Below are positions 1 through 64,000 of a stretch of 64,000 nt of DNA, piece by piece (the first letter of the stretch is position 1; each line of letters starts with the position of its first letter). A model generated the notes under the pieces. It was not told the origin of the DNA. It worked only from the letters and a program-made list of their open reading frames with translations, and ran no database searches. Made by a program: the position numbers and the translations under genes. This stretch comes from Myxococcota bacterium (GTDB lineage: Bacteria; Myxococcota_A; Polyangia; Nannocystales; Nannocystaceae). Location of the stretch: positions 64,001 to 128,000 of the forward strand of contig JBCCHT010000032.1 of NCBI GenBank assembly GCA_039028615.1. Direction: 5' to 3'.

Positions 1-986
1 ACACGAGGGTTTGTGTCGTAGAGGTGGTCGCGTCGTTTCGTCGTCGCGGAGCGTTGCCGAAAGGTGCTCGACGAACGCTTCACGCTTCGGTTTTCAGGCC
101 ACCTTCGTGACCACGACGCAAGTGCTCAGCGAGTCGCCACCCGGGGTTCATGGGGGCAACTTCGGGCAGCGTTCGTGTCCCCTATCCTGAACCAAAGCAG
201 CCGTTGAGGGATGTAAGCGCCACCACCGGGGGCGAGTCTGGGAGGCGGGTCTTCCCTTACTCGGACGTCCTGTTCCGGGAAACATGTCGCCACGAATTGT
301 CGGGTACGGGACTTTTTGCCTCGGGGTATCGAGACCACACCCGAGCGACGAAATTTGTCGCTCTGTCGGCGACCTCGTCGCGAGGGAATCGAGTGCGAAC
401 ACGGGGTCGCACTCGTCGATCGAAACCGTCGTCGATGCGCAAACCGGGTTCCGTTTCCGGCGCTCATGACACGCACTGGATTCGAGTGGAGCATTCGTCG
501 ACGTGTCGAGGTTCGTGCACGACGATCGAGCATTAGCTTTGTGAGCAACGAAGCGGCGCTCGCCTGCATCGACACCGACGATGCGTTGGGTCTGACAGGA
601 TTGTGAACGCAGAGCGCTCGTTCGCGATCACGACGGTGTCGATCGACGACCGCGAGTTCGTGATCGTGCTCGCCTCGCGAGGTCGGAGGCCCCTTCGAAC
701 CCCCTCCAATCGGCCACGAAACACCCGCTTTGCTCAAGTTGCCGAAGATCGAGAGCGCTCGTTCGTTCGCACCTGCGTGCGCCCTGCTCTCGGAGTTTGG
801 CAAAACGCGAAGAAACTTCGTTTCGTCTCCGACACCGACCGCCTTCCCAGATCAGGACCAGGCCCCCCGATGTTCGGATTTGTAGGGCCGACTCGGACGG
901 TCAGTCGAAAGTCGGCCACGGTAGGGCAGCTTACATCTCCTGAACTGCCGCTTGGGCCAACGTTGGTGCCGACGAAACGTGGCCCA

Positions 987-3536
987 ATGACCTACCGCAA
1001 AAAGCTCTTTCCTGACTACCGACTTCCGGCACCCGCCGGCCTCTCCATGTTGTTTGTCCTCGCGTGCAGCACCGGCTGCCCCAGCGACGACATCCCCACC
1101 GTGACGTCCGGCGACGACACCACGACGACCGACGCCGCGACGACCACCGGCATTACTACCCTCCCCACTCAGAACACCACCGACGTTGCGACGACCGACG
1201 TAGCAACCGGTGGCATGGACACTACGACCGGTGGTGTCGACACCGAGGGCGAAGACACCACCGAAGGCGCGGACGAGTCCTCTTCCGGCGGTGACACCTG
1301 CGGCGACGGTGTCCTCGACGACGGCGAAGACTGCGACGGCGACGACCTCGGCGGTGCGGCCTGTACTGACCAGGGCTTCGTCGGCGGCGACCTTGCCTGT
1401 AACGACGACTGTACCTTCGACACCTCTGCCTGCACCGAGGCCATGTGTGGTGACGGCATCATCGAGGGTGACGAGGACTGCGAAGGCATGGACCTCGGCG
1501 GCGAGGACTGCCTCAGCCAAGGTATGGACGGCGGCATGCTCGGCTGTACGGCCGACTGCGAGTTCGACCTCATGGGCTGCTTCATGATCAGCTGCGGGGA
1601 CGACACGATTCAGCCCCCCGAGGTGTGTGACGGCACCGACCTCGGCGGCGCGGACTGTGTCTCCGAGGGCTTCGACGGCGGCATGCTCGGGTGCGACCCC
1701 ATGGGCATGTGCATGGCCTTCGACACCAGCGGCTGCTTCGTCTGTGGCGATGACACCGTGGGTGGCCCCGAGACCTGTGACGGCACCGACCTCAACGGTC
1801 AGGACTGCGTCAGCCAGGGCTTCGACGAGGGCACGCTGGCCTGTAACGCCGACTGCGGTGGCTACGACACCTCCGGTTGCGCGACCTGTGGCGACGATGC
1901 CATCGGCGGCACCGAGACCTGCGACGGTACCGACCTCGGCGGTCAGACCTGCGTCGGCCTCGGCTTCGGCGGCGGCACGCTGGCCTGTAACGCGGACTGC
2001 GGCACCTTCGACACGTCGGGCTGCACGATGGACGTCTGCGGCGACGGTGCGGTCACTGGCCCCGAGGTCTGTGACGGTGCGGACGTCGGCGGGGCGACCT
2101 GCGTCGGCGAGGGCTTCGACGACGGCGTCATCGCTTGTAACGCGACCTGCGACGGGCTCGACACTTCGGGCTGCTTCTCCTGTGGCGACGGCGTCGTCGG
2201 CGGAGCCGAGGAGTGCGACGGTGCCGACCTTGCGGGGGCCGATTGCGCTTCGCAGGGCTTCGGCGGAGGCGGCACGCTCGCCTGCGCGGCCGACTGTACC
2301 TTCGACACCGCGATGTGCATCCCGGGCGGTACCAGCACCACGGTCTGCTCGACGCCGGGTACCCCGGTTGGTCCCGACGCTGGCTCGGTCAACACCGACA
2401 CCATTGTCGTGCCCGCGGGCGGCGACTTCATCACCGACGTCAACGTGTTCGTCGACGCCAACCACACGTGGGTCGGCGACCTCGAGATCTCGGTCACTCA
2501 GGTCGAGAACAACGTGCCGGCTCTCATCATGGAGAACCCGTGCGGAAACCAGGACGACATCTTCGCCACGTTCGATCAGGATCTGGGCGCCGCGCCGGCC
2601 TGCGCTGGCGTGCCGGCCATCTCCGGTGACATCCTGCCCGATCCGGGCTCCCTCGATGTCTTCACCGGTATCCCCGACGGCGATACCACCTGGCAGCTCG
2701 ACATCCTCGACGAGGTTGGCGGCGACGGCGGCACGCTCAACGAGTGGTGTGTCACCATCGAGTACGGCCCCGATCCCACCGCGTGTGGCGACGGCGTTCT
2801 CACCTTCGGTGAGCAGTGCGAAGGTGCCGACCTCCAGGGCAACGACTGCGTCTCGCAGGGCTTCCCCGCTGGCGGCACGCTGGCCTGTGACGCGGTGACC
2901 TGTGGCTTCGACACTTCCGCGTGTGATGCGTCGGCCGGTGTCTGTGGCAACGGCATCCTCGAGAACGACGGCGTGACCTCCTTCGAGGATTGCGACGGCA
3001 ACGAAGGCATCGCGGGCAACAACTGCGAGGGCTTGGGCTTCGCGGGCGGCTCGCTCGACTGTGGCTTCCCGGCTTGTGGCTTCGACACCAGCGGCTGCTC
3101 CGACACGGTCATCGCTGCCTGTAACAACGGCCTGGGGCTCACCATCGACGGCGACCTGCCGCCGGTGGAGAACGTCATCAACCTCGCCGATGCCGGCAAC
3201 GTGGGCGACATCGACGTCTTCGTCGACGCCAACCACGCTTGGGTCGGTGACCTGGACATCACCCTCGTCAACGACACCACGGGCACCTCCGTCGACTTGT
3301 TCTTCGACCAGTGCACCCTGCAGGACGACGTCTGGGCGTTCTTCAACGACGAGGGCAACGGCCCGGCGGACTGCGTCGAGCCGTTCGCGCTCGAGGGCAA
3401 CGTCACTCCCGACAACCCGCTGTCGGCCTTCGATGGTGGTGCCATCGCGGGCGACTGGCGACTCGTGGTCGCGGATGACGCTGGTCCGGATGACGGCGTG
3501 CTCAACGGCTGGTGTGTCTACATCACGCCCGAGTGA
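987..3536 (+). CDS. Cys-rich repeat surface lipoprotein with two proprotein-convertase P-domain-like modules
   Basis: ATG at 987 (MTYRKK..); lipobox-like VLAC; Thr/Asp linker; 9 repeats CGDG..E.CDG.DL.G..C...GF.GG.L.C...C.FDTS.C; two 'VFVDANH.WVGDL.I' P-domain-like modules; no protease catalytic domain seen. Confidence 0.85.
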   Translation: MTYRKKLFPDYRLPAPAGLSMLFVLACSTGCPSDDIPTVTSGDDTTTTDAATTTGITTLPTQNTTDVATTDVATGGMDTTTGGVDTEGEDTTEGADESSSGGDTCGDGVLDDGEDCDGDDLGGAACTDQGFVGGDLACNDDCTFDTSACTEAMCGDGIIEGDEDCEGMDLGGEDCLSQGMDGGMLGCTADCEFDLMGCFMISCGDDTIQPPEVCDGTDLGGADCVSEGFDGGMLGCDPMGMCMAFDTSGCFVCGDDTVGGPETCDGTDLNGQDCVSQGFDEGTLACNADCGGYDTSGCATCGDDAIGGTETCDGTDLGGQTCVGLGFGGGTLACNADCGTFDTSGCTMDVCGDGAVTGPEVCDGADVGGATCVGEGFDDGVIACNATCDGLDTSGCFSCGDGVVGGAEECDGADLAGADCASQGFGGGGTLACAADCTFDTAMCIPGGTSTTVCSTPGTPVGPDAGSVNTDTIVVPAGGDFITDVNVFVDANHTWVGDLEISVTQVENNVPALIMENPCGNQDDIFATFDQDLGAAPACAGVPAISGDILPDPGSLDVFTGIPDGDTTWQLDILDEVGGDGGTLNEWCVTIEYGPDPTACGDGVLTFGEQCEGADLQGNDCVSQGFPAGGTLACDAVTCGFDTSACDASAGVCGNGILENDGVTSFEDCDGNEGIAGNNCEGLGFAGGSLDCGFPACGFDTSGCSDTVIAACNNGLGLTIDGDLPPVENVINLADAGNVGDIDVFVDANHAWVGDLDITLVNDTTGTSVDLFFDQCTLQDDVWAFFNDEGNGPADCVEPFALEGNVTPDNPLSAFDGGAIAGDWRLVVADDAGPDDGVLNGWCVYITPE

Positions 3537-3600
3537 TGTAGGACCTGGGCTGCGAACCCGGGGCGCGTGAGCACCCCGGTTCGCCTCCCACCGGTCACAC

Positions 3601-3634
3601 GAAAAGAGGGGTGCAGCAGCACCCCTCTTTTTTC
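3601..3634. terminator. Bidirectional intrinsic terminator
   Basis: AAAAGAGGGGTGC-AGCA-GCACCCCTCTTTT stem with T-run after and A-run before, between convergent genes. Confidence 0.85.
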
Positions 3635-3659
3635 TTTGGTTGGTCCGGACGCCGACGGT

Positions 3660-5378
3660 TCAGTCGGCCCGGTCTTCGCGGTGGCTGTGCACCGACACCC
3701 CTTCATCGGGCGTGGTGACGTTCATGAACGGCTTGCCCTTCTGGGCTTTGCCGACCACCCACCCTTCGCCGAGCATCAGCTCGAGCCCTTGTACGGCCTG
3801 CTGGAAGGTCTCTTGGGCCGTGCGGGGGTCCATGCGTTGCTCGAGGTTCTTTTTTACCGCCGCGAGCAGGTCGGGCACCCGCGGGTGATGGGGGATGAGC
3901 TGGGCGACCAGACCGATGGGCCCCACGAAGAGCAGGCGACGCCCCTTCTTGGTGAAGGACCGAATGCGCACGACCTCGCCGTTGCGGTAGTAGGGCACCT
4001 CTTCGCTCTCGGCGTCGCCGAGCGCGAGCTTGACCTTGTTGACCGACGAGGTCAGCCACTTGGCGTTCTCCCCGAGGAAGCGCTGCGTGACCTGCTTGAC
4101 GGAGGCGAGGTCGTAGCCGCCGACCATGGCCTGCCCGAGCACGTCGTTGGAGAAGCCACCCTGGGCCAGCCAGCGCCACGCCTTGGACGCGGTCATGGTG
4201 AGCCCCGCGTCCTTGGCGATCATGCGGCACTGCTCCTGGAGGTCGGAGAACTGGCCGTTGGTGGCGTACCAGAAGTCGGCGAAGCGAATGTGCTGCTTGA
4301 TGCGCGTGCGCTGGTTGTCGTCGTAGTGGCGCTGGAGCCACTCGACCTTGTGCTGGCCCTTGTGGATCGCGGCCAACGAGTAGGCCAGCTCGCGCGCGCC
4401 GACCTGGGTGAGGGTCATGCCCGCCGCGAGGATCGGGTCGGCAAAGCCGATGGCCTCACCCACCAGAAACCAGTTCTCGCCGTAGCTGCGGTCGGCCACG
4501 AAGGACCAGTCCTTGGTGGCCTTGGTCTCGCCGCGCGCCTTCGCGTCGGTGAGCAGCTGCTTGACCCGGGGCTCGAGCTCCAGGGCCTCGAGGTAGAGCT
4601 GCTCGAGCGTCTTGTCGCTGCCCTTGACGTAGTCGGCGGGCACGACGAGGCCGACGCTGGCGCGGGTGGGGGACACGGGGATGAACCACAGCCACCCGTA
4701 GGCGATGCTGAGCACCTGCACTCGGGTTCCGCCCACGCCGATGGTCTCGGCCCAGGTGGCGTTGTCCCAGTAGTCCCAGGCGGCGACGTTCTTGAGCGAG
4801 GAGGGGCAGTGGACAGAGACCCCCATGGCACGGCGAATGACGCCGGGGCCTCCCGAGGCATCGACGTACCAGCGGGCGGTCACCGTGCTGCCGTCGGCCA
4901 GCTCGAGGCCAGTGATGCGGTCCTCTTCGCGCTCGACTCGGACCACGCCGCACGATTGCCGGACCTCGCAGCCCAGGCGCTCCGCCTGGTTGAGCAGGAT
5001 CTCGTCGTAGACGGCGCGATCGACCTGGAACGCAGTGAGGTGCCGCTGGCCCTTGAATCGGGCGGGGCGTGGCTCGGGCTTGAGGTCGCCGTGGGGGATG
5101 AAGTCGAAGTCCCACAGGTCCTTCTCCCGACCCCAGCGCAGGGTGGCGCCGATCTTGATGGGGAAGTTGGCCTTCTCCACCTCTTCCCAGCAGCCCATCT
5201 CCTCGAGGATGTGGCCGATGGGGGGCAGCTGGCTCTCCCCGACGTGTTCGCGGGGGAACTGGTCGCGCTCGACGATGAGGACGCGGGCATCCGAGTACTT
5301 GCGGAGCAACGCTCCAGTGGTGCTGCCTCCCGGCCCACCTCCCACGATGATCACGTCGTAGTCGAATCCGTCTGCCAC
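3660..5378 (-). CDS. Flavin-dependent halogenase family protein (FAD-dependent oxidoreductase)
   Basis: IIVGGGPGG FAD motif, FPREHVGES, NFPIKIG (conserved Lys), WLWFIP (WxWxIP), GEAIGFADP; probable GTG start at 5378. Confidence 0.85.
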   Translation of the reverse strand: MADGFDYDVIIVGGGPGGSTTGALLRKYSDARVLIVERDQFPREHVGESQLPPIGHILEEMGCWEEVEKANFPIKIGATLRWGREKDLWDFDFIPHGDLKPEPRPARFKGQRHLTAFQVDRAVYDEILLNQAERLGCEVRQSCGVVRVEREEDRITGLELADGSTVTARWYVDASGGPGVIRRAMGVSVHCPSSLKNVAAWDYWDNATWAETIGVGGTRVQVLSIAYGWLWFIPVSPTRASVGLVVPADYVKGSDKTLEQLYLEALELEPRVKQLLTDAKARGETKATKDWSFVADRSYGENWFLVGEAIGFADPILAAGMTLTQVGARELAYSLAAIHKGQHKVEWLQRHYDDNQRTRIKQHIRFADFWYATNGQFSDLQEQCRMIAKDAGLTMTASKAWRWLAQGGFSNDVLGQAMVGGYDLASVKQVTQRFLGENAKWLTSSVNKVKLALGDAESEEVPYYRNGEVVRIRSFTKKGRRLLFVGPIGLVAQLIPHHPRVPDLLAAVKKNLEQRMDPRTAQETFQQAVQGLELMLGEGWVVGKAQKGKPFMNVTTPDEGVSVHSHREDRAD

Positions 5379-5526
5379 GCCGCGAGTGTAGACGGGCGAT
5401 GTCCCAATGAACATTGGCTAGCTCTCGTCTCGAACGACGGAAATGAGCGAGGTTGCGCCCTGGGCGCGGGAGCGCGGCGTCCGAGTGCGAAACCGTTCGG
5501 CATTCCCAGGCATACTCCAGGCAACG

Positions 5527-6162
5527 ATGCGAATCCTCCTCGGTCTCGTCTGTCTGGTGCCTTTTGCGTGCTCGTCTCCCGTCTCCGATTCCTCGGCCAC
5601 GGCCGAGCCAGCGTCCGCATCGGCGGCACCCGTGGCCGCGGCCGAGCCCGCGGTCAAGACCGAGGCCGAAAAGCGCGAGCAGGTGGCCTACTTCGCGGGG
5701 GGCTGCTTCTGGGGCGTCGAGCACTACCTCGAGCAAATGGACGGGGTGGCCAGCGTCGAGTCCGGCTATATGGGCGGGCACGTGGAGTCGCCCACCTATC
5801 AGCAGGTCTCGAGCCAGACCTCCGGGCACCTCGAGACGGTCGAGGTTCGCTTCGACGCCAATCGGGTGAGCTACTACGACGTCGCCCAGCGCTTCTTCGA
5901 GATCCACGACCCCACACAGGCCAACGGTCAGGGGCCCGACATCGGGCCCGAGTACCTGTCGGTGGTGTTCTATGCCGATGAAGCGCAGAAGAAGGACACC
6001 GAGACCCTCATCGGCCTGCTGCGCCAACGGGGCTACGACGTGGTGACCACCGTGCGCAAGGCGGAGAAGTTCTGGCCGGCCGAGGACTACCACCAGGACT
6101 ACTACGCGAACTCGGGCAAGAAGCCGTATTGCCACGCGCGGGTCCGTCGCTTCGACGATTGA
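5527..6162 (+). CDS. msrA: Peptide-methionine (S)-S-oxide reductase with lipoprotein signal
   Basis: GGCFWG active site, SGYMGG, HDPT, AEDYHQDYY; N-terminus MRILLGLVCLVPFAC. Confidence 0.92.
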   Translation: MRILLGLVCLVPFACSSPVSDSSATAEPASASAAPVAAAEPAVKTEAEKREQVAYFAGGCFWGVEHYLEQMDGVASVESGYMGGHVESPTYQQVSSQTSGHLETVEVRFDANRVSYYDVAQRFFEIHDPTQANGQGPDIGPEYLSVVFYADEAQKKDTETLIGLLRQRGYDVVTTVRKAEKFWPAEDYHQDYYANSGKKPYCHARVRRFDD

Positions 6163-6257
6163 AGCAGGCCCCGCGGGCCGCCGCCACGGGAGGCCCCACA
6201 CGGGCCGTGGTAGCCCGAATTCACGCCATCGACCGCGGAGTCTGCTAACACGCGGTC

Positions 6258-7733
6258 GTGTCCGATCTGCGACTGCGGGTGCTCGATGATCGACCGGTCG
6301 ATCCCAAGGGACGCTACGTCCTGTACTGGATGATCGCGGCCCGACGCACCCGCTTCAACTTCGCGCTTCAGCACGCGCTGCAGTGGGCGAAGCGCCTGGG
6401 CCGACCCTTGCTGATCTTCGAGCCGCTGCGGGCCGGCTACGCGTGGGCGGCGGATCGACACCACGCCTTCGTGATCCAGGGCATGGCCGACCACGCGGCG
6501 CGGCTGTCTCGGCTCGGCGTGCGGTACCTGCCCTATCTCGAGCCGAAGCCGGGGGCTGCCCGAGGGCTGCTGCGGGCGCTCGCCGAGTCGGCGGCGGTGG
6601 TGGTGACCGACGACTCGCCGGCGTTCCACTATCCCCGCATGCTCCGGGCCGCGGCCGCGCAGGTCGAGTGTCGGCTGGAGGCCATCGACGGCAACGGGTT
6701 GCTGCCCCTGCGCGCACCCGACCGCGACTTCACGCGGGCGCACTCCTTTCGGGCCTATCTGCAGCGGGAGCTCCCGGCGCATCTCGAGCGCTTGCCGGTC
6801 GTCGATCCGCTCGCAAAGTACGACCTGGGGGCCGCCACCATCCCGCGTACGGTGTTGCAGCGGTGGCCGGGCGTGAGCGCGGCGGCCCTACGCGAGCCCG
6901 CGCGCCTGGTGGCCGCGCTGCCTCTCGATCGCGAGCCCGACATCGTCGAGGGAGTCTCGGGCGGGGAGGTCGCGGGAGCCCGCCGTCTCGAAGCCTTCGT
7001 GGCGGATCGGCTGGCGAACTACGGCTCGGCTCGCAACCACCCCGACGACGAGGACTCGGGCAGCGGCCTGTCTCCTCACCTTCATTTCGGTCACGTGGGG
7101 GCGCACCAGGTCTTCCACGCCATCTGCCGCCGCGAAGGGTGGAGCCCGGCGTCGCTCGGTCCTCCGCAGGGCGGCTCACGAGGCGGCTTCTGGGGCATGA
7201 GCGAGGCGGCGGAGGCCTTCGTCGATCAGTTCGTGACGTGGCGAGAGATGGGCTACGTCATGAACCTCCGCGACCCCGATTTCCATCGCTTCGAGTCGCT
7301 GCCTCCGTGGGCGCGGAAGACCATGGCCGAGCACGCCAAGGATCCGCGACCGTCGCTGTACACCACGGCGCAGCTCGAGAACGCGGAGACCTACGACCCG
7401 CTGTGGAACGCGGCGCAGCGTCAGCTCCGCGTCGAAGGACGGATCCACAACTATCTGCGGATGCTGTGGGGCAAGAAGATCTACGAGTGGTCGGCCAGCG
7501 GCGAGGAGGCCTTCACCCGGCTCGTCGAGCTCAACGATCGCTGGGCGCTGGACGGGCGCGACCCCAACACTCTGTCGAGCATCGGCTGGGTGCTGGGCCG
7601 CTTCGACCGGGCCTGGGGCCCCGAGCGGCCCATCTTCGGCAAGCTGCGCTACATGAGCTCGGACAGCGCGCGTCGCAAGCTTCGGCTCACCCAGTACCTG
7701 CAGCGCTGGAGCGACCAGACCTCCATGTTTTGA
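6258..7733 (+). CDS. phrB: Deoxyribodipyrimidine photolyase (class II CPD type)
   Basis: VLYWM, SGLSPHLHFGH, TYDPLWNAAQ, IHNYLRMLWGKK, ALDGRDPN motifs. Confidence 0.9.
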   Translation: MSDLRLRVLDDRPVDPKGRYVLYWMIAARRTRFNFALQHALQWAKRLGRPLLIFEPLRAGYAWAADRHHAFVIQGMADHAARLSRLGVRYLPYLEPKPGAARGLLRALAESAAVVVTDDSPAFHYPRMLRAAAAQVECRLEAIDGNGLLPLRAPDRDFTRAHSFRAYLQRELPAHLERLPVVDPLAKYDLGAATIPRTVLQRWPGVSAAALREPARLVAALPLDREPDIVEGVSGGEVAGARRLEAFVADRLANYGSARNHPDDEDSGSGLSPHLHFGHVGAHQVFHAICRREGWSPASLGPPQGGSRGGFWGMSEAAEAFVDQFVTWREMGYVMNLRDPDFHRFESLPPWARKTMAEHAKDPRPSLYTTAQLENAETYDPLWNAAQRQLRVEGRIHNYLRMLWGKKIYEWSASGEEAFTRLVELNDRWALDGRDPNTLSSIGWVLGRFDRAWGPERPIFGKLRYMSSDSARRKLRLTQYLQRWSDQTSMF

Positions 7734-7790
7734 GGCCACCGCCACGAACATGCGCGGCGATGGCCTCCTTCTGCGGACCCGAGCGCAGCG

Positions 7791-10433
7791 CTACGGGAAC
7801 TGGGCCGTGTAGCGCTGGAGTCGAATGTTGCGGTCGGTGAACCCGACGTCGCCTTCGCTCCACACCCCGACGATCTCGTCCGCCCCGCGGATGGCCACGT
7901 CGGGCTCCTCCTGCAGACCGAAGACGGTGGGGTTGACGAGGAACTCGGTGTTGAAGGCCACACCCGCGTCGTCGTAGCGCTGGGCGAAGACCCCGGTGAG
8001 CACGCCGTCGTCGGCCGTCTGCCAGGCGATGACGAAGTCGCCGTCGGCGTTCACGGCCGCGGTCGGGTTGTTCTGGGCGCCTGCGGTGGTGGTGTTGACC
8101 CCGAACTCGTTGCCGAGCGGGACGCCCACCGCGTTGTAGCGACGGGCGAAGATCCCGGTGTTGCTGCCGTCCTGATCGTCGCTCGACCAGGTGACCACGT
8201 ACTCGCCGCCCGCGTTCATCCCGATGGCCGGGCCCTGCTGATCGAGGGTGTTGAACTGGTTGACCTGCTCTTCGACGTCGATGGGGACGCCGCCGGAGGT
8301 GAAGCGACGCATGAACACGCCGACGCCGTCGCCGTCCTGGTCACCGCCCGACTGCCACACCACGGTGAACTGGCCGCTGTCGGCGAGCTCGACCACGGGG
8401 AGGTTTTGGTTGTCGGAGGTCACCGAGTTGACCGTCTGCTCGCTGCCCGTGGGGACGCCCGCCGCGGAGAACTGGCGGCACACGATGTCGACGGTGGCTG
8501 GCTGCTCCTCCCAGCACACGACGAACTGACCGCCCGAGCCCATCGCGATGTCGGGCCGGCGTTGCTCGTTGTCCGGGGACTCGTTGACGACGATCTGGCT
8601 GCCGACGGGCGCGCCCCCGGTGTTGAAGCGCTGGGCGTAGATCCCGTTGCCGTCCGCGTCGGGGCCCTGCCAGGCGACCACGAACCCGGTGTCCTGCGCA
8701 TCGATGGCGGGGAAGGCCTGGTTGCCCGCGGTGGTCGCGTTGACGAGCACCTCGCCCGTGAGCAGCACGCCCGCCGCATCGTAGACGCGGAGGTAGACGC
8801 CCGCTCCGTCGCCGTCTTGTGGTGGATCGTTGACGGGGAAGCTCGCCCAGGTGGCGACCATATAGAGGCCGCTGGGCGGCGTGGCCACGGCCGGCTGCAC
8901 CTGGAAGTCGGGCAGCGTGGAGTTGACGAGGTACTCCGTGCCGACGGGGCAGGGCTGCGAGCACGGGCCCGCGCAGTCGATGCCGAGCTCGGTCCCGTTT
9001 TGTACGTCGTCTTCGCAGGTCGGAGCCTGGCAGACCCCGAGCACGCAGACGCCCTCGGTGCAGTCATTGCCCGTCAGGCAGTTCTCTCCGGGGACGCAGG
9101 TGGCTCCGCAGATGCCACCGCAATCGAGGTCGGTCTCGTCGCCGTTCTCCACGCCGTCGTCGCAGACCGGGGCATCGCATGTGCCTCCTGCACCGCAGAC
9201 GCCTTCGATGCAATCGCCACCGAGGTTGCAGTTCTCCCCGAACTCGCAGGTCGCACCGCACACGCCACCGCAGTCGAGGTCGGACTCGTCCCCGTTGGTG
9301 ACGCCGTCGCTGCAGTCGGGGGCGGAGCACTGGCCGAACTCGCAGACCGCCTCGACGCAATCGTTGGAGGAGTTGCAGTCCTGCCCCGGGTTGCAGGTGG
9401 CCCCGCAGACGCCACCGCAGTCGAGGTCGGACTCGTCGCCGTTCTCGACCCCGTCGTCGCAGAGCGGGCCGAGGCACATGCCCGCGTCGCAGACTCCGCT
9501 GCCGCAGTCGGTTCCGATGTCGCAGCTGCCACCGTCGGGGCAGGTGAAGCAGTCGGGACCGCCGCAGTCGACGTCGGTCTCGTCGCCGTTGAGGACCATG
9601 TCGATGCACGAGCCGGCGACGCAGGTTCCACCGTCGCAGACCCCCTGGGCGCAGTCGCTGCCGTCGGTGCAGGAGCTACCGTTGGGGCACACGTCGCACG
9701 AGCCACCGCAGTCGATGTCGGTCTCGTCGCCGTTGAGGGTCGTGTCGTCGCAGGCCGCCGAAGCGCAGAGCCCATCGGGGCCGCAGACCTGCGTGTCGCA
9801 GTCGGCTTCGGAGTCGCAGTTCTGGCCCGGCCCGCAGTTGGGACAGTCGGGCCCGCCGCAATCGACGTCGGACTCGAGGGTGTCCTGCATCTCGTTTTCG
9901 CAGGACGAGACCTGGCACTCGCCGTCGAGGCAGAACTCGCCTTCTTTGCAGTGGCCATCGACGCGGCAGCCCACCTGCCCGCACGCGTTGGGGCACGAGC
10001 CGCCGCAGTCGATGTCGTCTTCGTCTCCGTTTTGAAGTCCGTCGTAGCAGGTCGGTGTCTGGCAGAACCCACCGCTGCAGATCATCGTGTCGCAATCTTC
10101 GTTGGCACCGCACTGCCCACCGGGTCCGCACGGATCACAAGCGCCACCGCAATCGACGTCGGACTCGTCTTCGTCGAGCATTCCGTTTTCGCACGACGAC
10201 ACCTCGGCACCCGTCGAAGAGTCGGCGCCGCTGGTACTACTTCCACCTCCGGCGGTTCCACTGGACGCGCCTCCATCGAGACTCCCAATGCCCATCCCAC
10301 CATCGGCTGCAACGCCGCCATCATCTCCGCACGACAGCGTCGCCAAGGTAACCAGAAGTGGCGAATATCGGATTAGGTGGGCTCGTTTCACGTTGGTTAG
10401 GCCTGTCCAAGAATCAGGATTACGCACGATCAA
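7791..10433 (-). CDS. Lipoprotein with Cys-rich stalk and C-terminal 7-repeat beta-propeller
   Basis: Lipobox-like TLSC (alternative GTG start at 10391); about 8.5 repeats C.DG..NGDE.D.DCGG.C; seven VN.....Q..P.(V/I)A...G..VV.W repeats at ~7794-8942. Confidence 0.85.
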   Translation of the reverse strand: MIVRNPDSWTGLTNVKRAHLIRYSPLLVTLATLSCGDDGGVAADGGMGIGSLDGGASSGTAGGGSSTSGADSSTGAEVSSCENGMLDEDESDVDCGGACDPCGPGGQCGANEDCDTMICSGGFCQTPTCYDGLQNGDEDDIDCGGSCPNACGQVGCRVDGHCKEGEFCLDGECQVSSCENEMQDTLESDVDCGGPDCPNCGPGQNCDSEADCDTQVCGPDGLCASAACDDTTLNGDETDIDCGGSCDVCPNGSSCTDGSDCAQGVCDGGTCVAGSCIDMVLNGDETDVDCGGPDCFTCPDGGSCDIGTDCGSGVCDAGMCLGPLCDDGVENGDESDLDCGGVCGATCNPGQDCNSSNDCVEAVCEFGQCSAPDCSDGVTNGDESDLDCGGVCGATCEFGENCNLGGDCIEGVCGAGGTCDAPVCDDGVENGDETDLDCGGICGATCVPGENCLTGNDCTEGVCVLGVCQAPTCEDDVQNGTELGIDCAGPCSQPCPVGTEYLVNSTLPDFQVQPAVATPPSGLYMVATWASFPVNDPPQDGDGAGVYLRVYDAAGVLLTGEVLVNATTAGNQAFPAIDAQDTGFVVAWQGPDADGNGIYAQRFNTGGAPVGSQIVVNESPDNEQRRPDIAMGSGGQFVVCWEEQPATVDIVCRQFSAAGVPTGSEQTVNSVTSDNQNLPVVELADSGQFTVVWQSGGDQDGDGVGVFMRRFTSGGVPIDVEEQVNQFNTLDQQGPAIGMNAGGEYVVTWSSDDQDGSNTGIFARRYNAVGVPLGNEFGVNTTTAGAQNNPTAAVNADGDFVIAWQTADDGVLTGVFAQRYDDAGVAFNTEFLVNPTVFGLQEEPDVAIRGADEIVGVWSEGDVGFTDRNIRLQRYTAQFP

Positions 10434-10693
10434 TCACCATTTCAGGGCACTTTTCAGCGGAACGCTCGAGGAGGTTTGTTCTCGAACAGCGCGTTGCTCG
10501 CTTTGGATCTTCAGTTCGTTAGTCTTCAGCTCGAACCAGTTCTCCGATTGCTAGCCCCTCCGCAGGAACCTTGCTCGTCAACGATATCAGCTATCAAACG
10601 TGAGTGCTTTACGGATGGAAGATAGTTGGCATTTCGGGTATGAGGAAAACTGGAATCTTTATGACGGCTGTAAGACGGAAGGAAGGCCGCACC

Positions 10694-12964
10694 ATGAGCC
10701 GCTACGAGCTTGGTCTACTAGGGACCGTACTCATCGCCGCATCGGGGGGTGCGTGCGGTGGAGACGATACCGTTGCAATGTCTGCCTCGGCGGGAATGGG
10801 ATCAGGGGGTTCCCTGACGACGACGGCAACTGCAGCAACGGCAGCGAGCACCAGCGGAGGTGTTGGCGAAGCAACCGGAGACGACGGTGTCGGCTCGGGC
10901 AATGGCAATGAGGGTAGTGACAATGGCACTCCCGATGGCACCGGTAACGACACCACGGGTGGCACGTCCATGGGAGTCTCTGCATCGGCCACCGATGGCA
11001 CGGCAGACGACCAGGGCGATGGCATGGACACCGGATCCGACGATGGTGGACCGGGGCCCGTTCCGGGTCGCTTCCCCGGTGTCGAAGTAGGTTTGTGTGC
11101 TCCTCCGGGAACAGTGCGTTATTGCTACACAGGCTCCCCGCTCACGTACAACGTGGGCGAGTGTACTCCCGGAACCCAACAGTGTTTGGCGCTCGACCTC
11201 GATGTGGGTGAGTGGGGTGAGTGCGAAGGTGAGACATTGCCCGAGATGGAGGTCTGCGATGGCCTCGACAACGACTGCAATGGTGAGATCGACGATGGCC
11301 TCGGCACCACGATGTGCGGAATTGGGCCATGTGAACACGAGGTCGCCAATTGTGTGAATGGGGAGGAGCAGGTCTGCGATCCGCTCGATGGCGCGACGCC
11401 CGAGATCTGCGACCTTCAAGACAACGACTGTGACGGCGACATCGACGAAGGGCTCGGAGACGAGACCATCACCTGCGGTGTCGGTCAGTGTGAGCACGAG
11501 GTCTCCGCGTGCGAGGGCGGTATCGTGCCTCCCTGCGATCCCTTCGAAGGGGCATCGCCCGAGACCTGCGACGACGTCGACAACGACTGCGATGGAGCGA
11601 CCGACGAGGGGTTGCCCGACATCACGTGTGGGTGTGGCGTCTGCGACCACACCATCCCTTCGTGCATCAACGGGTTCCCTCAGGTCTGCGATCCCTTCGA
11701 GGGGGCGGGCCCCGAGGTCTGCGACGGGCTCGACAACGACTGCGACTGCATCGAGGACGAGGACCAGGGCAACTGGACCTGCGGCGAGAACGAGTGCGAG
11801 GTCACCGTGCCGCAGTGCATCGCGGGCGTGCCTCAGCCCGAGGACACCTGCGCGCCGATTCCGGGCGGCGACGAGATCTGCGGCGACGGCATCGACAACA
11901 ACTGCGACGGTGTCGCGCCGCCGTGCGCCGAGGGCTTCCTCGTCGGCACCGACACCGCGACCCGCCCGGTCGACGTGATCTGGGTGGTCGACTCCTCGGG
12001 CTCGATGGCGGCCGAGATGGCGACCGTCGAGGCGGAGATCAACTCGTTCGCCAACGACCTGGCGGCCTCGGGTTCGTCGACGCAGCTCCACCTCATCGCC
12101 GACCGTGGCCTCGAGAACTTCGAGATCTGCGTCGCGCCGCCGCTGGGCGGAGCCAACTGCACGGACAACCCGGGGGCGGGCTTTTGGCACTACGACACCA
12201 ACGGCGACGTCAACGGCAACGAGATGGTGCACTCGAGCAACGGCATCGGGCGGACCATGCAGCAGGCGTCCACGTGGATTCCGCGGCTGCAGCCCAACTC
12301 GTACATGGCGTTCATCTTCACCAGCGACGACAACGGGGACGACCCCGACTGGGAGATCGCCGACGGTGACCCCTCGGACGTCGACGACTGCGGTCCGGGC
12401 TTCATCTTCGACGGCACGGTCAACAACCTGTGCCGCTGGGTCGCCCCCGGCCCGCTCGACTACACCTCGCTCGCGTTCGACCACGCCGGCTACGGTGGCT
12501 TCGAGACGTTCATGAACAACTTCTTCCCGGGCACTACGCCCGAGGCGGACTGGGGCGTGTTCCCCATCATCGGCAACACCGGCACCACCGTGCTGTCGGG
12601 CGCCGACGACATGTACGAGTTCAACTCCTGCATCACCGGAGTCGAGGACGGCGAGGAGTACGTCAAGCTCGCACAGCTGACCAACACGCTGCCCTCGATG
12701 TTCTCGATCTGTGACGCACCTTGGGACCTCAGTGGGTTGGCCACCGACATCCTCAGCGGCGTGCCCAACGACCTGTACATCCTGGAAGGAGTCCCCGCTG
12801 GAAACTGCCTGATGATCGATCCCGCGACGATCACCGTGATCGTCAACGGTATCCCAATGCCGGCCGCCGACTGGACTTACGACGCGGCGAGTTGCACCCT
12901 TCAGATTCTCAACAACGTCCCCGTCATCGGTGACAATGTCGTCATCGTCTACGAGAACTTTTAA
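10694..12964 (+). CDS. Lipoprotein with E.CDG.DNDC.G repeats and vWA domain
   Basis: GGAAGG RBS before ATG 10694; lipobox GGAC; 5 E.CD..DN.C repeats; RPVDVIWVVDSSGSM MIDAS motif; C-terminal beta-rich segment. Confidence 0.85.
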   Translation: MSRYELGLLGTVLIAASGGACGGDDTVAMSASAGMGSGGSLTTTATAATAASTSGGVGEATGDDGVGSGNGNEGSDNGTPDGTGNDTTGGTSMGVSASATDGTADDQGDGMDTGSDDGGPGPVPGRFPGVEVGLCAPPGTVRYCYTGSPLTYNVGECTPGTQQCLALDLDVGEWGECEGETLPEMEVCDGLDNDCNGEIDDGLGTTMCGIGPCEHEVANCVNGEEQVCDPLDGATPEICDLQDNDCDGDIDEGLGDETITCGVGQCEHEVSACEGGIVPPCDPFEGASPETCDDVDNDCDGATDEGLPDITCGCGVCDHTIPSCINGFPQVCDPFEGAGPEVCDGLDNDCDCIEDEDQGNWTCGENECEVTVPQCIAGVPQPEDTCAPIPGGDEICGDGIDNNCDGVAPPCAEGFLVGTDTATRPVDVIWVVDSSGSMAAEMATVEAEINSFANDLAASGSSTQLHLIADRGLENFEICVAPPLGGANCTDNPGAGFWHYDTNGDVNGNEMVHSSNGIGRTMQQASTWIPRLQPNSYMAFIFTSDDNGDDPDWEIADGDPSDVDDCGPGFIFDGTVNNLCRWVAPGPLDYTSLAFDHAGYGGFETFMNNFFPGTTPEADWGVFPIIGNTGTTVLSGADDMYEFNSCITGVEDGEEYVKLAQLTNTLPSMFSICDAPWDLSGLATDILSGVPNDLYILEGVPAGNCLMIDPATITVIVNGIPMPAADWTYDAASCTLQILNNVPVIGDNVVIVYENF

Positions 12965-14035
12965 ATGAGTATCAGCGTTCAGACCCCACGTTCCTTTGGA
13001 TTCGTCTTGGCTGTCGTTGCTGCGGCGGGCTTCATGGCCTGCGGAGGAGGAGGCCAATCCGATGATGGCTCCTCGGATGGAGGCATCGATCTCACGGCAG
13101 GCACGGGCGGCTCCACCACCGGAGAACCCGACGACAGCCTCGACGATGGTGCCGACGACACGACCGGCGGGACCGAAGAAGGCCCGACCTTCCGCTGCGA
13201 CAGCGTCGACTTCGTTTTCGTCGTCGACAACTCGCCGAGCATGCTCGACGAACAGCAGTTCTTGGTGCAGGGCGTGCCCGGCTTCATCAGCGCGATGCAG
13301 AACGCATTGCCCAGCGTCGAGAGCCTCCGCGTCGGGGTGATCGACACCGACAGCTATCCCGGCTTGGGCACGCTCGAGGCTCCGCTCGATGGGTGCGACC
13401 CCGAGGCCGTCGACGACTGCAACGTCTGCGACTACCAGCTCGGGGCCTTCCTCACCAAGCCCGAGAGCGCGGTCGACTCGTCGCAGACCTGCGACTTCTC
13501 GACCGGGGCCAGCTACATGGACGGCACGGCCGAGACCTTCGCCAACGAGTTCGGCTGCGCCGCCATCGTGGGCGCGGTGGGCAATCCCATCGAGCAGCAA
13601 GCGGGCGCTCTGGTGGCCGCGGTCTCCGACGACCTGACGGACGCCGGGGCGTGCAATGAAGGCTTCGTTCGCGACGAGGCTCTGCTCGTGTTCCTCGTCA
13701 TCAGCGACGAAGAGGACAACTACGCGTCGCCGCCCGATCCACAGGGCGGTAGCTTCGGCGAGCCTGCCGACTGGTACGACGCACTGGTGGCCGCCAAGAA
13801 CGGGCGCGAGGCGAACGTCGTCGGTCTCGGCCTGCTCGGCGGGTCTCCCCGCTTCCCCGACTGCTCCGACTTGTCGCAGGGCGTCGACGGGGCCGAGCAG
13901 TCGTCGCGCTTGGTCGACTTCGTGGAGCGCTTCCCCACCAACTTCGTGGGCAGCGTGTGCAGCGATGGCTACGGCGGCTTCTTCCAGGAGGCGCTCGACC
14001 GCGTCGCCGAGGGCTGCGCCAACTTCATCCCGTAG
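12965..14035 (+). CDS. vWA-like domain lipoprotein
   Basis: Starts directly after upstream TAA; lipobox FMAC; VDFVFVVDNSPSM (DxSxS) and ISDEED. Confidence 0.82.
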   Translation: MSISVQTPRSFGFVLAVVAAAGFMACGGGGQSDDGSSDGGIDLTAGTGGSTTGEPDDSLDDGADDTTGGTEEGPTFRCDSVDFVFVVDNSPSMLDEQQFLVQGVPGFISAMQNALPSVESLRVGVIDTDSYPGLGTLEAPLDGCDPEAVDDCNVCDYQLGAFLTKPESAVDSSQTCDFSTGASYMDGTAETFANEFGCAAIVGAVGNPIEQQAGALVAAVSDDLTDAGACNEGFVRDEALLVFLVISDEEDNYASPPDPQGGSFGEPADWYDALVAAKNGREANVVGLGLLGGSPRFPDCSDLSQGVDGAEQSSRLVDFVERFPTNFVGSVCSDGYGGFFQEALDRVAEGCANFIP

Positions 14036-14115
14036 CACGGGTCACTTCGTCGCCCCGGGCTCGCCCGATGCTCCGCGCGTCGTGTGACCCGGGGCTGCGC
14101 TATGGTTCGTCGCGC

Positions 14116-15333
14116 GTGTCGGACCCGGTCACCGATCCCTTCTCCGCTGGTCGACTCGGTCCGATCACGCTGCGCAACCGCTTCATCAAGTCGGCGACCT
14201 ACGAGGGCATGAGCCCGGGTGGGGTGGCTTCGGAGGCGCTGGTGGAGCATCACCGTCGGTTGGCCGAGGGCGGGGTGGGGATGACGACGGTGGCCTACGC
14301 CGCGGTGCATCCCGACGGGCGGACCTTCGACGATCAGCTCGGCATGGTCCCCGAAGGGATCCCGGCGCTGCGGGCCCTGACCGACGCGGTGCACGAGGCG
14401 GGCGCCGCGGCGGCGGTGCAGCTGGGCCACTGCGGGTTCTTTAGCAAGCTGCGGCCGGCCGACGGCGGCCGCCCGCGCGGTCCCTCGCCCACCTTCAACA
14501 AGTACGGCGCCGCGTCGGGGTTGCCGTGGGCCCGGGCGATGACCGAGGCGGAGATCGAGGCCATCCCCGGGCAGTTCGTGGCGGCGGCCCAGGTCGCGGC
14601 AGAGGCGGGCTTCGATGCGGTGGAGCTGCACCTCGGGCACGGCTATCTGCTCAGCCAGTTCCTGAGCCCGGCCACCAACCGTCGTCGCGATGCGTGGGGG
14701 GGAAGCCCGTCGGCGCGGATGCGGCTGCCGCTGGAGGTCGTGCGGGCGGTGCGAGAGGCAGTGGGCGACTCGCTGGCGGTGACCGCCAAGCTCAACGTGG
14801 AGGATGGCTTTGCCGGAGGAGCGACGGTCGAAGACGCCTGTGCCCTCGCCGAGCAACTCGACGCGGCGGGGATCGATGGCCTCACCACCAGCGGCGGCTC
14901 GACCAGTCGCAACCCGTTGTTTCTGATGCGAGGGCAACGACCGCTGGCTGCGATGGTGGCGGTGGAGCGAAGCCGACTGCAGCGGGTCGCGCTGCGGCTG
15001 CTGGGGCCGGCCGTGCTGCGACGCTACCCCTTCGAGGAGACCTTCTTTCGGGCGCCGGGTCAGCAGCTGCTGGCGAGGGTGGAGTGCCCGGTGATCTTGC
15101 TCGGCGGGGTGGTCTCGCGGGCCAACGTGCAGCAGGCCATGGCCGACGGGTTCTCGTTCGTGCAGATGGGGCGCGCGTTGCTGGCCGATCCCGACCTCGT
15201 GCAGCGGTTCGAGCGAGGCGAGGCCGAGCGCACGCGCTGCACCGCGTGCAACCAATGCGTGGCCGCGATGGACGACGGCGGCGTGCGCTGTGTCCTGGAC
15301 GACCCCGAAGGCCGATTCCAAAAACGGACCTGA
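14116..15333 (+). CDS. NADH:flavin oxidoreductase (old yellow enzyme family)
   Basis: LRNRFIKSAT, QLGHCG, AGFDAVELHLGHGYLLSQFLSP.TN.R.D.WGG, GRALLADP, C-terminal CxxCxxC. Confidence 0.9.
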   Translation: MSDPVTDPFSAGRLGPITLRNRFIKSATYEGMSPGGVASEALVEHHRRLAEGGVGMTTVAYAAVHPDGRTFDDQLGMVPEGIPALRALTDAVHEAGAAAAVQLGHCGFFSKLRPADGGRPRGPSPTFNKYGAASGLPWARAMTEAEIEAIPGQFVAAAQVAAEAGFDAVELHLGHGYLLSQFLSPATNRRRDAWGGSPSARMRLPLEVVRAVREAVGDSLAVTAKLNVEDGFAGGATVEDACALAEQLDAAGIDGLTTSGGSTSRNPLFLMRGQRPLAAMVAVERSRLQRVALRLLGPAVLRRYPFEETFFRAPGQQLLARVECPVILLGGVVSRANVQQAMADGFSFVQMGRALLADPDLVQRFERGEAERTRCTACNQCVAAMDDGGVRCVLDDPEGRFQKRT

Positions 15334-15397
15334 GGCCGAAATGCGCCCAGACTGGCGCGCGGTGGGGTTTCTGGCAAGATGCATCGACGCGAACGCG

Positions 15398-15949
15398 ATG
15401 GAACTCGAAGCCCACATCACGGTGGCCTCGTTGCAGGGGCTCGATGCCGCGGCCGATGAACTCGGCCTTCGCGTCATCGACATCGTGCTCGATCGGGGCG
15501 CACACGTCAGCCAGCCGATGGTGACCTGGTCCGGGTCGACGAGTGTCGAAGGGGCACTCGAACGACTCTCCGAGATCCGCGAGCGACTGAGGGAGGCCGG
15601 GCACGAGGTCCTGCGTACGAAGCTCGAGGCACCGCCCGAAGAGCCCACGGAGCTTTATCTCGAGCAACACGTCAAGCTGCGGATCCCCGACGGGGTCGCG
15701 CTCGAGGGCCTGGCGCAGCTCGGCCGGTCGCACGGTGCCAATCTGTCCCGCAACGCTCGTCGTCGCGGTGATGGCTTCAGCTGGCGTTTCCTGACGCAGC
15801 GGCACCTGGGGCCCTGGTCGCACGCCCGCGCACCCTTCGACGCGCTGGTCGACGCGTTGCGAGCCGCGGGCTGGGCCGTCGACGCGCTGGAGCGCGAGGC
15901 GGTGTTGCTCGATACGGCCATCGAACTGGACGCGGGGTGGTTGTCATGA
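15398..15949 (+). CDS. Hypothetical protein with duplicated ExH module; partner of the downstream nucleotidyltransferase
   Basis: Two similar halves (EAHITV...LREAGHEV, EQHVKL...LRAAGWAV); ATGA overlap with the next gene. Confidence 0.7.
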   Translation: MELEAHITVASLQGLDAAADELGLRVIDIVLDRGAHVSQPMVTWSGSTSVEGALERLSEIRERLREAGHEVLRTKLEAPPEEPTELYLEQHVKLRIPDGVALEGLAQLGRSHGANLSRNARRRGDGFSWRFLTQRHLGPWSHARAPFDALVDALRAAGWAVDALEREAVLLDTAIELDAGWLS

Positions 15950-16944
15950 CGCTCGATGTCTTCAAGCAGTGTTTCGAATCTCGTTCCTTCCTGCCGGAAC
16001 TTCAGACGGGAGACCGCGATCAGGTCCACCTGTCCTTCGATCCCCCACGGGAGGCGGATACTCCAAAGACGGCGGGGCCGCCTCCGGGCGAGTCTTGGGA
16101 CGCGGGGCGTCTCCAGTTCGACCCCGCGATGAAGCACTTCATGAACGGCTGGCGCAGCGAGGCGCCCGAGCTCGACGAACCGGCCCGCACCCAGTGGCGC
16201 CGTGCTCACGGCGAGTTCATGGCCCATGTGCTGCAGCGGGTCGCAACCTCCCCGCTCTGCGAATCGCTCGTATTGCGGGGGAGCTCGGCGATGCCGTTTT
16301 GGGTGGGGAACCTGGCGCGGGAGCCCAAAGACATCGACTTCGTGGTGGTACCACCGTCGGTCGACATCCGTTCCGCGGAGGCAGGGCGCATTCGCGAACG
16401 CTTGCGCGAGCAGGTGGAGCAGCAGGCTCCCTCCGGGATCACGGTGATGTCCGATGCCACCGCCTTGTCGGAGATCTGGACCTACGATCGCGTGCCCGGG
16501 GAGCGGCTGGTCTTCACGTGGCGCTGCGGGGACTTTCCCTGGGCGCATACCCAGATCGATCTCGTCTACCGAGAGCAGCTCCCCGAGCCGCCGCGGCGAT
16601 TGCCCGAGCTGGGGGTGCTCGCGGCCGGGCCGGAGCTGTCGCTGGCGTGGAAGATTCTATGGCTCTGGGGCGACATGCACCCTCGAGCCAAGGATCTCTA
16701 CGACGCGATGGTGTTGGCCGAACGCTACTCGCTCAGCGAGGAACTCTTGCGACGGGTCTTCGGCGACGAAATCCGAGCCCGCAGGTTCTTGGACCTGACC
16801 AAGATCGACAACGATCAGCTGGAATGGGTCGGGATGCAGCAACGCTCACCCTGGACCGATTCGAGCAGGGCGCTCGCACGTAGCTGGTGGGAACGCCTGC
16901 GCGCGGCGGCCCCGCGCTTGGCCGACCCCACGCCTCTGAAGTGA
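15946..16944 (+). CDS. AbiEii/AbiGii-family nucleotidyltransferase (toxin-like)
   Basis: LVLRGS....W....AREPKDIDF (GS + DxD), SLAWK, RAKDLYD motifs. Confidence 0.8.
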   Translation: MTLDVFKQCFESRSFLPELQTGDRDQVHLSFDPPREADTPKTAGPPPGESWDAGRLQFDPAMKHFMNGWRSEAPELDEPARTQWRRAHGEFMAHVLQRVATSPLCESLVLRGSSAMPFWVGNLAREPKDIDFVVVPPSVDIRSAEAGRIRERLREQVEQQAPSGITVMSDATALSEIWTYDRVPGERLVFTWRCGDFPWAHTQIDLVYREQLPEPPRRLPELGVLAAGPELSLAWKILWLWGDMHPRAKDLYDAMVLAERYSLSEELLRRVFGDEIRARRFLDLTKIDNDQLEWVGMQQRSPWTDSSRALARSWWERLRAAAPRLADPTPLK

Positions 16945-17203
16945 AACTCGCTTCTACGCGGTCGGACAGGAGTCGGCCGAGGGCGAAGTCCTCTGGCAGA
17001 CCGGACACGACTTCGACGGGGAAGGCGCCGAGATCCAGTCGGTGACCATCGCCCCGGACGGTTCCATCGTGGCAGGCGGGACCGTCCCCTCGCGCCGCGG
17101 GCTCGGTTCGGAGTGCGGACGGGTGAAGTCACTTGTGGTTCGCCGGATGCGCCGAGTCGAACGGTCGACCGCGTGCAGCGGAGGCGCCAGAATGCTCGGG
17201 TGA
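16940..17203 (+). pseudogene. Startless fragment of a beta-propeller-repeat gene
   Basis: Frame reads RFYAVGQESAEGEVLWQTGHDFDGEGAEIQSVTIAPDGSIVAGG; preceded by TGA at 16937-16939 with no start codon before the motif. Confidence 0.45.
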
Positions 17204-17223
17204 CGGGGACGCCCTCCGGTCCG

Positions 17224-20112
17224 ATGGCCGACGAGACGGTCGACATCGAAGTCGAGTCGCGATCGAAATCGCCGGCCGATGTCGACTCGGGGCCGTCGAC
17301 CGTGCCCGGGACTTCGGTCGGTCGCTACTTGCTCATCGGTCGCGTCGGCGCCGGAGGCATGGGCGTCGTGTGGCGCGCCTACGACCCCAAGCTCCAGCGC
17401 GAGGTGGCGTTGAAGATGGTCCGCACCGACCGGCTCTCGTCCACCGCTCGGGCACGGATGGTTCGCGAGGCGCGATCGATGGCCCAGGTCGCGCATCCCA
17501 ACGTGGTCGCCGTGTACGACGTGGAGCTCGACGCGCAGATGGTGGTGCTCGCGATGGAGTACATCGAGGGGCCGAACCTGCGCGCGTGGCTCAAGGAACA
17601 GCCGCGTTCGTGGTCGGAGATCGTCGACGTCTTCGTCGGGGCCGGGCGTGGCCTGGCCTCTGCCCACACCGCCGGGCTGCTCCACCGGGACTTCAAGCCG
17701 AGCAACGTGATGGTGGGGCAAGACGGGCGCCCGCGGGTGACCGACTTCGGCCTGGCCCGCGTGCCCCTGCCGGAGTCCGAGATGCCGGACGAACTCGTGG
17801 CGCGCGACAGCTGGGACGGGGACCTGACCTCCGTGGCGCTCGGCGAGTCGCTGCGGGGAGAGCTCACCGAGGCGGGCACGGTCATGGGCACGCCGGCCTA
17901 CATGGCGCCCGAGCAGCATCTCGATGCCGACCTCGATGCTCGAGCCGATCAGTATGCGTTCTGCATCTCGTTGCGAGCGGCGCTGCTGAGCGAGAATCCG
18001 TTTCGCGGGAGAGGTGAAGCCCTCGCCGACGCGAAGCTCGGGGGGCCGCCGCCGTGGCCGCGCACGTCGACCATCCCGCGGCGGATCACCGCGGCGATCG
18101 ATCGAGGCATGGCCCCGCGGGTCTCCGATCGCTGGCCCTCGATGAGCGCGCTGCTCGAGGTGCTCCAGTACGACGAGGGGCGACGACGCCGAACCATGGC
18201 CGTGGTGGTGGGGGTGATGCTGGGCAGTGCGGTCATCGCCCTGCTCGCGCCCTCGGCCTCCACGGTGGCCGCGCCATGCACGGGTGCCCGAGAGCAGCTC
18301 GACGAGGTCTGGGGGGAGGCCCGGCGGGCGCAGGTCGAACGCGCGGTGCGGTCGACGGGGGTGGCCTTCGCCGACGCGGTGTGGGCCGAGAGCGCGTCCT
18401 CGCTCGATCGCTACGCCGAGGACTGGACGGCGATGTACACGGAGGCCTGCGAGGCGACCAACATTCGCCGCGATCAGTCGGCCGCGGTCATGGACCTGCG
18501 GATGTCGTGCCTGCGGCGGGCGCGAGGGCAGCTACGCGCGGTGACCACGGTGCTCGCCGAGGCCGATGCAACCGCGCTGGCCCGCGCCCACGAGCTTTCG
18601 CGAGGGCTGCCGAGCCTGGAGCGCTGCGCCGACGTGGAGGCGCTGTCCTCCGAGATCGCGCCGCCCGACGACCCCGCGGTCGCGACGGCGGTCGAAGGCG
18701 CGCGAGAGCGGCTGGCGGAGGTCTCGGTGCGCTTGCGGGCGGGCGAGCTCCCCCGGGCGCGCCAGATCGTCGAAGAGGTCACGGCGCAGATCGAGGCCAT
18801 CGACTATTCCCCGCTGCAGGTGGAGCTGGCGGAGATGCGCGGGCGGACCCTGTACGAGGAAGGCGAGTACGCCCGGGCGGAGCAGGTGCTGCGCGACGTC
18901 ATCGAGTCGGGGCTGGCGCAGGGACAGTGGGGGCTGGTGCGGTCGACGGCGGCCACCATGTCGTTCGTGGTCGGGCAGGGGCTCGGGCGCCACGAAGACG
19001 CGATGGCCTACCTCGCGGTCGCCCTGGGCCTGTCGCAGCGCACGGGCTTCGGCGGGCGCGAGGAGGCCTCGGCGCGGCTGGCCCTGGGCACCACGCTGCG
19101 GCTGCGGGGCGAGCTCGAGCCGGCCGAGCGAGAGATTCGCCAGGCCTTGGCGCTCCAGCGCGGCAGCGGCGTCAGCGAGCTGACCATCGCGGTGACGCAC
19201 AACAACCTCGCCAACAACCTGTTCTCGCAGGGGCGCTTTGCCGAGGCGATGACGGAGCACGACACGGCGCGGTCGATCTACCTCGAGATCCTCGGTCCCC
19301 GGCACCCCGAGGTCGCGATGTCGCAGGGGAACCGCGGCTCCGTGTTCATGAGCCTCAAGCGCTACGAGGAGGCCGAGCGCGACTTCCGAGAGGCGCTCGA
19401 CATCAACCGGGTCTCGCTCGGTCCCGATCATCCCGAGACGTCGCGCATGCAGATCAACCTCGCGGTCGTGCTGCTCGCGCAAAACGACTTCGAAGGGGCG
19501 GCCACTCAGCTCGAGCGGACCATCGACACCTATACGCGGACGATCGGGCTCCACCACCCGCGGATGGCCGCCGCGCGCGTCAACCTGGCGACCACGCGCT
19601 TCGAGCAGGGGCGGCTGGCGGACGCGAAGACCCAGCTGGACGCGGTCATCGAGGCGCTGTCGCCATCGACGGGGACGGGGCAGATCATCGTGGGCAAGGC
19701 CTGGCACACGCTGGGGCAGGTGCTGCGGGCCGAAGGCGAGCTCGAGGAGGCCGAAGCTGCGGTGCGCAAGGCCCTGGCCATTCGAGCACAGTCACAGGGC
19801 GACGATCACGTCGAGGTCGCCGTGACCCGACAGACGCTGGGCACGGTGGTGGCGGCCCGCGGCCGCAACGAAGAGGCGGCGCAGATCTTCGAGGAGGCGC
19901 TGCGCCGGGTCTCGGACGAGGGCTCGGACGGCGCCACCCGGGCCAGCCTCATGCGGTCCCTCGCCGATGTGCTGTGGGATGCCCGTCTCGATCGAGCGCG
20001 AGCGGTGGAGCTGGTCGAAGGCGCGCGCGAGCGGGTCGCGGACGGCCCCGAGAACGAGAAGCTCCGCGGCGAGCTCGATCGGTGGGTGGCCGAGCACCCG
20101 CGGCCCCGCTAG
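17224..20112 (+). CDS. Membrane Ser/Thr protein kinase with TPR ectodomain
   Basis: GAGGMGVV, VALK, HRDFKPSN, DFG, GTPAYMAPE; TM segment; LGPxHP-type TPR repeats. Confidence 0.92.
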   Translation: MADETVDIEVESRSKSPADVDSGPSTVPGTSVGRYLLIGRVGAGGMGVVWRAYDPKLQREVALKMVRTDRLSSTARARMVREARSMAQVAHPNVVAVYDVELDAQMVVLAMEYIEGPNLRAWLKEQPRSWSEIVDVFVGAGRGLASAHTAGLLHRDFKPSNVMVGQDGRPRVTDFGLARVPLPESEMPDELVARDSWDGDLTSVALGESLRGELTEAGTVMGTPAYMAPEQHLDADLDARADQYAFCISLRAALLSENPFRGRGEALADAKLGGPPPWPRTSTIPRRITAAIDRGMAPRVSDRWPSMSALLEVLQYDEGRRRRTMAVVVGVMLGSAVIALLAPSASTVAAPCTGAREQLDEVWGEARRAQVERAVRSTGVAFADAVWAESASSLDRYAEDWTAMYTEACEATNIRRDQSAAVMDLRMSCLRRARGQLRAVTTVLAEADATALARAHELSRGLPSLERCADVEALSSEIAPPDDPAVATAVEGARERLAEVSVRLRAGELPRARQIVEEVTAQIEAIDYSPLQVELAEMRGRTLYEEGEYARAEQVLRDVIESGLAQGQWGLVRSTAATMSFVVGQGLGRHEDAMAYLAVALGLSQRTGFGGREEASARLALGTTLRLRGELEPAEREIRQALALQRGSGVSELTIAVTHNNLANNLFSQGRFAEAMTEHDTARSIYLEILGPRHPEVAMSQGNRGSVFMSLKRYEEAERDFREALDINRVSLGPDHPETSRMQINLAVVLLAQNDFEGAATQLERTIDTYTRTIGLHHPRMAAARVNLATTRFEQGRLADAKTQLDAVIEALSPSTGTGQIIVGKAWHTLGQVLRAEGELEEAEAAVRKALAIRAQSQGDDHVEVAVTRQTLGTVVAARGRNEEAAQIFEEALRRVSDEGSDGATRASLMRSLADVLWDARLDRARAVELVEGARERVADGPENEKLRGELDRWVAEHPRPR

Positions 20113-20128
20113 GCCGCCCGGCGCCGGC

Positions 20129-21709
20129 TCAGCAGCGACCGCCCTTTTTGACTTTGCCCTTCTTCAGGCAAAAGCTGCCCAGCTCGACCCCGTCGCTGCC
20201 CGAGGGCGAGAAGCGGGGCCCGCCGAAGAACTCGACGCGGCACGACTTGGGCTCGACCTCGAGGGCATGGCTGCCGAAGGCGCTGGCGGTCATGCGCGTG
20301 GTCTCGCCCGGCAGCAGGTAGTAGAGTTCGGTGCCGAACAGGTAGGCCGACTCGACGCGGGTGTCCTTGCCCGCCTTGCAGCTGACCTTGGCGGTGACGC
20401 CATCGTTCTGGGTCACGGGCAGCTCGAGGGTGATGTCGGCCTGGATCTTGAGCTGGAACTTCCCGGTGGCGCCGTAGGGCTCGGCCAGGGCCAGCTGCAC
20501 CTCGTCGACCACGATGGACTCGGCGGCCAAGGGCGCGGCGGCGGGAGGCGGAGCCGCCGTGGGGTCGCAGCGGGTCTCGGTGAGCGTGCCCGCCTTGAAG
20601 CACGCGTCCTGGAGCCGCACTTCCTCGTACTCGCCGAAGGTGCCGGTCTTGGTCCGCCACAGCGAGGTGGTCACGTCGCAGTCGTCGGGGGCGTCGGCGA
20701 ACTCGAAGGCGCTCGACCAGTACAGGCTGGCGGTGCGAGCGACGGTCTCGCCCGACTCGTACTTGAAGGGGCCCGCGCTCAGGTTGGCCTGGCCCAGGTC
20801 GGCGAAGGAGCGGTCCCCGACCCGACATGCGGTCTTGAAGGTGAGCCGCACGTTGTTGGCCATGGGCTCCTGGATCTTCAGGAGATAGTCGAGGGTGAGG
20901 TTTTTGGAGCCGCCGATGCTGCCGCCGGGCGTGACGTCGAGGGACGAGACCTCGATCGGGTGCTTGGCGCCCGACATCGCGATCGGCACGAGCACGGGGT
21001 CGCACTGGCCCGGGGTGACGCTGCCGTCCTTCCAGCACGCATGGCCCACGGGCACCGAGAGCCCGCCGCCCATGCCCCCCACCCGGAACTCGAATTGGCA
21101 CAGCTTCGGGGTGACCTTGCTGCCCTGTGTGTAGAGGTTGCCCTTGATCTCCGCCTGCTCGCCCACCGCGTATTGCTCGAGCGGCTTGGTGTAGTGGGCG
21201 TTGAGGTAGCCGACGTCGGCGAGCAGCTCGTCCTCGCGCTTGCACAGGGACTTGATGTGCACGTAGGTCGAGGTGCCGAGCGCCTGGTTGAGCGTGGCCT
21301 TGGCCCGGACCTCGATCATGCCGCTGCTCGAGAACATCGAGCCCATGGTCTTGACCGCGATCTCGTCGAGCTTCACCGGGCGGCGGCTCTGCTCGTCGGC
21401 GGCCTTCTTGGCCGCGGCGGCTGCTTCGGCGTCGGCCTGGGCCTTGGCCTCGGCCGCCTGCTTGGCCTTGGCCGCCTCCGCTTCGGCGGCTTGCTTGGCC
21501 TTGGCCGCCTCTTCTTCCCGCTGGACCTCGACGAGGCTCTTGGTCTGCTCTTCGGCCTTCGGGGTCGCGTCGGCCTCGGCGTCGGCCTTGTTCGCCCCGT
21601 CGTCCCCGCCGGGCAGTCGATCGCAGCCGCTGCCGACGAGCAGGCCGAGAGCGACGAGACCACGCGTGACGCCGCGAATGGAGCGGGGGGCTGCCATGCG
21701 CGGCACCAT
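20129..21709 (-). CDS. Lipoprotein with Ala/Lys/Glu helical stalk and three 4-Cys repeat domains
   Basis: Lipobox GSGC; AAKAKQAAEAE repeats; triplicated domain. Confidence 0.75.
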   Translation of the reverse strand: MVPRMAAPRSIRGVTRGLVALGLLVGSGCDRLPGGDDGANKADAEADATPKAEEQTKSLVEVQREEEAAKAKQAAEAEAAKAKQAAEAKAQADAEAAAAAKKAADEQSRRPVKLDEIAVKTMGSMFSSSGMIEVRAKATLNQALGTSTYVHIKSLCKREDELLADVGYLNAHYTKPLEQYAVGEQAEIKGNLYTQGSKVTPKLCQFEFRVGGMGGGLSVPVGHACWKDGSVTPGQCDPVLVPIAMSGAKHPIEVSSLDVTPGGSIGGSKNLTLDYLLKIQEPMANNVRLTFKTACRVGDRSFADLGQANLSAGPFKYESGETVARTASLYWSSAFEFADAPDDCDVTTSLWRTKTGTFGEYEEVRLQDACFKAGTLTETRCDPTAAPPPAAAPLAAESIVVDEVQLALAEPYGATGKFQLKIQADITLELPVTQNDGVTAKVSCKAGKDTRVESAYLFGTELYYLLPGETTRMTASAFGSHALEVEPKSCRVEFFGGPRFSPSGSDGVELGSFCLKKGKVKKGGRC

Positions 21710-21829
21710 GACAGAAGAACCCGACCACCGTCCACGCTTCGCGGCGCGAGGGGGTCGGGCGCGACAATCGGCGCGAAACGGTGTCCCGTTCGGCGCGCCG
21801 TCAGCCTGCGGGCCGGGCGGCCGTGGCTC

Positions 21830-22822
21830 TTACGCGGGCGGGGTGAGGCCCAAGGCGCTCATGTCGTGGGAGAGCGTCTCGCGGAGCCCTTCTTCGAGCG
21901 ATCGCACCGTCCAGCCGAGCTCGCGGCGAGCCTTGTCGGCGCGGGCGAGGTACGTGACGCCCGCCGTGCCGCGCAGCGATTCCGCCCGGTAGGTGGAGGG
22001 GATCGGCACGTAGCGCTCGACCTTCTCGATGAGGTTGGCGACGGCCTTGATCGGTGCGGCGGGCAAGCGCAGGCGCGGCGCCTTGATCCCGGTGATGCCC
22101 TCGGCGAGGTCGAGCGCGTCGAGCAGACCGGCGGGCTCTCCGGCCAGGATGTAGCTCTGGCCGACCTGGCCCTTGTCCATGGCGAGGATGTGTCCGCGGG
22201 CGATGTCGTCGACGTGGCCCCAGCAGTAGCGCGCGCCCTTGGGCACCATGGGCAGCTTGCCGCGCAGGTACTGCACGAAGGCCTCGTGCAGGTCGCTGGT
22301 GTCCCCCGGGCCGTATACGACGCCGGGCATCACCACCACCAGCGGCAGGCCCTTTTCGATCATCGGCAGGGCGACCTGGTAGTGGGCGTGATGCTTGGTG
22401 CGCTCGTACTCGCTGAGCATCGGCCCGTCGTAGCGGAAGCTCTCGTCGACGAGCTGGCCGTGGGTGTCGGAGTTCACGGCCACGGTGCTGGTGTAGACCG
22501 CCTTGGGGATCTCCAGCTCCTTGATGAGTCGCAGGACGTTCTGCGTGCCGCTGACGTTGATCGACTGCGCGTACGCAGCCTCGTCGCTGCCGAGCTTGTA
22601 CCAGGCGGCGATATGGAAGACGCCGTCCACGCCCGCCATGGGCCCGCGCATGCTCGACGGGTCGCGGATGTCCCCCGCGTGCAGCTCCACGCCGAGCTGC
22701 TCGAGGTGTCGCGCCCTGCTGGGATCGCGGACGAGGGCACGCACTTCATGCCCGACTTCGCGAAGCTGACGGACGACCCGCCCGCCGATGAAACCGGTGG
22801 CTCCCGTGACGAAGTATCGCAT
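21830..22822 (-). CDS. NAD-dependent epimerase/dehydratase (extended SDR)
   Basis: TGATGFIG, YERTK (YxxxK), PGVVYGPGD. Confidence 0.9.
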   Translation of the reverse strand: MRYFVTGATGFIGGRVVRQLREVGHEVRALVRDPSRARHLEQLGVELHAGDIRDPSSMRGPMAGVDGVFHIAAWYKLGSDEAAYAQSINVSGTQNVLRLIKELEIPKAVYTSTVAVNSDTHGQLVDESFRYDGPMLSEYERTKHHAHYQVALPMIEKGLPLVVVMPGVVYGPGDTSDLHEAFVQYLRGKLPMVPKGARYCWGHVDDIARGHILAMDKGQVGQSYILAGEPAGLLDALDLAEGITGIKAPRLRLPAAPIKAVANLIEKVERYVPIPSTYRAESLRGTAGVTYLARADKARRELGWTVRSLEEGLRETLSHDMSALGLTPPA

Positions 22823-22912
22823 CGAGGGGCGACGCTAACCCGAATCCCGGGGCGACGGAACCGAGGGCGCTCACCCGTTCCGATTGCGGGCGTGCAGGCC
22901 CGCTGGCGCGCT

Positions 22913-23284
22913 CTATCGCCCGCGGAGGCGACGAAGCTGGCGGAGGTCCCTCTTGCTGGGCCGCCCCGCGCCTCGATCACGCGTGATCTGCTCGGCCTGC
23001 TCCTCTTTGGGCAGCGGCGCGGGGGTGTGGTCGATGTACAGGGTTCGCGCGACGCTGGCCGGGCCGCGGCGATCGCCGAGCGCCACGACCTCGAGGATGC
23101 GCAGGCCGCCGTGGGTGCGGACCTCGACCCGAACCCCCGGGCTGATGGACTTGGCCGCCTTGACGGAGGTGCCGTCGACCTTGACGTGGCCGGCCGAGCA
23201 CGCGGTGGACGCTTGCGAGCGCGTCTTGAAGCAGCGCGCGGCCCACAGCCACTTGTCGATGCGAACCTCGGTCAGCTCGGCCAT
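22913..23284 (-). CDS. hslR: Ribosome-associated heat shock protein Hsp15 (S4 domain)
   Basis: RIDKWLWAARCFKTRSQA, RRGPA..A..LY, GRPSKRD. Confidence 0.9.
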   Translation of the reverse strand: MAELTEVRIDKWLWAARCFKTRSQASTACSAGHVKVDGTSVKAAKSISPGVRVEVRTHGGLRILEVVALGDRRGPASVARTLYIDHTPAPLPKEEQAEQITRDRGAGRPSKRDLRQLRRLRGR

Positions 23285-23301
23285 GCGGGCAGGATAGCGC
23301 G

Positions 23302-26300
23302 TCAGCGCCGTCGTGGGGCGAGCTTGCGCCATCCCCGACGCGCGGAGTCGGAGAGGTCTTCGAGCGTGGCGTAGGCCGCAGGCAGGAACATCAGGCTCAT
23401 CAGCGTGCTGGTGGTCAGCCCGCCCGCGATCACGATGGCGATGGAGTGGTAGTAGACCCCGGCCAGGGTGGGGTGATGGATCAGCATGGGCACCAGGCCC
23501 AAGATGGTGGTGACCATGGTCATCATGATCGGCCGGATGCGGTCCTTGCCCGCGCGGCGGAGGGCTTCGTCGCGCGTCATGCCCTGGGCCCGCAGCTGGG
23601 TGATCCGATCGACCAGCATGATCCCGTTGTTGACCACGATGCCTATCAAGATGAAAAAGCCGACGACCGCGGTGGTGTCGAGCGTGGTGTCGGTGAGCCA
23701 TAGGGCCCACGGCGCACCGAAGCAGCCGAGCAGGCAGGTCACCAGGATGCCGAGCGGCTGTAGGAAGCTCTCGAACAGCGAGGCCATCACCGCGTAGACG
23801 AGCAGCAGGCACAGGCCGAGATTGATCAGCATCTCGTTGCCGGCCTCCTGTTGCTTGCGCCACCGCGTGCCGCGACCCCAGCTATATCCCAACGGCATCT
23901 CGAAGTCGGCCATCGCCTCGTCGACCACTTCCCAGTTACCCCGCGGGTCGGGCTGGAAGAAGTGGACCTGGAGCTTGACCTCGGTCTGCCGATCGACGCG
24001 CTGGATCCAGAAGGGGCGCCGGGAGATCTCGATGCTGGCGATGGCGCTGAGCGGGACCTCTTGGTCGCTGCCCAGCGGGATCCGCAGGTCGCGGAGCTCG
24101 GCCATGCCCGCCTCGCTGTTCTCGCCGAACTGCGCGCTCAGCCGCAGCTGAATCTCGCCGCGAGAGCCTCGCACGCTGCCCAGCGGCAGCCCCTGGAAGG
24201 CCAGGGAGATGCGTCGCGCCACCTCGTCGGCAGAAAGGCCCAGGCTGCTCAGGCGCGCGCGGTCGAGGGTGACGTGCAGCTCCTCGGCCCCCTCCTCGTA
24301 GGGGGTATTGATGAAGTCGTAGGTGCCCTCGGCCGGCTCCTCGCGGTCGCCCTTGGTGAGGCGGGCCGCGAGGTGGTCGGCGACCCGTCGCGACAGCGGC
24401 ATCAGCTCGCCCATGTCCTCGCCGCGGATGGCGAACTCGACGACGCGAGGGTCGTTGTTTTCCCGCCATGAATCGCGGCGCTCGCCGACCCGGTACTGCA
24501 CGCCGGGCTGGGCGGGCAGGGCTTCTCGCAGCGCGGTCTTGAAGGTCAGGACTTCTTTTTCGCTCTGGAACGCTTCGTGGGGGTAGGCGCGGCAGTTGCC
24601 CCACCAGTCACCCCACGAGCACGAGACCGACTCGACCCCGAGCTCGTCGCGGCGGGCCAGCAGGGCCTGCTCGGCGACGGCGACGACCTCTCCGATCTTC
24701 TCGGCGCCCCGGCTGCCCGCCAGCTGGAAGCGAATGGGGACGTTGTCCTCCTGCTCCTCCGCCTCGCCGAGCTTCATGTTGTCGATGAGCGGGCTGCCGG
24801 GGATCTGCACCGACGCGGCGAGCACGAGCCCCAGCAGGATCGAGATGCGAGGGAGCCGGAGCGTGCGCTCGATGAGCCAGGCGTAGCCGTTGGCCACCCG
24901 GTCGAGCACGGGGTGGTGCAAGACCTTGGGGCGAGGCTTGAGCACACGCCCCATCAACAGCGGCACTGCGGTCTGCGAGATGACGAGGCTGGCGATGAGG
25001 CCGATGGCGAAGGTGCTGCCCAGCGGTCGTAGATAGGCCGAGGCCCGGTCGCTGGGGTCGCCCATCTGCAGCGGGATGAACACGATGATCGTGCTCAGGG
25101 TGGAGGCGATGGTGGCGAAGCCGACCTCGCGCGCCCCGAGCTGGGCCGCGCGCAAGGGGGGCTCGCCGCGGCGGCTATGCGACGCGATGGCCTCGACGAT
25201 GACCACCGCGTTGTCGATGAGCATGCCGACCGCGAGCACCAGGCCGAGCATCACGATGCAGTTGAGGTCGCTGCCCTGCATGAACAGCACCGCGCACGCG
25301 GCCGTCACGCTCAGCGGAATGCACAGCGCGGCGGCGAAGGTCGTGCTCATCCGATGCAGGAACATCAGCAGCACGAAGAACGCGAGCAGCCCGCCCCATA
25401 GACCGGTGTCCCGTAGGTCCGACAGGGTCTGGAGGATGATCTCGCCCTGGTCGTGGAACACCAGGAGCTCGATGCCGTCGAGGTCCGGGTCGCGGCCGAG
25501 CTTTTCGATCTCCGCGCGGATGGCCTGGGTGACCTCGACAGTGCTGGCCCCGGCCGAGGCGAAGATCTCGAGGTTGATGGCGGTGCGCCCGTTGAGCGTC
25601 TTGCCGTCGCGGTTTTCTTCGGGGTGCACCGACACGTCCGCCACCTCGCTCAGCGCGGCGAAGCCAGTGTTGGCGGTGGTCGGCACCTCGACCGTGGCCG
25701 TGACCCCGTCCGAGCTGACGGTGGCGGCCTCCGAGCGCGCGGCCGCGGCATCGATGGCATCGCCGCGCCGCCGCAGGGGCAGCTGCGCAAAGGCCTCGGG
25801 ATCGGCGGGCCGGGCCGGGCTGCGAATCCCCGCCTCGGTGCCGCCAGGCTTGAGCACGCCCAGGCTGCGACCCTGCCGGGCATCGCGGACGGAGGTGCTC
25901 AGCTCTTGCAGCGAGACCCCGGTGCGCCCCGTTTCCTCGATGTCGACCGCGATCTCGAGCTCGTGCGGCTTGACGCCTTGCAGCTCGACGCGGGCCACCC
26001 CCGGCACGCGCTCGACCGCCCGGACCACCTTCTCCTCGATGAGGTAGTAGTCCTGGGAAAGGTCGGTGCCGCTGGAGATCCGCATCTCCATGACCGGGTC
26101 GTCCGAGGAGTCTCCGCGGGTGCCGATCTGGATCTGGCGCACGAAGTCGGGCAGCTTGGGCCGGGCGCGCTCGATGCGGTCGCGCAGCTCGAGCTTGCGG
26201 GCGTCGAGATCGGTGCCGGGCTCGAACGCGAGGTTGAGGCGCACGCCCCAGGTGCCCGTGCCCACCTGAATGCGGCTGAGGTCGCGGATGCCCGAGACCT

Positions 26301-26517
26301 CCTCCTCGAGCGGCCGAACGACGTCGCGCTCGAGGACCTCCGGGCTGGTGCGGTCGATGCTGACGCGGACCCAGGCGTTGGCCGAGGTGCTGCGCGGCAG
26401 GAAGGCCAGCGGCATCTGAGTCGCCCCGATGACCCCCAGCACCAGCACGGCGACCAGCAGCATGCCGACCGTGACCGGGCGGGCGAGGGCGAAATCCGAG
26501 AGGCTCCAGCGACGCAT
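23302..26517 (-). CDS. RND efflux transporter permease (AcrB/AcrD/AcrF family)
   Basis: 1071 aa; RPV N-terminus, GMLIDNAVVIVE, GIVVNNGIMLVD, RIRPIMMT. Confidence 0.9.
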   Translation of the reverse strand: MRRWSLSDFALARPVTVGMLLVAVLVLGVIGATQMPLAFLPRSTSANAWVRVSIDRTSPEVLERDVVRPLEEEVSGIRDLSRIQVGTGTWGVRLNLAFEPGTDLDARKLELRDRIERARPKLPDFVRQIQIGTRGDSSDDPVMEMRISSGTDLSQDYYLIEEKVVRAVERVPGVARVELQGVKPHELEIAVDIEETGRTGVSLQELSTSVRDARQGRSLGVLKPGGTEAGIRSPARPADPEAFAQLPLRRRGDAIDAAAARSEAATVSSDGVTATVEVPTTANTGFAALSEVADVSVHPEENRDGKTLNGRTAINLEIFASAGASTVEVTQAIRAEIEKLGRDPDLDGIELLVFHDQGEIILQTLSDLRDTGLWGGLLAFFVLLMFLHRMSTTFAAALCIPLSVTAACAVLFMQGSDLNCIVMLGLVLAVGMLIDNAVVIVEAIASHSRRGEPPLRAAQLGAREVGFATIASTLSTIIVFIPLQMGDPSDRASAYLRPLGSTFAIGLIASLVISQTAVPLLMGRVLKPRPKVLHHPVLDRVANGYAWLIERTLRLPRISILLGLVLAASVQIPGSPLIDNMKLGEAEEQEDNVPIRFQLAGSRGAEKIGEVVAVAEQALLARRDELGVESVSCSWGDWWGNCRAYPHEAFQSEKEVLTFKTALREALPAQPGVQYRVGERRDSWRENNDPRVVEFAIRGEDMGELMPLSRRVADHLAARLTKGDREEPAEGTYDFINTPYEEGAEELHVTLDRARLSSLGLSADEVARRISLAFQGLPLGSVRGSRGEIQLRLSAQFGENSEAGMAELRDLRIPLGSDQEVPLSAIASIEISRRPFWIQRVDRQTEVKLQVHFFQPDPRGNWEVVDEAMADFEMPLGYSWGRGTRWRKQQEAGNEMLINLGLCLLLVYAVMASLFESFLQPLGILVTCLLGCFGAPWALWLTDTTLDTTAVVGFFILIGIVVNNGIMLVDRITQLRAQGMTRDEALRRAGKDRIRPIMMTMVTTILGLVPMLIHHPTLAGVYYHSIAIVIAGGLTTSTLMSLMFLPAAYATLEDLSDSARRGWRKLAPRRR

Positions 26518-26757
26518 TGTTCCCGAAAACGGCGCTCAGGGTAGCAAGGAAACCGGCTGACCCGGGGGCCTCGCCGACTGCGCCGACGCGGGCTTCCCGA
26601 CGTCGACGAGTGAAACCCGCGGTCGGCCATCTTTGGGCCGTGAGTGTGTGTTTCGGCGAGGCCGCGTTCGGCGTGCGGAGGGTCCCGTCGCGAGTGGAGC
26701 GGGAAAATCGGGTGCTGGTGTTCGCCGCGAGCGCCGCCAAGTACCATCCAGGGCGAC

Positions 26758-28146
26758 ATGACCGACATCGTCAGTCCCATCGACGACCAGGCCGTCTACA
26801 CCTTCCGCGAGCTCACGGAAGACGAAGCGCGACAGCGGCTGGCCACGGCGGCCGAGGTGCAGAAGCAGTGGGCCCAGGTTCCGCTGTCGCAGCGCCTCGA
26901 GGTCTGCCGCGGGATGCTCGATCGCTACGCCGAGTTCGAAGAGGACTACGCCGAGCAGATCAGCCGCATGATGGGCAAGCCTATCGGTCAGGCCCGCGGG
27001 GAGTTCCGCGGACCCATGCGCGAGCGGACCTTGAAGCTGTGCGAGCTGGCCGAGGCTGCGCTCGCCGACGAGACGCTCCCCGCCAAGACCGGCTTCCATC
27101 GCTTCATCCGTCGCGAGCCGGTCGGCACCGTGCTCGATATCGCGGCCTGGAACTACCCGCTCATCATCCCGATCAACGTGGTGGTGCCGGCCGTGCTCGG
27201 CGGCAACGCGGTCATGATCAAGCACGCCTACCAGACCGCGCTGGTGGCCGATCAGCTCGAGCAGGCGTTCACCTCGGCCGGGGCCCCCGAGGGCTTGGTG
27301 CAGGCGCTCCCCGTGGGGCACGTGACGGTGGCCGAGCTCATCGCGCGCCGCAGCTTCGGGTTCGTGGCCTTCACCGGCTCGGTTCGTGGCGGCCACGAGG
27401 TCTACCGCACGGTGGCCCGCGACAACTTCATCGGTGTCGGCCTGGAGCTGGGCGGCAAGGACCCGGCCATCGTCCTGCCCGATTGCGACTTCGAGCACGC
27501 GATCGAGTCGCTGGTGGACGGCGCGTTCTTCAACGCGGGCCAGAGCTGCTGCGGCATCGAGCGCATCTACGTGCACGGCGACATCTACGACCGCTTCGTC
27601 GAGGCCTACGTGGCCAAGACCCGCGAGCAGGTGGTGGGCAACCCCCTCGAGGCGGGCACGACCATGGGCCCGGTGGTCAACGCGGCCGCGGCCGAGCGCA
27701 TCTCCGGCCACATCGAGCAGGCCGTGGCGCGCGGGGCCACCATCCGCTGTGGCGCCAGCGACTTCGAGGTGCCCGACCTCAGCAGCTGCTACCTCGCGCC
27801 GCACGTGTTGGTCGACGTCGACCACGAGATGGACGTGATGACCGAAGAGACCTTCGGCCCGGTGGTCGGCATCATGAAGGTCGGCGACGAGGCCGAGGCC
27901 CTGCGACTGGCCAACGACTCCGAGTACGGCCTCACCGCGTCGGTGTGGACGGCGGACCAGCGGCGCGGCATGGCGCTGATGCAGCAGCTCGACGCGGGCA
28001 CCGTGTATCTCAACCGCTGTGACTATCTCGACCCCGGCCTGGCCTGGACCGGGGTCAAGGACTCGGGGCACGGCGCCTCGTTGTCCTCGCTGGGATTCCA
28101 GTCCGTGACCCGTCCCAAGAGCTTCCACCTGCGTACGGAGACCTGA
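26758..28146 (+). CDS. Aldehyde dehydrogenase
   Basis: AWNYP, FTGS, LELGGKDP, NAGQSCC, EETFGPV. Confidence 0.92.
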   Translation: MTDIVSPIDDQAVYTFRELTEDEARQRLATAAEVQKQWAQVPLSQRLEVCRGMLDRYAEFEEDYAEQISRMMGKPIGQARGEFRGPMRERTLKLCELAEAALADETLPAKTGFHRFIRREPVGTVLDIAAWNYPLIIPINVVVPAVLGGNAVMIKHAYQTALVADQLEQAFTSAGAPEGLVQALPVGHVTVAELIARRSFGFVAFTGSVRGGHEVYRTVARDNFIGVGLELGGKDPAIVLPDCDFEHAIESLVDGAFFNAGQSCCGIERIYVHGDIYDRFVEAYVAKTREQVVGNPLEAGTTMGPVVNAAAAERISGHIEQAVARGATIRCGASDFEVPDLSSCYLAPHVLVDVDHEMDVMTEETFGPVVGIMKVGDEAEALRLANDSEYGLTASVWTADQRRGMALMQQLDAGTVYLNRCDYLDPGLAWTGVKDSGHGASLSSLGFQSVTRPKSFHLRTET

Positions 28147-29537
28147 TGAGCGACGAGCCGAGTCCCACCCTCCAACTTCGCACCAGCACCATCGCCGAGC
28201 TGCCCGAGGTCCTCGACCGACACGGCATCAAGCACCACAAGATCGGCATCTTCGATATCGACGGGGTGCTGCGGGGCAAGTACGTCGACCGCAACAAGTT
28301 CCTGTCGGTGATGGACAAGGGCCTCGGCTTCTGTGACGTCGTGCTCGGCTGGGACAGCGCCGATCAGCTCTACGACAACGCCACCGTCTCGGGCTGGCAC
28401 ACCGGCTATCGCGACGCCCCGGTCACCCTCGACCCTCAGACCGCTCGCCTGCTGCCCTTCGAGCCCAACACGGTCATGGTGGTGGGAGGCTTCTCCGGCG
28501 ACTACGAGGCGGTGTGTCCCCGCGGCGTGCTGCGCAAGATGATCGAGCGGGCGGCCGCGCTGGGCTTGGCCCCCAAGGCCGCGCTCGAGTACGAGTTCTT
28601 CGTCTTCAACGAGACGCCCCACAGCGCCCGCGAAAAGGGCTACCGCAACCTCGAGCCGCTGACGCCGGGCATGTTCGGGTACTCGGTGCTGCGCAACAGC
28701 GTGCATCACGAGCTTTACCACGAGCTGCTCGAGACCATGACGGCCATGGATTGCGAGATCGAGGGCCTGCACACCGAGACGGGGCCCGGGGTCATCGAGG
28801 CCGCGCTGCGAGTCGATGAAGCGCTGCGAGCCGCCGACAAGGCCGCGCTGTTCAAGACCTTCACCAAGGTCCTCATGCAGCGTCGCGGGCTCATGGCCAC
28901 GTTCATGGCCAAGTGGAGCAACGACTACCCGGGGCAGAGCGGGCACATCCACGTGTCGCTGTGCGACGAGGAAAGCGGGGCCAACCGCTTCTACGACGAC
29001 AAGGGCGAGCACCAGATGAGCGCGCTGATGCGGCACTTCGTGGCCGGTCAGGTGCGCTACATGCCCGAGCTGCTGCCGATGGTGTGCAGCACGGTCAACG
29101 CGTTCCGACGCCTGGTGCCCGGGATGTGGGCGCCGACCCACGCCAACTGGGGCGTCGAAAATCGTACGACCGCGGTGCGGGCCATCCCCGGGGGCACCAA
29201 GGGCACGCGCTCCGAGTATCGAGTGGGGCCGGCCGACGCCAATCCCTACCTCGCCCTCGCGGCGGCGCTGGGATCGGGCCTGCGGGGCATCGAGCAGAAG
29301 CTCGAGCTGTCGCCGCCGGTCTCGGGCAACGGCTACGAGAACCCGGGCGAGGGCGCAGCCTCGTTGCCCGGCACCCTGCGCGAGGCCACCGAGGCCTTCC
29401 GCGGCTCCGAGGCGGCACGCGAGCTGTTCGGCGACACCTTCGTCGATCACTTCGCCGCCAGCCGCGACTGGGAAGACCGCGAGAATCGCAAGCACGTGAG
29501 CGACTGGGATCTGTCCCGCTACTTCGAGATCATCTGA
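28146..29537 (+). CDS. Glutamine synthetase-family protein (probable gamma-glutamyl-amine ligase)
   Basis: DIDGVLRGK, EYEFF, HTETGPG..E, ATFMAK, SGHIH, WG.ENRT, DANPYLA; 1-nt overlap with ALDH. Confidence 0.9.
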   Translation: MSDEPSPTLQLRTSTIAELPEVLDRHGIKHHKIGIFDIDGVLRGKYVDRNKFLSVMDKGLGFCDVVLGWDSADQLYDNATVSGWHTGYRDAPVTLDPQTARLLPFEPNTVMVVGGFSGDYEAVCPRGVLRKMIERAAALGLAPKAALEYEFFVFNETPHSAREKGYRNLEPLTPGMFGYSVLRNSVHHELYHELLETMTAMDCEIEGLHTETGPGVIEAALRVDEALRAADKAALFKTFTKVLMQRRGLMATFMAKWSNDYPGQSGHIHVSLCDEESGANRFYDDKGEHQMSALMRHFVAGQVRYMPELLPMVCSTVNAFRRLVPGMWAPTHANWGVENRTTAVRAIPGGTKGTRSEYRVGPADANPYLALAAALGSGLRGIEQKLELSPPVSGNGYENPGEGAASLPGTLREATEAFRGSEAARELFGDTFVDHFAASRDWEDRENRKHVSDWDLSRYFEII

Positions 29538-29549
29538 CGGAGCCGAGCC

Positions 29550-30740
29550 ATGAGCGAGACCTCTTCCCCGATTGGCAACTTCAACTATCCGGCCGCCTAT
29601 CGCATCGGGTGTGGGCGTCGCAGCGAGCTGCCCGAGGCCTGCGCGCAGCAGGGCATGGCACGGCCGCTGGTGGTCACCGACCCCGGCGTCGCCAAGCTCG
29701 AGTGGTTTTCCGCCATCGTGCAGGGGCTGCGGGCGGCCAAGCTCGGGGTCGAGGTCTTTGACGCGGTGGCGGCCAATCCCGACGGCGCCACGGTCGAGGC
29801 GGGGCTCGCCGCCTATCGCCAGGGCAACCACGACGGCATCGTGCTCATCGGCGGCGGCTCGGCCATGGACGCGGGCAAGTGCATCGCGCTTCTGGCCGAC
29901 AACCCGGGCACGGTCTTCGACTACGAGGACGTGGGGGACAACTGGACGCGGGCCGACCCCGCCAAGATCGCCCCCATCATCGCCATGCCCACCACTTCGG
30001 GCACGGGGTCCGAGGTCGGTCGCGCCAGCGTCATCGTCGACGCCAGCGATCACAACAAGAAGATCATCTTCCACCCCAAGATGCAGCCCGGCTTCGTGCT
30101 CGCCGACCCCGAGCTGACCTTCGGCCTGCCGCCCTTCATCACCGCGGCCACGGGCATGGACGCGCTGGCCCACTGCTTCGAGGCCTTCTGCGCGCCCGGC
30201 TATCACCCCATGGCCGACGGCATCGCCATCGAGGGCATGCGACTGGTCCGCGAAAACCTCCCGAAGGTGTTCGCCAACGGTCACGACGCCACTGCGCGCA
30301 CGCACATGATGATGGCCGCCTCGATGGGCGCCACCGCCTTCCAGAAGGGCCTGGGCATGGTGCACAGCCTCTCCCATCCCTTGGGCGGAGCGACGGGCAT
30401 CCACCACGGCCTGGCCAACGCGATCTTCATGCCCTACGTCATGGAGTTCAATCGCGACGTCATCGAGGACCGCATGGTCTGGCTGGCGCGGGCGCTCGAC
30501 CTGCCGCGCCCCGGTTTCGACGGGGTCATGGCGTGGATGCTCGAGCTGAGGGCACAGCTGAAGCTGCCGCATACGCTCGAGGGCTCTGCGCCCGGCTTCG
30601 ACGAGGCCATGGCCAAGCGCCTCGCACCGTTGGCGGGCCGCGATCCCTCGCAGGGCACCAACCCCAAGCCGGCCACCGACGCCGAGCTCGAGGCGGTGTT
30701 CCTCCAGGCGTGGCGCGGCGAGCTGGCTTTCTCCGGCTGA
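29550..30740 (+). CDS. Iron-containing alcohol dehydrogenase
   Basis: GGGSAMD, PTTSGTGSE, DALAH, HSLSH, HHGLAN. Confidence 0.92.
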   Translation: MSETSSPIGNFNYPAAYRIGCGRRSELPEACAQQGMARPLVVTDPGVAKLEWFSAIVQGLRAAKLGVEVFDAVAANPDGATVEAGLAAYRQGNHDGIVLIGGGSAMDAGKCIALLADNPGTVFDYEDVGDNWTRADPAKIAPIIAMPTTSGTGSEVGRASVIVDASDHNKKIIFHPKMQPGFVLADPELTFGLPPFITAATGMDALAHCFEAFCAPGYHPMADGIAIEGMRLVRENLPKVFANGHDATARTHMMMAASMGATAFQKGLGMVHSLSHPLGGATGIHHGLANAIFMPYVMEFNRDVIEDRMVWLARALDLPRPGFDGVMAWMLELRAQLKLPHTLEGSAPGFDEAMAKRLAPLAGRDPSQGTNPKPATDAELEAVFLQAWRGELAFSG

Positions 30741-30750
30741 GCCGCGACCG

Positions 30751-31827
30751 TCAGACCATCGGCCGGGACAGCCCCGCCCGGTCGATCGCCTTTTGCGGCG
30801 AGAGGCCGTCTCGCATCAGCTCCAGTGCCTGTGCGATGTCGGGCGTGCTGGGGTCGAGCAGATCGGCGAGCTCGTCGAAGGATCGCGGGTAGCGTTGCGT
30901 CAGCCGTAGGCTGTCGCTGCCTTCGCGGAGCAGCTCCAGCCCGGTCAGCTCGCCGTTGGTGCGCTCTCTTCGGACGCCCCGCAGCTCCCGCCAGGGGATC
31001 TGGATGCTCGGCGACGAGCGTGAGCCGAGCGAGAGGCCTTCGCCGTCCAAGGTCAGGAAGCGATGGGCGAGCCATAGCTTGACGGTGCCGAAGGACAGAA
31101 AACCGAAGGTCCCCACCGCCAGCAGGAGCAGTACGTGGGTGAGCCAGTAGTTCATCGAGACCGCGAGGAACCCGAAGAAGCCGACGATGGCGACGGTGAG
31201 GCCGACGATGAAGATGAAGCTGCTGGGGCTGGCCTCCCACCGCACGGGGCGTTCGAAGCGAGCGGCGCAGAGGCGGGCGAAGTCGCTGCTGGCCTTTGGG
31301 TCGCGAGGGGACTGGCGGTCGAGGTAGTCGAGCAGTCGCTGCTGGATGGTGGAGGCGGTGACGTCGAAGCCGTCGTCGGGGATCTCGAGCACGCCCTGCG
31401 GGGTGGTGATGTGCAGGGCGCTATCGCTGACCCCATTGACCGTGTAGGTGTGGGTCTTGAGCTCCCCAACCGCCGACCACGGCAGCTCGCGGTCGAAGCG
31501 GCGCAGCCACGGCAACAAGATGATCTTCTTGGACCAAGCCACGCGCAGGCCCTTGGGGCGCGCGACGACGAGGTGAGGGATGAACCACGCGTGGACGCCC
31601 CGGGTCGCGGTGAGCACGGCGTAGGGCATGAACAGGAACGAGGCGACGACGAGCAGAGGCGAGACGGACTCGGCTCGGGTGCCGAGCGAGGTGGCGGCGA
31701 CGCAGCCCAGACCGAACACCAATCGGAGGATGCGGGTGTTTCGGCCGCCCTGGGCCAGCACGACGGAGCCCGACTCGTCGCCGGAGGCTCGGTAGGGATC
31801 GGACGAGCCCGCCACGACGACCAGCAT
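30751..31827 (-). CDS. Membrane protein with two [TM hairpin + PH-like] units
   Basis: Two hydrophobic hairpins each followed by a G(L)..-(L/I)PW..(V/L) segment; start uncertain. Confidence 0.6.
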   Translation of the reverse strand: MLVVVAGSSDPYRASGDESGSVVLAQGGRNTRILRLVFGLGCVAATSLGTRAESVSPLLVVASFLFMPYAVLTATRGVHAWFIPHLVVARPKGLRVAWSKKIILLPWLRRFDRELPWSAVGELKTHTYTVNGVSDSALHITTPQGVLEIPDDGFDVTASTIQQRLLDYLDRQSPRDPKASSDFARLCAARFERPVRWEASPSSFIFIVGLTVAIVGFFGFLAVSMNYWLTHVLLLLAVGTFGFLSFGTVKLWLAHRFLTLDGEGLSLGSRSSPSIQIPWRELRGVRRERTNGELTGLELLREGSDSLRLTQRYPRSFDELADLLDPSTPDIAQALELMRDGLSPQKAIDRAGLSRPMV

Positions 31828-31886
31828 ACTGCGACCACCCGGCGCTGGGGTGGGGGCGATGACGCAAATCCTGGTACGGTTGGGGC

Positions 31887-33266
31887 ATGGATACGACGCG
31901 CGGCGCGTCCTCCAGCTCCGACCCTGCAGCCGGCGAAGGCTCGTGGGTGCTGACGCTCGCGTGCTCACCCCGGCTGGAGGCGATTGGAACTTCGTTGTTG
32001 GTGCCGCGCGGTGTGACCCTGCCGCTGGGGCGGCACCACCAGGAGTTCGGGCCGGATGCGCTGGCCGATCGCCGGATCTCACGGGAGCACGCCCGCCTGC
32101 GCGTCGACGACGACGGCACGCTGGTGGTGGAGGACTGCGGCAGTCACAACGGCACGCGACTCAATGGTCGGCGGGTGTCGGTGGCCTCGCTCCAGCGCGA
32201 CGATGTCCTGGCGATGGGCGGGGTGGTGCTGCACGTCGACTGGGACACCGACTCGCGGGTGACGGGCGCGGTGAGTCGCCTCGAGCAGGAGCTACAGCAG
32301 GTCGCCGAGCATGCCTCCGCCGTGCTGCTATGCGGGGACGCCGGGACGGGCAAGAGCTGGTGCGCGCAGCGGCTGCACGAAGGCTTCGGTCGCTCGGGTA
32401 CGCTCGTCGTGATCGACTCGGCCCTGGTGCGCGACGACGACGTCGATGAATCCCTGCTGGCTCCGGCCGACGGAGGCACGCTCGTGGTCGAGGGTCTCGA
32501 AGGGGCCGGACCTCGGCTTCAGGCCCACCTGTCCGCGGTGCTCGATCACGGTCGCACGCAGGGCCCGGGGGCGATCGATGCTCGGGTGGTGGCCACGAGT
32601 CGACGCACCCCGCTGACGGCGGACACGGGCACCGACGCCGCGCTGCTCGCTCGAATCGGCCGCTGGACGATGCACCTCGCCCCGTTGGCGGCACGGCGGC
32701 ACGAGATTCCCCGGCTGGCCGCGGCGATCGTGCAGCAGCTCGCGGGGGAGCCGATCCCGATTCGCGCTCGCTTCATGCACGAGCTGCTCGTGGCCGACTA
32801 TCCCGCCAACGTGCACGACCTCGAGGCGACACTGGCCCGGGCGCTGCACGAGCGACAGCCCGGCGAGCCCTTGGCCGCGGTGGCGAGCGCCAAGCCTCGC
32901 GCCGCGCCGCGTCCACCCGCAGCGAGCGGACCGGCCTTCGAACTCGATGGGGAAGGGCGGTGGCTCTCGGCCGGGGAGGGCGAGCGGGCCGAGCTCGAGC
33001 ACCGACCCGTGCTCATGCGCGTCTTGGCGGCCCTGGTCACCCGCTACGCCGAGGCCCGAGGCCAGGTGCTTACCGCCGAGCAGCTCATCGAGGTGGCCTG
33101 GCCCGACGAGAAACTCACCGGGCGCGCGGGGATCAACCGCCTGTACGTGGCCATCTCGACCCTTCGCAAGCTGGGGCTGGGGCAATCGCTCGAGCGCACG
33201 CGCAGCGGCTATCGGCTCGATCCGTCGGCGCGCATTCGGGTGTCGGCGCCGGGCGAGTCGGGCTGA
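31887..33266 (+). CDS. FHA domain + degenerate sigma54-type AAA+ + winged-helix regulator
   Basis: FHA (LGR, ISREHA, GSHNGT), GDAGTGKS Walker A, YPANVHDLE, C-terminal AWPDE..NRLYVAISTLRK..GYRL. Confidence 0.8.
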   Translation: MDTTRGASSSSDPAAGEGSWVLTLACSPRLEAIGTSLLVPRGVTLPLGRHHQEFGPDALADRRISREHARLRVDDDGTLVVEDCGSHNGTRLNGRRVSVASLQRDDVLAMGGVVLHVDWDTDSRVTGAVSRLEQELQQVAEHASAVLLCGDAGTGKSWCAQRLHEGFGRSGTLVVIDSALVRDDDVDESLLAPADGGTLVVEGLEGAGPRLQAHLSAVLDHGRTQGPGAIDARVVATSRRTPLTADTGTDAALLARIGRWTMHLAPLAARRHEIPRLAAAIVQQLAGEPIPIRARFMHELLVADYPANVHDLEATLARALHERQPGEPLAAVASAKPRAAPRPPAASGPAFELDGEGRWLSAGEGERAELEHRPVLMRVLAALVTRYAEARGQVLTAEQLIEVAWPDEKLTGRAGINRLYVAISTLRKLGLGQSLERTRSGYRLDPSARIRVSAPGESG

Positions 33267-35824
33267 GGCGGGTCTTCGAGCTGCTGCTGCGCCCGCGCGC
33301 GGCCCTGCTCGAACTGCTCGCGGTCGGCCACGGGCGCGGCGTTTCCGAAGGCCGCCAGCGCGGCATCGAAGTGCTCGAGCGCGGCCCGAGCATCACCCCA
33401 ATCGAGCGCGATGAAGCCCAGGCCTCCGCGCGCATAGCCGGCTCGCCACCCCTGGCCGCCTTCGCTCCCGGTGAGGATCGCGAGCGCGCGGCGATAGTGC
33501 TCGGCCGCGGCGTCCGGCTCACCCGAAGCCCGCTGGGCGTCGGCGAGGTGAACGTAGGCGTAGGCGACCGCGGGATGTTCGGGGCCGAGCGCATCGCGGC
33601 GGATCTGCAGGGCCTGCTCGAACAAGGCCCGCGCCGCCGCGGCCTCCCCCTGGGCCAGTCGCATGCGCCCCAGGTTCGCCAGCACGGGGGCCAGCGTCGG
33701 GTGCCGAGGTCCCAGGCTGGACGTCGTCGATCGGCGCGCGCGCTCGAGGTGCTCGATGGCGTCTTCGGTGCGCCCCAAGTGCGACTCCACGGCGCCGAGG
33801 TTGCTCAGCGCTCCGGCCACGCTGGGGTGCGCAGGGCCGTAGGTGAGCGACAGGGCGGTGACCGCTTCATCGAGCGCCTCCCGGGCCACGCTCGGGTCGC
33901 CATCGGCCGCGGCCACCGTGCCCAGGTTGTTGAGCGTCGCGGCCACGGTGGGGTGATGACGCCCGTAGGCCTCGCGTTGCAGCGCCAGCGCTCGTTGATA
34001 GTCGGCGCGGGCGGGGCCCAGCTCTCCGCGCTGCGCGAGCACGCCGGCCCGGGCCACGAGGGCCGCGGCGTGGCGGCGTGGATCGGCCAGTCGCTCCGCG
34101 GCGGCCATCGCATGTCCGATCCACGGTTGGGTCTCGTCGGGGAGCTGCAGCCGGATCCCCAGCACGGTGACCATCATCGTCGCGGCGTCGGCCGCCAGCC
34201 GCCCTTGACCGGACTCGGTGGCGAGGTAGTAGGCATCCTCGAGGGCGGGGCGCGCCGCGGCATAGTCCCCCGCGCGCTCGTGCAGGCGACCGAGACGAAA
34301 CTGTGCCTCGGCGAGCAACGGAGGGTAGGCGAGGGCCTGGGCCCGGACGACCAACGCCTGCGCGCGCTCGAGCCCGGGCGTGACGCGTCCCGCCAGGTCG
34401 TCGGCGTGCACCTGCGCCAGCTCGTCGCGCAAGGCTACGGCCTCGGCGAGCTTGTGCTCGGGCAGCGGCGGGATCGAGCCCTCGAGACCGGCGTCGAGAC
34501 ACTCCGCGGGCGGAGGCAGCGAAGCCGCGGCCGCGGCCGCCCGGGCGACGAGGTCGGCATCCGGCGTCACCAGGCGGCTCATGAACGCGGAGAGCTGACG
34601 GCGTCGTTGGTCGAGGCAGTCGAGTCGTCGGCCTCGGCGATCGTCGTCGGTGGCCGGCGCGGCGCAGGCTTGGTCCCAGCCCAGCTGCCAGGCCTCGAGC
34701 CACCGATCGAGCCGTTGTCGCGTGCGCTCGGCCGCCGCGTCGGCGCCCTCGGTGCCCGTGGCGACGAAGTCCGAGCGCAGGCTGGCCATGCGGCTGTCGT
34801 TCCACTCGGCATCCACCGCGGCCCGACCCGCCTCGCAGCGCGTGGGGGCTCGGTCGCCGCCGAGCGCCCACAGGCCCGCGCCCAGGATCGCAGCCCCCAG
34901 CCCGACCACGACGGCCCGCGGCCGACGAGAGCGTCGCGGATCGATCTGCTCGAGCAAGGGCCCCATGTGCGGGAAGCGTCGGCCTGGTTCGCGCTCGAGG
35001 CCGCGGCGCAGCGCCGCGTGAACCCGCCCGGGAATGCGGCCGTCGGGGGCTCGCCAATCCTTGGTGGGCTCTGCGGGACCGGTCAGGGCCTCGCGCAAGG
35101 CGACGCAGAAGGAGTACTGGTCGGTGCGCTCGTCGAGCTCCTTGCCCGCGTGCTGCTCCGGCGACATATAGGCGGCCGTGCCCGCTCGCGAGGGGCGGGT
35201 GGTGGCGCGACTGGTCGTCGTGCGCACGGCCGCCACGGCCAGCCCGAAATCGGTAACCCGCGCCAGTCCGTCGGGCCCCACCAGCACGTTCGATGGCTTG
35301 AAATCACGGTGCACGAGCTCGGCCCGATGGGCGGTGGCCAGGCCTCGGCCCGCGCCCACGAACATCGCCAAGACTTCGTCCACGGTGCGGCCTGGTCGTC
35401 GGCACCAATGATCGAGGGTGGGTCCGTCGACCAGCGCCATCGCGATGAACACCCGATCGTCGTGCACCCCGGCGTCGAACACCTCGACCACGTGGGGCGA
35501 CGAGATTCGAGCCATGGACCGAGCCTCTTGCAGCAGTCGTTGCTGCTGTCGCTCGCTCATGCGATCGGAGCGGACCAGCTTGATGGCGATCGGTCGCCCC
35601 AGCTCCTCGTCGAACGCGGCGTGCACCTCTCCGAGTCCCCCGCGACCGAGTACGTGTTCGAGGCGATAGCGACCAATGCGAGCCGGCGGAGGGCGGTGTA
35701 CGAGCCCATGGGGGGCCGTTGGGCCTTCCCGATCCCGGGCTGGACTGCCACCCCACGACGCCTCGCTGGAGGCTCCTCGTGTCGCAGTTTCGGTATTTTG
35801 GCCCGTGTTTGGACTGTACTACAT
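33209..35824 (-). CDS. Membrane Ser/Thr protein kinase with TPR ectodomain; 5' end anomalous (ATG-TAG)
   Basis: RIGRYRLEHVLGRGGLGEV upstream of the track's GTG at 35626; IAIK, HRDFKPSN, DFG, GTAAYMSPE; TM; TPRs. Confidence 0.8.
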
Positions 35825-35930
35825 CCCAATCGATCCGGAGCCAAAGTGCAGCGCGCTCTGCCGTATCGACGTTCGAGCGGGGGCGCGCGTTTAAGTGGGG
35901 CCTTGGCCGAATCCGCTCCAGACTGCCGCC

Positions 35931-37058
35931 ATGCCCCACGTCCCCGCTGCGAGTCCCCCGTCTCAGCCTTCCTCCCGACCTCACCGACGCGGGTGGAAAA
36001 CCATGCTGCTCGGCGTCGGCATCGCCATCGCTTCCGTGAGCGGATGGGTGGCGGCCAGCTCGGCGACGGCCCATCCCTTGCCCACCCAGCCCCAGCGCAT
36101 CCCGGGGGTCGAAAAGGCCAGCACCAGCACGACGCTCGAGGTGGTCGGCGGAGACCTCAAGCTCTCCGCGCTCCGCAATGCGCTCGGATCGAAGGCCACC
36201 GCGACCCGGGTCGGCGGTCGCATTCGCGTGACCGGGGCGTCCAAGGGGCAGCTCGCGGCGGCCGTGCATGGCCTCATCGGAGGCAAGGGAGCCTCGATCA
36301 CCACGCAGGGGCACTCGGCCCGAACGAAGCGCCTGACGGGGCGCGAGGTCAATCGGCTCAAAGCGATCAACGAAGGCATGGTCGCCTACGGCTTGTCGCG
36401 CAACTTCGGCCAGGGCTTCGACGACGCGGGTGACGGCGAGCAGAGTCGGGTGCAGCGATCGGTCTACCCCGTGCCTCGCTGCACCCGGATGGAGTGCGCG
36501 AGCTGTGGCGATCCCCCCGAAGCCGGTCTCGACTGCTCCGACCTCAAGCGAACCCGCGACGATGCCCTGGACGAGCTGTCCGAGCACGAGGCCAAGGTGG
36601 CCATCTGGCAGGCGGCGCTGCAGGCCCACAAGGACATGGCGTTCTACGGCGGGATCGCGGGAATGATCGGCGACATGGTGTCCGCCGCGTCCACGGTATT
36701 GAGTGCAGGCACGGCTACGGGCGCTTCACGAGCCGCGGCTCGCCTGCTGATCCAGATGGCGCGAGACGGTGCGCTCGAGGCCCTGATGGAAGAGCTGGGG
36801 ATCCCGGGGCTCGCCGACATGACCGAGGCCATGGTCGAGGAGCAGCTGTCCCAGGCAGAGACCGCTCGCGTCGCCGCGGCCGCCGCCTACGATGCAGCGC
36901 ACCAGGCGTGGGTCGAGTGCATGAACAACCCGGCATCGATGAGCCCGGCCGAACTCGCTCAGCATCGCAAGGAACTCGGCGCGTGGAATCGCTGCCGGTA
37001 CAACGTCTACATGGGCCTGGCGCCACAGTGTCAGCTGGTGGAGTTCCCCTGCCCCTAG
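35931..37058 (+). CDS. Secreted hypothetical protein with helical/Cys-rich C-terminal half
   Basis: Signal-like LLGVGIAIASVSGWVAASSATA (alternative ATG 36003); codon usage coding-like. Confidence 0.7.
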   Translation: MPHVPAASPPSQPSSRPHRRGWKTMLLGVGIAIASVSGWVAASSATAHPLPTQPQRIPGVEKASTSTTLEVVGGDLKLSALRNALGSKATATRVGGRIRVTGASKGQLAAAVHGLIGGKGASITTQGHSARTKRLTGREVNRLKAINEGMVAYGLSRNFGQGFDDAGDGEQSRVQRSVYPVPRCTRMECASCGDPPEAGLDCSDLKRTRDDALDELSEHEAKVAIWQAALQAHKDMAFYGGIAGMIGDMVSAASTVLSAGTATGASRAAARLLIQMARDGALEALMEELGIPGLADMTEAMVEEQLSQAETARVAAAAAYDAAHQAWVECMNNPASMSPAELAQHRKELGAWNRCRYNVYMGLAPQCQLVEFPCP

Positions 37059-37266
37059 AGGCTACATCGGCGCCACTGTGGTGGGATACCTAGAGTCTCC
37101 CCACCATCCCGCGCAAGCCCTCACGTTTCATTCGGTCCCGCGTTCCGATTCCAGGAGCGCGGGATTCGTGTCTCAGAGGCATGAGCGGCCGTCTCCAGGT
37201 GTAGGGCGTTTCCCTGTCCTTTGTAGGGCCGTATCGCAAGCGGGCTCTTCCATATGGGACTGAACG

Positions 37267-37674
37267 ATGTACGATTGGCCCACGATGGCCGCCGACGGTT
37301 CGATGCCCTACGACGACCTGCAGACGCAGGAAGAGGTCGAAGACATCATGGGTCCCGAGGGCGGCGCCGTCGTCCTCGACTTCTGGTCGCCGACCTGTGG
37401 TCCGTGCATGGCCATGGCGCAGGACTTCAGCGACGTGGCGTCGCAGTTCGATCGCGCAGAGGTTCGGTTCTGCAAGGTCAACACGATGGCCCACCCCGAG
37501 CTCGCCGAGCCCTTCAACATCCGGTCGGTGCCCACCATCGTGTTCGTGCACGACGGCAAGATCCTCGACGGGGTCGTGGGTCGCATGTCGGCCAAGGACC
37601 TCGGCGAGAAGTCCGAGTGGTTGTTGGGTCGAGCGCAGCGCAAGCCCGGCTTGCTGAGTCGGATCTTCAGCTAG
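37267..37674 (+). CDS. Thioredoxin family protein
   Basis: LDFWSPTCGPC, KVN, IRSVPT. Confidence 0.88.
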   Translation: MYDWPTMAADGSMPYDDLQTQEEVEDIMGPEGGAVVLDFWSPTCGPCMAMAQDFSDVASQFDRAEVRFCKVNTMAHPELAEPFNIRSVPTIVFVHDGKILDGVVGRMSAKDLGEKSEWLLGRAQRKPGLLSRIFS

Positions 37675-37850
37675 CCGCGGCACGCCGAACCGACACCGCC
37701 GCTGCGCACCCGTGGTTGTCCCCCACGCGCGGCGTGCCGGACTCGGGCAACGCCACCGCACGGGCCGGGGGTTTCCCCGGGCATCGACGGGCTGCCTACA
37801 GGGGGACCCCCCCGCAGCCCGACATCTTTGGCATCTAGGCGTGGATTGCC

Positions 37851-39239
37851 GTGAATCCGCCTTCTGCATTTGCAGTCGGATTGCATGTAGTGGTCGTTTC
37901 GCTTCTTCCCTTGATGCTCCCTCTCGCCCTCGACTCTGGTCTCGCGGCCGCGTCGGATGCCCATCACCATGGTGCTCATGGTCCGCGTCGCGCTGCGACA
38001 CCGCGGCCTGCGGCCCGTGGAAAGCTCCGGTCTCGAGGGCACAAGGGACCTACGGCTCATGCGAAGGGCAAGACCAAGACGTCCAAGGGGCGTCGCGGTC
38101 GGCTCCGCAAGAGGTCTCATCTCCACCGCGAGCACGATGACCGGTTCATCGGCGTGCGTCGCAAGCTGAAGGCCGATCGTTCCGGCAGCAGCGGTCCCCT
38201 CACCGTGTATCTCAACGGCAAGGGCGGTCGAGTCTACGGTGGTCACGAGGACGCACCTTCGAATCGCTCGAGCATCGTGTGGTCGGAGGGCAGCTCCTCG
38301 GTCGTCATCCCGGCGTACTCGGGCAGCTCCACCAGCTGGCGCTCGATGGTCCGCTGCGTGCAGGGGCACTTCGGAGACTACGAGGTCAACATCACCGACC
38401 AGCGCCCGGCCCGGGGCTCGTACATCATGATGATGGTCGGTGGTCGAGGCTCCGTGCTCGGGTACTCCGACTCGGTCGCCGGGGTGGCTCCGTACACGGG
38501 CGGGGTGGTGGACGACGCCGTCGGCTTCGTGTTCTCCCAGACCATGGGTAACCACGCCGACGGGGTCTGCGAGACCACGGCCCACGAGATCGGCCATACC
38601 CTCGGCCTCGATCACACCTACCACTGCTCGGACCTGATGAGCTACGAGCACTGCGGCGAGAAGTCGTTCGTCGATCGCAACATGCCCTGCGGGGAGTGGG
38701 ACACGCGAACCTGTTCCAACGGTCGCTCGCGCCAGAACTCGCACGGTGTGCTGGCCAAGAACCTGGGGCTGCGGACGTCTCGGCCCGAGCCGACCTCACC
38801 CGGCCCCGAGCCTCGGCCCCGCCCCGAGCCTCCGGTCGTACCGACCGATACCCGGGCGCCGCGGATCACCATGCACTCCGCGGGCGGATCGGAGTTCGAG
38901 GCCGAGTCCATCTTCGTCGTGCAGTTCGACGTGACCGACGAGAGCGGCCTGCAGAGCCTGGAGCTGCTGTGGCGAGCCAACGGCAAGACCGAGGTCTATC
39001 GCTGTAGCGAGCTGCCCGCTCACCTCCCCATCGAGTGCGGCATGGTCGGCAACAGCTACGCCTTTGCCCTGCTCGTGGGAGAGGGTCTGCGCAAGTACGC
39101 GGTGCGAGTCACCGACGAGGCCGGCAACCGAGCGACCACGCGCTGGCGCCAGGCGAACTTCGTGCAGAGCGAGCCCACCTGGGAGGACGAGTGGGACGAC
39201 GGCTGGGATGACGGCTGGGACGACGACGAGTGTTACTGA
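37851..39239 (+). CDS. Secreted metzincin (matrixin-like) zinc metalloprotease
   Basis: HEIGHTLGLDH plus Met-turn DLMSY; Pro linker; C-terminal Ig-like domain (TDEAGN); start uncertain. Confidence 0.82.
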   Translation: MNPPSAFAVGLHVVVVSLLPLMLPLALDSGLAAASDAHHHGAHGPRRAATPRPAARGKLRSRGHKGPTAHAKGKTKTSKGRRGRLRKRSHLHREHDDRFIGVRRKLKADRSGSSGPLTVYLNGKGGRVYGGHEDAPSNRSSIVWSEGSSSVVIPAYSGSSTSWRSMVRCVQGHFGDYEVNITDQRPARGSYIMMMVGGRGSVLGYSDSVAGVAPYTGGVVDDAVGFVFSQTMGNHADGVCETTAHEIGHTLGLDHTYHCSDLMSYEHCGEKSFVDRNMPCGEWDTRTCSNGRSRQNSHGVLAKNLGLRTSRPEPTSPGPEPRPRPEPPVVPTDTRAPRITMHSAGGSEFEAESIFVVQFDVTDESGLQSLELLWRANGKTEVYRCSELPAHLPIECGMVGNSYAFALLVGEGLRKYAVRVTDEAGNRATTRWRQANFVQSEPTWEDEWDDGWDDGWDDDECY

Positions 39240-39255
39240 GTCGGGGACCGGATAC

Positions 39256-39297
39256 GACCGTGCCGGTGGTCATTGGGAGACGACCACCGGCACGGTC
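39256..39297. terminator. Perfect 16-bp hairpin downstream of the protease (terminator or stability element)
   Basis: GACCGTGCCGGTGGTC-N10-GACCACCGGCACGGTC; no U-tract. Confidence 0.55.
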
Positions 39298-39460
39298 AGC
39301 CGGGGTGAACGAAGGCTGCCGCGGAAAATTTTCGTGACCGCGGCGTCAGCCCGAAGCCACAACTCGAAGACCACCTGAGCCCGCGATTGATGCATCTGTG
39401 CCGCTGCGGGAAGCATTCGATCATCTGCCAGGGGGAGTAACGCTGTGATAGCCCAATCGA

Positions 39461-40354
39461 GTGCGACTGACGGTGTTGACCTTGGCTTCGCTCGTGCTCG
39501 CGGCGGGTTGTTTCTCCCCTCAAACATCCGAGTCCTCGGAAGGATCCACGGGTGAGCAAGGCACGACGAGCGGTGGTGATAGTTCGGGGGCGGTGACCCC
39601 GGAGGCGACCACCGCTCCCAGTGCGGAAGAGTCGACCTCTGCGGTCGACGATGGGACCACCGCGGTGGCGACCACCGAGGAGGCCGAGTCGTCCTCGGGC
39701 TCGGACTGCGAAGGGGAGGACTGCGAGACCTGCCTCGAGGGCATGCGCCGCTGCCTCGACGCCAACACGCCCGAGCGCTGCAACGCGGTCGGGGTGTGGG
39801 AGCCCGAGCCCGACTGCGAGGGGGACGCCCCAGTCTGCGACGAGGGGGTCTGTCAGTGTGAAGAGGCCGCCCACGAGTGCCTCGGGGCGCAGCTCATGCG
39901 GACCTGTACCGACGGGGCCTGGGTCGAAGACACCTGCACCAATCCCACGCCGTACTGCGAAGATACGGTCGGCGAGTGCGTGACCACCCACTCGGCGGGC
40001 GGGGCAATCTCGTGCGACGTGCCCACCGATCTCGTGTGCACGGGCGGCGAGGTGTGCTGCTGGTTCGACAATCCCGACAGCCACGAGTGCACGACCGTGG
40101 CCGGGTGTCCGCAGCAGCCGGGGACCTCCAATCGCTTCGAGTGCGACGGCCACGCAGATTGCCCTGGCGGTCAGTCGTGCTGCCTGCGGAGCAACCCGGG
40201 CGGGCGCTCTTCGTCGTGCGGTGAGGCGTCGTCCTGCACCTCGTCGATCTACTTCGCCGCCATCGTGTGTGATCCCGACGGAGACGATTGCGAGGCGGGG
40301 GAGACCTGCACGGCGACCAACGAGTTCTACCCGGATGTCTACTACTGCACGTAG
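39461..40354 (+). CDS. Cys-rich lipoprotein
   Basis: Lipobox LAAGC; Ser/Thr linker; dense Cys including CC pairs. Confidence 0.8.
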   Translation: MRLTVLTLASLVLAAGCFSPQTSESSEGSTGEQGTTSGGDSSGAVTPEATTAPSAEESTSAVDDGTTAVATTEEAESSSGSDCEGEDCETCLEGMRRCLDANTPERCNAVGVWEPEPDCEGDAPVCDEGVCQCEEAAHECLGAQLMRTCTDGAWVEDTCTNPTPYCEDTVGECVTTHSAGGAISCDVPTDLVCTGGEVCCWFDNPDSHECTTVAGCPQQPGTSNRFECDGHADCPGGQSCCLRSNPGGRSSSCGEASSCTSSIYFAAIVCDPDGDDCEAGETCTATNEFYPDVYYCT

Positions 40355-40679
40355 GCTGCGGCGCGGATCCGTGCCCTGTCCCCGAGTCGTGCGATGACAC
40401 GACCGGGCCGGGGCATCGGCGGGTGACGATCTCGAAACCGAGCACGGTGTGTGCCGTCACAGAGGACCCGTCGCGGACCGGAAGGGCTCGAGGGATGCCT
40501 CCTGACATCGAAGCCGCAGACTGGCCACCAACGCAAGGCCTGGCGGCGGTCGTCGGGCGCGGCCGGACAACGTGCGCATCATGAATCGCAGTGGATCGAA
40601 GGACGCGCCCCGAGGGCTCCATTCGCCCTACATCGAGCCCGCACGTGCCCATGGCTTGCGCTCTTCGGCTCGCAATGCA

Positions 40680-41615
40680 ATGACCCGAACCATGGGGGGA
40701 ATGCACTGGGGGGCCGCGGGAGCGCTGCTCTTCGTGGGGATGAGCTCGGGCTGCGTCCGGGCGAATCCGAAGTACGACGTGCAAGGGCTCGAGGCCGCGG
40801 TCGACGACGACGGTGGGTCGGAATCCGGGTCGGCATCGACGGGCTCCGACGAGGTCGGAGGCGATGCGGGCAGCGCGGGGACCGAGCCGGGCGCGACCTC
40901 GGGGGGCACCTCTGCCGGGTCCGACGAGGACTCCGGGGGCATCCCGATCCCCGACCCCGATGACCCCGATCTCATGCTCTACGCATCGCTCGACTCGCTC
41001 GCGAGCGTGCAGTCGCCGGAAGTCGGCGTCGGGTCGGGCATGGTCGGCGCGGTGGCACCCGAGCAAGTCGAGTCGCCGGTCGGCTTCGGGCTTCGCTCCG
41101 TCCTTCCCACGCAGTGGTTCGCCTTTCCGCAGCACGATGGCCAGGTCGCCAACATCGACCACGCCGCCGGCTCGCTGTCGATGTTCTTGCTCTCCGAGGC
41201 GACCCAGGTCGACATCGGGGGCGCCGCCCTGTTCAGCCTCGCCGGGGTGATTCCCGACGGCGGCGGCCTGCGCATGGCCACGACTGGGCCGCTCGAGGGG
41301 AACGAGATCATCGTCGACTACTACGACATCGACGGGCAGAACCACCGCACCTACTACCCCGGGTCGGTGTTGCCCCCGGGCGCTTGGGTTCGCCTGGAGC
41401 TCGACTGGCGTGCCGACGTCGGCGTCGACGAGCACAACATCGAGCTGTGGATCGACGGCGAGTGGATCGAGCCGCTGCCGGGCTCGGCCACCGGCCCCAT
41501 GGAGGTCGGGCCCGCTTCGGCCAAAGACGTCATGATCTTCGGCTCGTGGCTTCTGGGTGGGGGAATCTCTGCCCGTGCCCGCTTCGACGAGATCGAGATC
41601 TACTCCGGGCTCTAG
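40680..41615 (+). CDS. Lipoprotein with LamG/concanavalin-A-like domain
   Basis: SSGC.R.NP lipobox; GSLSMF, W.RL.L.W, LWIDG, FDEIEIY. Confidence 0.7.
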   Translation: MTRTMGGMHWGAAGALLFVGMSSGCVRANPKYDVQGLEAAVDDDGGSESGSASTGSDEVGGDAGSAGTEPGATSGGTSAGSDEDSGGIPIPDPDDPDLMLYASLDSLASVQSPEVGVGSGMVGAVAPEQVESPVGFGLRSVLPTQWFAFPQHDGQVANIDHAAGSLSMFLLSEATQVDIGGAALFSLAGVIPDGGGLRMATTGPLEGNEIIVDYYDIDGQNHRTYYPGSVLPPGAWVRLELDWRADVGVDEHNIELWIDGEWIEPLPGSATGPMEVGPASAKDVMIFGSWLLGGGISARARFDEIEIYSGL

Positions 41616-41741
41616 CGCTCGGAAACACCGATTTCCCGCCGCAGGAGGGAATCGGTAAAAAGTGTGATCCGGACGGCCCTGGTCGGTCACAGGACGGTCG
41701 AGACCCAGCGTGGATCTCGACCTCCAGTGAAGGACATCGCC

Positions 41742-42899
41742 GTGGACACCTCGACTCTCCGAAACCGCCTGCTCACCCTCGCCGCCCTGCCCCTGGTGCT
41801 CGCCGCCGGATGTGGAGGTGACTCGGCGGGCTCCGATACCGACGCCGCCAACGAGGACGGCAGCACCGGGGAAGTGGCGACGACCGAGCCCGGCGAGGAC
41901 CCCACGGGCAGCACGCCGCCCTCTACCACGGGAGACGACTCCACGGGGGACGACCCCACGGGCGGGGCCGACGACGACTCGATGGCCGACTCGACCAGCA
42001 CGGGCGAGCTCGAGGACGACACGGGCAGCGGCGACACCGTCGGGGCCGAGGCCCCGAGCATCGAAGAGACCAGCCCCGCCGATGGGGACGACGCCGTCAC
42101 GGCCGACACCGCGCTCGTGGTGCGCTTCAGCGAGCCGATGGACATGGTCTCCGTGCAGCAGGCCTACCAATCCGCGGACATCCCCGCCGCGTCCGTGACC
42201 TTCGAGTGGAACGAGGCCGGGGACGAACTCACCGTGATCCCGAACGAAGAGCTGCCCTACGCGTTCGGCCAGAACCCGGCCACCGTGGCCGCCAACGCGT
42301 TCTCGTACACCATCAGCACCGTGGCCGAGTCGGCCGAGGGCGTGGCGCTCGAGGAGCCGGTGGAGGTCTCGTTCACCACCTTGCGCCGCATCTCCCAGCA
42401 CTTCGAGCGCGACGAGACGCTCAGCGCCCAGATGCGCGACGACGGGTTCCTCGGCTTGCAGCCCTATATCGGGGACTACACGCTCGACGAGGCGACCCGC
42501 CGCTACCTGCTGACCTTCGACCTGAGCTCCGTGCCCTCGGAGGTCACCGCCATCGAGCAGGCCGACTTCTTCGCCGCGTGGGCCTCCGACCTGGGTGATC
42601 CGTGGATCAGCCTGGGGGGCGTGCTCTACCGCCAGGTGAGCTACGAGAACCTGGTGCCCGCGACCTTCAACGGTCCCGCGCACACCGACAACTACGCGCT
42701 GTTCGTCAGCGAGAGCAACTTCGTGTCCATCGACGTGAGCTCCGAGCTGCAGTCCGTGCTCGACGATCCCGGCACCTTCGACGATCGCCTGCAGTTCCGC
42801 CTGCGCTGGGCCATCGAGAACAACCTCGACATGGACCACGACGGGCTGACCTTGAACGAGGACCTGCTCGAGCTGGACCTCGTGTACCTGACGCCCTAG
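41742..42899 (+). CDS. Lipoprotein with Ig-like (Big_5-type) domain
   Basis: AAGGA RBS; LAAGC; PSI..TSPADG...VRFSEPMD..SV, VSFTT. Confidence 0.78.
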   Translation: MDTSTLRNRLLTLAALPLVLAAGCGGDSAGSDTDAANEDGSTGEVATTEPGEDPTGSTPPSTTGDDSTGDDPTGGADDDSMADSTSTGELEDDTGSGDTVGAEAPSIEETSPADGDDAVTADTALVVRFSEPMDMVSVQQAYQSADIPAASVTFEWNEAGDELTVIPNEELPYAFGQNPATVAANAFSYTISTVAESAEGVALEEPVEVSFTTLRRISQHFERDETLSAQMRDDGFLGLQPYIGDYTLDEATRRYLLTFDLSSVPSEVTAIEQADFFAAWASDLGDPWISLGGVLYRQVSYENLVPATFNGPAHTDNYALFVSESNFVSIDVSSELQSVLDDPGTFDDRLQFRLRWAIENNLDMDHDGLTLNEDLLELDLVYLTP

Positions 42900-43051
42900 G
42901 TCCGCTTCGCTCCATCTCGCGCATCGGTGAGGCTCCGTGCCCCGATGCGCGAGCGTTTTTCGAAGGGCCGTGGGATTCGTCTCTTGCCGGGGGCGTGGGC
43001 CCCGGTCGAGCGTGTCGGCCGCATTGATAGACTCGCCGCGGCGACCCACGC

Positions 43052-44407
43052 ATGACCGCTCGACGACTGATCTGTATTGCTGCGATTTTGGGAGGGGGCT
43101 GCGTCCCCGAGGTGCCCGTGTTGCCCGTCGACGACTCCGGCGGAAGCACGGCCGCGGCCGATTCCAGCGCATCGGCCCCGACCGACACCGGGTCGCCGAC
43201 CAGCGCGGACTCGACCGCGGCCGACGGGGAGGACACGTCGACCTCGACCTCCGGCGACACGGAGGCGACCGATACCTCGGACACCGAGACCGTCGATTTT
43301 TGTGGTCGCCCCGAGCCCGCGTTCGCGTTCGCCGAGCCCGAGGTCTACGAGGCGCCGCCTGGAGCCGAGACCTTCACGGAGATCGCCATCGGGGACATCG
43401 TCGCCGGCCAACCGGTGGCCACCGATCTCGCGGTCAAGGACACGGTCACGCCGAGCATTCTCGTCTACCGCGGGCAGGGCATGATGTCCGGCTTCGTTTT
43501 CGAGGGGGCGGTGCCCCTGGTCGACAACGCCAGCGGCGTGACCATTGCCGAACTCGACGAGAAGGCGCCCGCGGAACTCATCGTGCTCGACCGCGGGAAC
43601 TGGGCGATCTACGACGACGTGGGTCCGGGCGCGATGCCCATCGCCGCCGGCTCGCTGCCGAAGGGGGTCACCGACTCCTCCTCGATCATCGCCGCGGACG
43701 TGTTCGGTGACGACACGCCGGAGATCGCGATCCATGCGGGCACCGACAGCCCGGATTCGCTGTGGGTGCTCTCGGATCCCCTGGGCAGTGCCCAGATCGA
43801 CGGGCCCTTTGCGGCCGGGAACGACTCGGTTCGACGCCTGCGCTCGGGCGACATCGACGGGGACGGTCGGACCGATCTGCTGGTGGTGCATCCCGGCTGG
43901 GACGGAGCCGTGCCCGGGGTCGACATCGCCTACAACCGCAGCGACGCGGCGCCGGCCTTCGATGTGGTGCCGCTGACGACGGCGGTCACCCCGACCTCCG
44001 TGGTTGCTCGCGACCTCAACGGGGACGGGCGGGACGACCTGGTGCTCACCCACGCGGGGACGAAGATCGGCGACCGCCTGCCCGATCCGCTGCACGTCTA
44101 CTTGGCCAACAAAAACGGCGATCTGGTGCTTCAGACCCCGATCGTGGAGTGGTCGACGGCCATCGCCATCGATGCGGGGGACTTCAACTGCGACGGTCAC
44201 CAAGATCTCGTCGTCGCGTTGCTCGACGAGCTGGTGTTCATCGCCGGAGACGGAGCCGGCGGCTTCGACCCGACGGACAGCCACTCGATCGAGCTCGGGG
44301 CCATCGTCGGCGACCTGAGGGTTCACGACTTCAACCTCGACGGTCGGCCCGACGTCGTCGCGGGCTTCGCCGACGATCCGGTCGTCTACTATTTCGAGTC
44401 CGCGTAG
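43052..44407 (+). CDS. FG-GAP/VCBS repeat lipoprotein
   Basis: GGGC lipobox; GDIDGDGRTDL, DLNGDGRDDL, GDFNCDGHQDL, DFNLDGRPDV. Confidence 0.85.
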   Translation: MTARRLICIAAILGGGCVPEVPVLPVDDSGGSTAAADSSASAPTDTGSPTSADSTAADGEDTSTSTSGDTEATDTSDTETVDFCGRPEPAFAFAEPEVYEAPPGAETFTEIAIGDIVAGQPVATDLAVKDTVTPSILVYRGQGMMSGFVFEGAVPLVDNASGVTIAELDEKAPAELIVLDRGNWAIYDDVGPGAMPIAAGSLPKGVTDSSSIIAADVFGDDTPEIAIHAGTDSPDSLWVLSDPLGSAQIDGPFAAGNDSVRRLRSGDIDGDGRTDLLVVHPGWDGAVPGVDIAYNRSDAAPAFDVVPLTTAVTPTSVVARDLNGDGRDDLVLTHAGTKIGDRLPDPLHVYLANKNGDLVLQTPIVEWSTAIAIDAGDFNCDGHQDLVVALLDELVFIAGDGAGGFDPTDSHSIELGAIVGDLRVHDFNLDGRPDVVAGFADDPVVYYFESA

Positions 44408-44530
44408 GTCGTCGTCCGCAGGTGCGCAGCGCCCGTGGGCTGGGGCATGCGCTCACATTGAACGGCCGACGACCACATGTCGAAGCGGGCGCGATCTGGC
44501 CACACATGCGTGTGGAGGTGGTCGCGGTCG

Positions 44531-45418
44531 CTACTTGGTCCGGCGATCGTCGATCGACGAGAGCGCGTTTGTGAACCCGGCGGAGGACAAGGTCTCCGCG
44601 GCGCGGGCCCGGTGATAGGCCTGCTGGATCCGAAAGTGGATCGCCTTGTTGAGCCTGATGAGCTCCGGCGAGGTATCGCGACCGAGCCGGGCGGGATCCC
44701 ACTGTCGAGAGGCCCGATAGAACGCGTCGTCGATCTCGTGGAGGCTGGGGCGACCGTGTAGCTGGAGGACCGATAGATCGTCGCGCGCACCGAGCTCGCA
44801 CAAAATGGCGCGGAGGCGACGTCGTTCGGCCTGCTCACGCTCGTAGCGATTGGGAGGCCGACGCACGGGGCGGGTGCCCACCTGGTAGCTCGGGGTCGGA
44901 GCCGCGGCGGGTCGCTGCGGTGGGGCAGGCTGCTCGGTTACGGCCCGGGCCTGCGCAATGATCCACTGAAGCGTGTTCTTGGCCTCTTGGGTGACGCCGT
45001 AGAACTGCACGCCGAACCCGGCCACGACCCCCGGAGCCGGCCTCACGATGCGCACGACTTCGCCCTGGAAGCGAATCGTGCCCGAGCCGTCGGGGAGCAG
45101 CAGGTGCACGCCGACCCGACTACCGGTCTCGGGAGGCTCTTCGGTGCGGATGAAGATGCCGTTGTTGCTGATGTCCTTGGTGTAAAGCTCGAGCAGCTCG
45201 GCCCAGCTCTCGAGCTCGACCTGGGCCGGCTCTTCGAGCGAGTACCGGGGCGCTCGTCGTCGTTCCTCGGGCGGGGGAACGAGGTTGCGAATGTCGAGCA
45301 GGCCAGACTGTGCGGCCTGGTCGTCCAAGATCTCGCTGACTCGATCGAGAGCCCAGGACAGAGAATCACCGGCGAGGGCATCGCCGGAGGGCGGTGGTTC
45401 GGGGCGGTCTTCGGGCAT
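44531..45418 (-). CDS. PilZ domain protein with C-terminal J-like domain
   Basis: RRAPR (RxxxR) and DISNNG (DxSxxG); EI..AF...SRQWDPAR...IQQAY. Confidence 0.78.
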   Translation of the reverse strand: MPEDRPEPPPSGDALAGDSLSWALDRVSEILDDQAAQSGLLDIRNLVPPPEERRRAPRYSLEEPAQVELESWAELLELYTKDISNNGIFIRTEEPPETGSRVGVHLLLPDGSGTIRFQGEVVRIVRPAPGVVAGFGVQFYGVTQEAKNTLQWIIAQARAVTEQPAPPQRPAAAPTPSYQVGTRPVRRPPNRYEREQAERRRLRAILCELGARDDLSVLQLHGRPSLHEIDDAFYRASRQWDPARLGRDTSPELIRLNKAIHFRIQQAYHRARAAETLSSAGFTNALSSIDDRRTK

Positions 45419-45690
45419 GGAACTATCGGCGCAACTCGGATCGAAGTATGAGACCGAATCGACAGAGTGCCATGAACGGATCCGATTGAGGGTTGCCGGA
45501 GTGGGCCGTTCGCGGTCGACGGAGATCTCGATCGATGTGCCATGAAGAACAACGAAACGACGTATGTATTGAGCGTTCGATCAGTCGAAGATCGGCGGCT
45601 TCGATCGGACGCCGCGGTACGTCGTTTTCGTGAGCGCGTCGGTTCGGGTGCGGGCGGGTACGAGATGCACGTGCACCTCGGGTGACGGCT

Positions 45691-47493
45691 CTACCGTGCC
45701 GCCTGATCCTGCGCGTCGATGTCCAGCGCCAGCGGTAGCTTGGCGGGCGGAATGGGCATCGTCGCGCCGACCGGGCCGAGCGGGTAGCGGATGATGCCGC
45801 GCTGGGTGACGAGCAGGAACACGATCGAGGGGTCGTCGACGGGGACGTCGAACTCGTAGCCGACGCGGACGGGGCGACCGTCGCCGTCGACGTCGTAGAT
45901 GCGGATGAGCAGGCCGTCGAGGCTGACGGAGTCGCCCGCCGCGAAGGGGTGCTCGGGCCGACGGAAGAGCTTCTCCACCGGACCGGTGAGCATCGAGCCA
46001 CCGACGACGTGCAGCTCGATGGAGTTGGCCCCGGTGCGCTTGAGCAGGTGCGGGCGCGGGGCCATGGACAACACCCACCACGAGCGCGGCAGGGGGTGAC
46101 CCTCGAGCCAGCGCACGGTGGGCGGGTAGAGCAGCGACATCGGATCGCCGACGCTCAGCACGACGAGGCGCTGGTCGGCCACCTTCGCGTCGTCGACCTG
46201 CATGTTGAGCGAGGCCTGGCGCGTGCCTTCGTTGAGTCGGTGAATGGCGTGGGTCTCTTCGATGCCCCACAGCGGGGCGAGCACGACGTGGGCGAAGAGC
46301 AGCGCGGCGGCGAACAGCCCCCGCAGCAGGTTGAGCGGGCGCAGGCGCGTGTCGGGGTCACGCACGCGGTCCCAGGCATCGAGCAACAGTGCGGCGACCA
46401 CCGCATGGCCGGCGAGCCCGGGAATCAGCAGCAGCCGCGCGGAGACGAAGGAGGAGGCGACCGGCAAGATGGCGAGCAGCGAGGCCACCAGTAGCCACGT
46501 CAGCCGCCCGCGCTGGGTCGGCGGCAAGGCCTTCCGCGCGCCGATCCACAGCGTGATCACGATGGCGATGGCCACCGGTCCGAGCCACGCCTGGATGCGA
46601 ATGTGCTCGGGGGTGATCGCGAGCTTCCCCGTGGGGATCGCCAGGAACATGTCGGCGACCAGCACGGGGATGCGCCATGACGCCATCTCCAGGTAGGCCA
46701 TGGGCTCTCGCACGGGGTCGACGTAGACGCTGGAGCCGTGCGAGCCGAAGCCCATGCTGCGGTGAATCGCGACGTACACGAGGAACAGGCCGAGCAGGGG
46801 CACGAGGGCCCGCGCTCGCTCGCGCCGGGAACCCGGGCCACAGATGACCTCGTACATCACGAAGAAGGGCAGGATGCACAGGGCGTACTCACCCCCGGAA
46901 AACGACAGCGCCAGGCCGAGCACGGCGAGCCAGCGTCCGCGTTTCCAGCCGTCCTCGCGGTGCCGGATATGGGCCCACAGCGCGAGGAAGGCAAAGGTGG
47001 CGGAGACGATCGCGTTGCGGTTGGCGAGCCAGCCGATGGGGTAGGTGTGGCACTCGTCGAGGGCGTACAGCAGCAGCGCGAGCAGGGCCCAGCGGGCGGG
47101 CAGCAGGCGCTGCAGCAGCAGGGCCCCGGCCATCAGCATCAGCGACCACCACAAAAGGGTGTGCACGTGGTGGCCGAGGGCGGCGAAGCCGAAGAGCTTC
47201 ACGTCGACCCACATCAGCAGGCTCGACAAGGGGCGCAGGGCAGAGAGCTTGAGCTCGGGATGGGACCACCAGGCCAGGCTGCCGCGGCTCATCAGCGCGT
47301 GGACTTCTTCGGGCTCGCCCCGCGAGAACGAAAACAGGTCCCACGGGGCGCGCTCGGCCGGATAGGTGCCCTCGAGCATGGCGAGCTGAGCGAAGTCGTC
47401 CATGCCGAAGCCGACGAACAGCGACTCGGCCCGCAGGGCGAGACCGATGAACAGGACGACGAGCGCCCAGATCCAGTAGCGCCGATCCTTCAC
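45691..47493 (-). CDS. Polytopic membrane protein, probable GT-C glycosyltransferase
   Basis: First TM followed by DDF, RPLSS, H..TL, W.ANR; many TMs plus C-terminal soluble domain. Confidence 0.6.
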   Translation of the reverse strand: MKDRRYWIWALVVLFIGLALRAESLFVGFGMDDFAQLAMLEGTYPAERAPWDLFSFSRGEPEEVHALMSRGSLAWWSHPELKLSALRPLSSLLMWVDVKLFGFAALGHHVHTLLWWSLMLMAGALLLQRLLPARWALLALLLYALDECHTYPIGWLANRNAIVSATFAFLALWAHIRHREDGWKRGRWLAVLGLALSFSGGEYALCILPFFVMYEVICGPGSRRERARALVPLLGLFLVYVAIHRSMGFGSHGSSVYVDPVREPMAYLEMASWRIPVLVADMFLAIPTGKLAITPEHIRIQAWLGPVAIAIVITLWIGARKALPPTQRGRLTWLLVASLLAILPVASSFVSARLLLIPGLAGHAVVAALLLDAWDRVRDPDTRLRPLNLLRGLFAAALLFAHVVLAPLWGIEETHAIHRLNEGTRQASLNMQVDDAKVADQRLVVLSVGDPMSLLYPPTVRWLEGHPLPRSWWVLSMAPRPHLLKRTGANSIELHVVGGSMLTGPVEKLFRRPEHPFAAGDSVSLDGLLIRIYDVDGDGRPVRVGYEFDVPVDDPSIVFLLVTQRGIIRYPLGPVGATMPIPPAKLPLALDIDAQDQAAR

Positions 47494-48698
47494 GCGGAGG
47501 TCTCTTTGTCTTCGGGGCTCGGCTCAGCGGCGGGGGCAGGGGACGGCGCCGCCTCGGCCTTCGCCGCCTTGCGAGCGTCGCGGTCCCGCTGCACGTAGAC
47601 CCCCCGCAGCCGCATGAAGGGAGCCTCGATGCCGTTGAAGGCCAAGAAGCTCACCGCCAGCGAGACCGGGATGATGATGAGGCAGGTGTTGGCGGCCGCG
47701 TCCGCATAGGCCGACCACCCGAACGAGGTGTGGAAGTCGAAGAGCAGCCCGTGGTCGTGCAGCCCCTGCATGACCATGAAGTGACACAGGTAGGTCGAGA
47801 AGCTGAGGTCCCCCAAAAACGCCAGCGGCTTGGAGATGAGCCGCGGCAGCACCCGGGAGAAGCTCAGGTAGCAGAACACGAAGACGGTGCACGCCACGGC
47901 CTCGACGGTGGGCCACAGCGCCTTCCACCACACCTGCAGGGGCCACCCGCCCAGCTGGTTGAGCGAGAAGGTGCAGCCGAAGAACGCCGCGAGGCCCAGC
48001 AGGATGAGCCAGGGGGAGCGCTCGGCGACGTTGTAGCGCAGGTGGGCGCGCGCCAGCAGCATGCCCAGGATGAACGCGTCGATGCGCCCGGGCAGGTGCC
48101 AGTAGTTCATGTCGCGGACCGAGTTGCCGACCAGGAACCCGATGAGGCGCAAGGCGATGGCAAAGGCCAGCAGGTACAGCAGCGGCTTGGCGCCCTCGCG
48201 ATTGAGGAAGGTATTGAGGAAGGGGAAGATGAAATAGAACTGGACCTCGACCGCCACCGTCCAGAAGGTCGTGGAGATGGGCCACAGCTGGAGCGCGGCC
48301 AGGCTGTTGCCCATGAGCATCGAGGCCGAGGCCAGCGCGCCGTCCAAGCTCACCCGCTCGGGGAACACGGCCATCCCGAAGAACACGACGGTCAGGTAGA
48401 CGGGCGCCACCCGCAGCGCTCGGTTGCGCATGAAGGGCAGGTACCGGATGTCCCGCCCCGCGCCGACGAGCGAGAACATGAAGCCCGAGACGACGAAGAA
48501 CAGCGTGACCACGATGTGGGTCTCGATGAACAGAGACCAGATCGGGTTGTTGGTGGAGATCCACGTGTCGGGCGTCAGGCCGGGGGACTCCCAGCGGCGG
48601 TGGATCAACCAGAAGCTGTGGTGGAAGACGACGAGCAGCGACGCAAACGCGCGGATGTGATCGACCCCCGCGATGTACTCGATGTTCTTGCTGCGCAC
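47490..48698 (-). CDS. Acyltransferase-3 (OafA-like) membrane O-acyltransferase
   Basis: D.IRAFA..LVV.HH, V.LFFVVSGF, NRALR..P.Y, WTVAVEVQFY, GDLSFSTYLCH, IE.PF; 4-nt overlap with the GT-C gene. Confidence 0.9.
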   Translation of the reverse strand: MRSKNIEYIAGVDHIRAFASLLVVFHHSFWLIHRRWESPGLTPDTWISTNNPIWSLFIETHIVVTLFFVVSGFMFSLVGAGRDIRYLPFMRNRALRVAPVYLTVVFFGMAVFPERVSLDGALASASMLMGNSLAALQLWPISTTFWTVAVEVQFYFIFPFLNTFLNREGAKPLLYLLAFAIALRLIGFLVGNSVRDMNYWHLPGRIDAFILGMLLARAHLRYNVAERSPWLILLGLAAFFGCTFSLNQLGGWPLQVWWKALWPTVEAVACTVFVFCYLSFSRVLPRLISKPLAFLGDLSFSTYLCHFMVMQGLHDHGLLFDFHTSFGWSAYADAAANTCLIIIPVSLAVSFLAFNGIEAPFMRLRGVYVQRDRDARKAAKAEAAPSPAPAAEPSPEDKETSA

Positions 48699-48910
48699 GC
48701 CCAGCCCGCTCCCAGCGCGAAGCTCGCACTGGTCTCAATGGTCGCGCAAGGCGGACGACTTGGCGATGCGCGCTTGGCGTCAGGCAGATCGAGGGCTACG
48801 GTGAAGCGTTAGCGCAAAGGCGGCAGCGTCGTTCCATGGTGCGTGGCGGCACATTCTCAGTCCGACAGGGGGCCAAATGCGGGTTTTCGCCCAGAAGCGG
48901 AAACTGCGCG

Positions 48911-48937
48911 GGAACTCTTGGGCACGGAATTCCGTGT
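48911..48937 (+). promoter_or_regulatory. Candidate ECF-sigma autoregulatory promoter
   Basis: GGAAC-N17-CGTGT directly upstream of the ECF sigma gene. Confidence 0.5.
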
Positions 48938-48947
48938 GAGGAGTCAG

Positions 48948-49556
48948 GTGACCGAGGCCATCTCGATCAGACCGGTGCCTGATCGCCCCACCCGAGCGCC
49001 CGAACTCGACGAGGTCACCCTCGCGAGGGCGCAACGGGGCGATCTGCGCGCCAAGCGGGCTCTGGTCGAGCGATACCAGCGACCGGTGGTCGCGCTCGTG
49101 TCTCGGTTGCTCCGCGGTCAGGCCGATCCGGGCCTGGTCGAGGACATCGCCCAGGAGACGTTCCTCCGGGTGTTTCGAGCCCTACCCAAGTTCGATCGTC
49201 ATGGCCCGGCCCGTCTGTCGACCTGGATCCTCACCATCGCGAGCCACCGCTCGATCGACGAGCTGCGTCGGCGTCGGCTGGACACGCGACCCTTCGATCC
49301 CACGGCATTCGAGATCCCGGCCAACGACCGAGCCGACGCGACGGCGGAGCGAACGATGTTGGCCCGGCTGCTGAGTGACGCGGTCGACAGCCTGTCGCCC
49401 GAGTACCGGGCGGCGTTCGTGCTGCGCGAGTATCATGGCCTGGAGTACGCCGAGATCGCGCGGGTGTTGGGCATCGACTTGGGCACGGTCAAGTCCCGGT
49501 TGAGCCGGGCCCGAAGCCGCCTTCGGAAGGCGCTGGCGGAGGTCTACCATGGGTGA
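48948..49556 (+). CDS. ECF RNA polymerase sigma factor
   Basis: EDIAQETF, STW..TIA....D..RR, LSPEYR.AF.LR...GL.Y.EIA..LG...GTVKSRLSRAR; GAGGAG RBS (alternative GTG 48975). Confidence 0.93.
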   Translation: MTEAISIRPVPDRPTRAPELDEVTLARAQRGDLRAKRALVERYQRPVVALVSRLLRGQADPGLVEDIAQETFLRVFRALPKFDRHGPARLSTWILTIASHRSIDELRRRRLDTRPFDPTAFEIPANDRADATAERTMLARLLSDAVDSLSPEYRAAFVLREYHGLEYAEIARVLGIDLGTVKSRLSRARSRLRKALAEVYHG

Positions 49557-51330
49557 CGACGACGAACGCGGCGGCGTAAAGGCGGCTTTGAACGAAGCCG
49601 TGATCGATGCTCGCTTCGGGCAGGCCCTCGATGCATGGCGCGAGCTCGGCCCCGAGGACGATCTCGGGACCGACTTCATCGATCGGGTCATGAAGGCCGA
49701 AGAGGCCCGGGCCCGCCCGCGGGTGGTTGCGCTCAGCGACGACGATGCGCCCATGGCCGTCGCCCAGCGCCCGAGCTCTCGGCGCTGGCGCTGGGGCTTG
49801 GCCGCGGCCAGCATCGCCGGCTTGCTGACGCTGGGGCTCCGGCCGTGGTCGGGCGACTCCTTGCCGGGCGCGTTGGTCGAGGCCGATGCGCCGAGCACCG
49901 CCGAGGCGGTGGCCGGGGTCGGCGATGGGTTCGAGGTCCCCGAGCTGACGGCCGAAGGCGTGCCCGGGCAGCCCTTGCCGCCCGACTTCGGCACCAGCAT
50001 CGAGTCGTATATCGAAGAGTACGGCCGCAACTACGGGCCCGCGTTCAAGTTCCACGGCGTGGTGCTGGTGGCTCGTCGCGGCGAGGTCCTCTATCAACGC
50101 GGCTTCGGCCTGGCCGATGCCATCGAGGGCACGCCCAACACCATCCACACTCGCTTCCGCCTCGGGCTGCTCACCGAGCCCTTCACCGCGCTGGCGATCC
50201 TCCAGCTGCGCGACCAGGGCAAGCTGAGCCTCCGCGACACCCTCGACGAGCTGGTGCCCGAGCTGCCTCGCGGCGGCCACATCACCATCGCCGACCTGCT
50301 CTCGCATCGCTCCGGCATTCCCAACTACACCGATCTTCCCGAGTTCTCCGAGTGGAAGTCCAAGCCCACCGACTCGGTCACCATGCTCGAGCGCATCGCC
50401 GCCCTGCCGCTGCAGTTCGCACCGGGCAGCGCCACCGCGCCGAGTAACTCCAACTACTACTTGCTCGGCCTCATCATCGAGCGGGTCACGGGGGACACCT
50501 ACGCCGAGTTCATGCAGCGCAGCGTGTTCGAGCCCGCGGCGATGGGAGACAGCAGCTTCGGCGACGCCTGGGACAGCGGCGAGCAGGCCCGGGGCAACGT
50601 GTGGAACGAGGGCGAGTTCCTCGAGCCGCCCGAGCCCATCGACATGAGCAACTTCGGCGCCGCGGGTGGCCTCGTCGCGAGCCCGGCCGACATGGTCGCG
50701 TGGGACCGAGCCCTGAGCGCGGGCACCCTGTTGTCGGGCGAGAGCCTCGACGAGATGGGCACGCCCTCCGAGGACGGCTACGGCTATGGCTGGGTCGTCA
50801 GCCGGGCCTACGGCCAGCGTTTGCTGAGCTTCCCCGGCGCCATCGATGGCTACAGCGGCTCGGTGCTGCGCTTCCAAGAGGACGGAACCTTGGTGGTCGT
50901 GTTGGCCAATACCGAGGTCGTGCCCGGGGCCCAGGTCGCCCAAGACGTCGCCATGATGGTCCACGGCGATCAGCCGGCCGTGCGCAACGAGCCGGCCGAG
51001 ATCAGCGTCGCGCCGGGCACCTATGCCCGCTATGTGGGCACCTACGGCATCTCGCAGCAGACCCGCGAGGCCCTGGCCGACTCCGTGCCCGCGGGCGGCT
51101 TCGCCCCCTTCGAGACGGTGCACGTCGAGCAAGAAGACGATCGGCTGTACTTCAACCTGCCCGGCCACGCCCGCACGTGGATGCACCCCATGGGTCGCCA
51201 CCGGTTCTTCTTCAAGGACCACTCCGGCAACAAGGTCAGCTTCGAACTCGACGGCGGCACGCAGGCCGCTCGCATGACCGTGCACTATCCCGGCGTGCAG
51301 CTGGTGCTCGACCGCAAGCCTTCTGGTTGA
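49549..51330 (+). CDS. Anti-sigma-like membrane protein fused to a catalytically degenerate serine beta-lactamase/PBP-fold domain
   Basis: 8-nt overlap with sigma gene; cytoplasmic LDAW...DFIDRVM, one TM; beta-lactamase scaffold (GFGLAD, ITIADLLSHRSG, AAGGL..S..DM) with altered SxxK, YxN and HxG. Confidence 0.8.
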   Translation: MGDDDERGGVKAALNEAVIDARFGQALDAWRELGPEDDLGTDFIDRVMKAEEARARPRVVALSDDDAPMAVAQRPSSRRWRWGLAAASIAGLLTLGLRPWSGDSLPGALVEADAPSTAEAVAGVGDGFEVPELTAEGVPGQPLPPDFGTSIESYIEEYGRNYGPAFKFHGVVLVARRGEVLYQRGFGLADAIEGTPNTIHTRFRLGLLTEPFTALAILQLRDQGKLSLRDTLDELVPELPRGGHITIADLLSHRSGIPNYTDLPEFSEWKSKPTDSVTMLERIAALPLQFAPGSATAPSNSNYYLLGLIIERVTGDTYAEFMQRSVFEPAAMGDSSFGDAWDSGEQARGNVWNEGEFLEPPEPIDMSNFGAAGGLVASPADMVAWDRALSAGTLLSGESLDEMGTPSEDGYGYGWVVSRAYGQRLLSFPGAIDGYSGSVLRFQEDGTLVVVLANTEVVPGAQVAQDVAMMVHGDQPAVRNEPAEISVAPGTYARYVGTYGISQQTREALADSVPAGGFAPFETVHVEQEDDRLYFNLPGHARTWMHPMGRHRFFFKDHSGNKVSFELDGGTQAARMTVHYPGVQLVLDRKPSG

Positions 51331-51388
51331 GCCTCGCCGTCACGGAGCTTGTCTGGCCACGGTGCTGGCGAGACAATCTCCGTGCACC

Positions 51389-52129
51389 ATGAAGATTACT
51401 CGCCGTCGCGCCATGCAACAGACCACGCTGGGGAGCCTCGGCGCGGCCCTGTCCGGTTGTGCTCCCGTGTCCGCGGCCGGTTCTTCGCCTCCGTCTTCGT
51501 CGGAGGTCGCCACGGTCGCGTCGAGCTACGTGGCCGAGCCTTTGCCCTTCGATCCGAGCACTCTGCCCGGGTTGTCCGAGGGCCTGCTTCGCTCGCACCA
51601 CGACAAGAACTACGCGGGGGCGGTGAAGAAGCTCAACGGTGCGCGCGAGCACCTTGCCGCCCTCGACGAGCAGGCGCCAGGCTACGTGTTGCAAGGCCTG
51701 ACGCAGAGCGAGCTGGCCTTCAAGCACTCGGTGGTGCTGCACGAGCTGTACTTCTCGAACCTCACTGGAGGAGGGTCGAAGGGGTCGGCGACGACTCGCC
51801 TGCTGTCCGAGCACTTCGGCGGTGCCGCGGCCTGGGAGCAGCGATTCCGGGCGCTGGGAGGCAGCCTCGGCGGCGGGAGCGGCTGGGCGATCATCGAGTA
51901 CGATCTGCACGAAGGGGTGCCGCGCATGTACAGCGCCGCGGATCACACCCAGGGGATGTCGACCGGGATTCCGTTGCTGGTGCTCGACATGTACGAGCAC
52001 AGCTACCACATGGACTACGGCACGGCGGCGGCGCGCTACATCGATGCGTTCTTCGCCAACCTCCACTGGGAGGAGCTCGATCGGCGTACGGCCACCGCGT
52101 TGGCGATGGCCGAGTGCTCGGCGCGCTGA
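51389..52129 (+). CDS. Fe/Mn superoxide dismutase family (ChrC-like) with Tat/lipoprotein signal
   Basis: TRRR..LSGC leader; SHHDKNY, LHELYF, GSGW, LDMYEHSY. Confidence 0.85.
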   Translation: MKITRRRAMQQTTLGSLGAALSGCAPVSAAGSSPPSSSEVATVASSYVAEPLPFDPSTLPGLSEGLLRSHHDKNYAGAVKKLNGAREHLAALDEQAPGYVLQGLTQSELAFKHSVVLHELYFSNLTGGGSKGSATTRLLSEHFGGAAAWEQRFRALGGSLGGGSGWAIIEYDLHEGVPRMYSAADHTQGMSTGIPLLVLDMYEHSYHMDYGTAAARYIDAFFANLHWEELDRRTATALAMAECSAR

Positions 52130-52291
52130 CGACCGATGGGCCCAGGAAGGCCCTCGTGAGCCGTTTCGCGCCCGGTCTCCGTGGTTCGAGCCGATTACGC
52201 GCTGTCTTGAACGCCAGCCGGATTGCGTCGGGATCCGCTCGAAACCCCCGGCTTTACAGCATGGAATCTCCCAACGTAGCGTCGCTTCGAC

Positions 52292-53551
52292 ATGGCTTCG
52301 ACTCGACGATGGGTGGTCCCGGTGAGCCTCGCATCACTGGCCTCGGTGCTGGCGTGCAGCGGAGGCGAAGGCATGACGAGGGGGCCGACGACCACGACCG
52401 GCGAGGACGGCACCACCGGCTCGATCACGACCTTCGATCCGACGACGACCATCGATCCCAGCGACCCGACGCTGACCGGCAGCACCTCGGGGTCCGGCGC
52501 GGGCTCGGGCGACGAGGATTCATCCGAGGGCAGCGGCGCCACCGACGGCGGCAGCACGAGCACGAGCACGGGCGAGGGCGAGGGCGACTCGAGCAGCGGG
52601 GTGGTCGACGACGACGCCCCGTCGGTGCAGTCCACGATGCCGGCCGACCTCGAGTCGGGGGTGGCACCCGACGCCACCCTCACGATCGAGTTCGACGAGG
52701 TCATGGACCCGGCCACCGTCACCGCCGACACGATGGACGGCCCGTGCATGGGCTCGGTGCAGGTCTCGGTCGACGACTTCGCGACCTGCATCGCCATGGC
52801 GGGCGCGCCCACCAGTGCCGACGACACGAGCTTCGAGCTCGCCCCGGCCGACCTCCTGCCGAGCACGGCCACGGTTCGCGTGCGGGTGCTCGACACGGTG
52901 ACCGATGCGGCCGGCAACGCGATGGAGGCCGAGTTCACCACGCCGATGGGCTTCGTCGTGCGGTACTTCCACCCGATAGTGATCGACGGGCTCGACGACT
53001 TCGGGCCGGCCGAGACCTTTGCCACCTCGACCGTCGGCCACGAGGGGCGGATCGCCTGGGATGCCGACTTCCTGTACATCGGGATGGACAGCCCGGATAT
53101 CGCCGCGGGCAACGACCAGGTGTGGCTGGTCGCGTACGTCGGAGGCGTGGGCGGGGGCAACCCCATCGGGGTCACCTACAACACGCAGACGCCCACGCTG
53201 TCCTTCGACGCGCGCTGGCACCTGCGCTGGCGGGCCGACGGGGGCTTCGTGGGCGGGCTCGAGTGGAACGGGGTCGCGTGGGTCGATGCGACCTTCACCA
53301 TCGAGCCGACCGACGTGGCGGCCAGCGGCAGCTTCGTGGAGATGCGCGTGCCGTGGACGGTGATCGGCAACCCGACCACGCTCGACCTGCACCTGGGCCT
53401 GCTGCGGGAGCAGGACCTCAACGAAGCGAGCTGGGCGGCGGTGCCCGAGTCGTCGTACGTCGATGGGTACAACCCGAGCTACTCCGCGCTGTTTCAGTTC
53501 GATCGGTACGGATCCACCGAGCCGGGGTCTTACGTCCCCATGGTGCGGTAG
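52292..53551 (+). CDS. Lipoprotein with Big_5 Ig-like and DOMON/CBM9-like domains
   Basis: VLAC lipobox; FDEVMDPATV, TDAAGN; IDG..DF, WDADFLYIG, EMRVPW. Confidence 0.72.
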   Translation: MASTRRWVVPVSLASLASVLACSGGEGMTRGPTTTTGEDGTTGSITTFDPTTTIDPSDPTLTGSTSGSGAGSGDEDSSEGSGATDGGSTSTSTGEGEGDSSSGVVDDDAPSVQSTMPADLESGVAPDATLTIEFDEVMDPATVTADTMDGPCMGSVQVSVDDFATCIAMAGAPTSADDTSFELAPADLLPSTATVRVRVLDTVTDAAGNAMEAEFTTPMGFVVRYFHPIVIDGLDDFGPAETFATSTVGHEGRIAWDADFLYIGMDSPDIAAGNDQVWLVAYVGGVGGGNPIGVTYNTQTPTLSFDARWHLRWRADGGFVGGLEWNGVAWVDATFTIEPTDVAASGSFVEMRVPWTVIGNPTTLDLHLGLLREQDLNEASWAAVPESSYVDGYNPSYSALFQFDRYGSTEPGSYVPMVR

Positions 53552-53723
53552 GGGTCGCGCCGACCGGTCCACCGTCTCGAAGTAGGTGCGAAACCGACAG
53601 TGGCAGATTCGGCCGATTGGCAGGTGCTCGATCGCATCGCATTCAATGGATCGAAGTGAGGTTCAGGCGTTCCCCGAGGAGTGCGTCACGCACGGCCTCG
53701 GCTATGCTCTGGCACCCCCCGGC

Positions 53724-55475
53724 ATGGCGCGCAATTACTCGATTTTCCCCAAGAACGGCCTTCTCGCGACCATGGGCCTGCTGGTCGCGTGCTACTCGAG
53801 CATCGACGGCTCCGAGGACGGCGGCGGCGGTGGTGGCGACCACTCGATCCCCGACGTGCCCGCGACCTGCGAGGGCTTCGACGCCCAAGACATCAGCAAT
53901 CCCGACGCCGTGATCTCGGGCGCCGATTGCAACGAGGACGCGATTCGAGCCGCGGTCGAGGCCGGTGGGACCGTGCGCGTGGAGTGCCCCGATGGCCCGG
54001 TCTCCTTCACCGAGCACATCGAGATCCGCAGCGACACCGTGCTCGATGGCGCGGGGGTGACCGTGTTCGACGGCGGCGGCGTGACACGCCTGCTGTTCAA
54101 GCCCTCGGGCCCCGATCTCTACGTCCAGAACATCACCCTGCAAAACGGTCGCGCCCCCGATGCTACCGGCAACCCGGAGGTGACTGGAGCCAACTGGTTC
54201 AACTGGGCCGGCGGTGCAATTTTGGCACATGGGCACGAGTCCGGTCAGCGCATCGGCGGGGGGCTTTATGGCAAGAACCTGGTGTGTCGCAATAGCAGCA
54301 CTGGGGCGAACAGCCGCGATCCGGAGTCGGGACAGATCCTCGACACCGGCACGGGCGGTTGCGTCTACGCCTTCCACTCGCGCTTCCATTGCGACGGCTG
54401 CGAGTTCACCGACAACCGAGCCACGCTGGGCGGTGCCGTGGGCAGCCTGGGCTCGAAGGTGCTGCTGACCAACGGCGTGTGCGTGGGCAACGAAGCCCGC
54501 TACGACACCTCGGACAACGTCAACCAGGGCTTTGGCGGTTGTCACTATCAGGACGGGACCGAGACCGGCCCGGGCGAAGACGAGACCAACTACGTGCACT
54601 TGTGCGGCAACTACATGGCCGGCAACCACGCGGATGCGTCGGGCGGTGCGATCTCGATCTTCTACCGACAAGGCACGCGCACCTCGATCGCCGTCGTCAG
54701 CAATGTCTGCGAGGGTAACTCGGGCGGCGACTCCGGCGATCTGTATCAAGGCGGCGGGTGCATGTACTCGTTCGTCGACCCGGATACGCGCATCCCGTGG
54801 GCGCCCGACGAGGGCCCCGACGAGTTCATCGTCAGCCGCAATGCGTTCATCGAAAACTCGGCCGAGTACTTCGGTGGCGGCGCGTCGATCTACAACATCT
54901 GGAACACGGCCACGCGCTTCGACAACAACCTGTTCCTGCGGAACGAAGTTCGGACCACCGATCAGAGCACGGGCGGCGGCGGTGGCCTCGGGCTTCTGGG
55001 GGCGTTCTTCGATGTCGAGCACAACACCTTCATCGGCAACCGCGCCAACAACTGGGCGGGCGGCATCACGCTGGGGGCGGGCGGTGTGGCACTTCGCAAC
55101 AACCTATTCTTCGAGAACTACGCGCCGGTCTCCATGGGCAGCTCCGACCTATCGCCGACCGAGCACGTCAATTGGCACCTCGACGAGGCCGATGACGGGC
55201 GCGACGAGGGCTTTTTGGTGTTCGCCAGCGACGGCAACCTGTTCTCGCCCGCAACGAGCCCCACGGGCCAGCCACGGCCTTCTCCGGGCGGCACCGTGCT
55301 CGATCAGGACCCGCAGGTCGGCGAGCTCGTGCGCGACGGCTTCCCGTACTACGTGCCGCTGAACTCCTCGAGCCCGGCCATCGACGCGGGCACCGATGCG
55401 TCGTCCGTCGACGTCGACATCCGCGGTGAGGCGCGCTCGGGAGCACCGGATATCGGTGCATTCGAAGCGGGCTGA
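53724..55475 (+). CDS. Right-handed beta-helix surface protein (GGA/FxxN repeats)
   Basis: LVAC lipobox; repeated GGAI/GGA/F..N; C-terminal SPAIDAG...D.RG.AR...PDIGAFE. Confidence 0.8.
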   Translation: MARNYSIFPKNGLLATMGLLVACYSSIDGSEDGGGGGGDHSIPDVPATCEGFDAQDISNPDAVISGADCNEDAIRAAVEAGGTVRVECPDGPVSFTEHIEIRSDTVLDGAGVTVFDGGGVTRLLFKPSGPDLYVQNITLQNGRAPDATGNPEVTGANWFNWAGGAILAHGHESGQRIGGGLYGKNLVCRNSSTGANSRDPESGQILDTGTGGCVYAFHSRFHCDGCEFTDNRATLGGAVGSLGSKVLLTNGVCVGNEARYDTSDNVNQGFGGCHYQDGTETGPGEDETNYVHLCGNYMAGNHADASGGAISIFYRQGTRTSIAVVSNVCEGNSGGDSGDLYQGGGCMYSFVDPDTRIPWAPDEGPDEFIVSRNAFIENSAEYFGGGASIYNIWNTATRFDNNLFLRNEVRTTDQSTGGGGGLGLLGAFFDVEHNTFIGNRANNWAGGITLGAGGVALRNNLFFENYAPVSMGSSDLSPTEHVNWHLDEADDGRDEGFLVFASDGNLFSPATSPTGQPRPSPGGTVLDQDPQVGELVRDGFPYYVPLNSSSPAIDAGTDASSVDVDIRGEARSGAPDIGAFEAG

Positions 55476-56240
55476 TCCATTCGGTGCAACCGATTCGGCT
55501 CGTCGGTCATACCCTCCTTCGACCGACCATCGGGCCGTCGTAGCTCGGTACCATTCGAGGGTATGTCGGTGTCCTACGTAAGTACGTGAGTCCGAAAAAA
55601 ACGGTCTCGAGAATGCGGACGTTTATGCCGAGTCAAAGTTGCATGAGTGGACCAAAGAAGGCCCGATCACAACGATGTGCGGTGTGGCAAGAGATTTTTT
55701 GCTTTCAGACTTGTTGCAAGGTGTAAACGCGCTAACTTTTAATCATCGCCCGAAAACGGCGGGGTTTGGCTAGGCGACTGATAGTGGAATGGAAGCTAGC
55801 CAAGTGCCGTTTTCGAGTGGGGGTCACGGGGTCGATGAAGAGACTGCCAGCACGATGATGACTCTCCCGATTTAAACCGCTGACAACCACGGTGACCGAC
55901 GCTGCCGATTGGGCACGCGACGGGCACTCGAAACAATCCGACCCGCAACCACGCCGGGACTCTTCGCTCGATGGAGCGAATCTCCCCACGGCCAGTCCCC
56001 TGGCCGCAAGTCCCGACGTGCACCACCACCCGACGCGTCCGCCCCTAGGACCCGTCGTCATCCCGACACTCGCAATCTCCCCGAGTCCTGCCACGCGCAC
56101 GTGCAGGCTCTGCCGACGGTGCTCGCCCCCTAGAGCACGAGTGTCTCGTCATGCTCATGCCCAAGGCTCCCTCCCCGGGCCGATGGGGCGTGTTTCGTGG
56201 CGATTCGCCCACCCATCCGAGACGAAGGAATCGCTCCCCG

Positions 56241-57899
56241 ATGAATCTCCAGAGCCCCTCCCTGCTCATCGCTCCCCTCGCTCTTTGCTCACTCTTCATT
56301 GCCACCTCGGCCCACGCCGGTGACACCCACGGCCCAACTTTTTCCGACGAATCCACCCTCCTCGATTTCGAACGCGTCGACGACCTCGCCTCCGCCAAGC
56401 TCGGCGGTGTCGCGTGGATGGACTACGACGACGACGGTGACCTCGACCTGTACCTCGTCAACTCGCCCGGCGGCGACAATGGCCTGTACCGCAACGACAA
56501 CGGCTCGTTCACCGACGTGGCCGACGAAGCGGGAGTGACCGGCGATGGCCTCGGCTACACCGGGGCGCTCGCGGGCGACATCGACAACGACGGCTGCACC
56601 GATCTGTTCATCACCGGGGCGGGGGCGTTCTTCGGCATCTCCATCCCCCATCGCCTCTACATGAACAACTGCGACGGGACCTTCACCGACGCGACCGCGA
56701 CCTCGGGCATCGACCCCATGCACCTGGGCATGATGGCCACCTTCGGTGACATCGACGACGACGGCTATCTCGACCTGTTCGTCGCGAGCCCGGGCAACTT
56801 CAGTACCGGCGTCCTGACCACCCAGAAGCTCTACCGCAACAACGGCGACGGCTCCTTCCAGGACATCAGCTCCAGCGCGGGCATTGCCACCGCCGAGGGG
56901 GCCTGCGTCGCTGCGTTCTCCGACTTCAACGACGACGGCTGGTCCGACATCCTCGTCGGCAGCTGCAACGCGCTCGACACCTCGGGAGACGCACCCGCGC
57001 CCATCCCCGGCCCCTGGGAGCTGTGGATCAACCAGGGCGACATGCGCTTCATCGACATGGCCGATGAAGCGGGCCTGAACGAGCACGAGGGCTTCCCCAT
57101 GGCCATCGCGCTGAGCGACTACGACCGCGACGGCGACATCGACATCTTCTCCACCGGGGCCGGCGTGGCCAATCCCTTCGGGGCCGAGGGCAACCTCAGC
57201 GAGCAGGTCCTGTTCGAGAACAACGGCGACGGCACCTACAGCGAGGTGACCGCGGAGGTCGGGCTGTCGGGCTTCGAGTTCGGCTGGGGGGCGACCTTCG
57301 CCGACTTCGACAACGACATGGACGACGATCTGGTGAAGGTCGGCAGCGTGGCGGTCTCGTTCATGCAGCTACTCGGCGACCTGGCGAGCCCCGGGCGCGT
57401 GTTCGTCAACGACGGCTCCGGCAACATGAGCGCAGAGCTCGACTTCGGTTTGCAGTTCCAGGCCACCTCCGGCCTCGGCGTGGCCGACTACGACCTCGAC
57501 GGCTACCCCGACATCGTCATCCAGAAGACGGCCTACGCGCTCACCGACACGCCCTTCGGCACCATCGCGGGGGACGGGCGCCCGGTGCTGCTGCGCAACG
57601 ACGGCGGCTACAACCGCTCCGTCACCGTGCGGCTCGTGGGCGAGCAGAGCAACGCGATGGGCATCGGGGCGCGGGTCACCGCGCACCTGACCGGGCGAGA
57701 CCCGCAGACCCGCGAGGTCTTGGCCGGCTCGAGCTTCGCTTCGACCGACAGCCCCTGGCTCACCTTCGGCATCGGCGGCCTGCACTGGGCGGCGGTCGAG
57801 GTCGAGTGGCCGTCGGGGCAGCACGAGTACTTCATCGTCACCATCTATGGCGACCAGGTGACCGACCTCGAGGAAGGTACCGGGATCGCTCTTCAGTAG
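56241..57899 (+). CDS. CRTAC1-like secreted protein (FG-GAP repeats + ASPIC/UnbV)
   Basis: Signal ..SAHA; many D.D.DG..DL and LYRNNGDG.F.D; SN..GIGARV, FG.G, V.WPSG. Confidence 0.9.
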   Translation: MNLQSPSLLIAPLALCSLFIATSAHAGDTHGPTFSDESTLLDFERVDDLASAKLGGVAWMDYDDDGDLDLYLVNSPGGDNGLYRNDNGSFTDVADEAGVTGDGLGYTGALAGDIDNDGCTDLFITGAGAFFGISIPHRLYMNNCDGTFTDATATSGIDPMHLGMMATFGDIDDDGYLDLFVASPGNFSTGVLTTQKLYRNNGDGSFQDISSSAGIATAEGACVAAFSDFNDDGWSDILVGSCNALDTSGDAPAPIPGPWELWINQGDMRFIDMADEAGLNEHEGFPMAIALSDYDRDGDIDIFSTGAGVANPFGAEGNLSEQVLFENNGDGTYSEVTAEVGLSGFEFGWGATFADFDNDMDDDLVKVGSVAVSFMQLLGDLASPGRVFVNDGSGNMSAELDFGLQFQATSGLGVADYDLDGYPDIVIQKTAYALTDTPFGTIAGDGRPVLLRNDGGYNRSVTVRLVGEQSNAMGIGARVTAHLTGRDPQTREVLAGSSFASTDSPWLTFGIGGLHWAAVEVEWPSGQHEYFIVTIYGDQVTDLEEGTGIALQ

Positions 57900-57911
57900 G
57901 GGAAGTGCACT

Positions 57912-57964
57912 CCTTCGGCGGGGCGCGGGCGTATCGGGTGGAATGACCCGCGCCCCGTCGAAGG
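57912..57964. terminator. Inverted repeat between convergent genes
   Basis: CCTTCGGCGGGGCGCGGG ... CCCGCGCCCCGTCGAAGG, 18-bp stem with one G-U pair. Confidence 0.6.
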
Positions 57965-58053
57965 TTGGGCCTTCTCACTGAGCTTGAACGGGTTCGTCGC
58001 CGCCTAGGATGGGCGAGGCGGGCCCGGTTTCGTTGGTTGGCTCGCGCGACGCC

Positions 58054-59649
58054 CTAGGGGGCGGTGCGGGCCATGTTGCGCCGTACGAACTCGTAGAGCT
58101 CTTGGCGTCGGAAGGGCTTGAGCAGGCACGGGGGGCCTTCGCTCTCTTCTCCCGCGGCCGTGCCCTGCAGGCGCGGACCCCCGCCGGTCACGTAGACGAC
58201 GCGGGAGGCGAGTTCGGGGCGCGCGGTGCTGATCCAGCCGTAGAGTTCTTCGCCAGACTCGCCCGGCATCATGAGGTCGCAGAGCACCAGGTCGTAGTTG
58301 GTCTTGGACGAGAGCAGGCCGCGGGCCTCGGCCGCGGACTCGGCCACGTCGACCTCGCCGAAGCGGCGCAGCATGGCCTGGAGGCCGCGGCGGATCTCGG
58401 GCTCGTCTTCGACCACCAGCAGGCGGGCGGTCGCGGCCGCTTCGCGCTTGCTCGGCGAGAACACCCGGGGCTGGGGCACATCCGCGGTGTCGGGGGCTTG
58501 GGCGGCCGGGGCGGGGGCGGTGGCTTCGGCCGGCTCGGCCGTGTCGGCGGGCAGCCGCACGGTGAAGCGCGTGCCCTGCTCGGAGTCGGAGTCGCAGTCG
58601 AAATCGAGCTCACCGTCGAGCTCGGCCACGTAGTTGTGGCACACGGCCAGGCCCAGACCCGCGCCGTGCCCGGCCGGCTTGCTGGTCACGAAGGGCTCGA
58701 AGATCTGGTCCCGAATCGCGACGTCGATGCCTCGACCCGTATCCCAGACGTTGATGTAGACCCAGGAGCCTTCCAGCCAGGTCTCGATCCCGATGGCGGG
58801 ATTGGCCTGCCCCGGCTCCAGCGCGTGCGCGGCATTGACGAGCAGGTTGTAGAGCACCTGCACCAGGCGCGAGGGGTTGGCCCGCACCGAGGGCACGGGC
58901 TCGAGCGAGGTGTGCACGCGGACCAGGGCGGCCAGCTCGGGGCGGGCCATCTCGAGCGCATTGCGGACCGCTCGGTTGACGTCCACCGGATCGCGGCGGC
59001 CATGGTCGCGGTCGTAGCTGCTCAGCCCGCGCACGATGTCGCGGACGCGCTCGGCCCCCTGCCGGGTCTTGTGCAGCAGCTCGCCGAGCTGAGGATCGGG
59101 GTTGGTGCGCTCGAGGTCCCGCGTGAGCTGGTCGAGGCACATGAACATGTAGGTCAGCGGGTTGCCGATCTCATGGGCCACGCCCGCCGCCAGGGTCTGC
59201 ACCGCGCCGATCCGCTCGGGCGTGCGGGCCATCTCTTGGGTCGTGGGGCGCGGGGTGGTGATGGTGGCGGTGGTCAGGCCGGGGCTGGGCGCGATGCTGA
59301 GCTGGGCCCGCCACGAACCCCGACTCGTATCGGAGACGGAGATGGCCAGCTGGGCGGGCAGCATGCGGCCGTCGGCCAGCACCAGCTCGCTCGACCAGGC
59401 GGTGCTCGAACCATCGCGATGGGCTCGGTCCAGACGGACCAGCACTTCTTGTGCGGCCGCGGCTCCCAAGCACGTCGCCAGCGAGCACGCCTTGGGGTGC
59501 CCGAGCTGATCGCGGGCGGCCGCGTTGGCATGGCGAAGTCGTCCGCGCGAGTCGAGTTCGAGCAGCGGAAATGGAACCGTTTCCCGAGCATCATCGAACG
59601 GTGCGGCCACGATGGGCTCGCTACGTTCGGAGGCAGGAGAAACGTTCAT
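58054..59649 (-). CDS. Cytoplasmic hybrid histidine kinase (PAS-HisKA-HATPase-REC)
   Basis: AHEIGNPL, QVLYNLLVNA, DTGRGI, GAGLGL; receiver LLVVED, DLVLCDLMMP, KPF. Confidence 0.92.
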   Translation of the reverse strand: MNVSPASERSEPIVAAPFDDARETVPFPLLELDSRGRLRHANAAARDQLGHPKACSLATCLGAAAAQEVLVRLDRAHRDGSSTAWSSELVLADGRMLPAQLAISVSDTSRGSWRAQLSIAPSPGLTTATITTPRPTTQEMARTPERIGAVQTLAAGVAHEIGNPLTYMFMCLDQLTRDLERTNPDPQLGELLHKTRQGAERVRDIVRGLSSYDRDHGRRDPVDVNRAVRNALEMARPELAALVRVHTSLEPVPSVRANPSRLVQVLYNLLVNAAHALEPGQANPAIGIETWLEGSWVYINVWDTGRGIDVAIRDQIFEPFVTSKPAGHGAGLGLAVCHNYVAELDGELDFDCDSDSEQGTRFTVRLPADTAEPAEATAPAPAAQAPDTADVPQPRVFSPSKREAAATARLLVVEDEPEIRRGLQAMLRRFGEVDVAESAAEARGLLSSKTNYDLVLCDLMMPGESGEELYGWISTARPELASRVVYVTGGGPRLQGTAAGEESEGPPCLLKPFRRQELYEFVRRNMARTAP

Positions 59650-59823
59650 GAACTAGTTCGTACTCGGCAAAAACGACGCGGTAAAGTGCGGTGCCCGCTG
59701 TCGCCCGAATCGGGACGCAGCGAACACACGAAGATCCCCGGAGCGTTCAGTTGGCTCCAAAACTGGCGAATTCGGACGATTTCACCGTCATCGTTCGAAC
59801 GATCGAAAGGGGCTCACCTTGGC

Positions 59824-61362
59824 CTACAGGCAGATTGCACCGCAGTCGTCGATCGCTCGTGTGACGCAGCCCGCATCCCATTCGTCCGTGCAACAAAATG
59901 CATCGAGGGTACACACACATACTTCGATCGCGACGTCTTCACAGCCGGGGTCGGGCCCGAGGTCGCAGCAGTCGCCCGCGTCCTCGGTTTCTTCGACGGT
60001 CAAGGTGTAGGTGCCCGATGCGTTGGCGCCATCGACGACGACCATCACCACTTGGCCCGCGGAAAGCAGTGCCGAAACCGCAGCCGCGGGTCCGCCGGCG
60101 TCGTCGTTGCAGCGCAGCTCTTCGCCCATGCAGGTCTCGTCGAGCAGGTACACCACGGTGTCGAAGCCGGAGCCGCTGGTGTCGAAGCGATAGATGCCGT
60201 CCTGGGGAACCTGCCACTGGTACGCGTAGTCGGGGCTGCCCAGCCCGCCGCAGCTGCCTGCGGTGGCTTCGTCGGTCATCGCGGTGGTGCCCATGACCAT
60301 GAACGGCACCGCGAGAGCGCCGAGGTCTTCATCGGGGCAGGCGCCGTCGAGTCGATCGACGGTCAGCGTGTACTCGCCCTCGTCGTCCAAGTAGCCCTCG
60401 ACCACGGCGGTGACCGCCTGACCCGAACGCAGCGGGAGGGCGAGCCCCGAGTGCCCGTCGAAGGCGCCCGGGCGGTCGCCATTGCACGCGAGCACGGTCC
60501 CGTCGCACTCGCCGTCGAGGATGCCGAGGGTGGTGTCGAAGTCGCTGCCCGCAGTGTCGAAGCGGTAGATGCCATCGCTGGGGGCGGTGAACACATGGGC
60601 CTGGTCGGCCTCGTCCATCGTGCCGCAGGGCAGCTCGAAGCGATCGGTCGCGAGCAGGGTCTGGCCCGTCGCGGTGTCGGGGAGCGCAGGTCCCAGCGTG
60701 GTGGCGGGGCACTGCACCGAGCCTTCGCGGACGGTCAGGGTGACCGGGCCGCCCTCGATGCCGAACGCGTCGACCACCACCGTGACCGGCTGTCCGCCGG
60801 GCAAGGGCAGGCTGAGCAGCGACGTGTTGGCACCCGCGATGCCGTCGTCGTCGCAGGCGAGCTCGCGGCCCTCGCAGGTCCCGTCGAGCACGTAGAGCAC
60901 GGTGTCGATCTCCGAGCCCTCCGTATCGAAGATGTACTCGCCGTCGCGCGGCGGCGTGAATGTGAACGCCACCTCCGGGGCCGAGCCTCCGCCGCAGGCG
61001 CTACCGAGCTCGTCGCGCTGCACCAGGGTGTTCGCCTCGATGCTCGAGGGCAAGGGGGCAGCGGGCAAGGTCGCCGCGGGACAGGGCATGTGTCCCGGGC
61101 CCCCGGTCGAGCTGCCGGTCGATGATTCGCTGCCCGTCGACACGGCGCTCGTGGTGGAGTCGGCGGCCGGGGGCGGGCCCGAGTCCTCCGTGGTCATCGG
61201 CGTCGGGGGGTCGCTCGGGCCCGAGGGCATCGAGCCCGTGCTGCCGATCGACGGGCTCGGCTCGAACGACTCGAAGCACGCCACGTCGACGCTGACGAGC
61301 AGGGCGAGGGCGCCGCTTCGTCGCCACGGGGTCCGCTGCATCATCGCCGTCGAGTGTCGCAT
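59824..61362 (-). CDS. Secreted or lipoprotein with three PPC-like beta-sandwich repeats and a Cys-rich tail
   Basis: 3x CP...P.DG.Y.FDT.GS..DT....LD..C....L.C..D; C-terminal CC...WD..CV. Confidence 0.8.
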   Translation of the reverse strand: MRHSTAMMQRTPWRRSGALALLVSVDVACFESFEPSPSIGSTGSMPSGPSDPPTPMTTEDSGPPPAADSTTSAVSTGSESSTGSSTGGPGHMPCPAATLPAAPLPSSIEANTLVQRDELGSACGGGSAPEVAFTFTPPRDGEYIFDTEGSEIDTVLYVLDGTCEGRELACDDDGIAGANTSLLSLPLPGGQPVTVVVDAFGIEGGPVTLTVREGSVQCPATTLGPALPDTATGQTLLATDRFELPCGTMDEADQAHVFTAPSDGIYRFDTAGSDFDTTLGILDGECDGTVLACNGDRPGAFDGHSGLALPLRSGQAVTAVVEGYLDDEGEYTLTVDRLDGACPDEDLGALAVPFMVMGTTAMTDEATAGSCGGLGSPDYAYQWQVPQDGIYRFDTSGSGFDTVVYLLDETCMGEELRCNDDAGGPAAAVSALLSAGQVVMVVVDGANASGTYTLTVEETEDAGDCCDLGPDPGCEDVAIEVCVCTLDAFCCTDEWDAGCVTRAIDDCGAICL

Positions 61363-61388
61363 GCCCGGCGGCGCTCGGTCGCGTCCGT

Positions 61389-62483
61389 TCAGCCCTGGGC
61401 GGCCGCCCAGGCTTCGGCCATGGCCGCCGCCGCCACGCGGCGAACTGGGGCCTGCAGTAGCTGGATCAACACGGCGAGCAGGGCGGTGGGGTCCGTGGGC
61501 AGGTAGCCCACGACGGCGGCGTGGAGCTCGAAGGCGCCGCCTCGGAACGCCACCAGCTCATCGCCCGTGTCCCCCCAGCGCAACGAGACTCGGTCGAGCG
61601 TCTCGCGAACGGCTGGCTGCAGCAGTCGCGGCGCCTGGGCACAGAGCACCTGAGCGAGGACCGGCAAGATCGGGTCCGGCAGCGGCTGGCCCACCAGATC
61701 GGCGGGCGCGGGGGGCAACGAACCCGGCTCCCCCTCGACCCGACCCTGCGGACCGACGCGAGCGATGTCGGCCATGGCCTCGGAGCCGACCACGACTTGC
61801 GCCACCGCGACGCCGTCGACCATGGTCAGCCGTCGCGGCCCGATGCCGTCGCGATCGAAGGCCCGGCCGTCGACGTACACCCGCTCGAGTCCGTCGCGAC
61901 GTTGAAGGCACACGCGTGGGCTCGCCCACGTCCACGTGTGCGGCTGGGGGACGAACGCGACGTCGATGGGCCCGCGGGTCCCCGCGAGCGCACGCGCCTC
62001 GGCATCGGCCATGAATCGAGCGCGGGCCTGCGCGGGGTCCTCGTCGACACGGAAGCTGGACTGGAGCGAGGCCCACAGCGCCTCGCTGGGGTACGGCCCG
62101 TGGTAGCGCAGCGGCCCGGTCGTCGCGCGCTGGGCCTGCCACGCCAGCAGGTTCAAGATCGCGGTCCCCGCTCCGCGTGGGAGGGCGGCGGGACGATCGA
62201 GGGCGGGGATCTGCTGCGGACGGCGCCAGTCGATGGCCGACGCATGAGCCAGGACTTCACCCTCCGCGTCGAGCACGACATCGCAGCGCCCCAGCACCGG
62301 GTGGGTGGTCGCGTCGGGCACCAGCGTCACTTCGCGGTGCTCCGGCGTGCGCACGACCAGCCGCCATGCGTCGCCGTCCTGCGTGCGATGGACGAGCACC
62401 GTGCCGTCCTCGCTCGTGATGCGTCGCGGCAGGCCGTCGTCGGTGTCCCACTGCAAACCGGTCGTCGGGGGCGTCGAGGCCAT
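61389..62483 (-). CDS. Hypothetical protein
   Basis: ATG-initiated 364-aa ORF with protein-like composition that fills the gap between neighbours. Confidence 0.65.
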   Translation of the reverse strand: MASTPPTTGLQWDTDDGLPRRITSEDGTVLVHRTQDGDAWRLVVRTPEHREVTLVPDATTHPVLGRCDVVLDAEGEVLAHASAIDWRRPQQIPALDRPAALPRGAGTAILNLLAWQAQRATTGPLRYHGPYPSEALWASLQSSFRVDEDPAQARARFMADAEARALAGTRGPIDVAFVPQPHTWTWASPRVCLQRRDGLERVYVDGRAFDRDGIGPRRLTMVDGVAVAQVVVGSEAMADIARVGPQGRVEGEPGSLPPAPADLVGQPLPDPILPVLAQVLCAQAPRLLQPAVRETLDRVSLRWGDTGDELVAFRGGAFELHAAVVGYLPTDPTALLAVLIQLLQAPVRRVAAAAMAEAWAAAQG

Positions 62484-62517
62484 GCACCGCGAGGGTAGCA
62501 GGTGCTATACGAGGCCC

Positions 62518-64000
62518 GTGCTCGACACCGAGACGCAGCTGCTGGCGGTGGTTCATCGCCTGGTCGACGACGAACAGCTCCCCGCCGAGCTCCTCGGTCT
62601 CGGCGATGCCGCGGCCGTGCTCGCCATGTCCGACGGGAGCCTGGCTGCGATCTTCACGCCCGCGTTCGGTTCAGCCGAGAGCATCGGCGCCAAGCTTCGG
62701 GCCATCGTCGACGACCATCCCGGCACGCACCTCAAGCTCGTGATCCTCGGAGGCGATGCCTCGCTGCGGGAGCACATGCCGAGCGCGGGGGGCATGCTCT
62801 CGCGGCGGGCGGTGCAGCTGTTTCACTGCGAGGTCGCGTCGCCCGGCGCCGAGCCTTCGCTATGGGTCGGCGGCGGGGCGCGAGCCGACTCGCCGCTGGG
62901 TCGGGTGCTCGAGGCGGCCAACCAAGGGCAGCTTCCCTCGGCCGAGCGCGACGCGTTGGCGGCCCGTGTGCGCAAGGTCGACGTGACCCCCGAGCAGCGG
63001 GCCGAGATCGAGGAGCACCGCGCGTTCGTCACCCACCTCAAAGGTCGCCCCGCGGTCACCTGGCTGCTGCTCGGCATCATCGCCGTCATCTTCGGCCTCG
63101 AAGAGATCTGGGGCGGCAGCGAGTCCATCCCCACCTTGGTGGGCATGGGGGGCAACTCGTCCGGCACCCTCGCGGGCGAGCCCTGGCGCTTGCTGTCGTC
63201 CGCCTTCCTGCACGCCGGGTTCCTCCATGTGGCGGTCAACGGCTTCGTCTTGCTCGTCTTGGGCGGTTTCCTCGAGAAGCTGCTCGGTGGGGGTCGCTAC
63301 GTCGTCTTGCTCGTCGTCGCTGCGCTCGGGGGGAGCCTCGCCAGTTCGCTGCTGTCCTCGGCCGTCGTCGCCGTGGGCGCCTCGGGGGCCATCTGGGGCG
63401 TGCTCGGGGCTGCGGCCGCGCTGGCCTGGCGTCCCGGGACCGTCATTCCCAAGGCCGTCGTCGCTCCGCTGCGTCGCAACGCCGTCGTCAACCTGGTGCT
63501 CAACCTGTGCGTCTCGTTTCTGCCCCAGGTCGACATCTGGGCGCACCTGGGCGGAGGCATCGCGGGGGCGCTGCTCGTGCTCAGCGGGTTGTTGGTCTAC
63601 GAGCTGCGAACGCCCGGCGATACCGAGACCCCGCCGGGCCCGAGCGAGCCCCGGTGGCGCGCGGCGGGGGCCGGGTTCGGGGTCATCGCCCTGGCGTGTG
63701 TCGCCATCGCGTGGTCCGTCGATCGTCCCTGGCGGTTGGGAGGCGAGCCCACACTCGTCACCCGAGACTTCGGCCACGGCGTCACCCTCACCGTCCCCGA
63801 GTCGCTCGGCGAGCCCGTCTCCATCCCCGCCAACACGGGCGGCGAGGCCTGGCAGGTCGGTGACATCGAGCGTGCGCCCGTCTCGTTCGTCGTCGATGTC
63901 TCGGTCCACGGCCTCGACGCGGCCAGCCTCGCCGACTTGGTGAAGACCTACGAACACGGCGGCCCCCAAACGCCGCCCGAAGTCGAGGTCCTACGCGAGT
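62518..64000 (+). CDS. Rhomboid intramembrane serine protease (runs off the window end)
   Basis: Not in the ORF track; GTG 62518; GEPWRLLSSAFLHAGFLHVAVN, VGASGAIWG (catalytic Ser), AHLGG (catalytic His). Confidence 0.9.
   Translation, partial: MLDTETQLLAVVHRLVDDEQLPAELLGLGDAAAVLAMSDGSLAAIFTPAFGSAESIGAKLRAIVDDHPGTHLKLVILGGDASLREHMPSAGGMLSRRAVQLFHCEVASPGAEPSLWVGGGARADSPLGRVLEAANQGQLPSAERDALAARVRKVDVTPEQRAEIEEHRAFVTHLKGRPAVTWLLLGIIAVIFGLEEIWGGSESIPTLVGMGGNSSGTLAGEPWRLLSSAFLHAGFLHVAVNGFVLLVLGGFLEKLLGGGRYVVLLVVAALGGSLASSLLSSAVVAVGASGAIWGVLGAAAALAWRPGTVIPKAVVAPLRRNAVVNLVLNLCVSFLPQVDIWAHLGGGIAGALLVLSGLLVYELRTPGDTETPPGPSEPRWRAAGAGFGVIALACVAIAWSVDRPWRLGGEPTLVTRDFGHGVTLTVPESLGEPVSIPANTGGEAWQVGDIERAPVSFVVDVSVHGLDAASLADLVKTYEHGGPQTPPEVEVLRE

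What the first reader, a model, noticed from the sequence alone, without database searches (positions are those of the whole stretch)
7791..14035. Divergent lipoprotein trio with integrin-like alpha/beta architecture
Seen: the minus-strand lipoprotein has a stalk of 8-Cys acidic repeats topped by exactly seven blade-like repeats, some with QDGDG-type loops. Divergent from it is a lipoprotein with a Cys/Asp repeat stalk topped by a vWA domain (RPVDVIWVVDSSGSM, MIDAS at 11990). One beta strand precedes that vWA and a beta-rich segment follows it. A second MIDAS-vWA lipoprotein (DNSPS, 13226) abuts it with no gap. Known: integrin alpha heads are 7-bladed propellers; beta heads are vWA domains inserted in a hybrid Ig domain on Cys-rich legs; Myxococcus gliding adhesins CglB and CglD contain vWA domains. 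Inference: a co-regulated, metal-dependent propeller+vWA adhesion or recognition complex on the cell surface.
Basis: partly seen in the sequence, partly recalled or inferred. Interest (0 to 1): 0.78.

Follow-up and report, generated by a model that had tools for sequence, protein, structure and literature searches.

The report
Integrin-shaped lipoprotein trio in myxobacteria
Three genes inherited as one unit in a group of myxobacteria encode predicted lipid-anchored proteins, one with a predicted seven-bladed propeller and two with predicted metal-binding adhesion domains, that likely work together as an integrin-like surface receptor built from non-integrin parts, though their binding to each other is untested.

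Summary
Gene A (minus strand) has 8.5 eight-Cys repeats and a predicted 7-bladed propeller. Gene B has a Cys/Asp stalk, a MIDAS vWA domain and a small C-terminal beta domain. Gene C, a stalkless vWA protein, abuts B. All three carry lipoboxes. Orthologues of all three occur in the same 18 of 73 family genomes. A is divergent from B at all 15 other genome loci whose contig reaches it, amid changing flanks. A and B duplicated together. Their stalk lengths are fixed in 19 of 19 loci (A 67-68 Cys), while the same repeat on another head varies from 23 to 103 Cys. The integrin likeness is one of architecture only. The propeller is CylK-like (Z 41.7; integrin alpha 28.8, tied with WD40) and has no FG-GAP or cage motif. 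B and C are not CglB or CglD. Best reading: a Ca/Mg-dependent surface recognition module in which A and B heads likely meet on length-matched stalks, with C accessory. The decisive A-B docking prediction could not be run, so the heterodimer is inferred, not shown.

The parts
7791..10391 (-). Gene A: predicted lipoprotein, 8-Cys repeat stalk plus 7-bladed propeller (ORF extends to 10433; likely start GTG 10391)
   Evidence: start inferred from signal length
10329..10331 (-). A lipobox-like Cys35 (LATLSC)
   Evidence: an equivalent Cys in 17 of 17 loci printed
8949..10193 (-). A stalk: 8.5 repeats of 48-50 aa, 68 Cys
   Evidence: no Pfam or PDB sequence match
7794..8945 (-). A head: CylK-type 7-bladed beta-propeller, conserved R129 R130 N292 E346 D349 R372 (head numbering)
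10392..10693 (.). Divergent intergenic region; AT-rich GATTA..TTTCA motif near 10418-10445 shared by most loci
   Evidence: alignment; no sigma-70 consensus found; role inferred
10694..12964 (+). Gene B: predicted lipoprotein, PF11617-type stalk plus vWA and beta domain (ORF from 10604; likely start ATG 10694; Cys at 10754)
11084..11935 (+). B stalk: one N-terminal Cys module plus five DNDCDG-type units, 34 Cys, 283 aa
11936..11953 (+). Invariant strand FLVGTD before B's vWA, putative first strand of the hybrid-like domain
   Evidence: (low confidence)
11963..12763 (+). B vWA domain: MIDAS DSSGS at 11990, invariant H99 S100 and D131 D132 G134 D135 D136
12773..12961 (+). B C-terminal small beta domain
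12965..14035 (+). Gene C: predicted lipoprotein (Cys26 at 13040), stalkless vWA, DNSPS at 13226, invariant D21 E22, E136, D174

Best explanation
Three co-inherited genes encode predicted outer-membrane lipoproteins that likely form one metal-dependent surface recognition module, in which the predicted propeller of A and the vWA head of B would be held side by side on stalks of fixed length. Shown: gene order, co-occurrence, joint duplication of A and B, fixed stalk lengths, intact MIDAS residues. Predicted: the folds. Inferred steps: (1) each chain is lipid-anchored by its N-terminal Cys and surface exposed; (2) disulfides and probably Ca2+ stiffen the two stalks; (3) A's conserved Arg/Glu/Asp patch at the strand-A and strand-C starts faces B's head, whose long insertion after the last MIDAS Asp carries an invariant acidic G-D-D; (4) B's MIDAS metal grips a carboxylate on an external ligand (matrix polymer, neighbour cell or prey) while A supplies specificity; (5) C, one member of a large vWA lipoprotein family recruited to the operon, adds a second metal site close to the membrane and is dispensable for some copies. 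It would work like an integrin headpiece without being related to one, and it has no membrane span with which to signal.
For: Same 18 of 73 family genomes hold B, C and a strong A match (the 19th hit, G048, is a 33% paralogue). A is divergent from B at 15 of 20 other genome loci, and the other 5 contigs end before A; C follows B at 17 of 20. No flanking gene is shared by more than 9 of 29 loci. A and B trees agree, including a shared second-copy clade with 100/99-100 support. Stalks are fixed in 19 of 19 paired loci (A 413-427 aa, 67-68 Cys; B 282-284 aa, 32 or 34 Cys), while the same repeat on another head has 23-103 Cys in 24 of 25 control proteins. Repeats are position-specific (837 of 1224 best matches at the same position). 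A model pLDDT 87.4; 88 of 108 generic homologues have 14 blades. MIDAS D19, S21, S23, D131 invariant in 21 of 21 B heads. B aligns end to end (1-342) with integrin beta3 100-400, 219 residues, Z 8.7, rmsd 4.2. In CylK the same propeller's top face is capped by another domain (PMC8916777, passages).
Against: B can occur without its own A: the second B at L046:11081-13459 has no A upstream, and C is missing at 3 second copies. The 18 genomes are kin, so the matched distribution may be one gain with a few losses; tree agreement is expected from shared descent. The cassette was not found in 12 of 17 genera nor in G049 (same genus, 95% complete), so it is not a core function. B's match to integrin beta is weak (E 3e-5, TM 0.39) and VIA ranks plain vWA and alpha-I domains as high or higher (Z 9.9-10.5 against 8.7). 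The strand that would make the vWA an insertion is low-confidence. vWA plus C-terminal beta domain lipoproteins occur elsewhere in this genome with no propeller nearby. A fixed stalk could serve a fixed reach rather than a partner.
Confidence: 0.45

Rival explanations
1. The three are co-regulated but physically independent surface adhesins that bind the same surface or polymer; stalk lengths are fixed by the height each must reach above the cell coat.
For: Stand-alone B copy in L046 and loss of C at 3 second copies; stalks and heads are freely shuffled modules in this genome; 53 vWA ORFs mostly lack a propeller neighbour.
Against: A and B duplicated as a pair; the same stalk repeat varies about fourfold in other lipoproteins of the same genomes, so reach alone does not usually fix it.
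Confidence: 0.28
2. A is an enzyme or lectin for an anionic polymer: its Arg/Arg/Glu/Asp/Arg cluster is an active or binding site, and B and C hold or present the substrate through their metal sites.
For: A-specific invariant R129, R130, N292, E346, D349, R372 sit at positions that vary in generic blades; the top fold match is the enzyme CylK (Z 41.7) and Foldseek also lists uronate lyases and glycoside hydrolases.
Against: CylK needs its N-terminal beta-roll domain for catalysis (PMC8916777, passages), which A lacks; the lyase matches score like unrelated propellers (Z 26.6-26.9); no sugar or biosynthetic genes are conserved in the flanks.
Confidence: 0.15
3. The trio is the lineage's stand-in for the gliding adhesins CglB and CglD and couples the Agl-Glt motor to the substratum.
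For: No CglB or CglD match reaches the family cut-off in this genome (36 of 200 bits; 48 of 400 bits), while a GltC-like gene exists (142 bits, under cut-off); B's layout resembles CglD's (bioRxiv 2023.10.19.562135, section 5).
Against: The cassette was not found in 55 of 73 family genomes; it is not linked to glt genes; the best CglB- and CglD-like hits are other genes, not B or C.
Confidence: 0.08
4. A and B are true homologues of integrin alpha and beta, inherited or transferred.
For: 7-bladed propeller next to a vWA with flanking beta domain; integrin beta heads top B's Foldseek list.
Against: No cage, FG..GAP or integrin-type Ca loop in 19 of 19 A heads, no PF01839 match at E<=1, integrin alpha Z 28.8 tied with WD40 and YncE and 13 below CylK; no sequence match to any PDB chain.
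Confidence: 0.02

Closest known systems
CglD of Myxococcus xanthus, a beta-integrin-like lipoprotein (bioRxiv 10.1101/2023.10.19.562135; abstract, passages, sections 5 and 14 read; NCBIfam NF033765)
   Same: Lipoprotein with acidic DxDxDG-type Cys-rich stalk, beta-sandwich and MIDAS vWA at the C-terminus, as in B.
   Different: B is not hit by the CglD model at E<=0.001; B is about 735 aa against 1130; the word 'propeller' does not occur in that paper's main text, and its proposed partner is CglB.
CglB of M. xanthus, an alpha-I-like vWA lipoprotein (PMC9946355 and PMC11761067, passages; NF033757)
   Same: Short MIDAS vWA lipoprotein with disulfides, like C.
   Different: Neither B nor C is hit by the CglB model; no GltABHK genes nearby; C has a Glu at the likely third MIDAS position.
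Integrin alpha/beta headpiece (PDB 9der, 9lt3, 5e6r; PMC3192720 and PMC3792891, passages)
   Same: 7-bladed propeller chain plus vWA-with-beta-domain chain, each on a long leg; MIDAS.
   Different: Propeller of another family; Cys-rich legs on both chains; heads C-terminal, lipid anchor N-terminal; no membrane span or tail; heterodimer untested.
CylK propeller (PDB 7ron; PMC8916777, passages)
   Same: Closest solved fold to A's head: Z 41.7, rmsd 2.6 over 355 residues, 11% identity; blade-bridging Ca2+ sites; top face capped by another domain.
   Different: A lacks the N-terminal beta-roll domain needed for catalysis and has a Cys stalk; no halogenase context.
Pilus tip adhesins SpaC, RrgA, PitA, Mfa5 and PilY1
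   Same: vWA with flanking Ig-like domains; PilY1 joins vWA and propeller in one chain (recalled; search listing only).
   Different: Those are pilus-borne single chains; here three separate predicted lipoproteins.

Membership tests
Integrin alpha | Seven-bladed beta-propeller | tested here: met
Integrin alpha | FG-GAP/cage motif (PF01839) | tested here: not met
   0 of 19 heads by pattern and by Pfam at E<=1; motif definition from PMC3192720
Integrin alpha | Ca2+ loop between strands 1 and 2 of blades 4-7 | tested here: not met
   0 of 19 heads match the pattern; short turns there instead
Integrin alpha | Ig-like legs, C-terminal membrane span and tail | tested here: not met
   protein ends at blade 7; N-terminal lipobox and 8-Cys stalk
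Integrin beta | vWA with MIDAS DxSxS and distal Asp | tested here: met
   B:
Integrin beta | vWA inserted into a hybrid Ig domain | tested here: inconclusive
   end-to-end alignment to beta3 (Z 8.7, rmsd 4.2, 219 residues) but N-terminal strand pLDDT <50
Integrin beta | Glu as MIDAS ligand and ADMIDAS acidic pair (E220, D126/D127; PMC3792891) | tested here: inconclusive
   by sequence only: B has Ser100 and one Glu (E27); C has E136 and D21/E22; C was not modelled
Integrin beta | Membrane span and cytoplasmic tail | tested here: not met
   B ends at the beta domain
Integrin alpha/beta pair | Propeller-vWA heterodimer | not testable with these tools
CglD (NF033765) | Family model score of 400 bits | tested here: not met
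   best hit in genome 47.6 bits, not at B or C; no hit
CglD (NF033765) | DxDxDG repeats in a Cys-rich stalk | tested here: inconclusive
   B has DNDCDG-type units, but they match PF11617 and not the CglD model
CglB (NF033757) | Family model score of 200 bits | tested here: not met
   best hit 36.2 bits, not at B or C
CylK/BrtB enzymes | CylK-type propeller | tested here: met
   Z 41.7, next row 29.3
CylK/BrtB enzymes | N-terminal Ca2+ beta-roll domain carrying Arg105 | tested here: not met
   A's N-terminal half is a lipobox, linker and 8-Cys repeats
CylK/BrtB enzymes | Catalytic Tyr473, Asp440, Glu374 | not tested
   no residue-level alignment was returned

The most novel reading that the evidence does not exclude
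A and B form a true propeller-vWA heterodimer, an integrin headpiece reinvented in bacteria from a CylK-type propeller and a myxobacterial vWA, anchored upside down by lipids on length-matched legs, with C as a detachable third metal-binding subunit.
Probability: 0.33. Interest if true: 0.87.

Novelty: new variant of a known kind. Interest (0 to 1): 0.62.

Why it matters
Bacteria are known to have integrin-type propellers (PMC3192720) and beta-integrin-like vWA lipoproteins (CglD), each separately; the papers read describe no dedicated propeller partner for a bacterial vWA chain. This cassette is a concrete, small, testable candidate. If the heads bind, the alpha/beta headpiece design arose at least twice from different propellers, which bears on how integrins could have been assembled from pre-existing bacterial modules. 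Even if they do not bind, the fixed stalk lengths mark an unusual geometric constraint on repeat lipoproteins that are otherwise freely resized, in a little-studied myxobacterial family.

Tried and rejected
Sequence searches against solved structures found nothing meaningful for A head, B head, C or either stalk. Pfam and NCBIfam gave no family over cut-off except PF11617; NF053835 (PDIAV lipoprotein) hit A at 27 bits of 90. ESM Atlas gave only generic vWA or hypothetical clusters. Phylum-wide search of 401 genomes: full-length B heads only in the family (3 genomes of the sample); 75 others match only the first 130-180 positions; the profile search of 1.84 billion proteins gave 7 hits under 1e-30, of which only 2 span nearly the whole head. 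I compared the listed coordinates of distant B-like and A-like matches in that sample by eye and saw no adjacent pair, but 14 and 201 matches were unlisted, so a wider pairing is not excluded. The control for B's stalk was rejected as unclean: its stalks mix repeat types. No RNA holder listed. No sigma-70 promoter or terminator above chance. Earlier findings: none on this locus. NF033753 was a wrong accession recalled for CglB. Inter-protein covariation was not attempted: 19 pairs are too few. Literature searches listed no paper on this cassette; 94 and 118 needed only 2 of 3 terms and were flooded with unrelated papers, and supplements of the CglD preprint (its homologue list may include this family) could not be seen.
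Full report
Observation. The three ORFs are as described. A (7791..10433, minus) has a lipobox-like Cys35, a low-complexity linker, eight 48-50 aa repeats with 8 Cys each plus a half repeat, and seven 51-61 aa repeats that end the protein. B (10604..12964) has Cys51, a linker, a Cys module, five DNDCDG-type units (PF11617, 56.3 bits over a cut-off of 27), the strand FLVGTD, a vWA with DSSGS at 11990 and a 63 aa beta-rich end. C (12965..14035) starts on the base after B's stop, with DNSPS at 13226; 9 of 9 aligned C-family members match VWA_2 weakly. Lipidation is inferred from the lipobox pattern, seen in all 17 loci printed. Named relatives are Nannocystaceae.

Folds. A's head (alignment of 15) is predicted all-beta with pLDDT 87.4 and pTM 0.91. 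Its best match by far is the 7-bladed propeller of CylK (Z 41.7, rmsd 2.6, 355 residues); the next rows, YncE 29.3, WD40 28.9 and integrin alpha-L 28.8, are tied (Foldseek agrees). 88 of 108 non-orthologous homologues carry 14 blades, which fits a seven-blade unit; top hits are biased to many repeats. No cage motif, FG..GAP or integrin-type calcium loop occurs in 19 of 19 heads and PF01839 is not matched. The QDG loops lie between strands 2 and 3. In CylK, Ca2+ sites bridge the blades and another domain caps the top face (PMC8916777, passages). B's head (alignment of 21) is predicted with pLDDT 78.6 as a vWA followed by a small beta domain. Foldseek ranks integrin beta headpieces and the pilus adhesin SpaC first, weakly (E 3e-5, TM 0.39). 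VIA-align gives Z 9.9-10.5 to alpha-I and other plain vWA domains and 8.7 to beta3, which however aligns end to end over 219 residues. So the vWA is firm, the insertion into a hybrid-like domain is plausible but not shown. C was not modelled; by sequence it has D14-S16-S18, D21-E22, E136 and D174, the pattern of integrin beta D119-S121-S123, D126-D127, E220, D251 (PMC3792891, passages). That Glu is shared by 23 of 23 close paralogues, so it is a family trait, not a cassette trait.

Synteny. B's head is found in 18 of 73 family genomes, 5 of 17 genera. C's orthologue is in the same 18 (at most 34 candidates scored per genome). A's head is in those 18 plus one weak 33% paralogue. At the 20 other genome loci, A is divergent from B in 15 and the contig ends first in 5; C follows B in 17 and is missing at three second copies (four named records left out as duplicates). 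Eight metagenome loci hold 9 B copies: A upstream of 6, contig end for 2, and one copy with no A; C follows 7. Flanks change: no neighbour is shared by more than 9 of 29 loci. A and B trees from 19 paired loci agree, and the second copies of two genomes group together in both (identity correlation 0.89, which shared descent alone would give). In this genome only B, B' and C of 53 vWA ORFs lie within 8 kb of one of 5 propeller hits. These genomes are kin, so this is one conserved unit, not 18 independent events.

Stalk constraint. In 19 of 19 paired loci A's stalk is 413-427 aa with 68 Cys (67 once) and B's is 282-284 aa with 32 or 34 Cys, although heads are only 43-79% identical. The same 8-Cys repeat on a different head has 23-103 Cys in 24 of 25 control proteins at 55-100% head identity (20 regions chosen from the top of 93 matches, one protein without the repeat, two possibly cut). 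A's repeats are position-specific (837 of 1224). The control for B's stalk was unusable. This is the strongest indirect sign of a fixed geometry.

Conserved surfaces. B has a long insertion after D131 with invariant G134-D135-D136, C152, C166-R167 and Y176-T177-S178; in integrin beta the region after D251 contacts the propeller (recalled). A basic patch on A and an acidic one on B would be complementary, but the A patch could equally bind an anionic ligand or be catalytic.

Mechanism. Most likely (0.45) the trio is one metal-dependent surface recognition module with A and B heads side by side and C accessory. Rivals: independent co-regulated adhesins (0.28), an enzyme or lectin A served by B and C (0.15), a gliding-adhesin stand-in (0.08), true integrin homology (0.02). 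The direct test, complex prediction, was not available, which leaves the interface open. Surface exposure, metal binding, expression and ligand are untested.

Comparison with what is known. CglD of M. xanthus is already described as a beta-integrin-like lipoprotein (bioRxiv 10.1101/2023.10.19.562135; abstract, passages, sections 5 and 14) and CglB as alpha-I-like (PMC9946355, passages; PMC11761067, passages). Their family models miss B and C and reach no cut-off in this genome. Integrin-type propellers occur in bacteria without a known partner (PMC3192720, passages). vWA force transducers of PMC12204202 (passages) are inner-membrane tethered and different. Seven searches listed no paper on this cassette; subscription papers and preprint supplements were not searched. 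It works plausibly like an integrin head; it is not a member of the integrin, CglB, CglD or CylK families.

Verdict. Real, conserved, unnamed three-gene module; new variant of a known kind (myxobacterial vWA lipoprotein adhesins) with a dedicated propeller partner gene. Interest 0.62; convergent heterodimer probability 0.33, interest 0.87 if true.

Noticed in passing
L001:6774-11878 (G000:C4): Second divergent A'/B' pair in the same genome (heads 58% and 70% identical), without C, beside a Cys-rich protein with a C-terminal membrane tail that resembles a MYXO-CTERM signal (label recalled). L048 has the same neighbour and keeps C.
   Followed up: yes
L046:11081-13459: An extra B copy with no A upstream, about 1.9 kb downstream of a full trio, converging on a different propeller-like gene.
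   Followed up: partly
L037:3426-6468 (G068): A is split into two frames within the propeller: a frameshift or an assembly error in a 63% complete genome.
   Followed up: no
G000 genome-wide: 53 related vWA ORFs; 23 of 23 close C paralogues keep a Glu at the likely third MIDAS position, as integrin beta-I domains do. A large unnamed family.
   Followed up: partly
L105 (G000:C28:148080-151067) and G000:C24:99531-101084: Lipoproteins with A's 8-Cys stalk but another head, matched in 50 of 73 family genomes, with about 3 to 13 repeats.
   Followed up: partly
L107 (G000:C23:174074-175294), C38:96160-97521, C5:229124-230293: Stalkless lipoproteins with a B-related vWA and a C-terminal GWYYD-containing beta domain; distant relatives are widespread in the phylum.
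   Followed up: partly
window 603-3536 (+): Another Cys-rich repeat lipoprotein-like ORF with a different repeat and proprotein-convertase P domains (PF01483); not shared by the other cassette loci.
   Followed up: no
window 10418-10445: AT-rich GATTA..TTTCA motif just upstream of A's start in most loci, a candidate promoter or operator.
   Followed up: partly
Protein hits: The CylK-type blade is very common: 3461 proteins among 8000 candidates scored, yet no Pfam family describes it.
   Followed up: partly
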